The position numbers and the translations under genes are program-made. A stretch of DNA of 64,000 nucleotides from Acidobacteria bacterium RIFCSPLOWO2_12_FULL_68_19 (GTDB lineage Bacteria; Acidobacteriota; Vicinamibacteria; Vicinamibacterales; UBA2999), in the NCBI GenBank assembly GCA_001767525.1, contig MELF01000045.1:41277-105276 (forward strand), given 5' to 3'. This document shows positions 1 through 64,000 of the stretch, piece by piece; positions within the stretch are counted from its first letter, which is position 1, and each line of letters begins with the position of its first letter. Below the pieces are notes generated by a model. The model saw only the letters and a program-made list of their open reading frames with translations, did no database searches and was not told the DNA's origin.

Positions 1-281
1 TCGGCAACTCGCTCATGATCGGCCTGCCGTGCGTGACGGCCTCGCCGGGCGATATCAGCGAGCTGATGGCGCAGGTCGAACGGCGGCCGGACGTCCGCCT
101 GTCGGTCGATCTCGAGGCCGGGACGTGCGAGACGGCCGGCGTGCGGTGCGCGATTGCGCTGCCCGGACATGCCCGCGACGCGCTCGTCGGCGGCACGTGG
201 GACACGACGGGCATGCTGCTCGCGCGCTACGACGAAGTGGGCCTGGTGGCGTCGCGCCTGCCCTACGTCGCCGGCTTCTGA
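1..281 (+). CDS. leuD: 3-isopropylmalate dehydratase small subunit, C-terminal part (5' end off-window)
   Basis: The frame is open from the window edge to the stop at 279-281. GNSLMIGLPCV...GTWDTTGMLLARYDEV...LPYVAGF resembles LeuD/aconitase swivel-domain C-termini. A LeuA-family gene lies 2 kb downstream. Confidence 0.55.
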   Translation, partial: GNSLMIGLPCVTASPGDISELMAQVERRPDVRLSVDLEAGTCETAGVRCAIALPGHARDALVGGTWDTTGMLLARYDEVGLVASRLPYVAGF

Positions 282-303
282 CGCCTCTGGCTATACTGTC
301 GGC

Positions 304-525
304 ATGAAGTCAACCGCCGATGCGCTGCGCGCGGCCACGCGCGCGGTTGCCGGCGCCGAGAGTCCGGCGGAGCGCGTCGTGCAGGCCTTCAGACTGGGCG
401 ACGAGGACCTGCGGGCGTACGCCGAGGCCAGGGGCATCACGCTGCGGGCGGCGCGCCTCGACATCGTGCGCCGCCGGGCCGCGAGCCGCCGCCCGAGCGC
501 GTCCGCGGATCCGACGCGCCCGTGA
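304..525 (+). CDS. small hypothetical protein, possible antitoxin-like partner of the downstream NTase-fold protein
   Basis: Internal ATG of ORF 154..525 (MKSTADALRAA...), 73 aa. Its stop overlaps the next start in GTGA at 522-525, which suggests translational coupling. Confidence 0.35.
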   Translation: MKSTADALRAATRAVAGAESPAERVVQAFRLGDEDLRAYAEARGITLRAARLDIVRRRAASRRPSASADPTRP

Positions 526-1049
526 CGCTGTTCAGCTCCACGCTCGACCTGCTCCAGCGCGAGCATATTCCCTGCGCCCTCATCGGCGCCGGCGCCCTCG
601 CGGTGCACGGCATCGCGCGGTCGACCTTCGACATCGACCTGCTCACGACCAGCCCGCGGGTGCTCGAGGCCGCCTTCTGGGAGCCGCTCTCCGCGGAGGG
701 GGCGGCCGTCGAGGTCCGCCCGGGCGGCCACGACGACCCGCTGCGCGGGGTGGTGCGGCTGCAGCACGCCCGGGACCGCGACGTGGACATCGTCGTGGGC
801 CGGCACGACTGGCAGCGCGACGCGCTCGCCCGCGCCGTGGCGGCGCGCGTCCTCGGCGCCGAGGTGCCGGTCGTCACGACCAGCGACCTGATCCTGCTCA
901 AGCTGTACGCCGGCGGCCCGCAGGACTTGTGGGACATCGAGCAGCTGCTCGCGGATGCGGACGGCGAGGTGCGCGGTGAAGTCGATCTGCGGGTGAGGGC
1001 GCTTCCCCTGGAATGCCGGCAGCAGTGGACGGGTTTTCGGGTGCGATAG
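522..1049 (+). CDS. small nucleotidyltransferase-fold protein (TA-module-like)
   Basis: 175 aa. The N-terminus LDLLQREHIPCALIGAGALAVHG..RSTFDIDLL fits the G-x-hG ... DxD pattern of minimal pol-beta-fold NTases. Confidence 0.5.
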   Translation: MTLFSSTLDLLQREHIPCALIGAGALAVHGIARSTFDIDLLTTSPRVLEAAFWEPLSAEGAAVEVRPGGHDDPLRGVVRLQHARDRDVDIVVGRHDWQRDALARAVAARVLGAEVPVVTTSDLILLKLYAGGPQDLWDIEQLLADADGEVRGEVDLRVRALPLECRQQWTGFRVR

Positions 1050-1063
1050 ATGGGTCGGGTCGT

Positions 1064-1177
1064 TCAGCGGCGCTGTCGTTCCTCGAGCAGCGCCTCCAGC
1101 TCGGCGATCCCGCCGACGAGCACGAACTCGGTGCCGCTCTCGACGAGCGTTCGCAGCAGGCGAAGGTAGTCGGTCAC
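1064..1177 (-). pseudogene. truncated NTase-fold gene fragment
   Basis: 37 codons, VTDYLRLLRTLVESGTEFVLVGGIA, followed by an unrelated tail and a stop. Only the first ~25 aa resemble the N-terminus of the 522..1049 type. The start overlaps the upstream stop in GTGA (1174-1177), the same coupling as in the intact module. Confidence 0.35.
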
Positions 1178-1362
1178 CGGCGCCGCGCGGCGCCGCGCAC
1201 GCCGTCGAGGAATGCCATGAAGGCCACGAACTTCTCGAGGCGTTGCTCGGGCGTGAGTTTCAGGTTTTCGCGAAGCAGTGTGCGGTCGACGTCCTGCTTG
1301 TAGGCCTCGATGACCGGATCCGGCTCGAACACGATCTCGTCCGAGGTGTGCCGGCGATCCAT
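1174..1362 (-). CDS. small hypothetical protein (antitoxin-like partner of the decayed NTase gene)
   Basis: 62-aa ORF MDRRHTSDEIVFEPDPVIEAYKQDVDRTLLRENLKLTPEQRLEKF..., coupled by GTGA to the downstream fragment. Confidence 0.4.
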   Translation of the reverse strand: MDRRHTSDEIVFEPDPVIEAYKQDVDRTLLRENLKLTPEQRLEKFVAFMAFLDGVRGAARRR

Positions 1363-1419
1363 GTGTGTACTCTACCACTCCCGTGGAAGCCACGCGGCGC
1401 CGCCCGGACGTGACTCCCC

Positions 1420-2349
1420 CTACAGACCCGAACGATCCGAACGATCCGAACGCTCCGCACGAGCCGAACGGGCCGAACGATTCTCGACCACCGCGAGGAA
1501 GGCCGCCGCCGCGTGCGAGCGTTCGCCCCCTTTCCGGTAGACGAGCCGCACCTGCCGCCGCAGCCGGATGTCGGGCATCGCCAGCGCGACGAGCTCGCCG
1601 CGGGCGATCTCCGATTCGGCGCAGCGCCGCGGCAGCAGCGCGACCCCCAGCTGCATCGCCACCGCCCGCTTGATCCCTTCGAGGCTCGGCAGGGAGATGA
1701 GGATGTTGGCCGGGATGTGGTGGTGCTCGAACAGTTGCAGCACGCGGTCGCGGACGTGCGACGGATCGTTGTGCGCGATGACCGTCTGGCGTCCGCATTC
1801 GGCGAGCGTCACTTCCTTCGCGCCCGCCAGCGGGTGAGACGGATGCACGAGCATGACCATCTCATCGTGGCCGAGGACGACGGAACCGAGCCGGTGCTCC
1901 GCCGGCGGAAATGTCAGCACGCCGAAATCGAGGCTTCCCTGCACCACCTCGGCGCCGATCTGGCGCGACGGGATGCGACGCACGTCAACGTGCACGAACG
2001 GATGCCCGTGGCGAAAGCGCTGGATCAGCGGAAGTACGACGTGCACCGACGCCTCGTTGGCGCCGACCAGGACGCGGCCGCGCCGCAGGTCGCGCAGCTC
2101 CTTGACCGCCGTCTCCGCCTCCTCCGAGAGGCGCAGCAGCCGCTCCGCGTAGTCGCGCAGGAGTCGTCCCGCTTCGGTGAGCGTGGCGTCCTTGGTCGTC
2201 CGGTCGAAGAGCCGCTCGCCGACGCTGTCTTCGAGCCGCCGCACCGCCTGGCTCACCGCCGGCTGCGTCCGGTGCAGCTTCATGGCGGCGCGAGAGAAGC
2301 TCCGCTCCACGGCCACCTTCAGGAAGACACGAAGCTCGTTCAACTCCAT
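1420..2349 (-). CDS. LysR-family transcriptional regulator
   Basis: 309 aa. N-terminal HTH MELNELRVFLKVAVERSFSRAAMKLHRTQPAVSQAVRRLE plus a LysR substrate-binding domain. Divergent from the LeuA-family gene. The C-terminal tail is encoded by a 9-bp tandem repeat. Confidence 0.9.
   Translation of the reverse strand: MELNELRVFLKVAVERSFSRAAMKLHRTQPAVSQAVRRLEDSVGERLFDRTTKDATLTEAGRLLRDYAERLLRLSEEAETAVKELRDLRRGRVLVGANEASVHVVLPLIQRFRHGHPFVHVDVRRIPSRQIGAEVVQGSLDFGVLTFPPAEHRLGSVVLGHDEMVMLVHPSHPLAGAKEVTLAECGRQTVIAHNDPSHVRDRVLQLFEHHHIPANILISLPSLEGIKRAVAMQLGVALLPRRCAESEIARGELVALAMPDIRLRRQVRLVYRKGGERSHAAAAFLAVVENRSARSARAERSDRSDRSGL
1428..1481. repeat. tandem repeat, 6 x 9 bp (CCGAACGAT consensus)
   Basis: Read directly: ccgaacgat ccgaacgat ccgaacgct ccgcacgag ccgaacggg ccgaacgat. 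It lies inside the 3' end of the LysR ORF and encodes ...RSARSARAERSDRSDRS. Confidence 0.9.
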
Positions 2350-2370
2350 GGCGGGCTCATAAGCGCTGGT

Positions 2371-2407
2371 AATCCAAACAGAATAATTATCAGTTTGACT
2401 TTATCAT
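2371..2407. promoter_or_regulatory. AT-rich divergent promoter/operator region between LysR and the LeuA-family gene
   Basis: aatccaaacagaataattatcagtttgactttatcat is the only AT-rich patch in the 112-bp divergent spacer. It contains the ATAATTAT palindrome and T-N11-A-type spacing expected for LysR boxes. Confidence 0.3.
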
Positions 2408-2461
2408 GGCGGGTCGCGTGTACTGGCAGGACGGTCGGGACGAGCCGCTGCGAGGTAACCG

Positions 2462-3712
2462 ATGAGCGATCAACGGGTTCACGTCTTCGATACGACGCTG
2501 CGCGACGGCGAGCAGGCGCCGGGGTTCTCGCTCCGAGTGACCGAGAAGCTGCAGCTCGCCCGTCAGCTCGACCGGCTCGGCGTCGACATCATCGAGGCGG
2601 GGTTCCCGATTGCCTCGCCGTCCGACGCGGAGGCGGTCCGGCGCATCTCCCAGGAGATTCGGCGGCCCGTAATCGCCGCGCTGGCGCGCTGCCACCGCGC
2701 CGACCTCGAGAAGGCCGCCTGGTCGCTCGAGCCGGCCGCGCGCGGCCGGATTCACACTTTCATTGCCACCTCGGATTTGCACCTCCAGGCGAAGCTCCGC
2801 ATCAGCCGCGAGCAGTGTCTCGAGGCGGCCGTCGACTCCGTGCGCTTCGCGCGCCAGCAGACCGACGACGTGCAGTTCTCGGCGGAGGACGCCACGCGGA
2901 GCGATCTGGATTTCCTGTGCCGCGTCGTCGAGGCGGTGATCGAGGCCGGCGCGACGACGGTCAACCTGCCCGACACGGTCGGGATCGCCACGACCGACGA
3001 GACGCGCGAGTTCTTCACGGCGATCCGCCAGCGCGTGCCGAACGCCGACCGGGCGATCTTCAGCGCGCACTGCCACGACGATCTGGGTCTGGCCGTCGCC
3101 AACTCGATCGCCGCCGTGCAGGGGGGCGCGCGCCAGGTGGAGTGCACGGTGAACGGCATCGGCGAGCGGGCGGGGAACGCGGCGCTCGAAGAGATCGTGA
3201 TGGCGTTCTACGTGCGGCGCGATCGGTTCCCGTACGAAGTCGGCGTCGCGCACAAGGAGATCTACCCGTCGAGCGAGCTGCTGACGCGCCTGAGCGGCCA
3301 GCCGGTGCAGGTCAACAAGGCGATCGTCGGGCGCAACGCGTTCGCCCACGAGGCGGGCATCCATCAGGACGGCATCCTGAAGGACCGCCGCACCTACGAG
3401 ATCATGCGGGCCGAGGACGTCGGCGCGCCGTGGAATCCGCTCGTGCTCGGCAAGCACTCGGGACGCCACGCCGTGCAGAAGCGCTGCAAGGACCTGGGGC
3501 TCGAGGTCGAAGGCGCGGAGCTCGTCGAGGTCTACCGCGCGCTGATGGCGATTGCCGACGATCGCAAGATCCTCACCGACAACGACGTCATCGCCGTCGT
3601 CAGCGGCGTCCGGACCGCACAGCCCGGCGGCGCCGGACACGTCGATCCCTTCGACACGCCGTCGAAGGTCGCGCACGCCCTGCCCGAACGCGGCTACGAC
3701 CATGGGGTGTAA
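2462..3712 (+). CDS. 2-isopropylmalate synthase / homocitrate synthase family protein, short form lacking the C-terminal regulatory domain
   Basis: 416 aa. [19 protein letters not shown]...HTFIATS...[13 protein letters not shown]...[12 protein letters not shown] is collinear with the LeuA catalytic barrel and subdomains. It ends about 100 aa before the usual LeuA_dimer domain. Confidence 0.85.
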
Positions 3713-3720
3713 CTCCAGGT

Positions 3721-3776
3721 GGTAGCCGGTAGCCGGTAGGTGGTGGCCGGTAGGTGGTAGCCGGTAGCCGGTAGCT
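3721..3776. repeat. tandem repeat, 8 x 7 bp (GGTAGCC consensus)
   Basis: ggtagcc ggtagcc ggtaggt ggtggcc ggtaggt ggtagcc ggtagcc ggtagct. It sits in the convergent spacer between the leuA-like and mscS genes. TAG recurs every 7 nt, so all three plus-strand frames are stopped. Confidence 0.9.
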
Positions 3777-4857
3777 ACTCGCGCTCCATGTGCATCGTCA
3801 TGAACGGCTTGGCCAGTTCGATGCCGCGCTCGGCGAAGAGCCGGGCAATCCGTCTTCGCAGCTCGCGTCCCACTATCCACTGCTTCATCGGGACGGTCTT
3901 GATGCGCCCCTTGACGACGAGCTGTCCAGGCTCGAACGCGTCGATCCCGTAGACCTCCAGCGGCTCCAGGATGTGCGGCGTGAACGCCGGGTCCTCCAGG
4001 AGCGTCGCGGCCGCCTCGCGCATCGCGTCGATCGCCCGGTCGACGTCCTCGTCATAGCCGAGCCCGACCGTCAGCACGTAGTACGAGAAGTCCTTCGACA
4101 TGTTGGCGAGCGTCTTCACCTCGCCGTTCGGAAAGATGTGTACCGTGCCCGCCTCGTCCCGGAGCACGATGGTCCGCAGGTTCACTTGTTCCACCAGCCC
4201 GCCCTGCCCGTTGACGACGGCGACGTCGCCGACGCGGACCTGGTCCTCGAGAATGAGAAAGAAGCCGGAGACCACGTCGCGCACCAGCGTCTGCGCGCCG
4301 AAGCCGACCGCGAGCCCCGCGATGCCGGCGCCGGTGAGCACCGGCGTGATGTCGATGTCGAGCTCGCGGAGGATCATCAGTCCCGCCATGCCGGCGACGA
4401 CGATGGAGAGCGTCTTCTGCAGCAGGCGGCCGAGCGTCTGCGCGCGCTTGGTCCGCTCGATGACGTCGAGGCCGGTACCATGGCTCATCTCCCGCTCGAG
4501 CCGCCGCGCCGCCGCCGACGCGATGCGAACGATCAGATAGGCGGCAATCGCGATGACGACGATCCGGAGGCCGACCTCGAGCAGCCACCGCCCGACGGCC
4601 TGGGGGTTGGCGCCGAGGCCCGTCTGGAAGCCGGCGAGGCGCATGGCCGGGAAGATCAGCGCGGCGGCGGCCACCAGGAAGATCGTCACGCGGATGATGC
4701 GGCGCGGGCGATCGACGAACGCCCGCTCGGCGGCCGGGTCTGCGATCACCGCGCCGAGCGTCGACTGAACGACGCGGGCCGCCAGATCGGCGGCGAGGTA
4801 CGCCCCGGCGAGCACCAGCGCGACCGCCAGCGTCAGTTCAGGCCAGTTGGTCGGCAT
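3775..4857 (-). CDS. mechanosensitive ion channel (MscS family)
   Basis: 360 aa with N-terminal TM helices. The conserved MscS core is LVRDVVSGFFLILEDQVRVGDVAVVNGQGGLVEQVNLRTIVLRDEAGTVHIFPNG. Confidence 0.9.
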   Translation of the reverse strand: MPTNWPELTLAVALVLAGAYLAADLAARVVQSTLGAVIADPAAERAFVDRPRRIIRVTIFLVAAAALIFPAMRLAGFQTGLGANPQAVGRWLLEVGLRIVVIAIAAYLIVRIASAAARRLEREMSHGTGLDVIERTKRAQTLGRLLQKTLSIVVAGMAGLMILRELDIDITPVLTGAGIAGLAVGFGAQTLVRDVVSGFFLILEDQVRVGDVAVVNGQGGLVEQVNLRTIVLRDEAGTVHIFPNGEVKTLANMSKDFSYYVLTVGLGYDEDVDRAIDAMREAAATLLEDPAFTPHILEPLEVYGIDAFEPGQLVVKGRIKTVPMKQWIVGRELRRRIARLFAERGIELAKPFMTMHMERE

Positions 4858-4881
4858 GCGCGTAGGGTTGCCCCGTGTGTG

Positions 4882-6066
4882 CTACGACGCGCTGCTGCGG
4901 ATCGGGATCTGCAACTCGACCCGGCGGCCGTCGCGAATCACGCTCAGTGCCGCCGTGCTGCCGATGCGCGCGTCCTGAATCAGGCGTGAGAGCTGGCCGC
5001 CGTCGGTGATGGCGGTGCCGTTGAAGGCGACGATCACGTCGCCCGGCCGCAGCCCCGCGGCGTAGGCCGCCGCGTCGCGGCGCATCGCCTGGACGAGCAC
5101 GCCCCGTGCGTCGGCGACGCCGAGCTGCTCAGCCATCAGCGTCGAGAGCGGCGCAATCTCCACGTAGCCGATCGTCCCTCGGCGCACCTCGCCGTACTGG
5201 GTGAGATCGGCCACGACGCGCCGCGCGAGGTTGCTCGGCACGGCGAATCCGATGCCCTGGTACCCGCCGCTCTGGCTGAAGATCGCCGTATTGATCCCGA
5301 CCAGCTCGCCGCGCGCGTTCACCAGCGCGCCGCCGGAGTTCCCCGGATTGATTGCCGCGTCGGTCTGGATGAAGTCTTCGTAGGTCGAGATCCCGACGTT
5401 GGTCCGGCCGAGCGCCGAGATGATGCCGAGCGTCACCGTCTGGTTGAGCTGGAACGGGTTGCCGATCGCCAGCACCCACTCGGCGACTTTCAGCCGGCTC
5501 GAGTCGCCCCACGGAATCGTCGGCAGGTTCCCGACCGGGATCCGCAGGAGCGCCAGATCCGTCGCCGGATCGACGCCGACGATCTCCGCCTGGACCTCGC
5601 GTTTGTCGGCCAGCGCGACCGAGACGGCTGGCAGTTGCCGCAGAGAGATGCGGCCCGACTCGCCGGCTACGACGTGGTTGTTGGTCAGCACGAGCCCGTC
5701 GGCGCCGACGATCACGCCGGAGCCGAGGCTCCGCTCGACGCCGCGCCGCGGGCCGAAGATGTCGTCCGGATCGCCGAAGAAAAACTGGAAGAACGGGTCG
5801 TTGGCGAACGGCGAGTTCGGGCGGCGCACCACCTGGAGCGACGAGATGTTCACGACGGCCGGCACCGTCTGCTCGGCGACGCGGGAGAAGTCCGGAAGCG
5901 TGACGGCCGCGCCGGGGGCCGCCGGCGCCGGGGCGGCCACGACAGGGGCTCGCCGCTCCTGCGCATCGGCAGTGGAGGCCTGCCGCAACCGGCCGGTGAT
6001 CATCAGGCCGGCGGCGAACCCGCAGGCGAGCAGCAGCAGCGCCAGGATCAGCCGTCGCGGACGCAC
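4882..6066 (-). CDS. HtrA/DegP-family periplasmic serine protease with PDZ domain
   Basis: 394 aa with a signal/anchor. Trypsin-fold motifs are TNNHVV, DLALLRI and GNSGGALVN. The C-terminal PDZ-like segment is GLRPGDVIVAFNG. Confidence 0.9.
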   Translation of the reverse strand: MRPRRLILALLLLACGFAAGLMITGRLRQASTADAQERRAPVVAAPAPAAPGAAVTLPDFSRVAEQTVPAVVNISSLQVVRRPNSPFANDPFFQFFFGDPDDIFGPRRGVERSLGSGVIVGADGLVLTNNHVVAGESGRISLRQLPAVSVALADKREVQAEIVGVDPATDLALLRIPVGNLPTIPWGDSSRLKVAEWVLAIGNPFQLNQTVTLGIISALGRTNVGISTYEDFIQTDAAINPGNSGGALVNARGELVGINTAIFSQSGGYQGIGFAVPSNLARRVVADLTQYGEVRRGTIGYVEIAPLSTLMAEQLGVADARGVLVQAMRRDAAAYAAGLRPGDVIVAFNGTAITDGGQLSRLIQDARIGSTAALSVIRDGRRVELQIPIRSSAS

Positions 6067-6072
6067 GGGCGG

Positions 6073-6474
6073 CTACATCACGTCGATGCGGCGCACCGAC
6101 GCGTCGCGGGTCTTCGGACAGGTGACCGTCAGGATGCCATCGCGCAGGTCGGCGGCGACGCGGTCGGCATCGACGGGGACGGGCAGCTGGAACGAGCGGC
6201 TGAAGTGGCCGTGCCCGCGCTCCACCCGGTGGTACCGCTCGCACGGCACGCCGTGGTCCCGGCGGACGCCCGAGACCGTCAGGCGCCCCTCGTGCAGGTG
6301 GATGTCGATGTCGTCGCGCCGCAGCCCGGGGACTTCCGCCGTCAGCACGTACTGCTCGGCGGTCTCCTGCAGATCGACGGCCGGCGCCCAGCCGGCCGGG
6401 CCCGGCGCGAACGGGTCGAGCCGCTGCTGAATGGCCAGCAGATCGCGGATCGGATCCCAGCGGGCAAACGCCAC
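6073..6474 (-). CDS. Hsp20/alpha-crystallin small heat-shock protein
   Basis: GTG start at 6474 (VAFARWDPIRDLL...). The alpha-crystallin core is APAVDLQETAEQYVLTAEVPG...GRLTVSG...FSRSFQLPVPVDADRVAADLRDGILTV. It is first in a minus-strand hsp20-htrA-mscS string. Confidence 0.85.
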   Translation of the reverse strand: MAFARWDPIRDLLAIQQRLDPFAPGPAGWAPAVDLQETAEQYVLTAEVPGLRRDDIDIHLHEGRLTVSGVRRDHGVPCERYHRVERGHGHFSRSFQLPVPVDADRVAADLRDGILTVTCPKTRDASVRRIDVM

Positions 6475-6485
6475 GGTTCGATTGT

Positions 6486-6569
6486 AACTCCCAACTCCCA
6501 ACTCCCAAGCTTCGGGCGTTGGGTCTTGGGCGTTAGGTCTTGGGCGTTGGAGCTTGGGAGTTGGGCGTT
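6486..6569. repeat. heptad-phased palindromic repeat element, 12 x 7 bp (84 bp)
   Basis: (AACTCCC)x3 AAGCTTC, then GGGCGTT GGGTCTT GGGCGTT AGGTCTT GGGCGTT GGAGCTT GGGAGTT GGGCGTT. The left C-rich arm is complementary to the right end (at least 14 bp, gcttgggagttggg). It lies in the hsp20/efp divergent spacer. Confidence 0.85.
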
Positions 6570-6606
6570 CGCGATGTGCTAGCATCGGTGGGATCGACCG
6601 ACAACG

Positions 6607-7170
6607 ATGGCTTCCATACAGGCGACACGGCTCAAGAAGGGTATGCTGGTCAAGATGGGGCAAGATCTGTTCCGCGTCATCGACCTCCAGCACGTGACTC
6701 CCGGCAACCTCCGCGGCTTCGTCCGCGTCAAGCTGCGGAACATCCGCAACGCGACGCTGTCGGACCAGAAGCTGCGGTCCGAGGATTCGGTCGAGCGGGC
6801 GACGCTCGACGAACGGGAGATGCAGTACCTCTACAAGGACGGCGACGATCGCTATTTCATGGACACCAGCACCTACGAGCAGGTGCACATCTCGATTGAG
6901 GCGCTCGGCGACTCGGTGAACTTCCTCAAGCCGGAGATGACCATTCAGGTGGAGTTCTACGGGACCGAGCCGGTCGGCATCGAGCTGCCGCAGACGGTCG
7001 ACCTGAAGGTGCTCGACACGGTGCCCGGCATCAAGGGAGCGACCGCCAGTGCCCAGGTGAAGCCGGCGACGCTCGAGACCGGGCTCGTCGTGCAGGTGCC
7101 GCCGTTTGTCAACCCCGGCGACATGATCCGCGTCAACACGGAAACCGGCGAATACCTGTCGAGAGCATGA
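6607..7170 (+). CDS. efp: elongation factor P
   Basis: 187 aa, collinear with bacterial EF-P (QHVTPGNLRGFVRVKLRN ... GIKGATASAQVKPATLETG ... GEYLSRA). Confidence 0.95.
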   Translation: MASIQATRLKKGMLVKMGQDLFRVIDLQHVTPGNLRGFVRVKLRNIRNATLSDQKLRSEDSVERATLDEREMQYLYKDGDDRYFMDTSTYEQVHISIEALGDSVNFLKPEMTIQVEFYGTEPVGIELPQTVDLKVLDTVPGIKGATASAQVKPATLETGLVVQVPPFVNPGDMIRVNTETGEYLSRA

Positions 7171-7177
7171 CGCGGTA

Positions 7178-7247
7178 GACTCCCGACTTCCGATGTCCAG
7201 TTCCCAACGGACGCAGGACTTGGAAGTTGGGCGTTGGCTGGTGGGGG
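7178..7247. repeat. heptad-phased repeat element, about 10 x 7 bp, related to 6486-6569
   Basis: GACTCCC GACTTCC GATGTCC AGTTCCC AACGGAC GCAGGAC TTGGAAG TTGGGCG TTGGCTG GTGGGGG. It shows the same C-rich-then-G-rich heptad switch and the TTGGGCG core. It lies just after the efp stop. Confidence 0.6.
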
Positions 7248-7257
7248 TTCACGACCG

Positions 7258-7860
7258 ATGGACGTCGTCAGATATCCCGTCAACCAAGGCTGGATCGAGG
7301 TCATCGTCGGCAGCATGTTCAGCGGCAAGAGCGAGGAGCTCATCCGCCGGCTGCGCCGCGCGCAGATCGCTCGACAGAAGGTGCAGATCTTCAAGCCGGC
7401 GCTCGACACCCGCTATGCCGCCGACCACATCGTGTCGCACAGCGAGATGCGGATCCCCTCGCGCGCGGTGATGAGCGCCCGGGGGCTGCTCGAGCAGGTG
7501 GAGGCCGACACCGAGGTGGTCGGCATCGACGAAGGGCAGTTCTTCGACGCCGAGCTGCCGATGGTCTGCAACACGCTGGCCGACCAGGGCAAGCGCGTCA
7601 TCGTCGCCGGGCTCGACCAGGACTACCTCGGCAAGCCGTTCGAGCCGATGCCCCAGCTGCTGGCGATTGCCGAGTACATCACCAAGACGCTCGCCATCTG
7701 CATGGTGTGCGGCAATCCCGCCAATCACACGCAGCGGCTCGTCGCCAGCGAGGACCGGGTGCTGCTCGGCACGCAAGGCACCTACGAGGCACGCTGCCGC
7801 CGCTGCTTCGACCCGCGGCTGGCGGGCGCCCCGGCGCCCGCCCGAACAGCCGAGCGCTGA
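7258..7860 (+). CDS. tdk: thymidine kinase
   Basis: P-loop [14 protein letters not shown], then KPALDTRY and a C-terminal zinc ribbon [13 protein letters not shown]...ARCRRCF. ATG 7258 is preferred over the in-frame GTG 7234, which lies inside the repeat. Confidence 0.9.
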
Positions 7861-7955
7861 TCGGCGATCGGCTTCGCGTCCTGTCGCTCCGGCGGGTCCG
7901 CCTCGCCTGCGAGTGCGTGCTCGGCGGACCCCGCCAATCCTGCTACCCTGATCCT

Positions 7956-8519
7956 GTGGCGCCCGATGTCCTGCTGCCGCAAGTCCTCTTTCTGTTCGGC
8001 GTCGGGTTCCTCGCGGCGAACGTGAAGGTGACCGCCGACCTCGTCCGCTTCCGCGCGCGCAAGGCGTCGGCGCTCCTCATCTGGCAGGGACCCAAGCCGC
8101 GGCACTACGGCTTCGCGCTCGCCCTCGGCGCCGTCCTCGGATTGCTCGTCGTGGTCAAGATCTTCGCCCTCGGGCGCGCGCCGCAGGAGCTGTTCGGCGA
8201 GATCATGATGTTCCTCTACTTCGGCTACGCGGTCCCGCTGAGCAGCCGGATCGCCCGCGGCTTCTACCGCGACGGCGTCTGGTCCGACACCGGCTTCATG
8301 CGGTGGGGGCAGATCTCGGCTGTTTCGTGGCGCGAGGACGACGCGATCACGCTCGTCCTCATCTCCCATTTCAAGAGCATCGCCCGGCGGCTGGAGGTGC
8401 CGGGCCATCTGTACGGAGAGGCACGGCGGCTGCTGCGCGACAGGATCGCGGCGCAGGAGATTCGCATCGGCGGCTCGGGGCTCGGCCTCGGCGTCCGCGA
8501 CGACCGCGACGCGGTGTAG
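7956..8519 (+). CDS. hypothetical membrane protein
   Basis: GTG 7956, in frame with the end of ORF 7227..8519. There are three or more hydrophobic helices (LFLFGVGFLAANV, FALALGAVLGLLVVVKIFAL, IMMFLYFGYAVPL). No family recognised. Confidence 0.5.
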   Translation: MAPDVLLPQVLFLFGVGFLAANVKVTADLVRFRARKASALLIWQGPKPRHYGFALALGAVLGLLVVVKIFALGRAPQELFGEIMMFLYFGYAVPLSSRIARGFYRDGVWSDTGFMRWGQISAVSWREDDAITLVLISHFKSIARRLEVPGHLYGEARRLLRDRIAAQEIRIGGSGLGLGVRDDRDAV

Positions 8520-8729
8520 TCGTCGGTCTCGAGGGCGCCGGGCCGACGCGTAGTGCGTACGTTCCAAAGAATCAACGAGGTATGGAGGCGCGTCGCCGCA
8601 GCCGCGACGAGGTGAGCAAAGAGAAGAAGAAGCCGGCGAAAGCCGGTCTGGCGGCCGCACGAAGGAAGGTGGGACCCCCCAAAGCGCAGGCCGTCAAGAA
8701 AGCTGCCGCGGGGTGATACCCTATGCGCC

Positions 8730-9521
8730 ATGCGCATGAAGCTGGCGGCGTTTCTCATACCGGTCACTCTGTTCGTCTTCCTGTACCCCTCGGCCCCGCG
8801 CCTCCTCGCGGCGCAAGGCTCCCCTCCGGCAATCCCGCGCACCTCCGACGGTAAGCCGGATCTGTCCGGCGTCTGGCAGGCGCTCACCACGGCGTCGTGG
8901 GACATCCAGGACCACGCGGCGCAGAAGGGCGTACCGGGCGGCCCGGGCATCGTCGTCGGCAACGAGATCCCCTACCAGCCCTCGGCGCTCGAGCGGAAGC
9001 GGCAGAACTTCGCGCAGCGGGCGGCGCTCGACCCGGTGGCCAAGTGCTACCTCCCTGGCATTCCGCGGTTGATGTACATGCCGTTCCCGCTCCAGATCGT
9101 GCAGACGCCGAACGAGATCGTGATGCTGTTCGAGTTCGTGCACGCCGTGCGGTTCGTCTTCCTGACCGGGGCGCACCCGCCGGGTCCGATCGACTGGTGG
9201 ATGGGCGATTCACGCGCCCGCTGGGAAGGAGACACGCTCGTGGTCGACGTCGTGCACTTCAACGACCAGACGTGGTTCGACGCCGCGGGCAACTTCCACA
9301 GCGAGGCGATGCACCTGGTCGAGCGCTACACGATGCTCGGGCCGGATCACATCCAGTACGACGTGCGTGTCGAAGACCCGAAGGTGTTCGCGCGTCCCTG
9401 GGACATGAGCGTGGTCCTCTACCGCCGCAAGGAGCGGAACGCGCAGCTCTACGACTATGAATGCTATGCGTTCGACTACGAGAAGTACTATCCGTATCCC
9501 CAAATGAGGAGTCCGCAATGA
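8730..9521 (+). CDS. secreted hypothetical protein, paralog 1 of an unassigned family
   Basis: 263 aa with a signal peptide. Blocks DGKPDLSGVW, IPYQPSA, C.LPGIPR, GDSRARWEGDTLVVD and FARPWDM are shared with 9518..10342 and 13193..14047. Confidence 0.7.
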   Translation: MRMKLAAFLIPVTLFVFLYPSAPRLLAAQGSPPAIPRTSDGKPDLSGVWQALTTASWDIQDHAAQKGVPGGPGIVVGNEIPYQPSALERKRQNFAQRAALDPVAKCYLPGIPRLMYMPFPLQIVQTPNEIVMLFEFVHAVRFVFLTGAHPPGPIDWWMGDSRARWEGDTLVVDVVHFNDQTWFDAAGNFHSEAMHLVERYTMLGPDHIQYDVRVEDPKVFARPWDMSVVLYRRKERNAQLYDYECYAFDYEKYYPYPQMRSPQ

Positions 9522-10342
9522 GTACGCGACTGCTGATCGGGGCCGTGGGGAGTCTGCTTCTGTGGGCGGCGGCGCCCCTGGCTGGGCAGCAAGCCGCGCC
9601 CAAGCCGCTCGAACGGCTGCCGGACGGACAACCGAACGTGCAGGGGGTCTGGGGGCCGGTCAACGCCGGATCGCTGTCGCTCACCAATCCGGTTCCGCAG
9701 GCGGCGGACTTCGACCCGACCATCAAGCCGCTGCCGAGCCGGATCGTCGATCCGCCCGACGGCAAGGTGCCGTACCAGCCCTGGGCCGCCGCGCTCCAGA
9801 AGGAGCAGAACCACTACTATGCCTATCCCATGCGGCCCGAGCACATCGATCCCCAGCACCGGTGCCTCGTGTCCGGCGTGCCGCGGCTGTTCACGATCAT
9901 GCCGTCGCTCAGGATTGTTCAGTCGCGCGGGCTGATCGTCTTCCTGTGGGACACCTACCAGGCGTACCGGGTCATTCCGCTCGACACCCGCCCGCACGTC
10001 GCGGCGGACGTGAAGCTGTACATGGGCGACGGCCGCGGCCGCTGGGAGGGGAACACGCTCGTCATCGACACGCGCAGCGTGAAAGGACAGCGCCTCACCT
10101 ACATCGGCGACTTCTACAGCGACAACGCGACGATCGTGGAGCGCCTCACCTGGACCGACGCCAACACCTTCACGTACGACGCGACTATCACCGACCCCAC
10201 CGTCTTCACGCGGCCCTGGACGATGCGCCTGGTCCAGCGGCGGCGGCCGAACGAGGAGATGTGGGAAGGCGCGTGCTACGAGGGGAATCTGGATCCGGAG
10301 CAGTTCCTGTTGAAGAGCGCGCCCCCGCCGCCGACGCGATAA
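9518..10342 (+). CDS. secreted hypothetical protein, paralog 2
   Basis: ATG 9518 overlaps the previous stop (ATGA), with GGAG upstream. Signal peptide MSTRLLIGAVGSLLLWAAAPLAG. Blocks DGQPNVQGVW, VPYQPWAAA, C.VSGVPR, GDGRGRWEGNTLVID and FTRPWTM. Confidence 0.7.
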   Translation: MSTRLLIGAVGSLLLWAAAPLAGQQAAPKPLERLPDGQPNVQGVWGPVNAGSLSLTNPVPQAADFDPTIKPLPSRIVDPPDGKVPYQPWAAALQKEQNHYYAYPMRPEHIDPQHRCLVSGVPRLFTIMPSLRIVQSRGLIVFLWDTYQAYRVIPLDTRPHVAADVKLYMGDGRGRWEGNTLVIDTRSVKGQRLTYIGDFYSDNATIVERLTWTDANTFTYDATITDPTVFTRPWTMRLVQRRRPNEEMWEGACYEGNLDPEQFLLKSAPPPPTR

Positions 10343-10424
10343 CGTCCGCTCGATTCGGCGGGTGCGCCTCGCGCTCGGTCGCCCCGTTCGGCGGCACCCG
10401 CCCTGCGTGCGGATTCGACTCGCC

Positions 10425-11195
10425 TCACTGCAGCAATGCCCAGAGCCCCAGGCCCGCGGCGGTCGGGTCGCCGAGCCAGTCGGGGGGCGTCAGCCAGACG
10501 AACGCCAGGATCGCGATCACCCACGCGTCGTAGGGGATCGTCGTCCGCTCGTCCCGCCAGAAGAAGGCCCGCCAGAATGCCCGGCCGGCAGCGGTCGTGC
10601 CGGCCGGCATCGGCCGGCCGCTGAGCACCAGATGGGTGTAGTGGATCCGGTTGATCACCGTCACGACCGACAGGAGCAGGATGACCCACAGGACCCCGGC
10701 CATGCGGTCGGTGAAGGCGCCGATCATGAAGAGCACGATGCGCTCCGGCCGCTCCATGAAGCCCACCTTGCACTTGTCGATGAGCGACTCGGCGCGCGCC
10801 CGGGTGTAGCTCGTCATGATCGAGAAGAGCATCGTGAGCGCCGCCACCATCACGTAGTCGGTGCGCCGGAGGTCGGCGTAGAGGTAGATCACGCCGATGA
10901 ACAGGGCGAGGTCCGAGAACCGGTCGAGGGTCGAGTCCCAGAAGGCGCCGAACCGCGACACCGTGTTCGTCAGGTGCGCGACCTTGCCGTCGATGAAGTC
11001 GAAGATGTTGGCGACGATCATCATGACGCCGGCCAGGAGGAACCGATCGACGCCGAGAGCCCAGGCGGCCGCCACGTTCACGAGCACGCCGATGAGCGTC
11101 AGCGCGTTGGGGTGGATGCCGAGGGCGACGCTGCCTGCGATGATGGCGCGCAGCGGGAACATGCAGACGGTTCCCACCAGGCCGGTGAATGTCAT
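10425..11195 (-). CDS. CDP-alcohol phosphatidyltransferase family protein
   Basis: 256 aa, polytopic. Signature DFIDGKVAHLTNTVSRFGAFWDSTLDRFSD (D-x2-DG-x2-A...G-x3-D-x3-D). Confidence 0.85.
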   Translation of the reverse strand: MTFTGLVGTVCMFPLRAIIAGSVALGIHPNALTLIGVLVNVAAAWALGVDRFLLAGVMMIVANIFDFIDGKVAHLTNTVSRFGAFWDSTLDRFSDLALFIGVIYLYADLRRTDYVMVAALTMLFSIMTSYTRARAESLIDKCKVGFMERPERIVLFMIGAFTDRMAGVLWVILLLSVVTVINRIHYTHLVLSGRPMPAGTTAAGRAFWRAFFWRDERTTIPYDAWVIAILAFVWLTPPDWLGDPTAAGLGLWALLQ

Positions 11196-11251
11196 CGGTT
11201 GTAATAATGAGAGGTGTTCGTCGCCGTGATCCGCGTCGAATAGAGTAGCCC

Positions 11252-13129
11252 ATGCCGATCCACGACCTCAAGGAGCAGATTGCGCGGCTGCCGGAGCAGC
11301 CGGGCGTCTACCTCTGGGGCAACGCCGCCGGCGAGACGATCTACGTCGGAAAGGCGCGGGCGCTGAGGGATCGCGTGCGTAGCTACACGGGCGCGGCGGG
11401 CCTCAGTCCGCGCCACGACGCGCTGCTCGACGAGATCGCCTCGCTCGAGGTGATCGTCACCGACTCGGTGATGGAAGCGCTGGCGCTCGAGAACAATCTG
11501 ATCAAGCAGCGCCGGCCCAAGTACAACATCCTGCTTCGCGACGACAAGAACTACCCCTACCTGCAGCTCACGACGAGCGAGGCGTGTCCGCGCATCCTGG
11601 TGGCGCGCCGGGTGGAGAAGGGGGATGATTTCTACGCCGGCCCGTTCCTTCCCGCGAAGCTCGCGCGAAAGACGATGGCGCTGGCGCACCGGCTGTTCGG
11701 GATCCGGTCGTGCAGCGAGGTGATTACGGGGCGGCGTGGGCGGCCCTGCCTCGAGCACGACATCAAGCGCTGCATCGCCCCGTGCGTCGCCGAGATCTGC
11801 AGCCACGAGCGTTACGCGGCCGCGGTCGAGAATGCGAAGCTGCTCCTCGCGGGGCGCACCGGCGAGCTTGCCGACACGCTGCAGGCGCGCATGCAACAGG
11901 CCGCCGACGCCGAGCGCTACGAGGAGGCGGCGCAGCTGCGCGACGCGCTGCGCACGGTGCAGACGCTGCGCGATCGGGAGCAGAAAGTGGCGACGCCGGA
12001 GCTTGGCGATCGTGACGTCTTCGGCCTCAAGATCGGCCCGAGCGGCGGCGCCATTCAGCTCTTCGCCGTGCGGGGGGGGCGCGTCATCGAGCGCGTCGAG
12101 CTGGGGGTGGAGCCGGGGCTCGTCCGGCGCGAGGCCGAGGTGCTGCAAGCGGCGCTGCAGGAGTTCTACGGGGACCGCGTACCGCCGGCGGACATCCATC
12201 TCCCGTTCGAGATTGAGGACGCCGAGGCGCTCGGGGCGTGGCTGTCGAATCGCGCGGGCCGGCGCGTGCGGGTCACTGTGCCGCTCCGTGGCGACAAGCG
12301 GGCGCTCGTCGAGCTGGCGACGCGCAACGCGGAGCTCTCGTACCGCACGCGGTTCAACGAGGCCACCGCGGCGCACTTCGAGGCGCTCGAAACGCTGCGA
12401 TCGACTCTCGGGCTGCCGGCGATGCCGCGGCGCATCGAGTGCTTCGACATCTCGACGATCCAGGGGAGCGAGACCGTGGCGTCGATGGTCGTCTGCGACG
12501 ACGGCCGCATGAAGAAGTCGGAGTACCGCAAGTTCCGCATCAAAGGGCTTCGGGCTTCGGGCCTCGGGCGTCAGGCCACCAGAGCCCAAGGCCAGGAGCC
12601 CAAGGCTCACGGCCCAACGCTCAGAGCCCTGCCGGACGATTTCGCCGCGATGCGGGAGGTCGTTCAGCGGCGCTACCGCAAGGTGATGGAGGAGGGCGGG
12701 CCGTTTCCGGCTCTGATCGTCATCGACGGTGGCAAAGGGCAGGTGACTGCCGCCTATGACGCACTCGAGTCGATCGGTCTGGGCAACCTGGTGGCGGTCG
12801 GGATCGCCAAGCGGGAGGAACTGCTCTTCACCCGCGACCGGTCCGAGCCGATCGCGCTCGCCGAGCACGACCCGGCGCTGCTGCTCCTCGAGCGCATCAG
12901 GGACGAGGCGCACCGGTTCGCCGTCGCTTTCCACCGCAAGGCGCGCTCGATGCGCGACCTCCGCTCGGAGCTCGACACCGTCCCCGGCATCGGCCCGCGG
13001 CGGCGGCGGGCGCTCCTCACCGCGTTCGGGAGCCTGGCCGGTGTTCGCCGCGCCACCCGCGAGGAACTGGGCGCAGTGATCGGACCGAAAGCCGCTGCCG
13101 CGGCGATCGACTACTTTGCGAAGTCGTGA
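11252..13129 (+). CDS. uvrC: excinuclease ABC subunit C
   Basis: 625 aa. N-terminal GIY-YIG (PGVYLWGNAAGETIYVGKA), a UVR domain, an Endo V-like domain and a C-terminal (HhH)2 (VPGIGPRRRRALLTAFGS). It carries a 28-aa in-frame insert encoded by a heptad repeat. Confidence 0.95.
   Translation: MPIHDLKEQIARLPEQPGVYLWGNAAGETIYVGKARALRDRVRSYTGAAGLSPRHDALLDEIASLEVIVTDSVMEALALENNLIKQRRPKYNILLRDDKNYPYLQLTTSEACPRILVARRVEKGDDFYAGPFLPAKLARKTMALAHRLFGIRSCSEVITGRRGRPCLEHDIKRCIAPCVAEICSHERYAAAVENAKLLLAGRTGELADTLQARMQQAADAERYEEAAQLRDALRTVQTLRDREQKVATPELGDRDVFGLKIGPSGGAIQLFAVRGGRVIERVELGVEPGLVRREAEVLQAALQEFYGDRVPPADIHLPFEIEDAEALGAWLSNRAGRRVRVTVPLRGDKRALVELATRNAELSYRTRFNEATAAHFEALETLRSTLGLPAMPRRIECFDISTIQGSETVASMVVCDDGRMKKSEYRKFRIKGLRASGLGRQATRAQGQEPKAHGPTLRALPDDFAAMREVVQRRYRKVMEEGGPFPALIVIDGGKGQVTAAYDALESIGLGNLVAVGIAKREELLFTRDRSEPIALAEHDPALLLLERIRDEAHRFAVAFHRKARSMRDLRSELDTVPGIGPRRRRALLTAFGSLAGVRRATREELGAVIGPKAAAAAIDYFAKS
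12545..12628. repeat. heptad-phased repeat element, 12 x 7 bp (84 bp), in frame inside uvrC
   Basis: GGGCTTC GGGCTTC GGGCCTC GGGCGTC AGGCCAC CAGAGCC CAAGGCC AGGAGCC CAAGGCT CACGGCC CAACGCT CAGAGCC. It starts on a codon boundary and encodes GLRASGLGRQATRAQGQEPKAHGPTLRA. Confidence 0.7.
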
Positions 13130-13192
13130 GGTGTCACGTCGGGCCGCGGGTCGGCGGGCGCGGACGTGCGGCGACCCGATGTGTGCGGCAGG

Positions 13193-14047
13193 TCAGCGCA
13201 GCCCGGACACGCCGGGATAGATCCGGTAACCGAGGCCGAAGAGAGGCTCCGTGTTGCGCTCGCCTTCGTGGCACGCTTCTTCGAACAGTTCGAGGTTGCG
13301 TTCCTTGTTGCGTCTGAGGGGGAACGCCATCGTCCACGGACGCGTATAGACGGCTGGATCCTCGATCGTGGCGGCGACGTGGATCGTGTCGGGATCGATC
13401 GGCGTGAACCGCATGACGATGTGGGCCCGTTCCGAGTAGAAGTTCCCAGCCTGGTCGAACCACGGTCGCCCGTTGAGACTGGTGACGTCGGCGACCAAGG
13501 TGCGCCCCTCCCAGCGTCCGCGGAAATCTCCCTGCCACAGTCCAACCTCTTGGCCGACGTGCGGACCCGCGTCAGTCGGAATGATCCAGTACGTGTGTGC
13601 CCGTTCGAAGAGCACGATGACGTACCGCGGCGCCTGGAGAATCTGGATCGTGGTGGGAGTGTAGAGCGACCGCGGGACGCCGGATGGGAAGCACGGCACG
13701 TTTGGATCGACGTACCGTGCCTTGTTCTCGTCGCGCTGGGCGGCCGCCCAGGGCTGATAGGGAATTCTACCGTCCGGCGGGTCGATGACGAGACTCGGCC
13801 CCCCATTGTCGTCCTCCGTCTTGGGATGGGCCTCGATGCTCTCGGTGGCGGCGCCTGGTCCGCGCCAGAACCCGCTCAGATCGGTTCGGCCGTCCGAGGT
13901 CCGGGGCGGTTCGAAGACCGCCGCCCGCGCCAGTGCACAGGGATGAAACCGAGCCGGGTCGGCCGGACAACCCTCCTGCGCCGAGGTCAGCGGCGCCGCC
14001 AGCACGGCGACGGCAACCGCTGCCCCGACACAGGCTGAGAACCTCAC
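13193..14047 (-). CDS. secreted hypothetical protein, paralog 3
   Basis: The GTG at 14047 overlaps the upstream stop (GTGA 14044-14047), and a signal peptide (VRFSACVGAAVAVAVLAAPLTSA) follows. Blocks DGRTDLSGFW, IPYQPWAAA, C.PSGVPR, GDFRGRWEGRTLVAD and YTRPWTM. Confidence 0.7.
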   Translation of the reverse strand: MRFSACVGAAVAVAVLAAPLTSAQEGCPADPARFHPCALARAAVFEPPRTSDGRTDLSGFWRGPGAATESIEAHPKTEDDNGGPSLVIDPPDGRIPYQPWAAAQRDENKARYVDPNVPCFPSGVPRSLYTPTTIQILQAPRYVIVLFERAHTYWIIPTDAGPHVGQEVGLWQGDFRGRWEGRTLVADVTSLNGRPWFDQAGNFYSERAHIVMRFTPIDPDTIHVAATIEDPAVYTRPWTMAFPLRRNKERNLELFEEACHEGERNTEPLFGLGYRIYPGVSGLR

Positions 14048-14556
14048 AGACCCCAGGGAACGAGCCGGCCGAAATACAGCACGCCGGTCCACAGGGTGAT
14101 CGATGCGACTGCCATCGCCTTGGCGCCGCCCGGCGCCTCTTCACCGGCTCCCACTGCGTCGACCTGGCGACCCACGCCGGTCACATAGAAGAGGAGCGCG
14201 TTGAGTCCGGCCAGTGCCATCGCCACCAGCTTCAACTGCAGGTACAGGTTCGTCACGATGACATCGTACGCGTTGACCCCGAACAGATTCGCCCCGAGGC
14301 CCAGCGTAAATCCGAGACCGCTGCAGAAGGCGAGCAGGAACCCGAATACCCCCCAGGGAAGGAGCCGACGGAACGGCTCGAGGGGAAGAGACTTGGCAAC
14401 CCCCAGGACGCGCAGATCGAACATGCCTACGACGCCGAAGAGCAGGGCCAGACCGACGAAATGCGTAACCTCCAACAGCGGCCATCCCCACGGGTTCTGG
14501 TTCAGAAAGCTGTTCAATGACGGCCAGTCGAGGATATATCGAAGTACGGCTTCCAT
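14044..14556 (-). CDS. hypothetical polytopic membrane protein (paralog of 14575..15180)
   Basis: 170 aa. It shares LRVLGVAKSLPLEP and GAGEEAPGGAKAMAVA blocks with the upstream gene. No family name known to me. Confidence 0.6.
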   Translation of the reverse strand: MEAVLRYILDWPSLNSFLNQNPWGWPLLEVTHFVGLALLFGVVGMFDLRVLGVAKSLPLEPFRRLLPWGVFGFLLAFCSGLGFTLGLGANLFGVNAYDVIVTNLYLQLKLVAMALAGLNALLFYVTGVGRQVDAVGAGEEAPGGAKAMAVASITLWTGVLYFGRLVPWGL

Positions 14557-14574
14557 GGCGTCACAGTCCTTTCG

Positions 14575-15180
14575 TCACGCGTGCGAACGGCGGGCAGGGG
14601 CTCCTGCCCGTTCGCCCGACCCGCCCCGGATGAAGATAGCTCTCCCGATCGTGAGCACGACGGCCAGGATCAGGACGGCAAAAGTGGTCTCTATCTGGAT
14701 GAGCGGGCTGTACGCCGTAACGCGCCCTGCGAGGATGCCCACGAACCAGGACAGAATCACCGCGACTGCCAGTCCTTTGGCTCCCGCCGGCGCGTCACCG
14801 GCTCCCGCCGCCGTGCGACCGCGGAAGATCACACCCGAGAGCTTCGACATCATGACGAGGGCGACGACGATGCTCGCGAGCTTGATGTAGAAGACCGGAA
14901 TGGTCAGAAACTTACCCGGTTCGAGGATGAACAGCACCAGACCCGAGAAGAGGCTGATCCAGAAGCCGAGCCACATGAACCGGAGGTACTTCTCCATCGG
15001 CGCCAGCGGCAAGGCGCTGGCGACGCCGAGAACTCGCAGACAGACCCCCACACTGACGCCAACAATCATCCCGAGGCCAATGGTGTGAAGGGTGATGTAG
15101 AGCTGATACGCGAGCAGCGATGGCGACTCACGGACCCAGGTCGCAAAACCGCTGTTCTGGAGCGATTCAAGAAAGCCCAT
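14575..15180 (-). CDS. hypothetical polytopic membrane protein (paralog of 14044..14556)
   Basis: 201 aa with LRVLGVASALPLAP and GAGDAPAGAKGLAVA blocks and several hydrophobic helices. Confidence 0.6.
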   Translation of the reverse strand: MGFLESLQNSGFATWVRESPSLLAYQLYITLHTIGLGMIVGVSVGVCLRVLGVASALPLAPMEKYLRFMWLGFWISLFSGLVLFILEPGKFLTIPVFYIKLASIVVALVMMSKLSGVIFRGRTAAGAGDAPAGAKGLAVAVILSWFVGILAGRVTAYSPLIQIETTFAVLILAVVLTIGRAIFIRGGSGERAGAPARRSHA

Positions 15181-15204
15181 TCTGTTCTCCCGAAATCGTT
15201 CGTG

Positions 15205-15627
15205 CTAGAAACCGCGCTCCCCGCCCTCCCCGGGAGCCTGGCCGGCCGTGCCTGCGAACAGCTTTCTCCCGTCGCCCAAGGTCACGTCGCGGGCGTTCGC
15301 CTTCGGCGACCCGTCCTTGGCTTGGAACCCCGTGATCGTTACCTGCACGCCGACGGGCAGGTCCGTCTTCCGCCAGCCGCGTCGCAGCAAGGCGTTGGAG
15401 GCTCCGAATTCGAGACTCCACGTCACGACCCTGCCGTCCGGCTGTTTGACGTCGATGAAGAGCCATGAATGGGGGTTGACCCAGTCCATGCTCTTGATCG
15501 TGCCGGTCAGGGATACCGGCTTGTTGGCATCGAACTCCGCCGCAAAGGAGTGGTGGGCGATCGCCGGCTTCGCGATCAGGAACAGACCGACAACACCCAT
15601 TGCTACAAGAAACCGCTTCGTGTTCAT
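15205..15627 (-). CDS. small secreted protein with an N-terminal HHSF motif after the signal peptide (DUF6152-like, name from memory)
   Basis: ATG at 15627 (MNTKRFLVAMGVVGLFLIAKPAIAHHSFAAEFD...), 140 aa, with GAGGTG upstream. It is first in a 4-gene minus-strand operon. Confidence 0.65.
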   Translation of the reverse strand: MNTKRFLVAMGVVGLFLIAKPAIAHHSFAAEFDANKPVSLTGTIKSMDWVNPHSWLFIDVKQPDGRVVTWSLEFGASNALLRRGWRKTDLPVGVQVTITGFQAKDGSPKANARDVTLGDGRKLFAGTAGQAPGEGGERGF

Positions 15628-15998
15628 GGAGGTCACCTCAGATGTCGCCTTGAGCAAACAGGATGCCGGGGCTTCGGTCCTGCGCCGAGGCGGTGCTCCG
15701 TCGGATTCTACCGGGCCCCAGCCCCTGCGAACAAGCCGCGATCGGCCGCGGCGAGCCTCGTCGTGACATTTCGCGCTCCAGTCGGGCCGCGGAGAAATCC
15801 CCAAGTGCTGTGAAGAATTACCACGCGTCTCCAGAGCCCAAATGGCGGATTCTCGCCAGTTCGTCCCGGGATCTTCGCGGGATTCTCAGCATCCCACGGC
15901 GCCGCCGGGGTTGGCCCGTCGTGTGCTTGGCTGCGGCGCACGGGAGTGGTTTGTGTCCCGGCCGCGCAATTCTCCCGGTGAGGCCTTCTTCGGTCGGC

Positions 15999-16030
15999 CG
16001 TGAATTCATAAACGTGAATTATTCGTGAAT
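15999..16030 (+). promoter_or_regulatory. three direct CGTGAAT repeats upstream of the TonB-dependent receptor
   Basis: CGTGAAT occurs at 15999, 16013 and 16024 (spacing 14 and 11 nt) in the only AT-rich patch of the divergent spacer. This is 16-47 nt upstream of the GGAGG-preceded GTG at 16046. Confidence 0.3.
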
Positions 16031-16045
16031 CGTTGGGAGGGACCT

Positions 16046-18931
16046 GTGGGGAGACGAGTGACACGAGGGGTCGGACGGTGGGTTCTGCTCGGTTTCATTC
16101 TGCTGCTGCCTGGACTCGCTGAGGCCCAGGAAGCGGTTCTAACGGGCACTATTACGGATGCGACCGGCAGCGTGCTGCCCGGCGTCACCGTGCTCGCCGT
16201 GCACGAAGCAACGGGCAATCGCTTCGAGGCGGTCACCGATGAGCGCGGCATCTATCGGATTCCCGCGCGCGTAGGCGGCTATCGAATCACCGCAGAGTTG
16301 CAGGGCTTTGCGACCGCCACGCGTGCGAACGTGCAGCTCCTGGTCGGCCAGACTGTCACGATCAACCTGCAGATGGCGCTGTCGACGCTGCAGGAGACGG
16401 TAACGGTGACGGCCGAGGAGCCGCTCCTCGACGTGAGCACGTCCGTCGTCGGCGGCAACATCGACCCGCGCCAGATGCAGGAGCTGCCGGTGCAGGGACG
16501 TGACTGGACGTCGCTGGCGCTGCTCGCGCCGGGCAACCGGACGACGACCATGGGCGGCACGCCGGTGCAGGATCGCGCCGACGTCCGCGAGTACCAGATA
16601 AACGTCGACGGCCAGCAGGTCACCCAGTCGATGGGCATCGGCGGGCAGCCGCTCTACAGCCGGGACTCCATCGCGGAGTTCCAGTTCGTCTCCAACCGCT
16701 TCGACGCCTCGCAGGGGCGCTCCTCCGGGGTGCTCGTGAATGCGGTCAGCAAGTCGGGGACGAACGCTCTGACGGGGCTCTTCAGCGCCTACTTTCGCGA
16801 TTCGGATTGGAACGCCGACGACCACGTGCTCAACCGGGTGATTCCGTTTTCGAACCAGCAGGTCAGCATGGCGGTGGGCGGTCCGATCGTCCGCGACCGG
16901 GTTCACTTCTTCGGCAACTACGAGTACGACCGCACGCCGAAGACGAGCATCTGGAACACGCCGTACCCGGCCTTCAACGTGACGCTCGACGGCAAGCAGG
17001 CCAAGCACATTGTCGGCGGGCGCGTGGACTACCAGCTCTCGTCCGCCGTGCGGATTATGGGCAAGGTGAGCGGCGCTCAAGACGACGATCCGTTCGGCGT
17101 CGGCAGCGCCACGCAGCACCCGGCGAGCACCGGCAGCCAGGATCGCGAGAACCGCGAGTACCTGGGCCAGTACACGCACGTGCTGAGCAACCGGGCGGTC
17201 AACGAAGTGAAGGGCGGCTTTGCGGAGTGGAACATTCTCCAGGGCAACCTGACCAACTGGTCGAACCACTGGGCCCGTGACATCGGCGTCACCGGCGGGC
17301 ATCCGCGCGTCCAGATGGTGGGGCTCACGATTGGAGGCAACCAGAACGCGCCGCGTATCCGCGATCAGAACATGTACTCGGTTCGCGATGACTTCACGCT
17401 GAGCTACGACGCCCGCGGCCGCCACGACCTCAAGGCAGGCGCGGAGCACCTGTACATGCACGAGCTGACCCGCAACTGCCGCAACTGCATGGGGCTCATC
17501 GACGCGCGCCTCAGCCGCATTCCTGCCGACGTGATGCAGGCCATCTTCCCAGACCCGTGGAACGCGGATACGTGGAACCTCAACGCGCTGGCGCCCTACA
17601 CGCGCCGGTTCACGCTGGGAATCTCGGATACGTTCCGCACGCCGTTCGACGTGCCCCGCACGGCGGCGTGGGTGCAGGACGACTGGCGGATTGCGAACAA
17701 CGTGACGTTGAACCTGGGCGTTCGCTACGACCTGACCTGGAACGCCTGGGCCAACGACGCCAACGTGCCGCCCATTCTCGATCCGGACCGTCCTCAGGAC
17801 ACCGACAACGTCCAGCCGCGCGTCGGCTTCGCATGGCAGGTGAACGATCGGACCGTCATCCGGGGCGGCGCGGGGCGATACTTCGGCGACGTGCTGACGA
17901 ACCTGCAGATGTGGACGTACGGGAACGAATCGATCGCGTCGGTCGAGGTCAACAACGACGGGCGCGCGAACTTCCCGAGCAATCCGTTCAACGGTCCGAA
18001 GCCGACGTCGACTCAGGCGTTCGCCAACTTCTGCGACGTGAACAACCGGCCCGGCTGTCTGACCCGCGGCCTGCAGGAACTGGCGCCGCCGCCGGGGTAC
18101 GACAACGTGCAGAACAGCTGGCAGACCTCCATCGGGTTCCAGCGTCAGCTCGCCGCCGACATGTCGGTTGAAGTCGACTACGTCTTCAACGGCAGCCGCG
18201 ACGAGAAGGTGATCCAGGAGAACGTCAACGTCTCCTTCGACCCGCGCACGGGTGCGCCGCTGCCCTACTCGAACCGGGCGACGCGGCCGTATCCGCTCCT
18301 CGGCATCATCTCGGTGACGCCGTACATGGGGTGGTCGAACTATCATGGCGTGCAGTCGGCATTCACGAAGCGGTTCAGCCATAACTGGCAGGCGTCGGCG
18401 ACCTACACGGTCAGCGGACTGCGGAATGCCGTGCCCCGTCCACTGAGCGGTCGGCAGATGGTCGGCTTCGACGTGCCGGCGGACCTCGGCGACGAGTACA
18501 CGCTGGCGGAAACCGATCAGCGGCACCGCGTCGTGGTCAACGGCATCTGGCAGGCGGGATACGGCTTCCAGGTGAGCGGCGTCTACTTCTTCGGCTCCGG
18601 CGAGCGCAATCAGATCGAAGCCGGTGACATCGGCCGCGACATCGGCGAATGGGCGGTCTACCGGTACAGGGCGAACGGCAGCATCATCCCGCGCAACAGC
18701 TTCGTCGGCGACGAGATCCACCGCGTCGACCTCCGGCTGCAGCAGCGGGTCCGTCTCTTCGGACGGGTGTCGGCGGACGGCATCCTCGAGATGTTCAACC
18801 TGTTCGATCGCGCCAACTACGGTTCGTACACGCTCGACGAGAGCAGCAGCGCGTTCCTTCAGCCGGCGCAGAATTCGAATCTTGCGTATGCGCCGCGCAC
18901 ACTACAGCTCGGTTTCCGGCTGACGTTCTGA
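16046..18931 (+). CDS. TonB-dependent receptor with N-terminal carboxypeptidase-regulatory-like domain
   Basis: GTG 16046 is preceded by GGGAGGG (ORF opens at 16025). Signal peptide, then VLTGTITDATGSVLPGVTVLAVHEATGNRFEAVTDERGIYRI (CarboxypepD_reg). A long beta-barrel ends ...LQLGFRLTF with a terminal Phe. Confidence 0.85.
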   Translation: MGRRVTRGVGRWVLLGFILLLPGLAEAQEAVLTGTITDATGSVLPGVTVLAVHEATGNRFEAVTDERGIYRIPARVGGYRITAELQGFATATRANVQLLVGQTVTINLQMALSTLQETVTVTAEEPLLDVSTSVVGGNIDPRQMQELPVQGRDWTSLALLAPGNRTTTMGGTPVQDRADVREYQINVDGQQVTQSMGIGGQPLYSRDSIAEFQFVSNRFDASQGRSSGVLVNAVSKSGTNALTGLFSAYFRDSDWNADDHVLNRVIPFSNQQVSMAVGGPIVRDRVHFFGNYEYDRTPKTSIWNTPYPAFNVTLDGKQAKHIVGGRVDYQLSSAVRIMGKVSGAQDDDPFGVGSATQHPASTGSQDRENREYLGQYTHVLSNRAVNEVKGGFAEWNILQGNLTNWSNHWARDIGVTGGHPRVQMVGLTIGGNQNAPRIRDQNMYSVRDDFTLSYDARGRHDLKAGAEHLYMHELTRNCRNCMGLIDARLSRIPADVMQAIFPDPWNADTWNLNALAPYTRRFTLGISDTFRTPFDVPRTAAWVQDDWRIANNVTLNLGVRYDLTWNAWANDANVPPILDPDRPQDTDNVQPRVGFAWQVNDRTVIRGGAGRYFGDVLTNLQMWTYGNESIASVEVNNDGRANFPSNPFNGPKPTSTQAFANFCDVNNRPGCLTRGLQELAPPPGYDNVQNSWQTSIGFQRQLAADMSVEVDYVFNGSRDEKVIQENVNVSFDPRTGAPLPYSNRATRPYPLLGIISVTPYMGWSNYHGVQSAFTKRFSHNWQASATYTVSGLRNAVPRPLSGRQMVGFDVPADLGDEYTLAETDQRHRVVVNGIWQAGYGFQVSGVYFFGSGERNQIEAGDIGRDIGEWAVYRYRANGSIIPRNSFVGDEIHRVDLRLQQRVRLFGRVSADGILEMFNLFDRANYGSYTLDESSSAFLQPAQNSNLAYAPRTLQLGFRLTF

Positions 18932-19039
18932 CGAGGCAGCGTCGGCTGGGAACGGCCGGTGGGGGTTCGAGGGCCTCCGCCGGCCGTCGTTTTTTTGGCT
19001 CGCGCCAGCCGGACCGGATCCGGGCCGCCCGTTGCCCGG

Positions 19040-19254
19040 TGCTCATCGAAACGGGCGCGGCCGGAATCCAGGGCTGCGTCGCGTACAACACCCGGCTGCG
19101 CAACCGGCCTCCGCATCTTCGACCTCTCCGATCCGGCCCGGGTGCGGGAAGTGGCCTGGTTCGTCCCGCCCCGGACCGGCGAGATCGAGGATTGCGGGAG
19201 CTGGCTCCGCGGCACGGCGGAGAACGTCTTCGTCGAATGGGACCGGAATCTGAT
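19040..19254 (+). pseudogene. C-terminal remnant of a beta-propeller (LVIVD-repeat-like) protein, frameshifted
   Basis: ...AGIQGCVAYNT in one frame continues as GLRIFDLSDPARVREVAWFVPP...GTAENVFVEWDRNLIW in another. There is no N-terminal part. The remnant ends at the MITE-like copy. Confidence 0.4.
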
Positions 19255-19383
19255 CTGGCTCGTCCTCGCCGGAACCCCTCGACCCGGCGCGAAGGGGACC
19301 GAGGAACGGCAGAACCGAACCTGAACACGAACCGAGAAGTGGGAACACAGAAGCGTGAACGACGCGTTCCTGAATAATCCAGG
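19254..19383 (-). mobile_element. MITE-like element, single-arm copy A
   Basis: About 130 bp. Its reverse complement aligns along its length with 45841-45974 (shared cctggattatt..aacgcgtcgttcac...gttcgtgttc...ctgccgttc...gccgggtcgagg.gttccggcgaggacgagccaga). Confidence 0.6.
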
Positions 19384-19555
19384 CGACTGCCTCTCGACGC
19401 CTGCGCTCGGCAGGCCGGTGTTCGACTCGAAGCCGATCGAGCGGTGGAGCGTCCCGCACGGCAATGTCGGCTGGGACGAACAGACACCGGCGCGTGTCTG
19501 CTTCGGTCGCGGGCGGATCCGGACAGGCTGAACGCCGGCGCTCGATCTGGCGCCG

Positions 19556-20176
19556 TCACGAACCGACGTTGGTGTTGTCTCGGGGGTCGCCCTCTTGCTT
19601 CCCGAGCAATTCGCCGAGGACCACGTCCTCGACGGCGCGTGCCGCGGCCGTGTCATACGACTGCACACGTCCAAAGCCGCTCCGCTCGCCAATGCGCGCG
19701 TAGTGCCGGGCGAGCGAGGTGCGGTCGACCACGTCGGGTGCGGTCGCGATTTCCATCGCGTGCTGCAGTTCGTGGGCGATCATCGCCGTCGCGTGCGCGG
19801 GTGACAAGCCGGGATTGATGAGAACGAACACGACCCGCTGACCGTTGGCCGCCCCCATCACTTCCAGTCCACCCCCGGAGACGGACAGCCTCATGAACCG
19901 GTGGACGTAGACGAGCAGGTCGGACTGGTCGATGGCCTGAATGAGGCGTTTGAGCGTCGGCGACTTCCGCTGTCCGTTGTCGACGAGCTCGACGACGTCC
20001 GGCTCGAGGCTCCGCACGCGTGTCGTTGCCAGCGCCCTCGTCGCCGGCGCCGGCGGCGTGCCGGTCGCATTGGTGTCGATCGACGTCGGCTCCGCCGCCA
20101 GGGTGTGAACGGCGAGGCACAGGAGCGCCACGATCCCCCACGCGCCGTGCGGCGCTCTCCGCATCTCGCCCTCCAT
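19556..20176 (-). CDS. secreted hypothetical protein with HExxH motif (possible metallopeptidase-like)
   Basis: ATG 20176 or 20164. Signal peptide WGIVALLCLAVHTLAA. AMIAHELQHAMEI contains HELQH. No family recognised. Confidence 0.5.
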   Translation of the reverse strand: MEGEMRRAPHGAWGIVALLCLAVHTLAAEPTSIDTNATGTPPAPATRALATTRVRSLEPDVVELVDNGQRKSPTLKRLIQAIDQSDLLVYVHRFMRLSVSGGGLEVMGAANGQRVVFVLINPGLSPAHATAMIAHELQHAMEIATAPDVVDRTSLARHYARIGERSGFGRVQSYDTAAARAVEDVVLGELLGKQEGDPRDNTNVGS

Positions 20177-20449
20177 GAGCCCTACGTTGACGCAACGCGC
20201 GCGCGACCTCCTATGACGACGGTCATACCGGTGGCGCAACGCGCACGCCGCATGGCGGGCGACGAAGATTGTCACGGAGACTACGGACGTGTCGACAGAC
20301 GGACGGGCCCGCCGATCGCACGCGGGCAGACCCGCTTCGAGGGATACACGAATCCGTAACCGGTCCGCTCGCCCGGGCACCACCACGTTTCAACGGCCCG
20401 GGGCATGCCGGCGGCGATGTCCCTCAGGAGATCGTGGATCGGGCCGTCG

Positions 20450-21499
20450 TCAGCGGTTGTTTCCGGCGGTGGGGGTCCCGCGTCCGTCGAGGCCATGGCC
20501 GAACTGCTGCGCGCCCCAGCTCTGGAGCGTCCGGATATAACCCGCACGCTCCAACGCGGCGGGATCGGCCACGCGCCGCAGGCTCGCGTCGCCGCGCATC
20601 TGGTCGAGGCTCACGATCTCGTGCCGCTCCATCCACTCGACGAGGCCCTGCCGCATGACGTCGATGTGTTTCGATCCGTACCGGAGCAGCGCCGACACCA
20701 TCTGCACGACGTCGGCACCCGAGAGGATCGCCTTGACGGCGTCTTCCGGCTGGTCGATGCCGCCGCTCACCGCCAGCGACGGCCGGACGCGGCCGTACAG
20801 GATGGCCAGCCAGTGCAACCGGAGCAGCAGCTCGCTTGCCGATGAGAGCTCGACGTGCACGCAGACCTTCATCGTCGTGAGATCGATGTCGGTTTGATAG
20901 AAGCGATTGAAGAGCACGAGCCCGTCGGCGCCAGCTTCGTCGAATTGCCGAGCCATGTGTCCGAACGCGGTGAAGTAGGGGAGCACCTTCACCGAGACCG
21001 GAATGCGGAGGATCTGTTTCACCTCCCGAACGATGCCGGCGAACGCGTCCTCCACGACCGCGCCTGGCGTGTGAAGGTCCGCCACGACCTCGTACAGGTT
21101 CAGCTCGATCGCGTCGGCGCCAGCCTGCTCGATCACGCGCGCGAACTTCAACCACGATTCCGGCGACGTGCCGTTCAACGAGCCGATCACCGGCATCGCG
21201 ACGGCCTGCTTCACGCGGCGGACGTGCTCGGCATAGGCATCGGGCCCGAGCGCGTACTCCTCGGCCGAGGGAAAGGCCGCCAGCGACGGAGCGAAGGCGA
21301 CGTCCGCCTCGCCCATGTGCCGGACGCGCCCCTGTCGCGCCGCCGTAATCTGTTCTTCGAACAATGAATGGAGCACGACGGCCGCGCATCCCGCGTCCTC
21401 GAGGCGGCGCACGGTGTCGAGGTGCTGCCCGAACGGCGATGCCCCGGCGATGAACGGATGCGGAAGACGGAATCCCAGATACGACGTGTCGGTCCGCAC
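20450..21499 (-). CDS. dihydroorotate dehydrogenase-like (PyrD-family TIM-barrel flavoprotein)
   Basis: GTG 21499 lies 9 nt after AAGGAG. GFRLPHPFIAGASP...DAIELNLY...PVSVKVLPYF...GADGLVLFNRF...SGGI is a class-1 DHOD-like pattern, 349 aa. Confidence 0.8.
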   Translation of the reverse strand: MRTDTSYLGFRLPHPFIAGASPFGQHLDTVRRLEDAGCAAVVLHSLFEEQITAARQGRVRHMGEADVAFAPSLAAFPSAEEYALGPDAYAEHVRRVKQAVAMPVIGSLNGTSPESWLKFARVIEQAGADAIELNLYEVVADLHTPGAVVEDAFAGIVREVKQILRIPVSVKVLPYFTAFGHMARQFDEAGADGLVLFNRFYQTDIDLTTMKVCVHVELSSASELLLRLHWLAILYGRVRPSLAVSGGIDQPEDAVKAILSGADVVQMVSALLRYGSKHIDVMRQGLVEWMERHEIVSLDQMRGDASLRRVADPAALERAGYIRTLQSWGAQQFGHGLDGRGTPTAGNNR

Positions 21500-21513
21500 C
21501 GACGTCAGCTCCT

Positions 21514-21966
21514 TCAGTCGGCGATCGAATAGCCCATGTCGATCGTGCGGATGCGCTCGTGGGCCTCGACAATCGCGTCGCGCTGCGACTCGACCGTCTC
21601 CGTCACGGTAGGCGGCAGCATGCCGTTGAGCGCGTCCCCGTACGCGTCGAGGGCGGCCTCCTCGCCGCGCTCGGCTTCGGCCACGATGTGGTGGTCGTGG
21701 CGGCCCGGAACCAGCCCCTTGAGCACCATCCACTTGCGGTGGAGTGCGCCCGCGCTCGTGCCCTCCGCGTCCGGCGTCCCGCCCAGCCGCTGGAGGTGCG
21801 GCAGGAGTTGGTCGGCGAACCGTTTCCGCTGCGTCGCCAGCTCGGTGAAGAGTGACTTCAGCGCCGGGTCGCTCACGTGATCCGCCGCCGCGCGGAATCC
21901 GCGCTCTCCATCCCGGCACAGATCGATCAGGTGGTGGAGCACGTCTCGTTCGGTTTGTTCGGCCAT
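21514..21966 (-). CDS. PA2169/DUF2383-family four-helix-bundle (ferritin-like) protein
   Basis: 150 aa. LIDLCRDGERGFRAAADHVSDPALKSLFTELATQRKRFADQL ... AEAERGEEAALDAYGDAL is typical of this family (assigned from memory). Confidence 0.7.
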   Translation of the reverse strand: MAEQTERDVLHHLIDLCRDGERGFRAAADHVSDPALKSLFTELATQRKRFADQLLPHLQRLGGTPDAEGTSAGALHRKWMVLKGLVPGRHDHHIVAEAERGEEAALDAYGDALNGMLPPTVTETVESQRDAIVEAHERIRTIDMGYSIAD

Positions 21967-22126
21967 CGCGTCCTCCAGCGGGTGCAGCCGCGGCCACTCG
22001 GTTGCCGGGCCGACAAGAGCACCTTGCAGGTTGCAGGCCAACCGTTCCTGCGGGTGCGCCGGCAAGGGCCGACCACCCCTCAGCGTTACCTCGCGCGGCC
22101 GGGAAATAGTTCGCGCCGCTCGGTCG

Positions 22127-22570
22127 TCAGCGGGGAGGATCGGCTGGAGCGGTCGACTCCAGATAGCGCGCGTGGCAGTTCTCGCACGTCATGTAGAGGT
22201 CGTCGCCGGCTTGCGCGAGGGCGTCGCCGTTCTTCGCCTGGACGACCTTCAGTGCCTTGTCCGCTTCGGTCACCAGCGCACGCGCCATCTCCATCCACGT
22301 CGTCTTGTCCCGGGCGAGTTCCGCGCGGGTCAGCAGCCGGCCCGAAGCGGCCAGTGTCTCGACCGCCTTCCTCAGGACGGCCCACGTGTCGTCGGTCTTG
22401 GGCGGCTCGGACGCGGCCTCGAATACCCTGTCCGAGGCGGGGATCGTCATGCTGGTCATCACGTCCTTGACCGTCGCCGGCGTGGCCCGACCCTGCCCAG
22501 CCGGCGCGGCGGCCGGCGACAGGAGGGCCCCCGCCGCGACCAGCGCCAGGAAAGTTGTGTGGTGTGGCAT
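22127..22570 (-). CDS. cytochrome c'-like (class II, four-helix bundle) c-type cytochrome
   Basis: ATG 22570 with a signal peptide. A single C-terminal heme motif CENCH sits near the end of a ~125-aa helical mature protein. Confidence 0.65.
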   Translation of the reverse strand: MPHHTTFLALVAAGALLSPAAAPAGQGRATPATVKDVMTSMTIPASDRVFEAASEPPKTDDTWAVLRKAVETLAASGRLLTRAELARDKTTWMEMARALVTEADKALKVVQAKNGDALAQAGDDLYMTCENCHARYLESTAPADPPR

Positions 22571-22810
22571 GGGCGCCCGACTGTGCAGGTTGCGCGCCAA
22601 CGTCCCAGCGCGCATCCCTGGGGATGGAGGGCCTTGGCCCGTGCTGGCGCGGAGTAGTCCGCGCCTAGCCAGAAATTGTCCGCGCCCACGTGCTCCGGGG
22701 CACGACCACCGTCGATTCGCACGGGCATCGTGCGGTGGCCGGTTCGGTACGGTTGATGCTCACGCTGTCGGCAGACGCCGCTGCAGGCACGCGTCGGGAG
22801 CGATCAGGCC

Positions 22811-23374
22811 ATGCGGGTCAGCCAAGCCGTCGGTATCGGGTTGCTTGGGTGGACCGCGATCCTCGGCGCGTGGTCGGGTGCAGCGGCGTTGTCATCCACG
22901 GATGACCGGGAGGTCGCGGCGCGGCTCTTCGCGGACCGCGTCGAGCGGTACGTGCGGCTTCGAGCGCGGCTGGAAGAGCCGCTGCCGCCGTTCGACCTGC
23001 GCCGTGACCCCTGGTCGCTGCTGCTCACGCGGCGGTATCTGGCCTCTGCCATCCGCACGGCGCGTGTCCAGGCGAAGGCGGGCGACGTCTTCGGGCCGCC
23101 GGTCGACGGGCTCTTCCGGGACACGATCACCACGGCGATCTACGAGATCGATATCGAAGGGCTCGTCGACGGCGGCGAGTCGGCGGTCGATCTGCTTGTC
23201 AACGAACCGGTGCCCGAGTGGGCGTTCCAGGCCGTTCCGCGAAGACTGCTCGAACGGCTCCCGCCGCTCCCGCCGGCTCTTGCCTATCGAATCGCCTGCG
23301 GCGCGCTCGTGCTCTGGGACGAGCACGCCGAGATCGTCGTCGATGCGCTGCCGGATGCGTTTGTCACGCGATGA
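22811..23374 (+). CDS. secreted hypothetical protein
   Basis: 187 aa with signal peptide MRVSQAVGIGLLGWTAILGAWSGAAA. It is first in a 4-gene plus-strand operon. No family recognised. Confidence 0.5.
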   Translation: MRVSQAVGIGLLGWTAILGAWSGAAALSSTDDREVAARLFADRVERYVRLRARLEEPLPPFDLRRDPWSLLLTRRYLASAIRTARVQAKAGDVFGPPVDGLFRDTITTAIYEIDIEGLVDGGESAVDLLVNEPVPEWAFQAVPRRLLERLPPLPPALAYRIACGALVLWDEHAEIVVDALPDAFVTR

Positions 23375-23400
23375 AGGTGTTCGACGGGAAGGAGGATGTC

Positions 23401-23655
23401 ATGTCACGAACGACGTTCGTGCTGGCGCTGGTGGGTGGCACGCTGGCAGCGGGTGCGGGCGGCTGGGCCTGCGGCCTGCTGACGGCGCCCTCGTCCGGGG
23501 CGGAACTGCGCCGCCGGCTCGCGTGGCGCACCGAGGAGCAGTGGCGGGGCGCCTCGAAGGCGAGCCGTCAGTTCCTGGGGCGCGTGGTCGACCGAGCGAA
23601 GGCGGAGATCGAGCACCGGCGCGCCCACTTCGGCGAGACGATGATGCACGGATGA
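23401..23655 (+). CDS. YtxH-domain protein
   Basis: ATG 23401 follows AGGAGG. One TM helix plus LLTAPSSGAELRRRL (YtxH signature), 84 aa. The stop overlaps the next start (ATGA). Confidence 0.6.
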   Translation: MSRTTFVLALVGGTLAAGAGGWACGLLTAPSSGAELRRRLAWRTEEQWRGASKASRQFLGRVVDRAKAEIEHRRAHFGETMMHG

Positions 23656-26348
23656 TTCGCGTGCGGACGGCCGGCGGCGCGCGCATCGGCCTCCTGGCTC
23701 TGGCGATTGTCGCCGCCGCCGCGTCGGCATCGGCGCAGCGCATCACAGGCGACCTCTCGGGAAGCGTCCGCGACCCGCTCGGCGCGCCCCTGGCCGACGT
23801 GCGGGTGTCGGCGCGCAACGTCGATACCGGCGTCGAGCGAGTCGTCGTCACCGGATCTGACGGTCGGTTCCTGATCGTCGGGTTGCCCGACGCCGGGGCG
23901 TACGACGTGCGAGCCGAGGCAACCGGCTTCGCACCGGCCGTACACCACGCGGTGGCGGTGGACGCCGGGACGAGGGTGACGGTCGAGTTCGTGCTCACGG
24001 TTTCGGCCGGGACGACCGTGGTCGTCAGCGCCCCGATCGAGCGTCCGGAGCCAGGGGCGCGGCAGGAGGTGAGTGACACGCTCGTGCACGGCTTGCCGCT
24101 GTTCGGGCGCGACTTCCTGCCGCTGACGTCGCTCGCCGCCGGCTTCACCGGCCACTCCGACTTTCCGAGCCCGCAAGGACAGATCTACTGGACCCACAAC
24201 GTACTGGTCGACGGTGCCAGCCACTTCTCGAAGTGGCGCGGGGCGCCCCGGGCGTTCTCGTCGGGCTACGCGCTGGAGTCGATCGACAGGATTCAGGTCC
24301 TCACCAACGTCTTCTCCGCGGAGTACGGCGACGCGCTCGCTTCGGTCACCAGCCTGGTCACCAGGGCCGGGACCAACGAGTGGCGCGGCGGAGCGCTGCT
24401 GTTCGTTCACGACGACGCGCTGGCGGCGCGGCCGGTCTTCGCGCCGCGCAAGCCGCCGTCCGGTGCGCAGCAGTATGGAGTGTCGCTCGGGGGGCCGGTC
24501 ATCAGGGACCGGGCGCACGTGTGGGTGAGCTACGAAGGGCGGCGCTCGCGCGGCCACAACGTCGTCATCTCGCCGGCCGCCCCAGGGGCTCTCGTGCCGG
24601 ACGACCGCGACGAGCACCTGCTGTTCGCCCGAATCGACCATCAGCGCGGCGCTCGCCGTGTGATGACCGCGCGCTACAGCGGACAGCTCTTCGATTGGAG
24701 TCGCGAACCTGGCGGGCTCGTGCTGCCGGGGAGCGGCACGCGCTATACGACGGACGTGCACACGCTGCTCGCCACCGATGTGCTCGCGACCTCGGGCGGA
24801 ACGCTGAACGAGCTTCGCCTTCAGGCGTCCAGGTACGTCGACGTGCGGAAGGATCTGTCGCCGTCCGTGTTCGTGTCGCGCGCCGGCTATGCCATCGAGG
24901 GAGGGACGCTCGGGCCGGTCGGCCTCGGGGTCAGCCCGGAGGCCGCGTGGGAAGCGTCCGACCTCGTGTCACGCCACGCCGGTTCGCATGGGCTGAAGGC
25001 GGGGGGTGGGGCGCGGTACGTGCGGGCGCACGCGCGCTCGCTCGGCTACGGACATGGCGCGTATTACTTCGCCGGACCCCCCGATCTCTGGCCCGAGCCG
25101 TTTCTCTTCGTTCAGGCGCTCGGCGGCGCCGGGCGCGCGACGACCAGCGATCCACGAAGCGTCTCCGCCTTCGTGTTCGCGCAGGACGAGTGGAGCATTC
25201 GCCCGCGGCTCACCCTGCACGCCGGCGCGCGGTACGACGTCGAGCGGGTGGCCGACGTCGCCGGCTATGCGCCGCGGGTGGACACGAACAACCTGCAGCC
25301 GCGGCTGGGAGTCGTGTGGGACGTGACCGGCGAGGGTCGGACCGTCGTCCGCGGAGGCGCGGGTGTGTATTCGCAGCAGCACCTCCTGTATCCGATTACG
25401 CGCGTCGAGCTCGAAGGCACTGCAGGCGCTGTCACCGTCACGCTGGCGCCGGAGTCGGCGCTGATGCCGGCGTTTCCCGCTGTCCTGTCCGAACTGCGGC
25501 CGGACGTGCTGCTGCCACCGCGCGACGTGCACCGGGTCGATCCGGCGTTCCGGAATCCGTACTCGATTCAGACGATGATCGGGCTGCAGCAGCGGGTGAC
25601 CGATGTGGTGCTGGCCGTCGATTACGTGCGTCTTCTGGGGCGCGATCTGATGAGCCTGGTTGACGCCAACGCGCCCGCCTCGAACCTGAAGCCGGCGCAG
25701 CGAACCCTCGCCGCAGCGGACGCAACGCGCCCGCTCGCGCCAGAACCGGGCGGGTTCCGGAACATGGTCACGCTCGGCAACCGCGGGCGGAGCTGGTACG
25801 ACGGGCTTCAGGTGAAGGCTGAGCGCTCGGCCGGTGCGTGGCAGACGGTGGCGTCGTATACGTTCTCGCGCGCCGACGACATGGCCAACTACCAGTTGCC
25901 AGAGGACAGCCGCGATCTCGCCTCGGACCGGGGTCCGGCCGCAGCCGACGTCCGCCACAACCTGACGGGCGGCGCCACATGGGCGCTGCCGCGGCACCCT
26001 CGCGCGCTGTGGGACGGGTGGGCGCTGTCGACGATTGGCGTGTTTCGCAGCGGCCGGCCGTACACCGTCACGTGGGGCGACGACCGGAACGGCACGTCCC
26101 AGCGGGATGCGCGCCCTGGCGGACGCAACTCCGCGCGTACGTCGCCTTACCGCAGCCTCGACGTGGCAGTGTCCAAACGGCTCGCCTTCGGCCGCGCCGG
26201 TCTGGAGAGCCGGCTCGAGGCGTTCAACGTCTTCAACGCCACCAACTACGACCAGTACGTCGGGCAACTCCTTTCGCCGTTCTTCGCCAGACCGCAATCC
26301 GCGTTTCCGCGGCGGCGTCTCCAATTGGCCGCCGTTCTCAGGTTTTGA
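23652..26348 (+). CDS. TonB-dependent-receptor-like outer-membrane barrel with carboxypeptidase-regulatory-like domain
   Basis: 898 aa with a signal peptide. ITGDLSGSVRDPLGAPLADVRVSARNVDTGVERVVVTGSDGRFLIVGLP (CarboxypepD_reg). The barrel ends ...LQLAAVLRF. Confidence 0.8.
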   Translation: MIRVRTAGGARIGLLALAIVAAAASASAQRITGDLSGSVRDPLGAPLADVRVSARNVDTGVERVVVTGSDGRFLIVGLPDAGAYDVRAEATGFAPAVHHAVAVDAGTRVTVEFVLTVSAGTTVVVSAPIERPEPGARQEVSDTLVHGLPLFGRDFLPLTSLAAGFTGHSDFPSPQGQIYWTHNVLVDGASHFSKWRGAPRAFSSGYALESIDRIQVLTNVFSAEYGDALASVTSLVTRAGTNEWRGGALLFVHDDALAARPVFAPRKPPSGAQQYGVSLGGPVIRDRAHVWVSYEGRRSRGHNVVISPAAPGALVPDDRDEHLLFARIDHQRGARRVMTARYSGQLFDWSREPGGLVLPGSGTRYTTDVHTLLATDVLATSGGTLNELRLQASRYVDVRKDLSPSVFVSRAGYAIEGGTLGPVGLGVSPEAAWEASDLVSRHAGSHGLKAGGGARYVRAHARSLGYGHGAYYFAGPPDLWPEPFLFVQALGGAGRATTSDPRSVSAFVFAQDEWSIRPRLTLHAGARYDVERVADVAGYAPRVDTNNLQPRLGVVWDVTGEGRTVVRGGAGVYSQQHLLYPITRVELEGTAGAVTVTLAPESALMPAFPAVLSELRPDVLLPPRDVHRVDPAFRNPYSIQTMIGLQQRVTDVVLAVDYVRLLGRDLMSLVDANAPASNLKPAQRTLAAADATRPLAPEPGGFRNMVTLGNRGRSWYDGLQVKAERSAGAWQTVASYTFSRADDMANYQLPEDSRDLASDRGPAAADVRHNLTGGATWALPRHPRALWDGWALSTIGVFRSGRPYTVTWGDDRNGTSQRDARPGGRNSARTSPYRSLDVAVSKRLAFGRAGLESRLEAFNVFNATNYDQYVGQLLSPFFARPQSAFPRRRLQLAAVLRF

Positions 26349-27253
26349 CCGTGGCACGGATCGCAGGGATCGTCGTCTGCCTCATCTGCGTGCAGTGTGG
26401 CGGCGGTCCCACGGCACCGAGCGGTCCCGACGAGGTGCTGCCGCCAATTCCACCGACGATCCCGACGCCGGTGCTGCCGGCAGGCTTGCAGACGTTCGTC
26501 GGCGCCGGCGACATCGCCATGTGCGACCTGAACTCGGAAGCCACCGCGCGGCTGCTGGACGGCATCGGCGGCACGGTGTTCACGCTCGGCGACAATGCGT
26601 ACTTTCACGGCACGCGCGAGGAGTTCCGCGACTGCTACGGGCCGACATGGGGGCGACACCGAAGCCGGACGCGCCCCGTGCCGGGCAACCACGAGTACGA
26701 GTCGCCGGGCGCGCAGCCATACTTCGAATATTTCGGTACGAACGCCGGGCCGCCGGGCCTGGGGTACTACAGCTTCGAGATCGGCAGCTGGCACGCCGTG
26801 GCGCTCAACAGCAACATCGAGGCGGGCAGCGGCTCGGCGCAGGCGGCGTGGCTCCGCGGCGACCTCGCCCGCAGCCAGGCGCGCTGCACGATCGCGTACT
26901 GGCATCACACGCTCTTCTCATCTGGTCCGAGCGGCGGATCGGCGCAGATGCGGGAGGTCTGGCGCATCCTCTACGAGGGGGGCGCTGACGTGGTGTTGTC
27001 AGGGCACGATCATATGTACGAACGGTTTGCGCCCCAGGATCCCGACGGCGGCGCGGACCCAGCGCGCGGACTGCGGCAGTTCATCGTCGGCACCGGAGGC
27101 GCCGTGCTGTACCAGTTCGGGAGTGCGCGGCCGAACAGCGAGGTTCGCCGCGCCGTGTTCGGCGTCCTGCGGCTCACCCTCGGCGACGGCTACGAATGGG
27201 AGTTCGTCTCGGTCTCCGGGCCGTTGGACGCGGGGGCCGGCGTCTGCCACTGA
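26345..27253 (+). CDS. metallophosphoesterase (calcineurin-like), probable lipoprotein
   Basis: The TTG/GTG start overlaps the previous stop. Lipobox-like IVVCLICVQCGGG. Motifs GDIAMC, GDNAY, GNHEY and GHDHMYER. Confidence 0.8.
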   Translation: MTVARIAGIVVCLICVQCGGGPTAPSGPDEVLPPIPPTIPTPVLPAGLQTFVGAGDIAMCDLNSEATARLLDGIGGTVFTLGDNAYFHGTREEFRDCYGPTWGRHRSRTRPVPGNHEYESPGAQPYFEYFGTNAGPPGLGYYSFEIGSWHAVALNSNIEAGSGSAQAAWLRGDLARSQARCTIAYWHHTLFSSGPSGGSAQMREVWRILYEGGADVVLSGHDHMYERFAPQDPDGGADPARGLRQFIVGTGGAVLYQFGSARPNSEVRRAVFGVLRLTLGDGYEWEFVSVSGPLDAGAGVCH

Positions 27254-28426
27254 TCCGATCTCCCGCACGAACCTCCGCACGATCGCGGCACGATGCCTGG
27301 CGAACTCCACGACGTCGGCCACCGCCTCTTCGAACTGCTCGTTCGAGTACGGCTTCAGGGGATCCTCGACCGCGGCGTCGTGGATCTGCTGGACGGCGCG
27401 GAGCGCCTCGCCTTCGAGATCGGCGGCAGCGGAGGCTGCCTCGAGCAGCGCCGCCAGGTAGTCGGCGCGAAGCCGGCGGTCGTTCCACAGCTTGCGGCCG
27501 AGCACGTTGTCCTCGACGTTGTGCCAGGGCGGCATGTGGAGCCACGCAAACGTCGTGTCCTTGTCCCACGGCAGCACGTGGAAGGGACCGCCGTCGGCGG
27601 ATCGGTGGAGGTAGAAGTTGCTGAGTCCCGCGTAGCCGAGCAGCCCGTCCCAGTCGGCCAAGTAGTTCTCGACGGCCAGCTGCGTTACCAGCATGCGCAG
27701 GTCGAGGTGGGGCGCCAGGGCGGCCTCGAGTTCGCCCTCGTCCGCCTCGTTGATCGCCTGCACCAGGTCCCGAATCGGCGCATACAGCGAGAACATCGAT
27801 TCGCGCACCCGGGTGCGCGGCTCGAACCGGTACGCGTACGGCTCCAGCTCCGGTCCGAGATCCTCGAACCGGTATTCGTCCTTCCACCGGTATTCGTACA
27901 GGTACCCGTCGCCACGTCCGAACTGCCGACGGGCGAACGTCTCGTCGATCTCCTCGACCAGCGCGTAGAGGCCGATGTAGGTGCGGTCGCTGCCGATGTA
28001 CAGCCTCACGTACGTCGTGCGCGGGGCCGGCACTTCGAGGTGATCGAACAGCCGCATCGCCAGCCGTTCCTTCAGCATCGACCCGTCCTGCCAGAGATTG
28101 TCGAGGACGGCCCCCTCGAGGCCGAGCAGCTCCTGCGCCGCGACATAGTGGTTGAAGTCGAGACGGAGCCCCGGCTTGACGCCGTTGCGCGTGCCGGTGC
28201 CACGCGACCGGCAGCCGGCGTTTCGCACCTTGAGCCCGCGCCATTCGACGTCGCAGGGATAGAACGTGTTCTCCATGTACGTGGCGCGGAGCTGCGCCCA
28301 GTCGCGGGCGTTCATGTGAATCCAGATGTCGTGGAGCTCGCGGTCATCGAACAGGTCGTCCGCCGTGAGCGCCTCGACCGGCGCCGCCAGCGCAGCCGCG
28401 ACGAGGACGGCGACGAGGGCGGTCAC
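26999..28426 (-). CDS. CotH kinase-family protein
   Basis: 475-aa ORF with a GTG start in GTGA overlap with the porin stop. Signal peptide, then ...YPCDVEWRGLKVRNAGCRSRGTGTR...LDFNHY...GYLYEYRW..., typical of CotH. The last ~90 codons are non-homologous read-through overlapping the convergent gene. Confidence 0.8.
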   Translation of the reverse strand: MTALVAVLVAAALAAPVEALTADDLFDDRELHDIWIHMNARDWAQLRATYMENTFYPCDVEWRGLKVRNAGCRSRGTGTRNGVKPGLRLDFNHYVAAQELLGLEGAVLDNLWQDGSMLKERLAMRLFDHLEVPAPRTTYVRLYIGSDRTYIGLYALVEEIDETFARRQFGRGDGYLYEYRWKDEYRFEDLGPELEPYAYRFEPRTRVRESMFSLYAPIRDLVQAINEADEGELEAALAPHLDLRMLVTQLAVENYLADWDGLLGYAGLSNFYLHRSADGGPFHVLPWDKDTTFAWLHMPPWHNVEDNVLGRKLWNDRRLRADYLAALLEAASAAADLEGEALRAVQQIHDAAVEDPLKPYSNEQFEEAVADVVEFARHRAAIVRRFVREIGSVADAGPRVQRPGDRDELPFVAVAEGEPQDAEHGAANLAVRPRTPELVQHGASGADDELPQSARWVRAAVGILGRKPFVHMIVP

Positions 28427-29697
28427 AGGGCGAACTGCACTCGCAGCCTCTGGTTCCAGGCGCGCCGCGCATCGACGGCGGCGCCGTCCTCGCGCCGCCA
28501 GTCGCGGGTGGTGTGCGCCTGCACCTTCAGGAAACGACTCAGATACCAGTTCACGCCGAGCGTCGCGGCGCGGTCGCCGACGGCGACGAGTGTGTCGCCT
28601 CGCGCGCTGCGCGTCGGTACGCCGCCGGCACCGCGGCTCGACAGCGCGAGATCCTCGAGCCGCGCCGCCAGCTCGATGGCGCCGATGCCTCCTCGCAGCA
28701 CGGACCGCGCCGGGCGAACGCGGTCGGTCTTCCTCTCACCGGTCGCGAGCCACGTTCCACGGACGTACCAGCCGCGCGCCACGATGTCCGGAAGGCGCTC
28801 GTCGTCGGTGCTCTGTCCGCGGCGCTCGTCGACGACGCGCATGATCTCGCCGCCGAGCGCCAGCGGTCCCGCGCGCCAGTCGATCTCGGCGCCGTAGCGG
28901 CGCCGCAGCCCCTGGACGGCGACTTCGGGGAAGAGCGGCGCGTCCGCCGCGGTATGGCCGCGCACGCTGTAGTAGCCCTCCGGCACGCCTCCTGCGGTGA
29001 GGGCGGCGCCGATGGCGAGAGCGCGCAGCGGTCCCGCCTCGACGCGCTCGCTCCAGGGCCGGTAGAGGAGACGGCCTGCGACCACGGCGCCGTGCCGCGG
29101 GTCGCGCCGCTCGGCCGGGCGGACGTTGTCGCCGCCGGCGCGGAAGACGCCGGTCTGGAACCGCACGCGACGCGCGAACAGCCGTCCGTGCGCCATGGCG
29201 CCGATATCGCGCCCCGGCGCGAGATACTGGGCCCCGAGCGAGCGCGCGACGAAGTCGAGCTCGGCGGCGGGTGTCAGTTGATCGAGGCTGAACGGGATCT
29301 TGAACCGTCCCACGCGAGCCTCGATCGCGCGCCCGAACGGCGCGTTCACGAAGGCGTCCCGCCAGGGCCGATCGGCCTCGCGGAAATCGTGCTCCACCTC
29401 GTACTCGACGCGGGCGAACAGCGCGCCCGTGATGCCGATGCGCGCACGCCGGAGGTCGACGCGAGACGATTCGGGATGTCCCTGGACGTCGCGCCAGTCA
29501 AGCGACGCGATGACGTGGATCTCGGCCCGCACCTGGCCCGCCTCGACTTCGACCTGGGCCGCCGCCGTCACGGGCGCCAGCGCGATGATCGCGCCAAGCA
29601 GTCGCCCGCGGTGAATCTTTCGCAAGCCGCACGAAATTTCTGGCGCACGCCGGCACGCCGCGGCAGTCCGCGGACCCGGTGCGGGGCGGTCGGTCAT
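28423..29697 (-). CDS. phosphate-selective porin O/P-like outer-membrane protein
   Basis: VDLRRARIGITG...VEYEVEHDF...RDAFVN...GRFKIPFSLDQLT ... ends RLRVQFAL. The start is uncertain; a signal-like LLGAIIALAPVTAAAQ lies ~30 codons in. Confidence 0.7.
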   Translation of the reverse strand: MTDRPAPGPRTAAACRRAPEISCGLRKIHRGRLLGAIIALAPVTAAAQVEVEAGQVRAEIHVIASLDWRDVQGHPESSRVDLRRARIGITGALFARVEYEVEHDFREADRPWRDAFVNAPFGRAIEARVGRFKIPFSLDQLTPAAELDFVARSLGAQYLAPGRDIGAMAHGRLFARRVRFQTGVFRAGGDNVRPAERRDPRHGAVVAGRLLYRPWSERVEAGPLRALAIGAALTAGGVPEGYYSVRGHTAADAPLFPEVAVQGLRRRYGAEIDWRAGPLALGGEIMRVVDERRGQSTDDERLPDIVARGWYVRGTWLATGERKTDRVRPARSVLRGGIGAIELAARLEDLALSSRGAGGVPTRSARGDTLVAVGDRAATLGVNWYLSRFLKVQAHTTRDWRREDGAAVDARRAWNQRLRVQFAL

Positions 29698-29784
29698 CGG
29701 CTGTCTCGTCGCACGTCCACATGAACTGCAAGAAGCGGGACGCGGCCAGCGCCTTGCAACACGGAGCCGCAGCGGAACATCGCC

Positions 29785-31665
29785 GTGCGGACCGACTCAC
29801 CAGCCCTCCTTGTCGGGTTCGACCCGACGCTTGCCGATCTCGGGCGGGAGCTGGGTACGATTCAGTTCGAGATGCTGGCGGCCGAGCGTCATCTCGGCGG
29901 CCGGTGGGGCGGCCTCCCCGAGGAACGCCTCCCGAGCGCCCGCAACCTGCTGCACTACCTGGCGATGCGGCGGCGCGATCTGCGCGGCCTCCAGGAGCGG
30001 CTCGCCTCGCGCGGCCTCTCGTCGCTCGGGCGGGCCGAATCGCACGCGCTGGCCAGCGTCTCGGCCGTGCTTACCCTCGTGCGGTACCTCGGTGGGGAGG
30101 GTCCCAACGTGTGGGCGCCGGATCGGGCTACGGCCGGTTTCGCCGCCGGACGCGAGCTGCTCGACGCGCACACGCGGGTGCTGCTGGGGCCGCCGCCGGA
30201 GAGACGCGACGTCCGCATCATGGTGACCATGCCGAGCGAGGCCGCCGACAGCGGCGACCTCGTGCGCGAGCTGCTCGTGTCGGGGATGGACTGCATGCGC
30301 ATCAACGCCGCGCACGACGATGCGGTCGCGTGGGATCGGATGCTGCGCCACCTCGACCACGCGCGTGCGGCGACCGGCCGGGCGTGCCGAGTGCTGATGG
30401 ACGTCGCCGGCCCGAAGCTGCGTACCGGCGCGATTCAGCCTGCGTCACCCGTCGTCCGGTGGCGGCCCGGGCGCGACGGGTACGGCCGTGTGCTCGAGCC
30501 CGCACGCGTATGGCTCACCCCGGAGGACCAGCCGCAGCCGTCGCCGGAGCCGGCAGCCGCCGTGCTCCCTGTGGCCGGCGAGTGGCTGGCCGCGCTGGAG
30601 ATTGGAGACACGGTCAAGCTGTTCGACGCGCGCGATTCGATGCGGGAGATCACCGTGGTCGACCGAGGTCCCGGCGGCGTGTGGGCCGAGTCGCAGCAAA
30701 CCGCGTACATCGTTCCCGGTACCCGTCTGCACCTGACCCGTCGTCGCGGGCGTGGGACGGCGGAGGTCGGGGCGCTCCCGCCGGTCCCGCAGAGCATTCG
30801 TGTGGTGGCGGGAGACGCGCTCTTCCTCACGCGCGGGCCCGCGCCGGGCACACCCGCCATCCGGAACAGGCATGGCGAGCTCATCGAGCCGGCCGCCATC
30901 GGCCTCACCCTGCCGGAGATCTTCGACGACGTCCGGGCGGGCGAGCCGATCTGGTTCGACGACGGGCGCATCGGCGGCGTGATTCGCGCGGTCGATCCGA
31001 GCCGCATCGAGGTGGCGATCACGCGCACGAAGCCGGGCGGGGCGAAGCTCGGCGCCGACAAGGGCGTGAACCTGCCCGAGAGCACGCTCCGGCTGCCGGC
31101 GCTGACGCAGAAGGACCGGGAAGACCTGGCGTTCATCGACGGCCGCATCGACCTGGTCGGCTATTCCTTCGTGCGCACCGAGTCCGACGTCGAGGAGCTG
31201 CAGTCGTACCTCGCGGCCGTGGGCGGGGAACACCTGGGCGTCGTCCTCAAGATCGAAACGCGCCGGGCGTTCGAGCGTCTGCCGGGGCTGCTGCTGGCGG
31301 CGATGCGAAGCCCTTCGTCAGGAGTGATGATTGCGCGCGGCGATCTGGCCGTCGAGTGCGGCTACGAGCGGCTTGCCGAGGTCCAGGAGGAAATCCTCTG
31401 GATGGCCGAGGCGTCGCACACACCGGTCATCTGGGCGACGCAGGTGCTGGAAACCCTCGCCAAGGACGGCATCCCGTCGCGCGCCGAGATCACCGATGCG
31501 GCCATGTCCGAGCGCGCCGAGTGCGTGATGCTGAACAAGGGCCCGTATGTCGTCGACGCCGTACGCGCGCTCAACGACATCCTGACGCGCATGCAGGCGC
31601 ATCAGCACAAGAAGAGCGCGATGCTCCGCGAGTTGAGCCTCGCCGGCCGGTTCCTCGACGGATGA
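29785..31665 (+). CDS. pyruvate kinase-family protein with ~170-aa N-terminal extension
   Basis: 626 aa. IMVTMPSEAA...GMDCMRINAAHD...DVAGPKLRTG...GVNLPES...KIETRRAF...GVMIARGDLAVE...ATQVLETL...PSRAEITDAA matches the PK barrel motifs. Confidence 0.8.
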   Translation: MRTDSPALLVGFDPTLADLGRELGTIQFEMLAAERHLGGRWGGLPEERLPSARNLLHYLAMRRRDLRGLQERLASRGLSSLGRAESHALASVSAVLTLVRYLGGEGPNVWAPDRATAGFAAGRELLDAHTRVLLGPPPERRDVRIMVTMPSEAADSGDLVRELLVSGMDCMRINAAHDDAVAWDRMLRHLDHARAATGRACRVLMDVAGPKLRTGAIQPASPVVRWRPGRDGYGRVLEPARVWLTPEDQPQPSPEPAAAVLPVAGEWLAALEIGDTVKLFDARDSMREITVVDRGPGGVWAESQQTAYIVPGTRLHLTRRRGRGTAEVGALPPVPQSIRVVAGDALFLTRGPAPGTPAIRNRHGELIEPAAIGLTLPEIFDDVRAGEPIWFDDGRIGGVIRAVDPSRIEVAITRTKPGGAKLGADKGVNLPESTLRLPALTQKDREDLAFIDGRIDLVGYSFVRTESDVEELQSYLAAVGGEHLGVVLKIETRRAFERLPGLLLAAMRSPSSGVMIARGDLAVECGYERLAEVQEEILWMAEASHTPVIWATQVLETLAKDGIPSRAEITDAAMSERAECVMLNKGPYVVDAVRALNDILTRMQAHQHKKSAMLRELSLAGRFLDG

Positions 31666-32331
31666 CTAGGAACGCAGCGTTTCGTACTTCTTGATCTCCC
31701 ACTCGACCTCCGTTCCGTCCTGACCGTCGAGGCGGCGGATCAGCCTCGTCAGGCCGCGGATCTTCTGGCGGAACGGCACGGTCACCTCGTAGACGAGCTC
31801 CGTCGCGGACGACCGGCGGAGCTCGTAGGTCACGCCCTTTTGCGCGAGTGCGTGCTCGATGTCGGCGCGCAGATGCCCGGCGTGCTTGGTGGAGATCTTG
31901 AGGTTGAAGCGCGAGCGCGCCGGGGGCTCGAACGACTCGAGCAGCCAGAGCACCGCGATCACGAAGCCGCACGCGACGAACGCGAACAGGAACATGCCGG
32001 CGCCGGCCGTGAGGCCGAGGGCAAGTGCGATGAGCATTACGCCGGCATCCTTCACGTCCTCGACGCGCGCCCGGTAGCGCACGAGCCCCGCCGCGCCCAC
32101 GATGGCGAACGCCCGCGCGAGGCTGTCGGCGACGACGACGATGATGATGGCGCCGACGATGGCGAGCAGGATCTGCGCCTGTACGACGTGCGCGGACCGG
32201 GGCACGATCTCGCGCCGGACGGGACGAACGAGGCCGAGTGCAGCGCCGAGCAGTGCGGCCACGCCGAGCACTGCCAGCGCCGAGCCGATCGACGGCAATT
32301 GCGCGATGAGCGGCGACAGCGCGTCTCTCAT
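31666..32331 (-). CDS. DUF4956-domain membrane protein
   Basis: ATG 32331, 221 aa. Hallmark AFAIVGAAGLVRYRARVEDVKDAGVMLIALALGLTAGAG plus a soluble C-terminal domain. Confidence 0.65.
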   Translation of the reverse strand: MRDALSPLIAQLPSIGSALAVLGVAALLGAALGLVRPVRREIVPRSAHVVQAQILLAIVGAIIIVVVADSLARAFAIVGAAGLVRYRARVEDVKDAGVMLIALALGLTAGAGMFLFAFVACGFVIAVLWLLESFEPPARSRFNLKISTKHAGHLRADIEHALAQKGVTYELRRSSATELVYEVTVPFRQKIRGLTRLIRRLDGQDGTEVEWEIKKYETLRS

Positions 32332-32537
32332 GCCGTGCCTTTCCACGGATGCGCAGGGCATCATGCGTGCCAGCAGCCGTCCCCGGGTGACGCGCCGGTG
32401 GGATCGTCTCGCGGCGAGCGCGGCGCCAGTGCGCGCGGGTGCATTTTTCACGGGAGCGCTGAAAAGTTCGTCCCGTTCAGCCGTCGTTTTCGTCTCCTGC
32501 TCCCTTCCACGCGCTAGACTCTTGACGTGGGCAGGGC

Positions 32538-33569
32538 ATGCGGACTCCACTCGTGAGGCTCGCGGCGGCCGGAGCGGCGCTCGCGTGGAGTCTCACCGGT
32601 ACCGGGGCGGCGACCTCGGCGCCGGACCCGTTCGCCTTTCTCCCGCGGGACGTCGAGTTGAGCGGCGTCGACCGCGACAGGCTCGACGCCGGCAGGACCG
32701 TGATTCGGGTGCTCCCCGGCCGCGACCGCGAACTCGCGGTCGTGGCGGCGGTGCGCACCGACGCGCCGCCCGAGCGGCTGCTCGCGTGGACGAGCCGGAT
32801 TGCGCCGCTGCTGCAGAGCCGGTACGTCCCGATCGTCACGCGGTTCTCGAGTCCGCCGCGCATCGAAGACCTCTCCGCGCTGGCGCTCGACGAGGAGGAC
32901 CTGAACGATCTGCGGCGCTGCCGGCCGGGGGACTGCGGCGTCAAGCTGAGCGCCGGCGAGATCGACCGCCTGCAGCAGCGCATGACCGGGCGGGCCGACT
33001 GGAAGAGGGAAGCGCAGCAGGAGTTTCGCCGCATCGTGCTCGCGCGCGCCGAGACCTACCTGAGCGACGGGGATCTCGGACTGCCGCCGTACAACGATCA
33101 CCGCGTCCCCGTTGCCGCCGACGTTGAATTCGCCTCGCTCGTCGCTCGGCTCGACCTGCGGCGCCCGGGCTTCGCGGAATACCTCCAGGCCTACCCCCGC
33201 GCCGAACACCCGGACGTCCTCGAGTCGTTCCTGTACTGGTCCAGGGAAACGCTCGGCGGCGGCAAACCGGTCGTCACGGTCACGCACGTGACGCTCGTCG
33301 GCGGCGACGACTCGACCTCGGTCCAGGCGCTGGTCGTGTCCAAGCAGGTCTTCGCCTCCCACTACAAGACGAGCGCGGTGTCGATGACGGCAATCGCCGG
33401 GTCGGGAGAGGCCCGGTATCTCGTCTACCTGCATCGGTCGCACGTCGACGTGCTGCAAGGCTTCTTTGCGGGATTGGTGCGTCGCATCGTCGAAGGACGC
33501 ATCCGCGACGAAGCTCCTGCCGTGCTCAACGCGCTTCGGAGCCGCCTCGAGCATGGCGATCCGCCCTAG
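32538..33569 (+). CDS. secreted hypothetical protein
   Basis: 343 aa with a signal peptide (AAAGAALAWSLTGTGAA). No family recognised. Confidence 0.5.
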   Translation: MRTPLVRLAAAGAALAWSLTGTGAATSAPDPFAFLPRDVELSGVDRDRLDAGRTVIRVLPGRDRELAVVAAVRTDAPPERLLAWTSRIAPLLQSRYVPIVTRFSSPPRIEDLSALALDEEDLNDLRRCRPGDCGVKLSAGEIDRLQQRMTGRADWKREAQQEFRRIVLARAETYLSDGDLGLPPYNDHRVPVAADVEFASLVARLDLRRPGFAEYLQAYPRAEHPDVLESFLYWSRETLGGGKPVVTVTHVTLVGGDDSTSVQALVVSKQVFASHYKTSAVSMTAIAGSGEARYLVYLHRSHVDVLQGFFAGLVRRIVEGRIRDEAPAVLNALRSRLEHGDPP

Positions 33570-33626
33570 GCAAGGCCTGCCAGGCTTTCGCTGGGAAATA
33601 TTCCGCGGTAAGCTAAGGTCCTCACC

Positions 33627-34709
33627 TTGAGGGCTTCCAATTCCGACCACCGCGCCGCCCAGGTGCTCGGGGCGATCTTCGACTCAGCCGTCGACGGCAT
33701 CATCGTCATCGACGCGAATGGCCGACTCGAGGCGTTCAACCCGGCGGCCGAGCGTCTCTTCGGCTATCGGGAATCCGAGGTCATCGGGCGCAACGTGTCC
33801 ATGCTCATGCCCTCGCCCTACCGGGACGAGCACGACGGCTATATTGGCCGCTACCTGGAGACCGGCGAGGCCAGGATCATCGGCGTCGGGCGAGAAGTGC
33901 ACGCCCTTCGCCGTGACGGGACAACCTTCCCGGTGCACCTGGCGGTTGGCGAGATGACCGTCGACGGAGAGCGCAAGTTCACCGGCATCGTTCACGACCT
34001 GAGCGCGCGCGTGCGGATGGAAGAGCAGTTGCGCGAGCAGGCGGCGCTCGTGCGGCTCGGCGAAATGGCCGCCGTCATAGCGCACGAGATCAAGAACCCG
34101 CTGGCCGGCATCCGCGGCGCCGTGCAGGTGATCGGTTCTCGGCTCGCCTCCGGCAGCCGAGAGGCGTCGGTCACCGACGAGATCGTCGCACGGATCGACG
34201 CGCTGAACGCGCTGATTCGTGACCTGCTGCTGTTTGCCCGCCCGCCCCAGCCGAGGCCGGCGCTCGTCGAGGTGCTCTCGGTGGTGGCGACGACGATCGA
34301 TCTGCTGCGCGACGATCCGACGGTCGCCGGCGTGGACATCGAACTCGAGGGCACGTCGCCGCCGGTGCTGGCCGATCCGGAGCTGTTGAAGATCGTCTTC
34401 CAGAACCTGCTCATCAACAGCGCTGAGGCGATGCACGGGCGCGGCCGCATTCGGATCGTCGCAGGAACGACCGGCGCCGGCTGCGAGGTGAGGTTCCTCG
34501 ACAGCGGGCCGGGCATTCCCGCGGAGATCCGCGACAAGGTGTTCGCGCCGTTCTTCACCACGAAGGCGCGGGGAACCGGACTCGGTCTGGCGACGGCCAG
34601 GCGGCTCATCGAAGCGCATCGGGGATTCATCCGTATCGACGTTCCGCCTGGCGGCGGCACCGCGATCACTGTGCACCTCCCACTGGCTGGCGCGGGTACC
34701 GCGGTGTGA
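33627..34709 (+). CDS. FixL-like heme-PAS sensor histidine kinase (HisKA type)
   Basis: [55 protein letters not shown]...FTGIVHDLS closely parallels the rhizobial FixL heme-PAS. It is followed by the H-box [16 protein letters not shown] and an HATPase domain (GTGLGLA). TTG start. Confidence 0.85.
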   Translation: [360 protein letters not shown]

Positions 34710-34745
34710 TGGGTTGGACCGCTTCTTGAAAGACACCCTGCGGCG

Positions 34746-35171
34746 GTGTCCGACGTGGTCACGACCCAGCCTTCTCATCTCCGCGTCCTCGTTGTCGAGG
34801 ACGAGTCGCTCATTCGCTGGTCGATTGCCGAGACGCTCGCCGAGCACGGCCATTCGGTCGTCGAGGCCAGCAGCGCCGCGTCGGCCGTTCAGGCCGTCAA
34901 CGAGGCGTCCAGGCCCATCGACGTCGTGCTGCTCGACCTGCGGTTGCCGGATTCCAGCACGCTCGATCTGCTGGCCGACATCCGGCGCCTCACGCCGGAG
35001 AGCGCTGTCCTGATGATGACCGCCTGCGGCACGCCGGAAGTCGCCCGCCACGCGCTGGAGCTTGGCGCGTACCGCGTCCTCGACAAACCGTTCGACCTGC
35101 ACGCCCTCGAACACCTCGTGGTCGAAGCGCACAACGCGTACGGCCCGCCCCCAGTCGCACGTCCCCATTGA
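34746..35171 (+). CDS. single-domain response regulator (receiver only)
   Basis: 141 aa. LRVLVVEDESLIR...DVVLLDLRLPD...MMTA...VLDKPF. No output domain. Confidence 0.85.
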   Translation: MSDVVTTQPSHLRVLVVEDESLIRWSIAETLAEHGHSVVEASSAASAVQAVNEASRPIDVVLLDLRLPDSSTLDLLADIRRLTPESAVLMMTACGTPEVARHALELGAYRVLDKPFDLHALEHLVVEAHNAYGPPPVARPH

Positions 35172-35262
35172 CCGCTGGAAATTCCCCACGCCCCCCTCGG
35201 AGCCCGCATTTGCGGCCGTCTCGCGAGCGTCTTGCAATCGAGCATTTGGCCGGTCGGGACCA

Positions 35263-35541
35263 ATGGCCGCACCCTTGCACATTGACCTCATCGGAGTGTC
35301 CGGAATGTGGTGCGCACAGTTCCTGCGGTCGATGCCGGGGCGGATCGTGCTGGTTCTCGTCGGTCTGTCGCTTGTCGTCTGGGGCAGCAGGCACCCGTCG
35401 CTGACGGGTCTGGTCCTCATGATGGCGGGGATGGTGCCGACTGTCACCGGTATCGCGGGGATCTGTCTGCTCGACGAAGTACGCCGTAGCCGCCGGGCAG
35501 GGAATCTATCAGCCGGTCAGCCGCGCGAAGGGCGCGCGTAG
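35263..35541 (+). CDS. small membrane protein, DUF2892/YgaP-like (start uncertain)
   Basis: Two hydrophobic helices, RIVLVLVGLSLVVWG and LVLMMAGMVPTVTGIAGICLL. Alternative ATG at 35305. Confidence 0.4.
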   Translation: MAAPLHIDLIGVSGMWCAQFLRSMPGRIVLVLVGLSLVVWGSRHPSLTGLVLMMAGMVPTVTGIAGICLLDEVRRSRRAGNLSAGQPREGRA

Positions 35542-35574
35542 CACGGCGATCCGGCGGCCGGTGCGGAGGCCGTC

Positions 35575-36297
35575 ATGTTCGATCTGATTACCGGAGAAGT
35601 GAAGCACGCCCCGCAGCCTCGGACAGCGCCGCTGCTCGTCTCGATCGCGGCGCACACGGCGCTCGTGGCGGTTGTGTTCATCAGCACCGTGCTGTTCGTC
35701 GCGGCGCCGACTCCGCAGATGCAGATGATGATGGCGTTCGTAGCGGCACCGCCACCTCCGCCGCCTCCGCCTCCCCCCGCACCGCCGCCGCCAGAGGCGC
35801 GGCGCGTGGAGACCCCGGTCCCCACCGCGGGAAACGTGGCGCCGGTCACGGCGCCGATGGAGATTGCGCCCGAGCCGCCGCCGATCGAACGCGAGGTCTT
35901 GGCCGGCGTCGAAGGAGGCGTTCCGGGCGGCGTGGTCGGAGGGCTGCTGCCTGAGGCGCTACCGCCACCGCCACCGCCTCCGCCACCTCCGCCGCCTCCT
36001 CCTCCGCGCGGTCCAGTGCGCATTGGAGGGCAGATCCGGGAGCCGAAGCTCGTCCTTCGCGTCGCCCCGGAGTACCCGCTGCTCGGGCTCTCGTCCCAGA
36101 TCGAGGGAGTGGTCATCCTCGAGGCGATCGTGGACGAGGAAGGAAACGTGGAGAGCGTCAAGGTACTGCGGTCCGCTGGAATCTTCGACGACCCGGCGCT
36201 CAAGGCCGTGCGGCAGTGGCGCTACTCGCCGGTCGTCCTGAACGGGCGGCCGGAGAAGTTCATTCTGACGGTGGTCGTCTCGTTCAAGCTGCAGTGA
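35575..36297 (+). CDS. tonB: energy transducer TonB
   Basis: N-terminal anchor, two poly-Pro tracts, and a C-terminal TonB_C domain (PEYPLLGLSSQIEGVVILEAIVDEEGNVESVKVLRSAG..DPALKAVRQWRYSP). Confidence 0.85.
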   Translation: MFDLITGEVKHAPQPRTAPLLVSIAAHTALVAVVFISTVLFVAAPTPQMQMMMAFVAAPPPPPPPPPPAPPPPEARRVETPVPTAGNVAPVTAPMEIAPEPPPIEREVLAGVEGGVPGGVVGGLLPEALPPPPPPPPPPPPPPPRGPVRIGGQIREPKLVLRVAPEYPLLGLSSQIEGVVILEAIVDEEGNVESVKVLRSAGIFDDPALKAVRQWRYSPVVLNGRPEKFILTVVVSFKLQ

Positions 36298-36331
36298 CGC
36301 TCCCGGTCATCCCGGGGCAGGAAGGAACCGT

Positions 36332-36664
36332 ATGCGTATGCGGATCATGGTGGTGGTGGCGCTCGTCATCGGCGTGCCGACGATGTGGGCTTTCGCGCAG
36401 CAGTCTCAGCCGGCGATGCCCGACATGATGAAGATGCACCAGCAGATGATGGCGGAGATGAAGGCGGGCGGCGAAAAGCTCGACGCGCTGGTCGCGCACA
36501 TGAACGGCGCAGGCGGCGCCGCGAAGGTCGACGCCGTCGCCGCGGTGGTGACCGAGCTCGTGCGCCAGCAGAAGGCGATGCATCAGCACATGGACCAGAT
36601 GCACGCGCAGATGATGGGGCGCGGGATGGCCGGCTCGCGCGGCATGATGATGGGAAGACCGTGA
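36332..36664 (+). CDS. secreted Met/His-rich protein (possible periplasmic metal-binding protein)
   Basis: 110 aa with a signal peptide. The mature part is rich in M and H (MPDMMKMHQQMMAEM ... MHQHMDQMHAQMMGRGM). Confidence 0.55.
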   Translation: MRMRIMVVVALVIGVPTMWAFAQQSQPAMPDMMKMHQQMMAEMKAGGEKLDALVAHMNGAGGAAKVDAVAAVVTELVRQQKAMHQHMDQMHAQMMGRGMAGSRGMMMGRP

Positions 36665-37000
36665 AAGAGCTGCCCCATCGCTACGCCGCGCGGTTGACCG
36701 GGGGCCCTTCCGGGTACGCGGAGATCCGGGAGGCACCGGTGACCGTCGCGCCCGTCGGCATCCGCTGACGCGCATCCAGGACAAGACGGCCTCAGGCCGC
36801 GAGAGGCTCGCGGTGATGATGCCCCTGACGCGGGCCCGCCCGGCGCGAGAGTCCGCACAGATTCGCGTGAAGGACCCGACGTGCGGCGGGAATTCTTCCG
36901 CGGGCCACGGCGCCGCGGCTGTGCGGGTCGAGAGCGTTCGCTGCGTCTGCGGACCCGGATGAAGGCATCGCGCTTGCTCTCACCTCTTTGGGGGGAGCAT

Positions 37001-37476
37001 ATGGCACACACACGCAGGCGCTGGTGGACGGCGGTGGCGATGGCCTTCCTGGGGCTGCTCGCCGCGATGCAACTGGTGCCGTACGGCCGCGCCACGTCAA
37101 CCCACCAGTGGTCGTCGAGCCCGCCTGGGACTCCGCCGAGACGCGCGCGACGGCCGCACGCGCCTGCTTCGACTGTCACAGCAACGAAACGACGTGGCCC
37201 GCGTACTCGCGGGTCGCGCCCGCCTCGTGGCTGATCTACCGTGACGTCGTCGAGGGCCGGGAGCACCTGAACTTCTCCGAATGGCAGCGCCCGCAGAAGG
37301 ACGCGGACGAGGCGGCCGAGCACGTGCGCGAGAGCGAGATGCCGCTGCCGATCTACGCCCTGATGCACCCGGAGGCACGCCTGACGCCGGATGAGCGCGA
37401 ACGCCTGGCCGCCGGGCTGGCGGCGACGCTCGGCGCCGTCGAGGGCGAAGACGGATACGAGCGCGGCACACGCTGA
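37001..37476 (+). pseudogene. heme-binding-domain (Haem_bd-like, CxxCH) protein with an apparent frameshift after the signal peptide
   Basis: The signal peptide MAHTRRRWWTAVAMAFLGLLAAMQLVPYGR is in frame 2. The domain HVNPPVVVEPAWDS...CFDCHSNETTWPAYSRVAPASWL...HLNFSEW is in frame 1. The junction is at 37090-37093. Confidence 0.6.
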
Positions 37477-37531
37477 GCTGAGCCGGATTGCCGGCGTGAG
37501 GAGCCGAGTTCCGCGCACGGACGCGCGGCTC

Positions 37532-38734
37532 TCATGGCGATGACCGCCGGTGCGTCATCCATGCCCCCGCCCGCGACGGGGTCAGGCCCAGGTTCAGCCA
37601 CGATTTCTCGAGCAGCACCTTGGCCAGATGCCAGTGTCGGCTCGGCCCGTGCATCGTCACCTCCGGCGACGGCTCCGCATAGAAGTCGCCGGCGCCGAAC
37701 CCGGCCTTGCCGTCGCCGACCTCGATGAAGCACTCCCCGTGGCCGTCGAAGCGTGCCGCCGCGTCGGTGCCCGTGACGGCGTGCGCGATCCTCCGTGCGA
37801 CGACCTCGCCTTCCTCGTGCGCGAACACCCCCGCCTTCGGCAGCGGCTTGCCGATGGCGAGCGGAATGGCCACCACGTCCCCGATCGCATAGACGCCGGG
37901 GAAACGGGTCTCGAGCGTGTGGCGGTCGACCGCCGCCCACCCGCTCTCGCCGGCCAGCCCGCTGTCGCGGATGGGCGGCGGGGGCACGTGGGGCGGCACG
38001 TATGCCAGGAGATCGAACGCCGCCTCTGTCCCGTCGGCGAACGTCAGCCGCTTCGCGTGCGGATCGACGCGCGTGACCTGGCGTCCCGGATGGTATCCGA
38101 TGGCTCGCTCCGCGAGCAGTTGGCGCACACCGTCGGATACCTGCGGGCCCGCCGTGCCCATCGGCGCCGGTTCCGCCGCGTAGACCTCGATCTCGACCGC
38201 GCCGCGGGTGCGGCGCCGGCGATAGAACGCGTCGGCGAGCATCGCGGCTTCGTACGGGGCGGCGGGGCACTTGTAGGCCGGCGTGGCCGTCAGCACGACG
38301 AGTCGTCCGGCGCGGAGCTCCTTCAACGCGCCGCACAGGCTTTGCGCGCCGGGCAGCGTGTAGATGTTGTGGCCGGCGTCGGCGAGTCCCGGCACGGCGG
38401 AAGGGTCGAGGGCGGCGCCGAGGGCAACCACGATGAAGTCGGCCGCCGCCGACTCGCCGCCGATCGACACCGTGCGCCGCCCGGGATCGATGCGATCGAT
38501 CTCGCCGTACCGGACCTCGACGCCCTTCGGCACGAGGCGGTCGAGCGGTCGCGTGATCGCGGCGGGCGTGCGCGCCCCGACCATGAGCCACAGCAGCGAC
38601 GGCGCAAAAACGTGGTCCCGCTCGCGCTCCACGAGCACGATCCGGTGCCCCCGCGGCAGCCGGCGAACGAGGGCGCGCGCGGTGGCGAGGCCGCCGATGC
38701 CCCCGCCGAGAATCAGAATCGTCTTGGTGTCCAT
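37532..38734 (-). CDS. sulfide:quinone oxidoreductase-like FAD-dependent pyridine nucleotide-disulfide oxidoreductase
   Basis: ATG 38734. ILILGGGIGGLATA Rossmann motif, ...YKCPAAPYEAA..., ...VYAIGDV..., 400 aa. Confidence 0.8.
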   Translation of the reverse strand: MDTKTILILGGGIGGLATARALVRRLPRGHRIVLVERERDHVFAPSLLWLMVGARTPAAITRPLDRLVPKGVEVRYGEIDRIDPGRRTVSIGGESAAADFIVVALGAALDPSAVPGLADAGHNIYTLPGAQSLCGALKELRAGRLVVLTATPAYKCPAAPYEAAMLADAFYRRRRTRGAVEIEVYAAEPAPMGTAGPQVSDGVRQLLAERAIGYHPGRQVTRVDPHAKRLTFADGTEAAFDLLAYVPPHVPPPPIRDSGLAGESGWAAVDRHTLETRFPGVYAIGDVVAIPLAIGKPLPKAGVFAHEEGEVVARRIAHAVTGTDAAARFDGHGECFIEVGDGKAGFGAGDFYAEPSPEVTMHGPSRHWHLAKVLLEKSWLNLGLTPSRAGAWMTHRRSSP

Positions 38735-38751
38735 GGTGTCCTCGCGAGGCG

Positions 38752-39105
38752 TCAGAAGACGAGGGTGCGGTCGGCCCATTCGGTCCAGGCCGTCAGCTCG
38801 TCGAGCGAGCTGCGATGGGCGCCGTCGGCCAGTTCCCCGGCGTCGATGCCGCGGGCGTCCATGCACGTCCCGCACACCCCGACCTCTCCTCCACGGCGCG
38901 CCACCGCGTGGAGCATCACCTCGATGTTGTAGAAGCCCTGCGGAACCTTCTGGTTCCGCTTGGCACACGCGGCGGCGTCGCCCATGAGGAACACCCGAAC
39001 GTCCTGGCCGTCGCGCCTGACGAGCGACCCCGCGAGCCGCAGGGCGTTGAAGCTACGCTCGCTGCCGTAGGGCGGGTCGTTGAGGATGAAGAGCATCTTC
39101 GCCAT
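38752..39105 (-). CDS. DsrE/DsrF-family sulfur-relay-like protein
   Basis: 117 aa. MLFILNDPPYGSERSFNALRLA...VFLMGDAA...VGVCGTCMDARG is typical of DsrE/YchN-like proteins. It lies 17 nt upstream of the SQR-like gene. Confidence 0.8.
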   Translation of the reverse strand: MAKMLFILNDPPYGSERSFNALRLAGSLVRRDGQDVRVFLMGDAAACAKRNQKVPQGFYNIEVMLHAVARRGGEVGVCGTCMDARGIDAGELADGAHRSSLDELTAWTEWADRTLVF

Positions 39106-39141
39106 CTGTCGTCACACCTCGCTAGTCCTCCGTATTCTCCC

Positions 39142-40770
39142 TCAGTACGCGTCCTGCGCGGAGGTCGCCGGCTCCGGTTTCACCTCGCGCACCTCGGTCA
39201 TGGTGGCCTCGGTGAGCAGCAGGACGCCCGCGACGGAAACGGCGTTCTCGAGCGCCAGCCGCACGACCTTCGTCGGATCGACGATGCCGGCCTCGACCAG
39301 GTCGACGTAGGTGCCGGCGGCCGCGTCGAAGCCGAAGTTGCCGGCGCCGGCGCGCATCTTCTCGATGACGACCCCGCCGTCGGCGCCGGAGTTCTCGGCG
39401 ATCTGGCGGGTGGGCGCTTCGAGCGCTCGCCGCAGGATCAGCACGCCCGCACGTTCGTCGCCGCCGGTGCGCGCGGCCTCGGCTTCGACGGCCGGAATCG
39501 CGCGCAGCAGGGCGAGCCCGGCACCGGGCACGATCCCCTCGGCAATCGCCGCCCGCGTCGCGGAGATCGCATCGTCGAACGCCTCGCGCCGGCTCTTCAT
39601 CTCGGCTTCCGAGGGGGCGCCGACGCGGATCACCGCCACGCCACCGGTCAGCTTGGCCAGGCGCTCCTCGAGCTTCTCGCGGTCGTAGTCGGACGTGGTG
39701 TCGGCAATCTGCTTCCGCAGCTCCTGGCAGCGCGCCTCGATTCGGAGTGGGTCGCCCTTGCCGCCGACGATGGTCGTGTGTTCCCGGCCAACCACCACGC
39801 GTGCGGCGCGCCCGAGCTGGTCGAGCGCCACGTTCTCGAGCCGGATGCCGAGCTCCGGGGCGACGAGCTGTCCGCCCGTCACGATCGCAATGTCCTCGAG
39901 CATCGCCTTGCGGCGATCGCCGAACCCGGGCGCCTTGACCGCCACGGTGGCGAGCGCGCCGCGGAGCCGGTTGACGACGAGGGTGGCGAGCGCTTCGCCG
40001 TCGACCTCCTCGGCAATCACGAGCAGCGGCGAGCCGCGCTTGGCGATCTGCTCGAGCAGCGGCAGGAGATCCTTGACGGCGCTGATCTTCCCCTCGTAGA
40101 GGAGGATCAGCGGGTCGTCGAGAATCGCCTCCAGCTTCTCGGGGTCGGTGACGAAGTAGGCCGAGAGGTAGCCATGGTCGAACTGGAGCCCTTCGACGAC
40201 CTCCAGCGCGGTCTCGGTGCCCTTGGCCTCCTCGACGGTGACCGCGCCCTCGGCGCCCACCTTTTCGATCGCCCGCGCGACGAGCTCGCCGATCGCCGGG
40301 TCGTTGTGCGCCGACACGGTGGCGACCTGCTCCTTTTCGCGCGCGCTCTCCACCGGGCGCGACTGGGCGCGCAGGGCCTCGATGGCGGCACGGCCCGCGC
40401 GGTCGAGCCCGCGCTTCAGGTCGATCGCGCTCGCGCCCGCCGCGATGTTGCGCATCCCCTCGGCGACCATCGCGTGCGCCAGCAGTGTGGACGTGGTGGT
40501 GCCGTCGCCCACCGCGTCGCCCGTGCGTTCGGCGGCGCCCCGCAGCATCTGGGCGCCGAGGTCCTCTTCGGGATCCTTCAGGGCGAATTCCTTCGCGATG
40601 GTGACGCCGTCGTTGCAGACGATCGGCTTTCCCCATTTCTTCTCGATCAGCACCGAACGCGACCGTGGCCCGAGCGTCGGACGCAGCGCGTCGGCAATGG
40701 CCGTCGCGCCACGCAGCACCTTCTCCCGTGCCTCGGAGCGGAACAGCAGATGTTTCGCAGGCATTGTCAT
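39142..40770 (-). CDS. groEL: chaperonin GroEL (Cpn60) paralog, no adjacent GroES, no GGM tail
   Basis: [21 protein letters not shown]...[11 protein letters not shown]...[19 protein letters not shown]... is full-length GroEL. The C-terminus is ...[14 protein letters not shown]. Confidence 0.95.
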
Positions 40771-41155
40771 TCCCCTACTGAGAGAGGTCGTTGAGCGTGA
40801 CACCCGGACACCGGCAGGAGTCGAACGGGCTCGGTCCGGGGAATTTCGGCCGGGAAGCCGCGGTGCACGAGGCGATCGCGCCCGGCGCACCGCGCCTCGG
40901 CGGCCGGCGGGCAACCGCGGCCACGCGCAAGCCCCGCTGCGGCCAGGCCGAACGGCCGCGACATCGCGCCCCCCTGGCTGGCAGGCCCATGGCTCGCCCG
41001 CAAATGACGTAAGCCAACTTCGCGCCAACGCTGGCGACGGCGCAGGTCCGGGAAGAATACGGCGGGCGTCGGGAAGAATTTCGCGTCGACGCGGGGATTC
41101 CGCGCCGCTCCTGGCGCGACTCTCGCTGGCATGGCACGTGCGTCTCCATGAGGCG

Positions 41156-42049
41156 ATGCTGCAGATCTCCCACGTGCTCTGTCCGGTTGATTTTTCCGAC
41201 TTTTCTCGACGGGCGCTCGACCACGCGGCGGCTCTCGCCCGGTGGTATGGAGCGCGCCTCACGCTGCTGCACGTCTTCATCAATCGCCCGGCGGCTGATC
41301 TCCCACCCGCGCCGATGACCGAGGTCGAGCGCCAGCGGCTCACCGCCGACCTGCGTCGCCTGGCGGCGCACGTTCCATTCGACGTGCCGCTCGACCTGCG
41401 CGTCACCGAGGCGAGCGACATCCACCGCGAGATCCTCATCCAGGCCGAGATGGTGTCGGCCGACCTGCTCGTGCTCGGCACGCACGGCCGGTCTGGGTTC
41501 GAGCGCCTCGTGCTCGGGTCGGTCGCCGAGCGCGTGGTCCGGAAGGCGCCGTGTCCCACGATGGTCGTGCCGCGGCAGGCGCACGACACCCCGCCGGATG
41601 AACCGGTGCGTTTCCGCCGCATCGTGTGCCCGGTGGATTTTTCCGACGCTTCGGTCCGCGCCGTGGAGTACGCCACGAGCCTGGCCGAGGAGGCGCGGGC
41701 GCAGATCATCCTGCTGCACGTGCTCGATGTGCCGCCGGAGATCCTCGCGCAGCCGATCTCGGCGGGCGTCGACGTCGACCGCATCCGCGCCGCCGCGGTC
41801 GCCGACTCGCAGAAGCAGCTCGAGGCGCTCGTGCCCGATCCGCCGCGACCGCACTGCACGATGAAGGCGATAGTCCGGGAAGGACCGGTGTACCGCGAGA
41901 TCCTGGCGATCGCCGCCGAGCGCGGCGGCGACCTCATCGTGATGGGCGTGCAGGGACGCGGCGCGGTGGACCTGATGGTGTTCGGGTCGAACACGGCGCG
42001 GGTGATGCGCGCCGCGACCTGTCCGGTGCTCGTCCTGCCGCCAAAGTGA
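41156..42049 (+). CDS. tandem universal stress protein (2 x UspA domain)
   Basis: 297 aa. Two repeats of ...[11 protein letters not shown]...A...A......LLHV... / ...DL(L/I)V(L/M)G..GR......GS....V.R.A.CPV(M/L)V(V/L)P. Confidence 0.85.
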
Positions 42050-42051
42050 GA

Positions 42052-42243
42052 GAGGGTCTGCGGATGGTGGAGGCCGGCGAACGGGAGGTCGACGATGCGG
42101 ATGCGGTTCGAGTCTGCTTCCGCCCGGCGTTGCCATCTGATGGCGCCCATGCCGATCGGCCCGGACCTGGTGCAGTGGTGTTCCAGCAGGCGGACGACCG
42201 CCTGCACGGCGAGAAGGCGCTGCTCGTGGCGTTGATGGGGTGA
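42052..42243 (+). pseudogene. C-terminal remnant of ornithine carbamoyltransferase
   Basis: ...[46 protein letters not shown] parallels OTC C-termini (HCLPA.RG.E...GP.S.VF.QAENRLH.QKALL). The upstream ~250 codons are missing. The stop overlaps the arcC-like GTG (GTGA). Confidence 0.5.
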
Positions 42244-43169
42244 CCGTGCGGACCGTGCTCGTGGCCGTCGGCGGCAACGCGCTCGTGCGCGGAGACGAGG
42301 AGGCGAGTTCGGAGTTCGAGCGGCTGCGCGTCGCCCAGACGTGCCGTGCGCTCGCCGACGTCGCCGCGGCCGGCTGGCGCCTGCTCGTGACGCACGGGAA
42401 CGGCCCGCAGGTCGGGGCGGCGCTCCGCCGAGTGGAGCTCGCGCGGTCCGAGGTGTATCCGCTGCCGCTCGACCTCTGCGTCGCCGCCACGCAGGGGGAG
42501 ATCGGGTTGCTGCTGCAGCAGGAGCTCGCGGCGGCGCTCGCGGCCCGCGGCGTCGATAGGCCGGTGGTGACCGTGGTGTCGCAGGTCGTCGTGGCGCGCC
42601 ACGATCGGGCGTTCAGGTATCCGACCAAGCCGATTGGGTTGCCCGGCTTCCAGCGCGTCGTGCCGTCGCCGGAGCCGCTCGACATCGTGGAGGAACCGGT
42701 CATCCGGGCGCTCGTCGACGCGGGCGTCGTGGTGATTGCGCTTGGCGGCGGCGGGGTGCCGGTTGTCCGCTGCGGCGCGCGCTATGAAGGGGTCGAGGCG
42801 GTCGTCGACAAGGACCTCGCCTCGGCGCTGCTCGCTGCCCGGCTCGGCGTCGATCTGTTCGTGATGCTGACCGGCGTGGACGGCATCTATCTCGACTTCG
42901 CGACGCCGATGGCGCGGCGGCTCCGAGACGTCACCGCGGCCGAGCTGCGCCGCCACGCGGCGGAGGGGCAGTTCCCGCCCGGCACCATGGGGCCGAAGGT
43001 CGAGGCGGCGCGGCGGTTCGTGACGGCCGGGGCGGGCGAGGCGATTGTGACCTCGCCCGACCGGCTCCTCGCGGCGCTCGAAGGAGAGGCCGGCACCCGC
43101 GTGTTCCACGAAACGTACTCCGATTGTTCGTGCCGGCCCGGGGCCGCGAGCCTCGCGCCGAGTGTGTGA
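42240..43169 (+). CDS. arcC: carbamate kinase-like protein (appears to lack the protruding subdomain)
   Basis: [10 protein letters not shown]...[12 protein letters not shown]...[13 protein letters not shown]...KPIG|LPGFQR|VVPSPEP...GGGGVPV...GVEAVVDKD...[11 protein letters not shown]. About 24 aa are missing between KPIG and VVPSP relative to remembered enterococcal CK. Confidence 0.8.
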
Positions 43170-43177
43170 GGGTCATC

Positions 43178-44383
43178 ATGGCCGTCCGCGAATTGGTCGA
43201 TCTCGAACAGCAGTACGGGGCGCGCAACTACGAGCCGCTCGACGTGGTGCTCGAGCGCGGCGACGGGGCGTGGGTCTGGGACATCTACGGACGCCGGTAC
43301 CTGGACTGCCTGGCGGGCTACTCGGCGGTCAGTCAGGGACACTGTCACCCCCATATTCTCGCCGCGGCGATCGACCAGGCTCAGCGTCTCACCATGACCT
43401 CGCGCGCCTTCAGGAACGACCAGTTGCCGCTGCTCTACGAGCGGCTCCACGAGTTGACCGGCATGGAGATGGCGCTCCTGATGAACTCCGGGGCCGAGGC
43501 GGTGGAGACCGCCATCAAGGCGGCGCGCAAGTGGGGATACACCGTGAAGGGGATCCCGGCCGGTCAGGCGGAGGTCGTCGCGTGCGCGAACAACTTCCAC
43601 GGCCGGACGCTCACGATCGTCAGCTTCTCGACCGTGCCGCAGTATCGCGACGGCTTCGCGCCGTTCACCCCGGGCTTCCGCATCGTGCCGTTCGGCGACG
43701 CCGACGCGCTCGAGGAGGCGATCGGGCCGAACACCTGCGCCTTCCTGGTCGAGCCGATCCAGGGCGAGGCGGGCGTCGTCATTCCGCCGGCGGGCTATCT
43801 CACCGAGGCGGCGCGGATCTGCCGGCAGCACGACGTGTTGTTGATGGCCGACGAGATCCAGTCGGGTCTGGGCCGCACCGGAAAGCTCTTCGCGTACATG
43901 CACGACGAGGACGCGCGCCCGGACGTGCTGATTGTCGGCAAGGCGCTCTCGGGCGGGTTCTATCCCGTGTCGGCCGTGCTCGCGTCCCGGGAGGTGCTGG
44001 GCGTCTTCGGCCCCGGCGATCACGGCAGCACGTTCGGCGGCAACCCCCTGGCGTGCGCCATCGCGCGCGCCGCGCTCGACGTCATCATCGACGAGAAGCT
44101 GCCGCGGCGGGCCGAGCAGCTCGGTGCGTACTTCCTGGCCCATCTCGAGTCGATCCGCGCGCCGATCGTGCGCGAGTTGCGGGGCCGCGGTCTCTGGATC
44201 GGCATCGAGCTGGAACGGCCGGCCCGCCCGCTCTCGGAGGCGCTGAAGGAGCGCGGGCTGCTGTGCAAGGAGACGCACGAGCGCGTGATCCGGCTGTCGC
44301 CGCCGCTGGTCATCACGAGCGAGCAGATCGACTGGGCGGTGGAGCGGCTCGACGAGGTGCTATGGACCGCATCCGTACATTGA
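43178..44383 (+). CDS. rocD: ornithine--oxo-acid aminotransferase
   Basis: 401 aa. [23 protein letters not shown]...[13 protein letters not shown]...FHGRT...EPIQGEAGV...[13 protein letters not shown]...GKALSGG matches class-III aminotransferases of the RocD type. Confidence 0.9.
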
Positions 44384-45720
44384 TCCTCGGCGCCGCCGGG
44401 CGCGACTTCCACAACTTCAACGTCGTCTATCGAGACGACACGCGCTACGACGTCGTCGGGTTCACGGCGGCGCAGATCCCGAACATCGCCGGCCGGCGCT
44501 ACCCGGCGGCGCTGGCGGGACCGCTCTATCCGAACGGCATCCCGATCTGTCCGGAGGAGGAGTTGCCGGCCCTCATCGATCGGCTCGAGGCACGGCAGGT
44601 CGTCTTCTCGTACAGCGACGTCTCGTATCCGTACGTGATGCACCGCGCGGCGATCGCCAACGCCGCCGGCGCCGATTTCGTGCTGCTCGGGCCGCGCGCC
44701 ACCATGCTCGAGAGCCCGGTGCCGGTGGTGGCGGTGTGCGCGGTCCGCACCGGCGCGGGAAAGAGCCAGACGAGCCGGGTGATCGTGCGGCTGCTGCGGG
44801 AGCACGGCCTGCGCGTCGCCGTGGTGCGCCATCCGATGCCGTACGGCGACCTCGCCGCGCAGCGCGTGCAGCGCTTCGCCGAACTGGCCGACCTCGAGCG
44901 CCACCGCTGCACCATCGAGGAGATGGAGGAATACGAGCCGCACCTGGTGAGCGGGTCCCTCGTCTATGCCGGCGTCGACTACGCGGACATCCTCGTGGCC
45001 GCGTCCGGCGAGGCGGACGTCATCCTGTGGGACGGCGGGAACAACGATCTGCCCTTCTACCGGCCGGCGCTGCACGTCGTGGTCGCCGATCCGCTGCGGC
45101 TCGGCAACGAACTGGCCTACCATCCCGGCGAGGCGAACCTCCGGATGGCGGATGTCGTCGTCATCAACAAGGTGGACACCGCGGACCTGGCGGCCACCGA
45201 GGAGCTGCGCGACCATGTGCGCGCCGCCAATCCCCGGGCGCTCGTCGTCGATGCCGCGTCGCCGGTGACGGCCGACCGCCCGGAGCTCGTCACCGGGCGG
45301 ACGGTGCTCGTCGTGGAAGACGGGCCGACGCTGACGCACGGCGAGATGCGGTTCGGCGCCGGAATGGTGGCGGCGCGGAAGCTCGGCGCGGCGGAGGTCG
45401 TCGACCCGCGGCCGTTCGCCGTGGGGAGCATCGCAGCGACGTATGCGGCCTATCCCGCCATCGGCGCCGTGCTGCCCGCCATGGGCTACGACCCGGCGCA
45501 GGTGCGCGAGCTCGAAGCGACGATCGCGAAGGTGCCGTGCGACGCGGTGATCGTCGGCACGCCGATCGACCTGAGCCGGCTGCTCACGATCCGCCAGCCG
45601 ATCGTCCGCGCGCGCTACGAGCTGCAGGAGATCGGCCGGCCCAACCTTGGCGACGTGCTGACGCCGTTCCTCCAGCGGCTCGACGCCGTCGCGCGCGCCG
45701 GGCGCGCCTCTGCTGTGTAA
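44362..45720 (+). CDS. P-loop NTPase of the cyclic-2,3-diphosphoglycerate-synthetase-like 'GTPase' family (name from memory)
   Basis: 452 aa. [13 protein letters not shown]..., P-loop [10 protein letters not shown], and VVINKVD. It overlaps the rocD end by 22 nt. Confidence 0.55.
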
Positions 45721-45840
45721 CAGCCTGCGCGTTCTCAAACCCAGACCTTCCTCTGGCTGGGAGATCGGGCGCCCGCCTTGCCTGACCGACAGTGGTGTCG
45801 TAGTCGAGGCGAGCGGCGTTCCAGGGTCGCCGGCGCCTGT

Positions 45841-46070
45841 CCTGGATTATTATTCACGAACGCGTCGTTCACACTGCTGGGTTCGCCCTTCTCTGTTCGT
45901 GTTCCGGCTCGGTGCTGCCGTTCGTCGTTCCCCGTCGAGCCGGGTCGAGGTGTTCCGGCGAGGACGAGCCAGAGACCTCCGAACCTTGAACCGCGAACCC
46001 GCGAAGGGAACGTGAACACGAACCGAGCACCACGCACCGAGAAGCGTGAACGACTGATTCCTGAATAGTG
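45841..46070. mobile_element. foldback MITE-like element, copy B (two inverted arms)
   Basis: The left arm (45841-45974) is the reverse complement of copy A. The right arm (~45975-46070) is a shorter forward copy (gaacacgaaccgag...gaagcgtgaacgac.g.ttcctgaata). The termini are inverted: cctggattattattcacgaacg / cgactgattcctgaatagt. Confidence 0.65.
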
Positions 46071-46461
46071 CGGGCTATGCCGTGCGGCGGACGATGTCGA
46101 CCGCAAGGATTCGGAGGCGGTCGGCGCCATCAACGAGAAGATCGAGAGGTTCTTCGACGTGTGCGCGGCGAGGGGGCTGACCGGGACCGAAGGCGTGCTG
46201 ATTCCCGCCGCCAACAAGCGCCACCTCATGCTGCGTGCCGAGGTGATCGCCGCCGTGCGCGCCGGCCGGTTCCACGTCTACGCCATCGACGCGGTCGACC
46301 AGGCGATGGAGGTCCTCACCGGCGTCGCTGCGGGCGAGCGCGACGTGACGGGCCGTTTCCCGAGCGGCACCGTCAACTGCCGCGTCGAGCAGCGCCTCGA
46401 GGCGCTCGCCCGGCAGGCGCGGTCCTTCCGGATGGGCGCGGCCGATGCGAGCCGCGCGTGA
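46069..46461 (+). pseudogene. C-terminal remnant of a Lon-like (S16) ATP-dependent protease
   Basis: ...[69 protein letters not shown]... matches Lon-like protease C-termini. The frame is closed by a TAG at 46066-46068, inside the MITE end. Confidence 0.55.
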
Positions 46462-46472
46462 AGGAGGTCGTG

Positions 46473-47882
46473 ATGTCGCGCAGTCTGGAAGAGAGCGTCA
46501 ACGGCTACTTCGACCGCGCCGCGGCGCTGTGCGACTGCCCGCGCGGCCTGCTCGAGCAGATCCGCGCCTGCAACGGCGTGCACGCGTTCCAGTTTCCCGT
46601 GCGCCACGCCGATGGCCGCATCGAGGTGGTGCGCGCCTGGCGGGCCGAGCACAGCCACCACAAGCTGCCGACCAAGGGGGGCATCCGCTACAGCGCCGCG
46701 GTCGATGAGTCGGAAGTGCGAGCGCTCGCCGCCCTCATGACGTACAAATGCGCGGTCGTCGACGTGCCGTTTGGAGGCGCGAAGGGGGCCGTGCAGGTGG
46801 ATCCGCACCGGCGCAGCGTGGAGGAGCTGGAGCGAATTACGCGGCGCTACGTCTACGAGCTCTCGCAGCGCAATCTCATCGGGCCCGGGATCGACGTCCC
46901 GGCGCCCGATGCCGGCACGGGCGAGCGTGAGATGGCATGGGTGGCCGACACCTACACGGCGCTGCACCCGGAGCAGCTCGACGCCCTGGCGTGCGTCACG
47001 GGCAAGCCGGTCACGCTGGGCGGCGTTCGCGGCCGCAAGGAGGCGACGGGGCAGGGCCTCGTGTACGCGCTCGCCGAGGTATGCGCCCAGGCGGACGACA
47101 TGAAGGCGCTCGGCCTGGGTGTGGGGCTCGACGGCAAGCGCGTGGTCGTGCAGGGGATCGGCAACGTCGGCTACCACGCCGCGAGGTTCTGCCGCGAGCG
47201 CGGCGCGCGCGTCATCGCGTTCGCCGTGCCCGAAGGCGCGATTGCCGATCCACGCGGGCTCGACGAAGACGCGGTCGTGGAGCATCGGACGCGCACCGGC
47301 TCGATCCTCGGGTTTCCCGGGGCGACCTCCATGCCGCGCAGCCGCGACGGGCTCGAGCTGGACTGCGACGTGCTCGTTCCCGCGGCGCTCGAGAATCAGC
47401 TCACGGCCGAGAACGCGCCGGCCGTCCGGGCCAGGATCGTGCTGGAGGGCGCCAATGGGCCCACGACCCCGGAAGCCGACGAGATCCTCCGCGCGAAGGG
47501 CACGCTCGTGATTCCCGACATCTACGCCAATGCCGGCGGCGTGGTCGTCTCGTACTTCGAGTGGCTGAAGAACCTCTCGCACGTGCGCTTCGGGCGCCTG
47601 GAACGGCGCCACCGCGCCGCCTCGGATCTGAAGCTGCTGCACGCCGTGGAACGGGCGACCGGCCATGCCTTCAGCGAGGCGGAGCGGGCGGTGCTGGCCG
47701 ACGGGCCCGACGAGCGCCGCATCGTCAACTCGGGGTTGGAAGAGACGATGGCCGCCGCCTACCACGAGGTGCGGGATACTCTCCGGGCGCGGCCGGCGCT
47801 CAACGACCTGCGCACGGCGGCGTTCTACCTCGCCATCCAGAAGGTGGCGCGGGCGTACCTGGAGCGGGGGATCTTTCCCTGA
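46473..47882 (+). CDS. Glu/Leu/Phe/Val dehydrogenase family protein (glutamate dehydrogenase-like)
   Basis: ATG 46473 follows [16 protein letters not shown]...[19 protein letters not shown]...VPAPDAGTG...VVQGIGNVG...[12 protein letters not shown]. Confidence 0.9.
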
Positions 47883-47925
47883 AGGGGCGCCCGCGAAGAA
47901 TTCCCGGCGAGCCGGTGACAGGCCG

Positions 47926-48729
47926 TCACGGCAGCCGCGTTCGCAGGTGTGCCACCGCGCGCGTGAACTGCCCGGCGATCGAGGCCGTGGGGCACTGCAG
48001 CTCCAGCATGATCCAGCCGTCGAACTGCGCGTCCAGCAGATCGCGTCCGATGGCGTGCCAGTCGACGACGCCTTCGCCGGGTGGCAGATGGTCGTCGAAA
48101 CGGCCGTGATTGTCGTTGGCGTGGATGTGCCTCAGCCGGTTCTTCGAGATGTCGAGGAATCGGCGCCACTGCTGTCCAAGCGTCGTGTGGCCCGTGTCGA
48201 GGCAGACGGCGACCTCCGGGGGCAGTCGCTCGAGGATCCACGCGAACTCCTCGGCCCGGCCGCCGATGAGGTGCGGGAGGGGGCTCTCGACGGTCAGGAC
48301 GAGCCCCATGTGATCGCAGATGCGCGCGAGCACCTGCAGCGATTCCTGAATCAACCGCAGGCGGAGCGACACGTCCTGGCCGTCGCGGGTCACATCGCTC
48401 GTGTGCACCACGACGTTGCGCCCGCCGACGTCCTTGATCGCCGCGGCCGCCGTGAGGATGGCGCCGATCGCCGCGTGCCGGTGGTGCGGGTTGGGATCGG
48501 AGAGATCGAGCAGTCCGCCAAAGGGCGCGTGAATCGAAATCGGACGGATGGCGTGACGCTCGAGGCGGTCGCGCAGCGCCCGCACTTCGTCCTCACGCCA
48601 GGGGTCGAAATGCCGCGGCGGCGTGCCGACCTCGACCGCATCGATGCCGGCGCCATGAATGGCATCGAGCACCTCGAGCACCGGTCGATCCGCGCAGCAG
48701 CCGGTCGACGCCCCAATCCGCCAGCTCAT
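47926..48729 (-). CDS. xylose-isomerase-like TIM-barrel protein (sugar-phosphate isomerase/epimerase / AP-endonuclease-2 superfamily)
   Basis: 267 aa. AVEVG...SIHAPF...VVVHTS...LTVESP...CLDTGHT...HIHANDN...DDHLPPGEG..DW is the metal-ligand pattern of this fold. Confidence 0.8.
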   Translation of the reverse strand: MSWRIGASTGCCADRPVLEVLDAIHGAGIDAVEVGTPPRHFDPWREDEVRALRDRLERHAIRPISIHAPFGGLLDLSDPNPHHRHAAIGAILTAAAAIKDVGGRNVVVHTSDVTRDGQDVSLRLRLIQESLQVLARICDHMGLVLTVESPLPHLIGGRAEEFAWILERLPPEVAVCLDTGHTTLGQQWRRFLDISKNRLRHIHANDNHGRFDDHLPPGEGVVDWHAIGRDLLDAQFDGWIMLELQCPTASIAGQFTRAVAHLRTRLP

Positions 48730-48730
48730 A

Positions 48731-50167
48731 TCACGTCCAGCGCACCAGCAGCCGGTCCCGGTTCACGCGGAGATCGCGCTGACACGCGGTCAGCGGACAG
48801 AGTTGCTTTTCCTGCGAGGACCGGCAGTTGAAATCGACGCCGCGATCGAGACCCGTTGCGACCATGCCCGCGAACACGCGAACGTCGAATTCCGCCCTGG
48901 CCCGGGGCGAGAGGCGCTTCCACCGATCATCCCACCCGAAGTCCTTCCCGTAGCGCGACCACACGAGACCCGCGATGTGGCGCGGCGCCCACCCGTCGCT
49001 CATCAGATAGCGGGTGACGTGCTGCAGGTGCTCGGGCCTCAGCAGCAGGTCGTGAGGCGCCGCCAGCGGCGCGGCGACGCACGGCGGAAGGGCGGCCAGA
49101 TCGAGCCGATCGTAGGTGGACGCCCACGCGGCCGGAGCGTGCGGCTCGACTGCGTGGAAGTCGCGATGGAAGCGGGCCAGCGACGAACGGCCGTAGTCGT
49201 CGACCAGTGCCGCCAGTCCCTCCGTCACGATTGGAATCGGCACGCGGCCCGACTCGGCGAGCGCCGCGGCGCCGGCCGGAGACCGGTGCCAGCGCAACAG
49301 CTCGTCGAGGGGCAGGGTGCCGCGCGGAACGGCGATGAGCGGGTCGAGCGCCCCCACCTCCGCGCCGTACAAATCCGGGCGGAGACGGTGCAGTTGATAG
49401 CCGCCGAACGCGACGCGTACGTGCCGCACATCGAGCGGATCGCCCGCAAACGACAGATCGAGCGAGACGGCCTCCCGTCCTCCCGGTCCGGAGCCAACGT
49501 TCGTCCCGTTGAGTACCAGGGGAATGCGGCTTGTCGGGGTGGCGCGTCGAACGACCTGATGGGCCAGGTGCTCGAGCAACAGTCCGCTGCCGACATAGGC
49601 GCGCGTCTGAACCGCACTCATACGATCGTCGATCCAGCGTGGCAGCCGTCGGTCCTGGGTCGCGTACCAGTCGGGCACACCGGGCGCCAGCGCCGCCACG
49701 CGGCACACGACCGCTGACTCGAGCGGCATCCGGCCGATGAACTGGTACCCGCGTCCGGTCATCACCGGCAGCAGGCTCAGACCGTGGTGGGCCAGCAACC
49801 CGCACACGGCCTGATACGTCGGCTCCAGCATGCGAAAGACCTCCACGGGCCGCGCGAAGGCGTGTCCGAGGCGGTCGGCATTGAGGTAGTCCACGTCGAA
49901 ACAGACGAGCAGGCTGTCGCGATCCCATACCGAGCGGAAGATGTCCGCGCTGCGGTTCAGCAGCTCGTCCAAGACGCTCGTCGGAAGCGGGGGCTGTAAC
50001 GTCCACCCGCTCGGGATCGGCGTGTCGGGAAGCGCTGCGCTCAGGAACACGCTCGTCCCGGAGAGCCCGCTCCCGAGCCCGCAATACTCGCGAATCCGCG
50101 CGCGCACGGCCGGCCGCTCGTAGTAGGCCGCCAGCGCTGGACGGCTGAGAACCTGCGTCGCAGGCAT
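48731..50167 (-). CDS. hypothetical protein; motif pattern reminiscent of the archaeo-eukaryotic primase (AEP/PrimPol) fold (inference only)
   Basis: 478 aa with no family recognised. SLLVCFDVDYLN (hhhDhD), 46 aa later LPVMTGRGYQF (sGxGyH-like, with Q for H), then DPLDVRHVRVAFGGYQLH. It lies 1 nt from the downstream start, and its ATG follows the upstream stop after TGAGGAGCG. Confidence 0.6.
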   Translation of the reverse strand: MPATQVLSRPALAAYYERPAVRARIREYCGLGSGLSGTSVFLSAALPDTPIPSGWTLQPPLPTSVLDELLNRSADIFRSVWDRDSLLVCFDVDYLNADRLGHAFARPVEVFRMLEPTYQAVCGLLAHHGLSLLPVMTGRGYQFIGRMPLESAVVCRVAALAPGVPDWYATQDRRLPRWIDDRMSAVQTRAYVGSGLLLEHLAHQVVRRATPTSRIPLVLNGTNVGSGPGGREAVSLDLSFAGDPLDVRHVRVAFGGYQLHRLRPDLYGAEVGALDPLIAVPRGTLPLDELLRWHRSPAGAAALAESGRVPIPIVTEGLAALVDDYGRSSLARFHRDFHAVEPHAPAAWASTYDRLDLAALPPCVAAPLAAPHDLLLRPEHLQHVTRYLMSDGWAPRHIAGLVWSRYGKDFGWDDRWKRLSPRARAEFDVRVFAGMVATGLDRGVDFNCRSSQEKQLCPLTACQRDLRVNRDRLLVRWT

Positions 50168-50173
50168 CGCTCC

Positions 50174-50605
50174 TCAGGCAACCGAGACGACCCGTACGGC
50201 CGGTTCGACGTGCAGATGTCCGCCGAGCAGGCGGAGGGTCGGTGACCGCTCGATCGCCTGCGGCCAGAGCCGCTCGATCCGCCGGCGGTCCACGTCGGAC
50301 TCCACCACCACGCAGGGCGCCAGCGCGATCTCCGGCGGCGCGCCGGCCGTCTCGCGCAGTCGGGCGGACGACACGTATCCCTGCACGGGGATACCGGCTT
50401 CGGCAGCCAGCGTCAACAGCGTGGTCATCAGGCAGCTCGACGCGGCGAGTGCCAGCAGGTGCTGTGGCGAACGACTCACTGCCGGGCCGATGCGAAGCGG
50501 CTCGCCCCGTTCGGTCACCGCCGTGGCGTTCAAGTCCTCGTCCCACACCAGTTCCAGGCTCCAGTGGCACTCCTCGCGCGGGTCGTGACATGTGGACGGC
50601 GACAT
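50174..50605 (-). CDS. OsmC/Ohr-family protein
   Basis: 143 aa. SPQHLLALAASSCLMTTLLTLA resembles the OsmC-family Cys-containing helix. It is first in the 3-gene operon. Confidence 0.55.
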   Translation of the reverse strand: MSPSTCHDPREECHWSLELVWDEDLNATAVTERGEPLRIGPAVSRSPQHLLALAASSCLMTTLLTLAAEAGIPVQGYVSSARLRETAGAPPEIALAPCVVVESDVDRRRIERLWPQAIERSPTLRLLGGHLHVEPAVRVVSVA

Positions 50606-50789
50606 GTTTCAAGTTCCGCACGCAAGTCCTTTGCCTGACGCAGCACGCACGGGTCGGCACCGACCAGCAGCCAGTCGTGCGGCCCGGTGGGAACGTTTTA
50701 GCGGCGGCTGCGGAAAAACGGCCGGACAACCAGGCACGCCGGCTGCTTCTCTGCGTATCGACGTGTTGATCCATCAGCTTCCGCTCGAG

Positions 50790-51971
50790 GCCGCCTTCGC
50801 GAGCCTCCGCTCACGGCCGGAGAGGCCACGGCGCTGGTGTGTGCGACGGGCATGCACTCGGCGTTCGGTCGGATCGCGCGCCTGACGCAGCGCACCGTCG
50901 AGGCGCCGTCTCCGCTACAGACCGAGATCGCGGCGCTCAGCCGGGTGATTGCGCTGCTGGCGGTCGGGATTGGCGCGACGGTCTTCGTGAGCGGACGGCT
51001 CGTCGGCCTCCCTGCCTAGCCCGGACTATTCCTGAATCTCCAAAGCGAAGAGGCGCGTTCGCGGAGAAAAGCGTTCGGAGCAGGCCGTTCTGATCGCCCG
51101 AAAACCGCTGCGCAGGCCCGCGACAGGGCGTGGGGCTGGGGGTCCCCACGCCACGGCAGGGACGGTAGGCCGAAGCAGCGGTTTTCCGGCCTGCGGAGCC
51201 GCTTTTCGGAGCGAATGTGCCTCTTTGCCACCACGCGTTCATGAATGATCCGGGCTCCTAGCACCTTCATCTTTGCCATCGGCGTCATCGTGGCCAACAT
51301 GCCGGAGGGGCTGTTGCCGACCGTCACGCTCGCGATGGCGATGGGCGCTCGTCGCATGGCGCGGCGGCGGACGCTCGTGCGCCATCTTCCCAGCGTCGAG
51401 ACGCTCGGATCGGCCACCGTGATCTGCACCGACAAGACCGGCACGCTCACGGAGAACCGGATGGAGGTGCGGTCGATCTACGTGCCGGGACGCCTCGTCG
51501 ATCCCGCATCGGCCATTGCCGGTGAAATCGGCCTCGTGACCGACGAGGGGGAGCGCGTGCTGGCGGGCGACGAGCTGCGCCGCATGTCGGACACACAGTT
51601 GCAGCTCGCGCTCGCCGGGCGACCCCGTGTACCGGGCTGGAACGACGGCCTGCCTGACCGCGATCGTGATCATGCAGGTTGTCAACGTGCAGTTGTGCCG
51701 GACGCGCCGCCGGTCGATTCTCTCCGAGCCTCCGTTTGCGAATCGACTGATCACCGCGGGGATCGTCGTCGAGATGTTGTTGATTCTGGCCATCGACTAC
51801 ACCCCGGGGGGCAACGCCCTGTGTGGCACCGCGCCGATTCCAATCGGCGTCTGGGCCTTCGTCGTGCCGTTCGCGGTTGCCATGCTGGGACTCGAGGAAG
51901 TGCGCAAGGCTCTCGTGCGACGGGACGGCAGGGAAAATACCGCGCTCGGCGCGAAATTTGCGCGGCCGTGA
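50790..51971 (+). pseudogene. heavily eroded P-type ATPase (5'-truncated, MITE insertion, internal deletions, frameshift)
   Basis: Fragment ...ATALVCATGMHSAFGRIARLTQ..SPLQTEI...GLPA* runs to 51019. After the insertion comes [23 protein letters not shown]...[15 protein letters not shown] short P-domain piece follows. In another frame is a TM9-10-like tail (51627-51971). The N, A and most P domains are absent. Confidence 0.75.
51020..51256. mobile_element. foldback MITE-like element, copy C, inserted in the P-type ATPase remnant
   Basis: 237 bp, a near-complete long palindrome (e.g. gaaaaccgctgc/gcagcggttttc, cgtgggg/ccccacg). The ends cccggactattcctgaat / cgcgttcatgaatgatccggg resemble the copy A/B ends. 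CCTAG lies directly on both flanks (51015-19 and 51257-61). Confidence 0.6.
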
Positions 51972-52047
51972 TCGGCCGTCCTCGATGCGCGTCGTCGGTG
52001 GGCCGCTACGGTCTGGCACTGCCGTTGCCTTCCTTCAAGGCGGGCGC

Positions 52048-53739
52048 ATGACACAAGCGGCTCCCCACGGCCTTCTCCGCATGGCCCACATGCGGCGCTA
52101 CCGCGATATCGCCGCCGTCCTCGTGAAGTACGGGTTCGTCGACGTCGTGCACGCGCTGCGTCTGGCCCCGTCGCTCGCCGCCGGTCGCCGGCTCCGGGCC
52201 GTATTCGGTCGCGAGACCGCGCCGGAGCCGAGTCGCGCCGAGCGGATCAGGCTTGCGCTCGAGGCGCTCGGGCCGACCTTCATGAAGTTCGGACAGGCGC
52301 TGAGCCTGCGGGCCGACCTCCTGCCGGCCGACGTCGTGGCCGAGTTCTCGCGCCTGCAGGACGCGGCGCCGGCGCTCGAGCGCGGCGTCGCGGAGCGCAC
52401 GATCGAACGCGCCCTCGATCGGCCTATCGGCGACTTGTTTGCCGAGTTCGACCCGGAACCGCTCGCGGCGGCCTCGATCGCGCAGGTGCACCGGGCGACG
52501 CTCAATTCGGGCGAGGTCGTCGCCGTCAAGGTCCGGCGCCCCGGCATCGAGTCGATCATCGAGGCGGATCTCGCGATTCTGGCCGATCTGGCCGCGGTGG
52601 CGGAACGCCACATCCCGGATGCGAGCCTCTACAGTCTCAGCGGCCTGGTCGACGAGTTCGCCCGCACGATTCGCCGCGAGCAGGACCTCGCGCGGGAAGG
52701 GCGCATCATCGAGCGCGTGGCCTCGCAGTTTGCCGGCGACCCCACGGTCCGCTTTCCTGCGATCTGCTGGCCGCTCACCACGCCGGCCGTGCTGACGATG
52801 GAGTTCCTGAAAGGCGCGAAGGTCGCCGACCTCGGCACGGACGCGGCTCCGGATCTCGACCCGCGGCTCGTGGCGCGTCGCGGCGCCGACGTGGTGCTCA
52901 AGCAGATCCTCGTTCATGGCCTGTTCCACGCCGACCCGCACCCGGGCAACATCCTGGTCCTGCCGGGCAACGTCATCGCGCTCGTCGATTTCGGGATCGT
53001 GGGACGCGTCAGCCGCGACATGCGCGAGCAGCTCGGAGAAACGATTCTGGCCGTTCGACAGCACGACGCCGATCGCCTCGCCGAGATCGTCGTCGGCGTG
53101 GCCACGCCGCTGCGGCCGGTCGATACGGCGGAGCTCTCGGGCGACATCGAGGAGATGCTGGACGTATTCGCCGATCTGTCGGTCGGCGATCTCTCGCTCG
53201 GCCAGTTGTTCGCGTCGGTGACCAGCGCGATGTCGCGACACCGCCTGAAGCTTCCGGCCGATCTGCTGCTGCTCATCAAGTCGGTCACCACGATCGAGAG
53301 CGTGGGGCGCCAGCTCGATCCGTCGTTCAAGACCGTCGCGCACGCGGCCCCGTTCGTCGAGGCGCTCCTCGAACAGAAGTACAGGCCGAGCGCCCTGGCG
53401 CTGCGCACGGCCGACGCGGGCCGCGAGATGCTGGGCGCCTTTCGAAGCCTGCCGGGCAACCTGGCGGAGATCGCCAGGAAGGCGCGCGCCGACGGCCTGC
53501 AGATCCAGTTCGTGCACCGTAATCTCGACTACTTCATCCGCGAGATGGACCGGTCGAGCAACCGCCTCAGCTTCGCCATCGTCATCGCCGCCATCGTAGT
53601 GGCGTCGTCGATCATGGTGCACGCTGCGGCCGGTCCGCGCCCCTTCGGCTATTCACTGCTCGGGCTCGCAGGGTTCGTCACGGCTGCCGTACTGGGGATC
53701 GGGCTGGCGGTGGGCATCCTGCGATCGGGACGGCTGTAA
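52048..53739 (+). CDS. ubiB: ABC1/UbiB-family atypical kinase
   Basis: 563 aa. [20 protein letters not shown]...[11 protein letters not shown]...VAVKVRRPG...[12 protein letters not shown]...DFGIVG, with two C-terminal TM helices. Confidence 0.9.
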
Positions 53740-53745
53740 GCAGAA

Positions 53746-53861
53746 GTGCGAGGGTGCGACGGTGCGAGGGTGCGAGGGTGCGTCCGACGGTGCGAGGGTG
53801 CGAGGGTGCGATCGTGCGATCGTGCGAGGGTGCGATCGTGCGATCGTGCGAGGGTGCGAGG
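53746..53861. repeat. tandem repeat, 14 units of 8 bp (GTGCGAGG / GTGCGATC variants; one 12-bp unit)
   Basis: Read directly. Unit order is GAGG,GACG,GAGG,GAGG,(gtgcgtccgacg),GAGG,GAGG,GATC,GATC,GAGG,GATC,GATC,GAGG,GAGG. It starts 7 nt after the ubiB stop. Confidence 0.9.
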
Positions 53862-53957
53862 GTCCGGCGATTCGAAAGCGTCCGGCAGCGCCATGGCGCC
53901 GTCGCAGATCGGTCCGACGAACGATATGGCTCCGCTGGGAACGATTACGCGCGCTCG

Positions 53958-53970
53958 GGGGAACTTCCCC
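53958..53970. promoter_or_regulatory. inverted repeat GGGGAA-C-TTCCCC upstream of the CBS gene
   Basis: Perfect 6-bp arms, about 100 nt upstream of ATG 54071. It resembles other GGGAA..TTCC sites in the window. Confidence 0.3.
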
Positions 53971-54070
53971 TCACCGGGGTGGCGCGTCGCGGGGGCGGCC
54001 TCGACTCCCCGTGGCGGATGTGGCCGCCCGGCTGGTGACGGCTTTGCACCCGCCTCGACAGGGGGTTGTT

Positions 54071-54556
54071 ATGAATGTTCGGGAACTCATGACCGAGCCG
54101 GTTCTGACCTGCACCCCGCAGACGTCGCTGGCCGTAGCTGCCCGTCTTATGCGGGAAGCGGACTATGGGACGCTGCCGGTCGTTGACGCGGCGGGACGGC
54201 TCGTCGGCATTCTCACGGACCGCGACGTGTGCCTGGCGCTGGCCGGCACCAGGCGGAACGCCGGCAACATCGCCGTGCGCGAGGCGATGACGGCGAACGT
54301 CTTCTCCGCCCTGGTCGACGACGACGTCCGCAGCGCGTTGGCGGTGATGAAGCAGCACCGGGTCCGGCGCCTGCCCGTGCGCGACACGTCGGGGAACCTC
54401 AAGGGGATGCTGTCGGTCGAGGACATGGTCGTTCGTGGCCTCGCTGGCGACGGGATCGGCGCCGACGAGATCGTCGAGGCGCTGCGGGCGATGTACACCC
54501 GCGTGCCCGTCGCGGTGGAACTGACACCGGGGCCGAGTGACTTCACGCCGGGCTGA
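54071..54556 (+). CDS. CBS-domain pair protein
   Basis: 161 aa. VRELMTEPVLTCTP...AARLM.E...G.LPVVDAAGRLVGILTDRDV and REAMTANVFSA...A..VM..H.VRRLPVRD..GNLKGMLSVEDM. Confidence 0.85.
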   Translation: MNVRELMTEPVLTCTPQTSLAVAARLMREADYGTLPVVDAAGRLVGILTDRDVCLALAGTRRNAGNIAVREAMTANVFSALVDDDVRSALAVMKQHRVRRLPVRDTSGNLKGMLSVEDMVVRGLAGDGIGADEIVEALRAMYTRVPVAVELTPGPSDFTPG

Positions 54557-54697
54557 CCGGGCGGGCGCGGACGCCACAGCGGATCGTCGTTGCGATTGGC
54601 GCCGCGCCGCGAGATGCGCTCGAGGCCGTCGGAGCCGAAGCCGAGGAGGTCGTATGCCTCGAGGCTTCCGACGCCTTCTTCGCCGTGGGCGAGTTCT

Positions 54698-54982
54698 TCA
54701 GGAACTTCTCAGAGGTGACCGACGAGATGGTCGTGGCGGCGCTGACCCGCTCGGCGGCCGCATGAAGCTCCCCACGAGCTGCAGCCCGCGTGCGTCGGCG
54801 TACCACACGCAGGCGGACGCCTGCTCGGCATAGGAGAGCGCCCGCGCCTCCGCGGCGACATAGGTGCCGCACATGAACTGCGGGCCGTGCTTGCCGTAGA
54901 CGACGAACTGCAGCCCCTCCGCGGTCTTCTCGCGAATGATGACGGCGTCGGCGCTGGCGGCTGTGGAGGGCCAGTCCATCAC
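54698..54982 (-). CDS. small hypothetical protein
   Basis: 94-aa ORF. Its start overlaps the upstream stop (ATGA 54979-54982). The core is AVIIREKTAEGLQFVVYGKHGPQFMCGTYVAAEARALSYAEQ. The low-complexity tail may be read-through. Confidence 0.4.
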   Translation of the reverse strand: MMDWPSTAASADAVIIREKTAEGLQFVVYGKHGPQFMCGTYVAAEARALSYAEQASACVWYADARGLQLVGSFMRPPSGSAPPRPSRRSPLRSS

Positions 54983-55284
54983 ATCCCGACGCTCGAGTCC
55001 ACGACGGGTCGGCCCACGTCGGCGCGCACGTACGCCCCTTGACGCGTCTGTCTGAGAAACTTCACGTCGACGAGTGCTTCGATCAGCGCGTCACAGGCGA
55101 CCGGGTCGAGTCCCCAGAGTCGTTTCATCTGAGGCTTCGTCAGGTGCAGGCCGGGCATCTCGAGGTACTCGGCCCGTATCAGATGAAGCCATTCGGTAAT
55201 GGCCGTTTCGGATGGCAACATGAGGGCCTCTTCTTCGGCGCACGGCGGCTCTCGCTCATCGCGCGGCCCCGGCGCATGATGCAT
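54979..55284 (-). CDS. small hypothetical protein, winged-helix-like (start uncertain; alternative ATG 55221)
   Basis: EWLHLIRAEYLEMPGLHLTKPQMKRLWGLDPVACDALIEALVDVKFLRQTRQGAYVR resembles a recurrent small HTH-like family that I cannot name. Confidence 0.5.
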   Translation of the reverse strand: MHHAPGPRDEREPPCAEEEALMLPSETAITEWLHLIRAEYLEMPGLHLTKPQMKRLWGLDPVACDALIEALVDVKFLRQTRQGAYVRADVGRPVVDSSVGM

Positions 55285-55335
55285 CCTGTCGCAAGCCCTT
55301 CACCCCAGACAATCGGGCGATCCCGTCTCGAGGCT

Positions 55336-55352
55336 GTCGGGAATTCCCCGAC
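55336..55352. promoter_or_regulatory. near-palindrome GTCGGGAATTCCCCGAC in a divergent spacer
   Basis: It lies between the small-gene operon (minus strand) and the second FixL-like kinase (plus strand, ATG 55442). The core is GGGAATTCCC(C). Confidence 0.3.
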
Positions 55353-55441
55353 ACGGGCGTGAGGCGCGTGACCCACGTCGCGACGCGCGTTGGATTCGGG
55401 GGTGTTGCGTGCGAAACCGGTTGGTATGATCAGCGGCAGTC

Positions 55442-56974
55442 ATGGCCAAGGCCTCGGCAAGGGCACGGCGATCGAAGACACAGGCCCTTGCGGCAGCTCG
55501 GGCTGCCGAGTCGCGCCGGCGCCGCCTCGGCACGGCCAAGGGCCGCCTCGCGGCCGCACCGGTCGGTGAGCTGTATCGACAGGCGCTCGAGTCGCTGCCG
55601 GTCGCCGCGGTTCTCGTCGTGAGCGGCCGGCTCAGGATGAACCGGGCCGCCGAGGCGATGACCGGTTATCGGCGGAGCGAGCTTGCCACGGTGGCGGCCT
55701 GGTGTGCGGCGCTGCATGGCGCCGAGGCGTCCGCACTCCGTCCGTGCTACGACAGCGGCTCACACGATGGTACGGGGCCGCCCGTCTCGCTGGCGATCGC
55801 ATGCAAGGACGGACCAACGCGCCATGTCCGGCTCACGATCCGTCGGCTGAACGAGAGCTGCGACCTCTGGGTGCTGATCGATCTGACCGAGCACGATCAG
55901 GCCGAGCGGACACTGCGCAGCAGCGAAGACTATCTGCGATCGATCGTCGATACCGCCCCGGACGGGATCATCACGATCGACGAGCACGGCACGATCGAGA
56001 CGTTCAACGCGGCCGCCGAGCGGATGTTCGGCTACACCGCGGGCGAGGTCGTCGGTCGGAACGTCCGCCTCCTGATGCCCCCGCCGTATCGCGACGAGCA
56101 CGACGGGTATATCGCACGGTATCTGAAGACGCGTGAGAAGCGCGTCATCGGCGGCGGCCGCGAAGTGGTCGGCCTGCGCAAGGACGGCACCACGTTCCCG
56201 GTGAGGATCGCGTGTGGCGAGATCGTCGGCCATCGCCGTTTTACCGGCGTCCTGCACGATCTCACGGACCGTCGCAAGCTCGAACGGCGCCTGGCGGAGA
56301 TTCAGTTGCAGGAGCGCCGCCACATGGCCCGGGAGATCCACGATGACGTGGGCGGGCACCTGACGGGCGTCGGGCTGCTGATGCAGCTCCTGAGCACCAA
56401 GCTGAAAGAGGCCGGATCACCCCTGGCGGTCAAGGGGGAGGAGATCGTGTCGGCCGTTGCGACGGCGCACGAGCGCCTGCGGGCGACGCTTCGGGGCTGG
56501 GTGCCGCTCGAGGCGACGCCGGAAGGGCTGCGGGTCGCGCTGGCCGACCTCGCGATGGACTGCGACACGAGACTGGGGATCCGCTGCCGGTTCGAGTGCG
56601 ATCCACCGGTCGACGTTCCGGATCCCGTCACCGGGCTCCATGTGTTTCGCATCGCTCAGGAAGCGGTCAACAACGCCGTGCGGCACGGCACGCCCAAGCA
56701 GATCACCGTGAGCCTTGCGCGGGCAGCCCAGGTGCTCGAAGTCACAGTGAGCGATGACGGGTGCGGCCTCGGGGAGATTCCGGCGGGACATCCCGGCACC
56801 GGGCTGGAGGGAATGCGCGAGAGAGCGCGCCTGTTGGGCGGTGAATGCACCATCGAGCCGAGAGAAGGCGGCGGGACGTTCGTCAGGTGCTGGGTGCCTT
56901 GGCGCGGATCGGAGGTCGCCGCCACGGCGCCCCCCGCCCTGAACCCGCAGATGCGCCCCGGCCGGCCGTTGTAG
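55442..56974 (+). CDS. FixL-like heme-PAS sensor histidine kinase (PAS-PAS-HisKA_3-HATPase)
   Basis: The second PAS domain, NVRLLMPPPYRDEHDGYIARYLKTREKRVIGGGREVVGLRKDGTTFPVRIACGEI..FTGVLHDLT, is paralogous to 33627..34709. The HisKA_3 H-box is AREIHDDVGGHLTG, followed by an HATPase domain. Confidence 0.85.
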   Translation: MAKASARARRSKTQALAAARAAESRRRRLGTAKGRLAAAPVGELYRQALESLPVAAVLVVSGRLRMNRAAEAMTGYRRSELATVAAWCAALHGAEASALRPCYDSGSHDGTGPPVSLAIACKDGPTRHVRLTIRRLNESCDLWVLIDLTEHDQAERTLRSSEDYLRSIVDTAPDGIITIDEHGTIETFNAAAERMFGYTAGEVVGRNVRLLMPPPYRDEHDGYIARYLKTREKRVIGGGREVVGLRKDGTTFPVRIACGEIVGHRRFTGVLHDLTDRRKLERRLAEIQLQERRHMAREIHDDVGGHLTGVGLLMQLLSTKLKEAGSPLAVKGEEIVSAVATAHERLRATLRGWVPLEATPEGLRVALADLAMDCDTRLGIRCRFECDPPVDVPDPVTGLHVFRIAQEAVNNAVRHGTPKQITVSLARAAQVLEVTVSDDGCGLGEIPAGHPGTGLEGMRERARLLGGECTIEPREGGGTFVRCWVPWRGSEVAATAPPALNPQMRPGRPL

Positions 56975-56980
56975 AGTGAT

Positions 56981-57682
56981 GTGATTCGCATGGCGGCGCG
57001 CGACTCCACGGACAAGACGACGAGGTCCGCTCGCGGGGGATCGTTGAGGATCGTGATAGTCGACGATCATCCGATCGTTCGAAACGGGCTGACCGAACTC
57101 ATCAACCACGAGCCCGACATGGTCGTCTGCGGTGAGAGCGACACGCCGGCGGAGGCGCTGGCGCGGATTCGCGCCGATCGCCCCGACCTGGCCATCGTGG
57201 ATCTGTCGCTCGGCCTGGAGTCCGGTCTCGACCTGGTCAAGAAACTGGACGCCTCGTTCCCCGAGGTGCGCGTGCTCGTCCTCTCCATGCACGACGAAAC
57301 GCTCCACGCCGAACGCGCGCTCGCGGCAGGCGCCCGCGGCTACATCATGAAAGAGGCCGCCATGCAGAACCTGATCGCGGCCATCCGATGCGTGGCCAGT
57401 GGCAAGACCTACGTCAGTCCCCGGATGTCGGAGCGCATCGTGGCCCGCCTGACGGCTCGAGGCGCGGCGCGGGAGGAAGCCGCTCCCCTGGAGCGTCTGA
57501 CGGACCGCGAACGCGAAGTGTTCGCCCTCATCGGACGCGGGCTGGGTGCGCGTGAGATCGCCCGGCAGTTGCGCGTCTCGGCCAAGACCATCGAGACCCA
57601 TCAGGCCCGCATCAAGGAGAAGCTCGGGCTTCCTACGGGCCGCGCCTTGACGCGGGCGGCCGTGAGCTGGACGCAATCATGA
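56981..57682 (+). CDS. NarL/FixJ-family response regulator (receiver + LuxR HTH)
   Basis: LRIVIVDDHPIVRNG...DLAIVDLSL...VLVLSMHDE...GARGYIMK plus LTDREREVFALIGRGLGAREIARQLRVSAKTIETHQARIKEKLG. Confidence 0.9.
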   Translation: MIRMAARDSTDKTTRSARGGSLRIVIVDDHPIVRNGLTELINHEPDMVVCGESDTPAEALARIRADRPDLAIVDLSLGLESGLDLVKKLDASFPEVRVLVLSMHDETLHAERALAAGARGYIMKEAAMQNLIAAIRCVASGKTYVSPRMSERIVARLTARGAAREEAAPLERLTDREREVFALIGRGLGAREIARQLRVSAKTIETHQARIKEKLGLPTGRALTRAAVSWTQS

Positions 57683-58454
57683 GAGACGCGGGCGGCAGAT
57701 CGATCCCGTGCGCCAGGCGCTCCAGCGAGCGCCACGGCGGCGGCGCGTCGAATTCGTACTGACCCGCGACGAGGAGCGGCGTGCCGCGGGCGCCGATGTC
57801 GCCCCTCCGGTCGGTCTCCCACCCGTCGCCCCATTGGTGGACCCAGATGGCGTCGCGCGCGAGCAGGCGGATGCACGCGTGCGAGGACGGATGGCCGGGC
57901 AGCGCGTTGGCGTGCAGCGCCAGGCCGCGCGCATTCTCGAAATTGAAGTACCACTCCATGTACCACTCGGGGTTCACCGTGCTGTGCCGGCCGCGGGAGC
58001 GCCAGTTCAGGTTGAACCATCCGCTCGGCGTCGCGAACCCCGAACGCCCCGTGCTGACCGGTCCCCACCGGACGAGGCGTCCCCCTTCATACGCCGCAAA
58101 CGCCTGCGCCGGCTGATCGACGACGAGCAGTTTGGGAAGGTGCGCTGCTGCCGCATAGGTGAGCGGGAAGGGGCTGTACGGCAGGTCGTCGCCGTGCCAC
58201 ACCAAGGGAACGACCATGAACTCCTGTCGGGGCAGGTGCGCCACATCCGCCCGATTGAGCTTCTCGAGAATGGCTCGCTGCGGGGCGGTGAATCGGGCGA
58301 GATCGCCCGCATCGTCGATACGCCGCTCGACGCGGTACTCGACTCGAGTGCCCGGGCGGTCGTCCGCGTCGGCGGCGTGCGCGGGCACAGGAGCCGCCAG
58401 CAGTGCGATGACCGACAGGACGATCGGGCCGACGGCGAGCCTCGGAACCTCCAT
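57633..58454 (-). CDS. L,D-transpeptidase (YkuD) domain protein
   Basis: Signal peptide, then ...GRLVRWGPVSTGRSGFATPSG...ALHANALPGHPSSHACIRL (catalytic H...SH.CIR motif). Confidence 0.8.
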   Translation of the reverse strand: MEVPRLAVGPIVLSVIALLAAPVPAHAADADDRPGTRVEYRVERRIDDAGDLARFTAPQRAILEKLNRADVAHLPRQEFMVVPLVWHGDDLPYSPFPLTYAAAAHLPKLLVVDQPAQAFAAYEGGRLVRWGPVSTGRSGFATPSGWFNLNWRSRGRHSTVNPEWYMEWYFNFENARGLALHANALPGHPSSHACIRLLARDAIWVHQWGDGWETDRRGDIGARGTPLLVAGQYEFDAPPPWRSLERLAHGIDLPPASLMIASSSRPPASRRGP

Positions 58455-58688
58455 GCAGTTCTACTACCGCGGTACACGCGCCGGCGACCGGTGCCGCCGC
58501 GAAGATCACCCGTGCCGCCCGGGGAAGATTCAGGTGGCGTCGTCGACTATTCCGCACGGCGGCGGTCGGCCATGACCCCACGCCTTGACTGTGCACCGGT
58601 CGCCAGAGGAACGGCTGTTGCTGATCCTGTTGCCGAGGGAGTGTGAGTCGGACCCGAGCTTGCGCTCCCCGTCACAAGGAGGCGTGCC

Positions 58689-59219
58689 ATGGCACCCAGG
58701 AAGGAGCGGGAGCTGGTTCCGAGCCGCTTCATCCGTGATCCGTTTGGTGCGATGCGGGAGATGCGGTCGGAACTCGACCGGATGTTCGACGACTTCGGCT
58801 GGCCGTCGTTCCGTTGGCCGTGGTTCGAAAGGCTCCGGACCGCGGAGGAGGCGTGGTTTCCGGAGACCGACGTCTTCGAGAAGGACAACAGGCTCTTCGC
58901 GAAGATCGATCTGCCCGGCATGAAGAAGGAGGACGTGAAAGTCGAAGTGACCGACGGCCAGCTCGCCATCTCGGGCGAGCGGAAGCGCGAGGCCGAGGAG
59001 AAGGGCGAGCAGTTCTACCGATGCGAGCGGGAGTACGGGAGCTTCTATCGCGCTGTGCCGCTGCCCGAGGGCGTCAAGACGGAGGACGTCAAGGCAACCT
59101 TCACCGACGGCGTGCTCGAGGTGAGCGTGCCGCTGCCGGCCCGGCCGGAAGCGAAGGTGCGGAAGGTCGAAATACAGGAGGCGGCCAGGCCCGCGAAGGT
59201 CGAGAAGACCGCGGCATAG
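58689..59219 (+). CDS. Hsp20/alpha-crystallin small heat-shock protein
   Basis: 176 aa. FPETDVFEKDNRLFAKIDLPGMKKEDVKVEVTDGQLAISGERK...GSFYRAVPLPEGVKTEDVKATFTDGVLEVSVP. Confidence 0.9.
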   Translation: MAPRKERELVPSRFIRDPFGAMREMRSELDRMFDDFGWPSFRWPWFERLRTAEEAWFPETDVFEKDNRLFAKIDLPGMKKEDVKVEVTDGQLAISGERKREAEEKGEQFYRCEREYGSFYRAVPLPEGVKTEDVKATFTDGVLEVSVPLPARPEAKVRKVEIQEAARPAKVEKTAA

Positions 59220-59254
59220 CGCGCGAAGGGGGGCATGAGGAAGGCGGTCCTCCG

Positions 59255-61924
59255 TCACACCGGCAGGCGCTCGAGGCCGACCGCGGTGACCTTGAACTCG
59301 GGCGTGTCGGTCGTGGCGTCGCGGTGGGGTCCGGTCACCGCGTTGAGGGCGACGTCGGGACGGTGAAACGTGGCGAAGAGCTGACCTGGCTGCATGGCGA
59401 CGTCGAGACGCGCGGGCAGGACGGCCGAGCCGTACCGACTGGTCAGGCGCACGAGATCGCCATCCCGGACGGCGAGCCGGCCGGCATCGTCGGGCGACAT
59501 GTCGACGAGGTCGGTCGGACGAAGCTCGGCGTTCCTCGTGCGGCTGGTCATCGTACCCGCGTTGAACTGGTAGAGCGAGCGCCCCGTCGTCAGCAGGAAC
59601 GGAAAGTCGCGCGTGACCTGCTCTGGCGTCTCGCGGTAGTCGACTGTCTGCAGGCGCGCGCGCGTGCCGACGGCAAAGGCGTCGCGGTGGAGCAGCTTTG
59701 TGCCGGCATGGTGTTCCGTGGGGCAGGGCCACTGCAGCCCACCGTCGGCGAGCCGCGCGTAGCTCATCCCCCGAGCGCCGTCGCAGAGCGCTCTGACCTC
59801 GTTCCATATGGCTTCCGCGCCGTCGAAATCGAACCCGTGAGCGCCCATGGTCCGGGCGACTTCGCAGAGGATCTGCCAGTCGGGCTTGGAGGCGCCGACG
59901 GGCCGCAGCGCCGCCCGAACGCGCTGGACCCGGCGCTCGGCGTTCATGAACGTGCCGTCCTTCTCGAATGACGAGCAGGCGGGGAGGAACACCGAGCCGA
60001 CCGCACGCGCCGTTTCAGTGAGGAACAGGTCCTGGACAATGACCAGATCGAGGGACCGCAGGGCCCGCGCCGTCTCGGCCATGTTGGGGTTGGTCAGGAG
60101 CACGTCGTACCCGATCACCCACAGCGCCTTCAGGCGGCGCTCGATGGCGGCCTCCATCATCTGGAACAGGTTGAGTCCATGCCCGGCGGGCACCGGAACG
60201 CCCCATACGCGCTCGGCGATCGCCCGCCCCTGCTCGAGCGGCGTGGATCCGCTCAGCACCGCCGGATCGCACCCCATGTGCGCCGCGCCCTGGACGTTGT
60301 TCTGGCCGCGCAGCGGGTTGATGCCCGCGCCCGGTGTGGCGACGTTGCCGGTCAGCAGCGCCAGATTGATGAGCGCCGTCACGCCGTCGGTGCCCTGGAC
60401 GTGCTCGGTCAGTCCGAGACCATGGACGCTGAGGGCCGGCGACGCCTCTGCGTAGAGCCTCGCCGCCCGGCGGATCGCCTCGGCCTCGACCCCGCACACG
60501 CCGGCGGCCCGTTCCGGAGTCCAGCGGTGAATGAACCGCGCGAACGCGTCGATGTTCGAGACGCGCTCGTCGAGGAAGGCGCGGTCGATGAGCCCTTCCT
60601 CGACGATCGTGTGCGCCATCGCGTTGAGGAGCGCGACGTTGGTCCCGGGCCGAAGGGCGAGATGGCAGTCCGCATGGTGGGCCAGCTCGATGCGGCGCGG
60701 GTCAATGACGATGAGGCGGGCCCCGCGCCGGGCGGCCTGCTTGATGCGGGCGCCGACGATCGGATGGTTCTCCGTGGGATTGGCGCCGCAGACGAGGATG
60801 GCCCGGGCGATCTCGATGTCGTCGAAGGAGCTGGTGGCCAGACCGGCGCCGAAGGCGCGCTTCAGCGCGGCCGCGCTCGGCGCGTGGCACACGCGTGCGC
60901 AGCAGTCCACGTTGTTGGTGCCGATGACCGTCCGGGCGAACTTCTGCGCCAGGTAGTTCTCTTCGTTGGTCGCGCGCGCCGAGCCGAGGATGCCGATACT
61001 GTCGGGGCCGTGCTGTTCGATCAGGCGGCGCAGGCGTCCGGCGACCAGCGTCCGCGCCTCGTTCCACGAGACGCGCCGCCAGGCGTCGCTGTCGCGAATC
61101 ATCGGATGGGTGACCCGGTCGGCCGCCGAGACGAACCCGAATCCGTACCGCCCCTTGACGCAGAGATGCCCCTTGCTCACCGGCGCGTCGAGCACCGGTC
61201 CCACCGAGACGATGCGCCCGTCGCGGGTGCCGACGTTCAACTCGCATCCGACGCCGCAGTACGGACAGACCGTCCGCGTCCACTGCGCCGGCACCCGGAA
61301 TGCGGAGGCGGCTCGATCCTCGAGCGCACCGGTCGGACAGCTGTCCACGCACGCGCCGCAGCCGACGCACGAGCTCTCGCCGAGCGTCGGGCCGTCGGGG
61401 CGAATCTCGGTCCCCAGCCCGCGCCGGCGCACGTGCCACACGAACTGGCCCTGCAGCTCCTCGCAGATGCGGACGCAGCGGTAGCAGTCGATGCAGCGCG
61501 TCATGTCGACGCGGATGTACGGATGCGCCCCGTCCTCCATGTCGAACGGCGAACGACGATCCGCTGCGCAGCCGGCAAGTCCGGCTTCGCGCACGGCATG
61601 ATGGAACGGCTTGTCCGGAAAGCGGCGGATCGCGTCGGAGGGATAGCGGCGGACCAGCATTTCCAGATGGGCGCGTCGAGCGTCGCGAAGATCCGGTGCG
61701 TCGGTGTCGATCTCCATGCCGTCCAGCAGGGGCGTCGTGCAGGCCGTCAGCGGCCGTGCCGACCCGGCGACGTGCACCAGGCAGAGCCGGCACGCCCCGG
61801 ACGGGGTCAGGCGGTCGTCGTGGCACAAGGCCGGCAGGCGCACGCCCGCCGCGCGCAGTGCGTCGAGGACCGAACCTCCCTCGGGCAGCTCGTACCTGGT
61901 CCGGTTGATCGAGACGCGAAGCAC
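59255..61924 (-). CDS. formate dehydrogenase alpha-like molybdopterin oxidoreductase with N-terminal 2Fe-2S/4Fe-4S domains (Cys type)
   Basis: GTG 61924 follows GAGG. Fe-S motifs are CRLCLV, CIDCYRCVRIC, CVGCGACVDSCP and CPYCGVGC. The active-site region is NNVDCCARVCHAPS (Cys, no in-frame TGA). 889 aa. Confidence 0.85.
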   Translation of the reverse strand: MLRVSINRTRYELPEGGSVLDALRAAGVRLPALCHDDRLTPSGACRLCLVHVAGSARPLTACTTPLLDGMEIDTDAPDLRDARRAHLEMLVRRYPSDAIRRFPDKPFHHAVREAGLAGCAADRRSPFDMEDGAHPYIRVDMTRCIDCYRCVRICEELQGQFVWHVRRRGLGTEIRPDGPTLGESSCVGCGACVDSCPTGALEDRAASAFRVPAQWTRTVCPYCGVGCELNVGTRDGRIVSVGPVLDAPVSKGHLCVKGRYGFGFVSAADRVTHPMIRDSDAWRRVSWNEARTLVAGRLRRLIEQHGPDSIGILGSARATNEENYLAQKFARTVIGTNNVDCCARVCHAPSAAALKRAFGAGLATSSFDDIEIARAILVCGANPTENHPIVGARIKQAARRGARLIVIDPRRIELAHHADCHLALRPGTNVALLNAMAHTIVEEGLIDRAFLDERVSNIDAFARFIHRWTPERAAGVCGVEAEAIRRAARLYAEASPALSVHGLGLTEHVQGTDGVTALINLALLTGNVATPGAGINPLRGQNNVQGAAHMGCDPAVLSGSTPLEQGRAIAERVWGVPVPAGHGLNLFQMMEAAIERRLKALWVIGYDVLLTNPNMAETARALRSLDLVIVQDLFLTETARAVGSVFLPACSSFEKDGTFMNAERRVQRVRAALRPVGASKPDWQILCEVARTMGAHGFDFDGAEAIWNEVRALCDGARGMSYARLADGGLQWPCPTEHHAGTKLLHRDAFAVGTRARLQTVDYRETPEQVTRDFPFLLTTGRSLYQFNAGTMTSRTRNAELRPTDLVDMSPDDAGRLAVRDGDLVRLTSRYGSAVLPARLDVAMQPGQLFATFHRPDVALNAVTGPHRDATTDTPEFKVTAVGLERLPV

Positions 61925-61937
61925 GTGAACGTCCGCC

Positions 61938-62357
61938 TCACATGCTCCCACGGTTGGGCGCCTGGTGGGCCTTGACGGCGCCCCGCTGCCGCCGCGCGAA
62001 GTCCTGCAGCCTGCGCCGCGCCGCGTCGAAGGCCTCGCGAATGGCGACCTCGGCGTACTTGTGCACCGCCTCGAGCTCATCGTCTTTGTGGTGGGTCTCC
62101 TCCTGGACGTCCTCCAGGACGCCGTGCGTGGTCGGCTCGTGTCCGACGATGACGTCCTCACCCGGGAGCGACAGCTCGATCCGGACGCCCACGTGCCGCC
62201 CGTGCCCCCGATGGCGATGCGGGACGTCGACGAGGACGCGACAGCCGACGATGCCGGGATAGAACGTCTCCAGCCGGGCGACGCGGGCCTGAATGAGCGC
62301 CTCCAGCCGCGCGTTGGGCCGCATGTTGCGGAACGTAGTGCGTACTGGCGTGGTCAT
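61938..62357 (-). CDS. HPF/RaiA-family ribosome-associated (hibernation factor-like) protein
   Basis: 139 aa. VRTTFRNMRPNARLEALIQARVARLETFYPGIVGCRVLVDVPHRH...VGVRIELSLPG...AIREAFDAARRRLQDFARRQRG matches the short HPF-like family. Confidence 0.65.
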   Translation of the reverse strand: MTTPVRTTFRNMRPNARLEALIQARVARLETFYPGIVGCRVLVDVPHRHRGHGRHVGVRIELSLPGEDVIVGHEPTTHGVLEDVQEETHHKDDELEAVHKYAEVAIREAFDAARRRLQDFARRQRGAVKAHQAPNRGSM

Positions 62358-63928
62358 GACGCTGCTCCCTTCCCGATGGTCTCCATCCGTTCGACCGTTC
62401 GAACGAGCGCGGCGCGTCCGACCCGATCGACGCTGTCCGACGCGTCGATCCGCTCCCAGTCGAGCGGCGGCGTCGCGCGCGCGTGTTGCTGGTGAAGTAC
62501 CGCTGCGGTCGCATCGGAGGCGTCACCACGCCGCGCCGCCAGGCGCGCTTCCATGACGCCAAGCGGCGCCTCGAGCCAGAGACCGACGAAGGGGACGCCC
62601 TCGTCGGCAGCCGCCCGGCGGATCGACCTGCGCTGTGTCTCAGTGGGGAAGACCGCATCGACGATGGCGACGTACCCGGCGCGGGCGACCTCGCGGGCCG
62701 AGTGGACGAGCTCCTCGTAGACGGCGGCGCTCACGGGAGCGCGGTACGCGGTGTCCGGGAGGCGTTCGCTCGGCTCGACGCCGTAGCGGCGTTTTCGGAC
62801 CAGGTCGCTTCGCAGGACGACGGCGCCCGGCGCCAGCCCGATCTCCGGCGCCAGGCGGCGGGCGAGCGTCGACTTCCCGGACCCGGAGAGACCTCCAATG
62901 GCGACGATCGCGCCCGTGCCCGGCGCGATCAGCGCGAGCGCGCGATCCATGTACGCGGTCGCCTCGTGCTGCAGCGGCGCGACCCGTGCGGGCGTCTCGA
63001 CCGCCGCCGCGGCGGCAAGCGACACCTTGGCCCGGATGGCTGCCCGGCACGAGAGGAACAGCGGGAGGAGCGGCAGCGCCTCGTACTGCGGCAGCCGGTC
63101 GAGCCAGGCGTTGAGCGCCGCGTTGGCGTGCGCGGGCAGACGGCGGTGCAGCAGATCCATGACCAGGAACGCGAGGTCGTAGAGCACGTCGACGCACGAC
63201 AGCTCGTCGTTGAACTCGATGCAGTCGAAGAGCACCGGCCGGCCGCTCGCGAGGAAGGCGTTGCCGAGGTGCAGGTCGCCGTGGCACTCGCGAACCCAGC
63301 CGGTCTCCCGGCGCGCGTCGAGCAGATGGGCGCACCGCGTCAGCGCCTGCTGCGAAGCCTCGTGGAGACGCGCCCGGGCCGGCTGCGCGACCAGAGGGCC
63401 CGCGGCGGAGAGTTCTGCGTCGTTGCCTTCGACGACCCAGTGCATCCCGGCCGCCCCGCCGTGGTCGGGCCTCGGCGCTGCGGCGGCGTGGAGCGCCGCG
63501 GCGGCCGCACCAATCCCGGCTGCGGCGTCGACGGTGATCTCACCGCGACGTGCGACGGCGTCGAGGAGCCGGTCCTGGTCGAATCGGCGCATCTCGACCA
63601 GCCATTCGATCGGCGTGCCAGTGCCGCCGATGGCCAGTACGCCGGTGTCCGACCGCGTGACCGGCGTGACGCCAACGTAGATGTCCGGCGCCGTGCGGCG
63701 GTTGAGCCGGACCTCCTTGTCGCAGCACTCCTTCCGCGCCTCCAGCGTCGAGTAGTCCACGTACGGAAAGTGCACGTCTCGTTTCAGCTTCAACGCGCGA
63801 GCGCCCGCGAGGAAGACGACGCTGATATGGGTCTCGACGCGATCGACACGGCCGCAGTCGGAACCGTACGCGGCCGGCGTGGTCAGGAACGCGATCACGT
63901 CGTGCTGGGTGACGTGGGGAGCCGCCAT
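62354..63928 (-). CDS. bifunctional aminoglycoside-phosphotransferase-like / P-loop ATP-binding protein
   Basis: 524 aa. An APH-like kinase core (HGDLHLGNAF...FDCIEF) plus a C-terminal P-loop GGLSGSGKSTLA. The stop overlaps the HPF-like start (ATGA). Confidence 0.75.
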   Translation of the reverse strand: MAAPHVTQHDVIAFLTTPAAYGSDCGRVDRVETHISVVFLAGARALKLKRDVHFPYVDYSTLEARKECCDKEVRLNRRTAPDIYVGVTPVTRSDTGVLAIGGTGTPIEWLVEMRRFDQDRLLDAVARRGEITVDAAAGIGAAAAALHAAAAPRPDHGGAAGMHWVVEGNDAELSAAGPLVAQPARARLHEASQQALTRCAHLLDARRETGWVRECHGDLHLGNAFLASGRPVLFDCIEFNDELSCVDVLYDLAFLVMDLLHRRLPAHANAALNAWLDRLPQYEALPLLPLFLSCRAAIRAKVSLAAAAAVETPARVAPLQHEATAYMDRALALIAPGTGAIVAIGGLSGSGKSTLARRLAPEIGLAPGAVVLRSDLVRKRRYGVEPSERLPDTAYRAPVSAAVYEELVHSAREVARAGYVAIVDAVFPTETQRRSIRRAAADEGVPFVGLWLEAPLGVMEARLAARRGDASDATAAVLHQQHARATPPLDWERIDASDSVDRVGRAALVRTVERMETIGKGAAS

Positions 63929-64000
63929 CGCTCACCGCCCTCCCGTCACTGGTGCAATGCGCGATCCGGGGATCTCGGAATGCCGTTTGCTCGTCCAGGA

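Follow-up and report, generated by a model that had tools for sequence, protein, structure and literature searches.

How does an array of seven-nucleotide units come to lie in frame within the DNA-repair gene uvrC, and is it an element that entered one genome or a long-standing part of the gene? The question is raised by a stretch of 64,000 nucleotides from Acidobacteria bacterium RIFCSPLOWO2_12_FULL_68_19 (hereafter the window), in which twelve heptads (84 nt) occupy positions 12545–12628 of the forward strand.

The array and its host gene

The host gene, uvrC (11252–13129, + strand), is an intact open reading frame encoding 625 aa, and its product is 100% identical to the "excinuclease ABC subunit C" of Acidobacteria bacterium RIFCSPLOWO2_02_FULL_68_18. 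Pfam matches to GIY-YIG, UVR, UvrC_RNaseH, UvrC_RNaseH_dom and HHH_5 are all present, the UvrC_RNaseH_dom match being split into two stretches. The protein possesses the features that define UvrC, namely GIY-YIG, UVR, two RNase H-like domains, (HhH)2, the catalytic Asp/Asp/His and the equivalent of Asp438; in a pairwise alignment with the E. coli K-12 protein, D399, D463, D492 and H554 of the window protein correspond to D399, D438, D466 and H538.

The array starts on a codon boundary ((12545 − 11252)/3 = 431) and is translated, as residues 432–459, into GLRASGLGRQATRAQGQEPKAHGPTLRA. Its units are, in order, GGGCTTC, GGGCTTC, GGGCCTC, GGGCGTC, AGGCCAC, CAGAGCC, CAAGGCC, AGGAGCC, CAAGGCT, CACGGCC, CAACGCT and CAGAGCC. 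Run on the window, TRF reports a period-7/14 array at 12545–12577 and a period-14 array at 12582–12629, and the period-7 self-match of the 84 nt is 0.62, compared with a mean of 0.274 (sd 0.058) over all 84-nt intervals of the 64 kb; three places, 3715–3800, 6480–6575 and 12544–12629, reach this value. When the element was shuffled 20,000 times, the self-match rose to 0.49 at most (z = 6.5). By period and self-match, the units are tandem and head-to-tail, as in a heptameric simple sequence repeat (SSR). The sequence-only reading had described twelve heptads in frame within an intact uvrC, and the sequence, the frame, TRF, the shuffles and the Pfam matches all bear this out.

Two arms can be recognized. 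The G-rich left arm (12545–12576, +) consists of the first four units followed by AGGC and is reported by TRF at period 7 with 94% matches. The C-rich right arm (12580–12631, +), which runs from the first CAGAGCC unit through the last and a trailing CTG, is an imperfect complement of the left, as indicated by the period-14 TRF match, DNA alignment and folds. The left arm carries four G3 tracts at 7-nt spacing on the sense strand, one per unit, and these make up a formal, putative G-quadruplex motif (G3N4G3N4G3N4G3, 12545–12569). With mutations in two of its four left units, unequal arms and a weak hairpin (z of −2.5/−2.1 with RNA parameters and −1.1/−1.4 with DNA parameters), the window copy is a partly decayed member of its class of arrays. 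Four independent assemblies (ENA, NCBI GCA_001767065.1, JGI) agree on all 84 nt, which rejects the assembly artefact that the sequence-only reading had allowed for, and an identical UvrC protein is encoded on ten contigs from different samples.

Placement in the UvrC protein

The position of the array in the protein was established by aligning its sequence with those of 2NRT, 3C65 and E. coli UvrC. On the left, the codons for YRKFRIK (12524–12544, +; residues 425–431) specify a conserved β-strand that aligns with DYRRYKI of T. maritima UvrC (2NRT) and EYRRYNI of E. coli and is kept in all orthologs. On the right, the codons for D462–D463 (12635–12640, +) begin the conserved DDFAAM helix, D463 being the equivalent of E. 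coli Asp438, a residue that the title of Lin and Sancar (1992, cited in PMC7835731) places among those of 5'-incision. The variable loop is bounded by YRKFRI[KR] and DDFAAM and lies two residues ahead of the Asp438 equivalent. The HMMER alignment to 2NRT breaks exactly at the array site, and the Acidiferrales/gp2 lineages carry independent, non-periodic insertions of 12–37 aa at the identical site; both observations argue that the loop is permissive, and the alignments place the array within it, in the C-terminal RNase H-like 5'-incision domain, where it separates the third strand from the first helix. An AF2 model of the full-length protein built with 50 close homologs is poor (mean pLDDT 61, pTM 0.39) and was used only for the remark that residues 431–460 appear in it as low-confidence coil (pLDDT < 40). 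The alignment to solved structures, taken with this poor model, suggests that the loop lies outside the fold, despite a site only two residues away from the Asp438 equivalent; the window array is probably translated as a disordered loop of 28 aa that is most likely neutral for UvrC function.

Extra solvent-exposed loops are tolerated by the C-terminal nuclease domain of other UvrC proteins as well, such as the 17-aa Loop1 of D. radiodurans and the 13-aa insertion of H. pylori (PMC10085695). Loop1 was considered as a possible occupant of the same site and rejected: going by the distances within the catalytic triad (D391/D459/H535 in D. radiodurans, D399/D492/H554 in the window), it would lie between the second catalytic Asp and the His, whereas the array lies between the first and the second Asp. 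Unlike Loop1, the loop described here is built from repeat DNA.

The site across the Vicinamibacterales

Outside the order Vicinamibacterales, the linker between the two conserved blocks has 5 aa in nearly all other Acidobacteriota, 6 in E. coli (TGITPG) and about 3 in T. maritima (2NRT), so that the figure of about six residues given in the sequence-only reading was right. Within the order, it varies from 4 to 91 aa in about 160 UvrC orthologs, made up of 120 homologs at 78–89% identity (5–54 aa, median 25.5, with 7 aa or fewer in only three) and 40 genome loci (4–91 aa; L numbers below). Most Vicinamibacterales inserts have 7 as their best period (self-match 0.55–0.76); no insert at this site from outside the order does. 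The orthologous arrays span 33–108 nt and usually consist of a G-rich arm, often of four GGGNNNN units, followed by its complement; the unit sequence varies by lineage, while the G-rich-first orientation and the exact junctions do not change anywhere in the order. Orthologs carry repetitive segments of variable length at this position, not non-repetitive ones of equal length. The notion of a repeat tolerated as a protein insertion stands insofar as the segment is extra relative to UvrC outside the order, the gene is intact and the array is kin to the intergenic heptads of the same genome. It fails insofar as a discrete element was thought to have been inserted into the uvrC of this genome: essentially every Vicinamibacterales lineage has a heptad array at the exact site, which implies that the seeding event is ancient.

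In a neighbour-joining tree, the insert occurs in every Vicinamibacterales clade and the short-linker lineages are nested within insert-bearing clades; since it has been lost in these nested lineages, the array is dispensable. L037 retains an array remnant, AAGGGGCCCAAAGCC. In L013 and L031 the linker is SVTA, which resembles the SVEGA/SVVGA of the outgroup, and a lineage in which the array was never present, or a recombinant, may fit at least as well as precise loss. Given the tree and the shared position and orientation, a single ancient seeding and several early events would be indistinguishable.

The relatives also document how the array changes. DNA alignment shows that the window, L081, L082 and L083 share a GGGCTTC/GCCCARA array with unequal unit numbers. 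The left arm of L081 consists of four perfect GGGCTTC units homologous to the window left arm, and the window right arm exceeds those of its closest relatives, L081 and L082, by a clean 21 nt (3 heptads). In this clade, the left arm differs by 13%, compared with 31–43% at 4-fold sites. L001, an equally close relative, has the unit GGGATCC where L082 has GGGCTTC, despite 93% protein identity. Lineage-specific pairs of units are found elsewhere, including GGGAGTC/GACTCCC in L019, GGGGCTC/GAGCCCC in L010 and GGGCTCC/GGAGCCC in L025. L019 has perfect units in both arms, four GGGAGTC and three GACTCCC; among its sister lineages L024, L026 and L023, the array has been lost or is built of another unit. 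Perfect arrays of this kind are, on comparison of these sequences, younger than the lineage splits.

Every one of the approximately 160 orthologs is in frame at the site. This bears on the proposal of a phase-variation (contingency) locus, in which the gain or loss of one or two heptads would toggle uvrC and produce a reversible repair-deficient subpopulation. A 7-nt unit that is not a multiple of three, located inside an ORF and differing in number among relatives, would suit such a locus, but out-of-frame alleles are absent from the orthologs and from the four identical assemblies, the truncated uvrC ORFs of L070 and L078 are intact at the site and broken elsewhere, and the ten contigs encode the same protein. 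The tracts are also short, with two perfect units here and about four at most in relatives, far below the long perfect tracts typical of contingency loci. We consider this explanation barely credible.

The peptide itself bears the mark of the repeat. Across the 120 proteins, residue autocorrelation peaks at lag 7 (0.226, against 0.08–0.12 at other lags), which indicates that the composition of the insert is dictated by the DNA repeat; G, P, S and R account for 53% of its residues. The GC content at codon positions 1/2/3 is 0.79/0.68/0.71 in the window array as opposed to 0.72/0.46/0.90 in the rest of uvrC, and the array is open in all three sense frames. With this third-position GC, this residue composition and three open frames, the insert is not shaped as coding sequence. 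A functional protein loop, in which the extra residues near the active-site helix would serve as an order-specific flexible tether or partner-binding loop, could be invoked on the grounds that hardly any member of the order lacks the insert, that it lies so close to the Asp438 equivalent and that lineage-specific loops of the UvrC RNase H domain, such as Loop1 of D. radiodurans, have been proposed as partner sites (PMC10085695). Set against this are a complete lack of sequence conservation, the range of lengths, repeated loss and a composition set by the DNA repeat with codon-position GC unlike that of coding sequence, and we regard a functional loop as very improbable.

Heptad arrays elsewhere and known repeats

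Two further heptad arrays are present in the window, and the three all have different units. An intergenic palindrome at 6486–6569, detected by TRF and folding (hairpin z of −3.9/−3.2), consists of three AACTCCC units followed by eight G-rich units of the GGGCGTT/GGGTCTT type and lies between a divergent gene and efp (ATG at 6607). The sequence-only reading had likened it to the uvrC array, and the two do share the 84 nt, the 12 heptads and the strand switch; the arm order is reversed, C-rich first, and the equal length is a coincidence, as the 33–108 nt span of orthologous uvrC arrays makes clear. The second, about eight GGTAGCC units at 3717–3777 (TRF), fills the gap between the convergent ORFs 2462–3712 (+) and 3775–4857 (−). 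In the 831 kb of Vicinamibacterales DNA sampled, there are 54 heptad arrays, or 65 per Mb, while no other period from 4 to 12 exceeds 11 arrays (13 per Mb); period 7 is over-represented in this sample, compared with three heptad arrays in 689 kb (4.4 per Mb) of other Acidobacteriota. An inverted partner is present for 21 of the 54. Altogether, 140 heptad arrays reduce to 90 distinct canonical units, many of them AT-rich and lacking G3; the arrays of one genome differ from each other, with no single dominant unit. A common, fixed 84-bp element of the kind first envisaged is not supported, as these 90 units yield no consensus and even the GGGCTTC-type arrays of relatives differ in unit number. 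In the sampled loci, every array outside uvrC lies between genes or at the end of one, which leaves the uvrC copy as the exception; two that appeared to lie within coding sequences (L005, 5910–5957; L076, 14342–14384) proved to be at gene ends or between genes.

One explanation that we find possible but doubtful is recurrent insertion or ectopic gene conversion, whereby heptad palindromes are mobile or exchangeable and the uvrC loop, like the spacer upstream of efp, is a repeatedly hit target. Such a process would explain lineage-specific units and abrupt replacements, of which the L001/L082 pair is an example. The efp spacer array of the window is absent at the orthologous site of L082, and arrays of other units occupy the spacer in L005, L013, L014, L002 and L022. 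The uvrC array of L009 (CCCGAGT) shares its unit with an array just downstream of the gene (CCAGAGT/CCCGAGT), and unit types recur at unrelated loci in unrelated genomes: AACTCCC at 6486 in the window, in the L014 uvrC insert and in L076, and GGGCTTC, according to a metagenome scan for GGGCTTCGGGCTTCGGGC, as arrays in at least 120 contigs of 36–74% GC, so that this unit is widespread. A precedent is provided by the Rickettsia palindromic elements (RPEs), palindromic repeats of about 100 bp that lie in frame in housekeeping genes, where the added peptide is tolerated by the fold (PMC10969869). Against recurrent insertion, there is no family consensus, and elements within one genome differ. At the uvrC junctions (ATCAAA|GGGC...GCCC|TGCCGGAC) no direct repeat representing a target-site duplication was seen and there are no conserved termini, and the same is true of the efp spacer when the filled window site and the empty L082 site are compared. 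None of 80 GGGCTTC loci sampled among the metagenome matches listed lies in uvrC or resembles the uvrC element beyond the unit. Finally, orientation and junctions are constant order-wide, and close relatives vary unit number within a homologous array.

Among bacterial heptamers, the GGGGA(C/T)T repeat of Nostoc corresponds to the cyanobacterial STRR heptanucleotides. It was described together with the GGGAATC repeat of Xanthomonas as a G-rich heptamer SSR by Rehm et al. (2015, PMC4692102), who also review the long-known over-representation of heptamers among long bacterial SSRs, for which no mechanism or function had been established. The arrays described here resemble those repeats in unit structure (7 nt in tandem, with a G3 tract), in their abundance within each genome, in the excess of period 7 and in a frequent count of four units; in the convergent inverted arrangement of many arrays, which gives them the potential to form hairpins (70 of 186 in X. 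campestris and 21 of 54 in the present sample); and in a mostly intergenic location, with a minority overlapping ORFs, at sites that are shared by related species and highly variable in length and sequence. They differ in that there is no single consensus and in that the uvrC copy is translated, deep inside an essential-type gene, and persists at one codon-level position order-wide, which we did not find reported for the repeats of Rehm et al. The intergenic TAACTGA heptamers of Beggiatoaceae, Cyanobacteria and Bacteroidetes (MacGregor 2015, PMC4679880) are likewise abundant in tandem in restricted lineages near gene starts, but they have one fixed unit, are direct repeats only and are a proposed binding site for a translational regulator, whereas the units here are diverse and often palindromic, and one array is translated. 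RPEs and intragenic MITEs share with the uvrC array an in-frame repeat that adds a tolerated peptide to a housekeeping gene. RPE families, in contrast, have a conserved sequence and encoded peptide and spread by transposition, while uvrC arrays conserve neither, lack both a family consensus and a target-site duplication, and change unit number in place; their palindrome is formed by inverted heptad arrays and is strong in L019, L010, L025 and L032 and weak in the window. The arrays do not resemble REP/BIME elements, imperfect palindromes of 20–40 nt that carry a conserved GTAG/CTAC head and are mobilized by RAYT transposases, in that they have no GTAG head or fixed palindrome. The uvrC array belongs with the known bacterial heptameric repeats, from which its translation, its order-wide fixed position and the diversity of units among these arrays set it apart; our literature search found no report of heptanucleotide repeats in Acidobacteria.

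Nucleic-acid structure

Hairpin z values range from −3 to −8.6 in 8–10 lineages, with strong palindromes (−6.6 to −8.6) in L019, L010, L025 and L032, and are near 0 in about half of the lineages. When arms were swapped between lineages, the native right arm was the best partner in 4 of 29 and among the top three in 7 of 29, a modest signal from a test that is limited by the GGG/CCC heptads common to all arms. Exactly four G3 tracts at 7-nt spacing, counted from the left junction, recur in the window, L081, L010, L015/L020, L019 and L025, or about five independent lineages.

These features could reflect a selected structure, a hairpin and/or a sense-strand four-tract G-quadruplex that modulates uvrC expression or local DNA metabolism, for instance through pauses in transcription or translation, an effect on mRNA stability or a switch between G4 and hairpin, with the peptide as a by-product. 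The arms co-vary, so that the palindrome is kept while its sequence changes; the recurrent four-tract count matches the four-unit preference of quadruplex-forming heptamers in Xanthomonas and Nostoc (PMC4692102); and the left arm of the window clade is more conserved than 4-fold sites. On the other side, about half of the lineages have no significant hairpin, several have lost the whole array, and the window hairpin is non-significant as DNA. G3 tracts are missing from the arrays of L002, L003, L009 and L076 and from most intergenic arrays. Sense and antisense strands, compared as a test for an mRNA-level hairpin with G-U pairs, show no difference in folding (Wilcoxon p = 0.86), and a structure at the mRNA level is therefore not indicated. 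A search of positions 11000–13400 against Rfam at E <= 1 gave no match, a promoter and terminator scan of 12300–12900 found nothing, and no function emerged for the analogous repeats studied by Rehm et al. (PMC4692102). Overall, selection on a structure seems unlikely.

A broader version, to which we attach similarly little weight, would have a lineage-specific, sequence-independent process build and renew inverted arrays in 7-nt steps at fixed sites, the uvrC palindrome being kept because its hairpin or four-tract G-quadruplex acts on uvrC, for example as a sensor in uvrC DNA or mRNA through which UvrC synthesis responds to structural stress on the DNA. If this were true, arm co-variation, left-arm conservation and the recurrence of four G tracts would reflect selection or dedicated machinery, not slippage alone.

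Probable evolution of the array in place

With ever-changing 7-base arrays occupying the site across the whole order, the uvrC segment is a long-lived, tolerated SSR rather than a one-off insertion, and it behaves as an SSR and not as a transposed copy. The explanation that we favor, with a probability of roughly 60%, is that a heptanucleotide SSR was seeded once in the permissive loop and that slippage and hairpin-templated copying have reshaped it there ever since, with maintenance of the reading frame as the only filter. The array, an inverted pair whose G-rich arm is separated by a short spacer from its C-rich complement, would have been seeded in the UvrC loop of the Vicinamibacterales ancestor and retained since. 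Replication slippage in 7-nt steps would alter unit number, the difference of 21 nt, or three units, between the window and its closest relatives being one observed case, and units would be homogenized inside each arm. A hairpin in which one arm serves as template for the other (quasi-palindrome or template-switch correction) would account for the joint change of unit in the two arms. That the array can also be deleted in part or almost entirely is shown by remnants such as that of L037. Selection appears to see only effects at the protein level, that is, a length that is a multiple of three, no stops in three sense frames and a non-disruptive peptide, and the tolerated product would be hydrophilic, rich in G, P, S and R and kept out of the fold. 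Slippage and hairpin-templated correction are established mechanisms elsewhere and may operate in the uvrC array as well. Two observations could require more than this: the abrupt unit replacement between L001 and L082 could represent ectopic conversion from another array or a fresh insertion, and the slow left arm together with the recurrent four G3 tracts could reflect selection on a structure rather than neutrality.

Implications

The uvrC array amounts to a natural experiment, in which a conserved single-copy gene holds a non-triplet, hairpin-forming repeat at one and the same codon position and records its turnover in hundreds of orthologs. The flanking codons fix homology exactly and serve as a molecular clock, so that unit gain and loss, replacement and arm copying can be measured as rates in uvrC, which intergenic arrays do not allow. 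The comparison of orthologs illustrates how repeat DNA can create a protein loop beside a nuclease active-site residue, and resize it from 4 to 91 aa, with the enzyme not destroyed, which is relevant both to the origin of protein insertions and to how Acidobacteriota genomes are annotated and aligned. Should the array turn out to have a function, it would be a rare case of a structured DNA or RNA element embedded in a repair gene.

Results and discussion

The uvrC gene of the window (G+C 69%) is an open reading frame of 625 residues at 11252–13129 in which Pfam found all UvrC domains. It is 100% identical to the annotated excinuclease ABC subunit C of the metagenome-assembled genome 'Acidobacteria bacterium RIFCSPLOWO2_02_FULL_68_18', which the window matches; the closest relatives of the window carry the label Vicinamibacterales. 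Twelve heptads at 12545–12628, starting on a codon boundary, encode GLRASGLGRQATRAQGQEPKAHGPTLRA and comprise four G-rich units (GGGCTTC, GGGCTTC, GGGCCTC, GGGCGTC), a transition unit (AGGCCAC) and seven C-rich units of the CAGAGCC/CAAGGCC type. Both halves were picked up by TRF, and the period-7 self-match is 0.62, compared with a mean of 0.274 (sd 0.058) when every 84-nt segment of the 64 kb is scored and a maximum of 0.49 in 20,000 shuffles of the element; values of at least 0.62 occur at three places only in the 64 kb, namely here and in the intergenic arrays 3715–3800 and 6480–6575. Given these statistics and the identity of the 84 nt in four independent assemblies (ENA, NCBI, JGI), the in-frame heptad repeat described by the sequence-only reading is real and non-random, and not the assembly artefact for which that reading had allowed.

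The strand YRKFRIK precedes the insert and the helix beginning DDFAAMREVVQRRY follows it, all within the RNase H-like domain for 5' incision at the C terminus; Pfam aligns its profile of the C-terminal RNase H endonuclease domain in two separate stretches. Sequence alignment sets D399, D438, D466 and H538 of E. coli K-12 UvrC opposite D399, D463, D492 and H554 of the window protein, so that the insert ends two residues ahead of the equivalent of Asp438, which Lin & Sancar 1992 name with three other residues in their title, as cited in the reference list of PMC7835731. The spacing of about six residues that the sequence-only reading gave for other UvrC proteins agrees with E. coli (TGITPG), with the T. 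maritima structure 2NRT (about 3 unaligned residues) and with the non-Vicinamibacterales Acidobacteriota (5). The 17-aa 'Loop1' of D. radiodurans was considered as the same site and rejected, since its position differs: judged by how the triad residues are spaced, it would lie after the second Asp and before the His. The alignment puts the insert between strand and helix; an AF2 model, for which 50 close homologs were used, was of low quality (mean pLDDT 61) and is cited only for rendering residues 431–460 as low-confidence coil. Most likely, the insert is translated as a disordered loop that is neutral for function.

An insertion private to the window genome is contradicted by the ortholog alignment, in which long linkers between the YRKFRI and DD blocks occur throughout Vicinamibacterales: they measure 5–54 aa (median 25.5) in the best 120 homologs (78–89% identity), and 7 aa or less in only 3 of these. 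The inserts resemble translated repeats (GSGIGDR, RIPDPGS, KPKAQSP, GLRASGFGL), and residue identity in the 120 homologs is highest at lag 7 (0.226 versus 0.08–0.12 at other lags), as expected of a 7-nt DNA period, which recurs in frame after 21 nt. A scan of species-representative genomes gave 80 uvrC loci; the linker is 4–91 aa in the approximately 40 from Vicinamibacterales and 5 aa (TVEGV, SVEGA) in nearly all Terriglobia and other Acidobacteriota. Most Vicinamibacterales inserts have 7 as their best DNA period (self-match 0.55–0.76) and vary in length, so non-repetitive ortholog segments of the same length are not the pattern. Members of the Acidiferrales/gp2 group (L040, L041, L043, L047, L049, L050, L056–L059 and L061, within loci L038–L061 of the related genomes and metagenome contigs that we number with L) have independent, non-periodic inserts of 12–37 aa at the same loop (e.g. 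GEAMPDCADKSEGRLR), none with 7 as the best period, which indicates that this UvrC loop is permissive in general. A neighbour-joining tree built from the protein minus the insert shows inserts in every Vicinamibacterales clade and places the short-linker taxa in nested positions; in L013 and L031, the linker SVTA looks like the outgroup state and may reflect either a loss or a lineage that never had an array.

Two related lineages have uvrC inserts of 77–91 aa (L034, 10129–10400; L021, 11297–11530), in which a long stretch without periodicity comes after a CGGGGCT heptad arm; about 117 nt of this stretch are directly duplicated in L034 (SSMAMLGRPGDAVDPPAPAAAASGESASRAAA twice), so the loop enlarges by other routes too. 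The metagenome-assembled genome ERP125453_co2_124 (L001, L037) has one uvrC gene whose linker is a GGGATCC-type insert of 31 aa and another in which it is the 5-aa KGPKA; its label 'uncultured Bifidobacteriaceae' is clearly wrong for this Vicinamibacterales-like sequence, and probably the bin is a mixture or has been misassigned.

In the usual architecture, a G-rich arm directly follows the YRKFRI[KR] codons and is separated by a non-periodic spacer from a C-rich reverse-complement arm, with units that differ among lineages: GGGAGTC x4 ... GACTCCC x3 (L019), CGGGGCT x4 ... CCCGAGC x3 (L010), GGGAGCC ... TCCCCGN (L015/L020), GGGCTCC ... GGAGCCC (L025), GGGATCC ... CGGATCC (L001) and GGCTTNN ... 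GCCCAAA x4 (L002). The L009 array (2149–2292) is one-sided, with about 20 CCCGAGT. Long hairpins fold well beyond shuffled controls in 8–10 lineages (z −3 to −8.6), and z is near 0 in about half of the lineages; the window hairpin is intermediate to weak (z −2.5/−2.1 with RNA parameters, −1.1/−1.4 with DNA parameters), and the window copy is a partly decayed member of the uvrC arrays. In the window, L081, L010, L015/L020, L019 and L025, the left junction opens a series of exactly four G3 tracts spaced by 7 nt, and such a left arm is, formally, a putative G-quadruplex motif. When arms were swapped among lineages, the native right arm was the top partner in 4/29 and among the top three in 7/29, a signal that is real but modest because GGG/CCC heptads are common to all arms. 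Selection on a hairpin or G-quadruplex could account for this co-variation, for the four G tracts and for a slowly changing left arm, which differs by 13% in the clade of the window and L081–L083 versus 31–43% at 4-fold degenerate sites of uvrC; we consider it quite improbable, as decay and loss are frequent and the sense and antisense strands of the uvrC inserts fold equally (Wilcoxon p = 0.86), which gives no specific pointer to mRNA structure.

Heptad arrays are abundant beyond uvrC. We counted 54 period-7 arrays in 831 kb of Vicinamibacterales DNA (65 per Mb), 21 of them lying no more than 200 nt from an inverted partner, whereas no other period between 4 and 12 exceeded 11 arrays in the same DNA; 689 kb of other Acidobacteriota contained 3 period-7 arrays. 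The 140 arrays examined comprise 90 distinct canonical heptads, many AT-rich and stop-codon-rich, and the sampled loci have no family consensus, not even inside one genome; their non-uvrC arrays are all intergenic or at gene ends. A second hot spot lies in the intergenic gap ahead of efp, where an 84-nt AACTCCC/GGGCGTT palindrome (6486–6569) separates a divergent gene from efp in the window; the same spacer has no array in the close relative L082 and arrays of other units in L005, L013, L014, L002, L022 and L078/L021. No target-site duplication is visible at the uvrC or the efp-spacer site. An array of about eight GGTAGCC units at 3717–3777 fills exactly the gap between convergent ORFs (ends 3712 and 3775), a potential bidirectional 3'-end structure. 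Among the long periods in the Vicinamibacterales loci, 8 ranks second (9 arrays versus 54 for period 7), and the window itself has a long non-heptad SSR at 53746–53863, about 15 tandem copies of the 8-nt unit GTGCGAGG (variants GTGCGATC) right after a TAA stop.

A metagenome scan with GGGCTTC x2.5 matched at least 120 contigs of 36–74% G+C. The matches listed are seemingly mostly intergenic, often just past stop codons and often with a complementary array following them; two of those listed are in frame within genes. The first, on a contig of an unrelated organism with 58% G+C (L098, Ga0181528_10048127, ~430–620, minus strand), is a 31-aa palindromic GGGCTTC/GAAGCCC insert, RASGFGPRASANPGDNSSDDSAEARQPKPEA, in mnmG/gidA, where the Pfam GIDA match spans 300 residues on 269 profile positions. 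The second (L136, SXGT01611030.1, ~1600–1700, minus-strand match) consists of GAAGCCC heptads read in frame as PEARSPK x3 in the linker joining the E3-binding and catalytic domains of a 2-oxoacid dehydrogenase E2 subunit. Loops and linkers thus host in-frame heptad arrays rarely, but uvrC is not the sole case.

Close relatives document how the uvrC array changes. L081, L082 and L083 (87–90% UvrC identity to the window) have a homologous array, which in L081 reads GGGCTTC x4, perfect, then ACCCAAA GCCCACA GCCCAGA GCCTAAA GCCC; relative to L081, the left arm of the window has two substitutions, neither of them compensated, and its right arm is longer by 21 nt, which equals exactly three heptads; L083 contains additional units. 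The protein of L001 is just as close (93% identity to L082), yet its unit, GGGATCC, is wholly different, and the sisters of L019 (L024, L026, L023) have another unit or mere remnants where L019 has perfect units. Judged from these alignments, perfect arrays must be younger than the lineage splits, and short linkers look like deletion remnants: the L037 linker AAGGGGCCCAAAGCC (KGPKA) corresponds to the left-arm start fused to the right-arm end, and the clade-specific right junction 'RFL/RFQ' is still present in L026 and L023.

Long runs of successive different heptads on the metagenome contigs L127, L129, L161, L103 and L156 (for example, GGGCTTC x3, then GGGAACT x6, then GGGAGTT xN) suggest unit turnover inside one array. 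In L009, the uvrC array and an intergenic array at 2791–2848, about 500 nt downstream and just beyond the uvrC stop, nearly share their unit (CCAGAGT/CCCGAGT), which, alone among our observations, hints at exchange between adjacent arrays.

Recurrent insertion, or ectopic conversion from other arrays, would fit the abrupt replacement of units and the unit shared within L009, but it is unlikely in view of the lack of a consensus, termini or target duplications and of the constancy of junctions and orientation. The composition of the insert bears signs of tolerance rather than coding selection: GC at codon positions 1/2/3 is 0.79/0.68/0.71 versus 0.72/0.46/0.90 in the rest of uvrC, G, P, S and R make up 53% of residues, and sequence and length are both unconserved, with repeated loss. 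All three sense frames are open and two of three antisense frames contain stops; open sense frames are needed because a heptad array is read through the three frames by turns. Against this background, a loop with a function in the protein is very improbable. The site is in frame in all orthologs, the truncated ORFs L070 and L078 being broken elsewhere, and phase variation is scarcely credible. What survives of the original interpretation is a tolerated, translated repeat akin to the intergenic ones; insertion of a discrete 84-bp element into this genome finds no support.

We favour, with a probability of about 0.6, an inverted-pair heptanucleotide SSR that was seeded once in a permissive UvrC loop of the order's ancestor and evolved in place. 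Such evolution would involve slippage by 7-nt steps, of which the 21-nt difference is an example, with survivors only at net multiples of 3 nt. Units within an arm would be homogenised, copying from arm to arm templated by the hairpin may change both arms jointly, with quasi-palindrome correction as an analogue, and the array would at times be deleted, as the remnants attest.

Conclusion

The closest described kind are the G-rich heptameric repeats of Xanthomonas (GGGAATC) and Nostoc (GGGGAYT), which are abundant, chiefly intergenic, prefer four units, form convergent inverted pairs (70/186), overlap ORFs in 7–11% of cases and occupy the same intergenic sites with variable length in related species, their function being unknown (PMC4692102). 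The Vicinamibacterales arrays share all these traits except a dominant unit, and the uvrC copy adds to those reports (PMC4692102) a translated array fixed at one codon position order-wide. In its outcome, an in-frame palindrome in a housekeeping gene, it is like the Rickettsia palindromic elements (PMC10969869); unlike mobile families, it has neither consensus nor target-site duplication. Our literature search found no report of heptanucleotide repeats in Acidobacteria. There is no evidence for a new mechanism or function; the uvrC site is an uncommonly clean and deep natural record of a non-triplet, hairpin-forming repeat inside a conserved gene, adjoining an active-site residue of UvrC.
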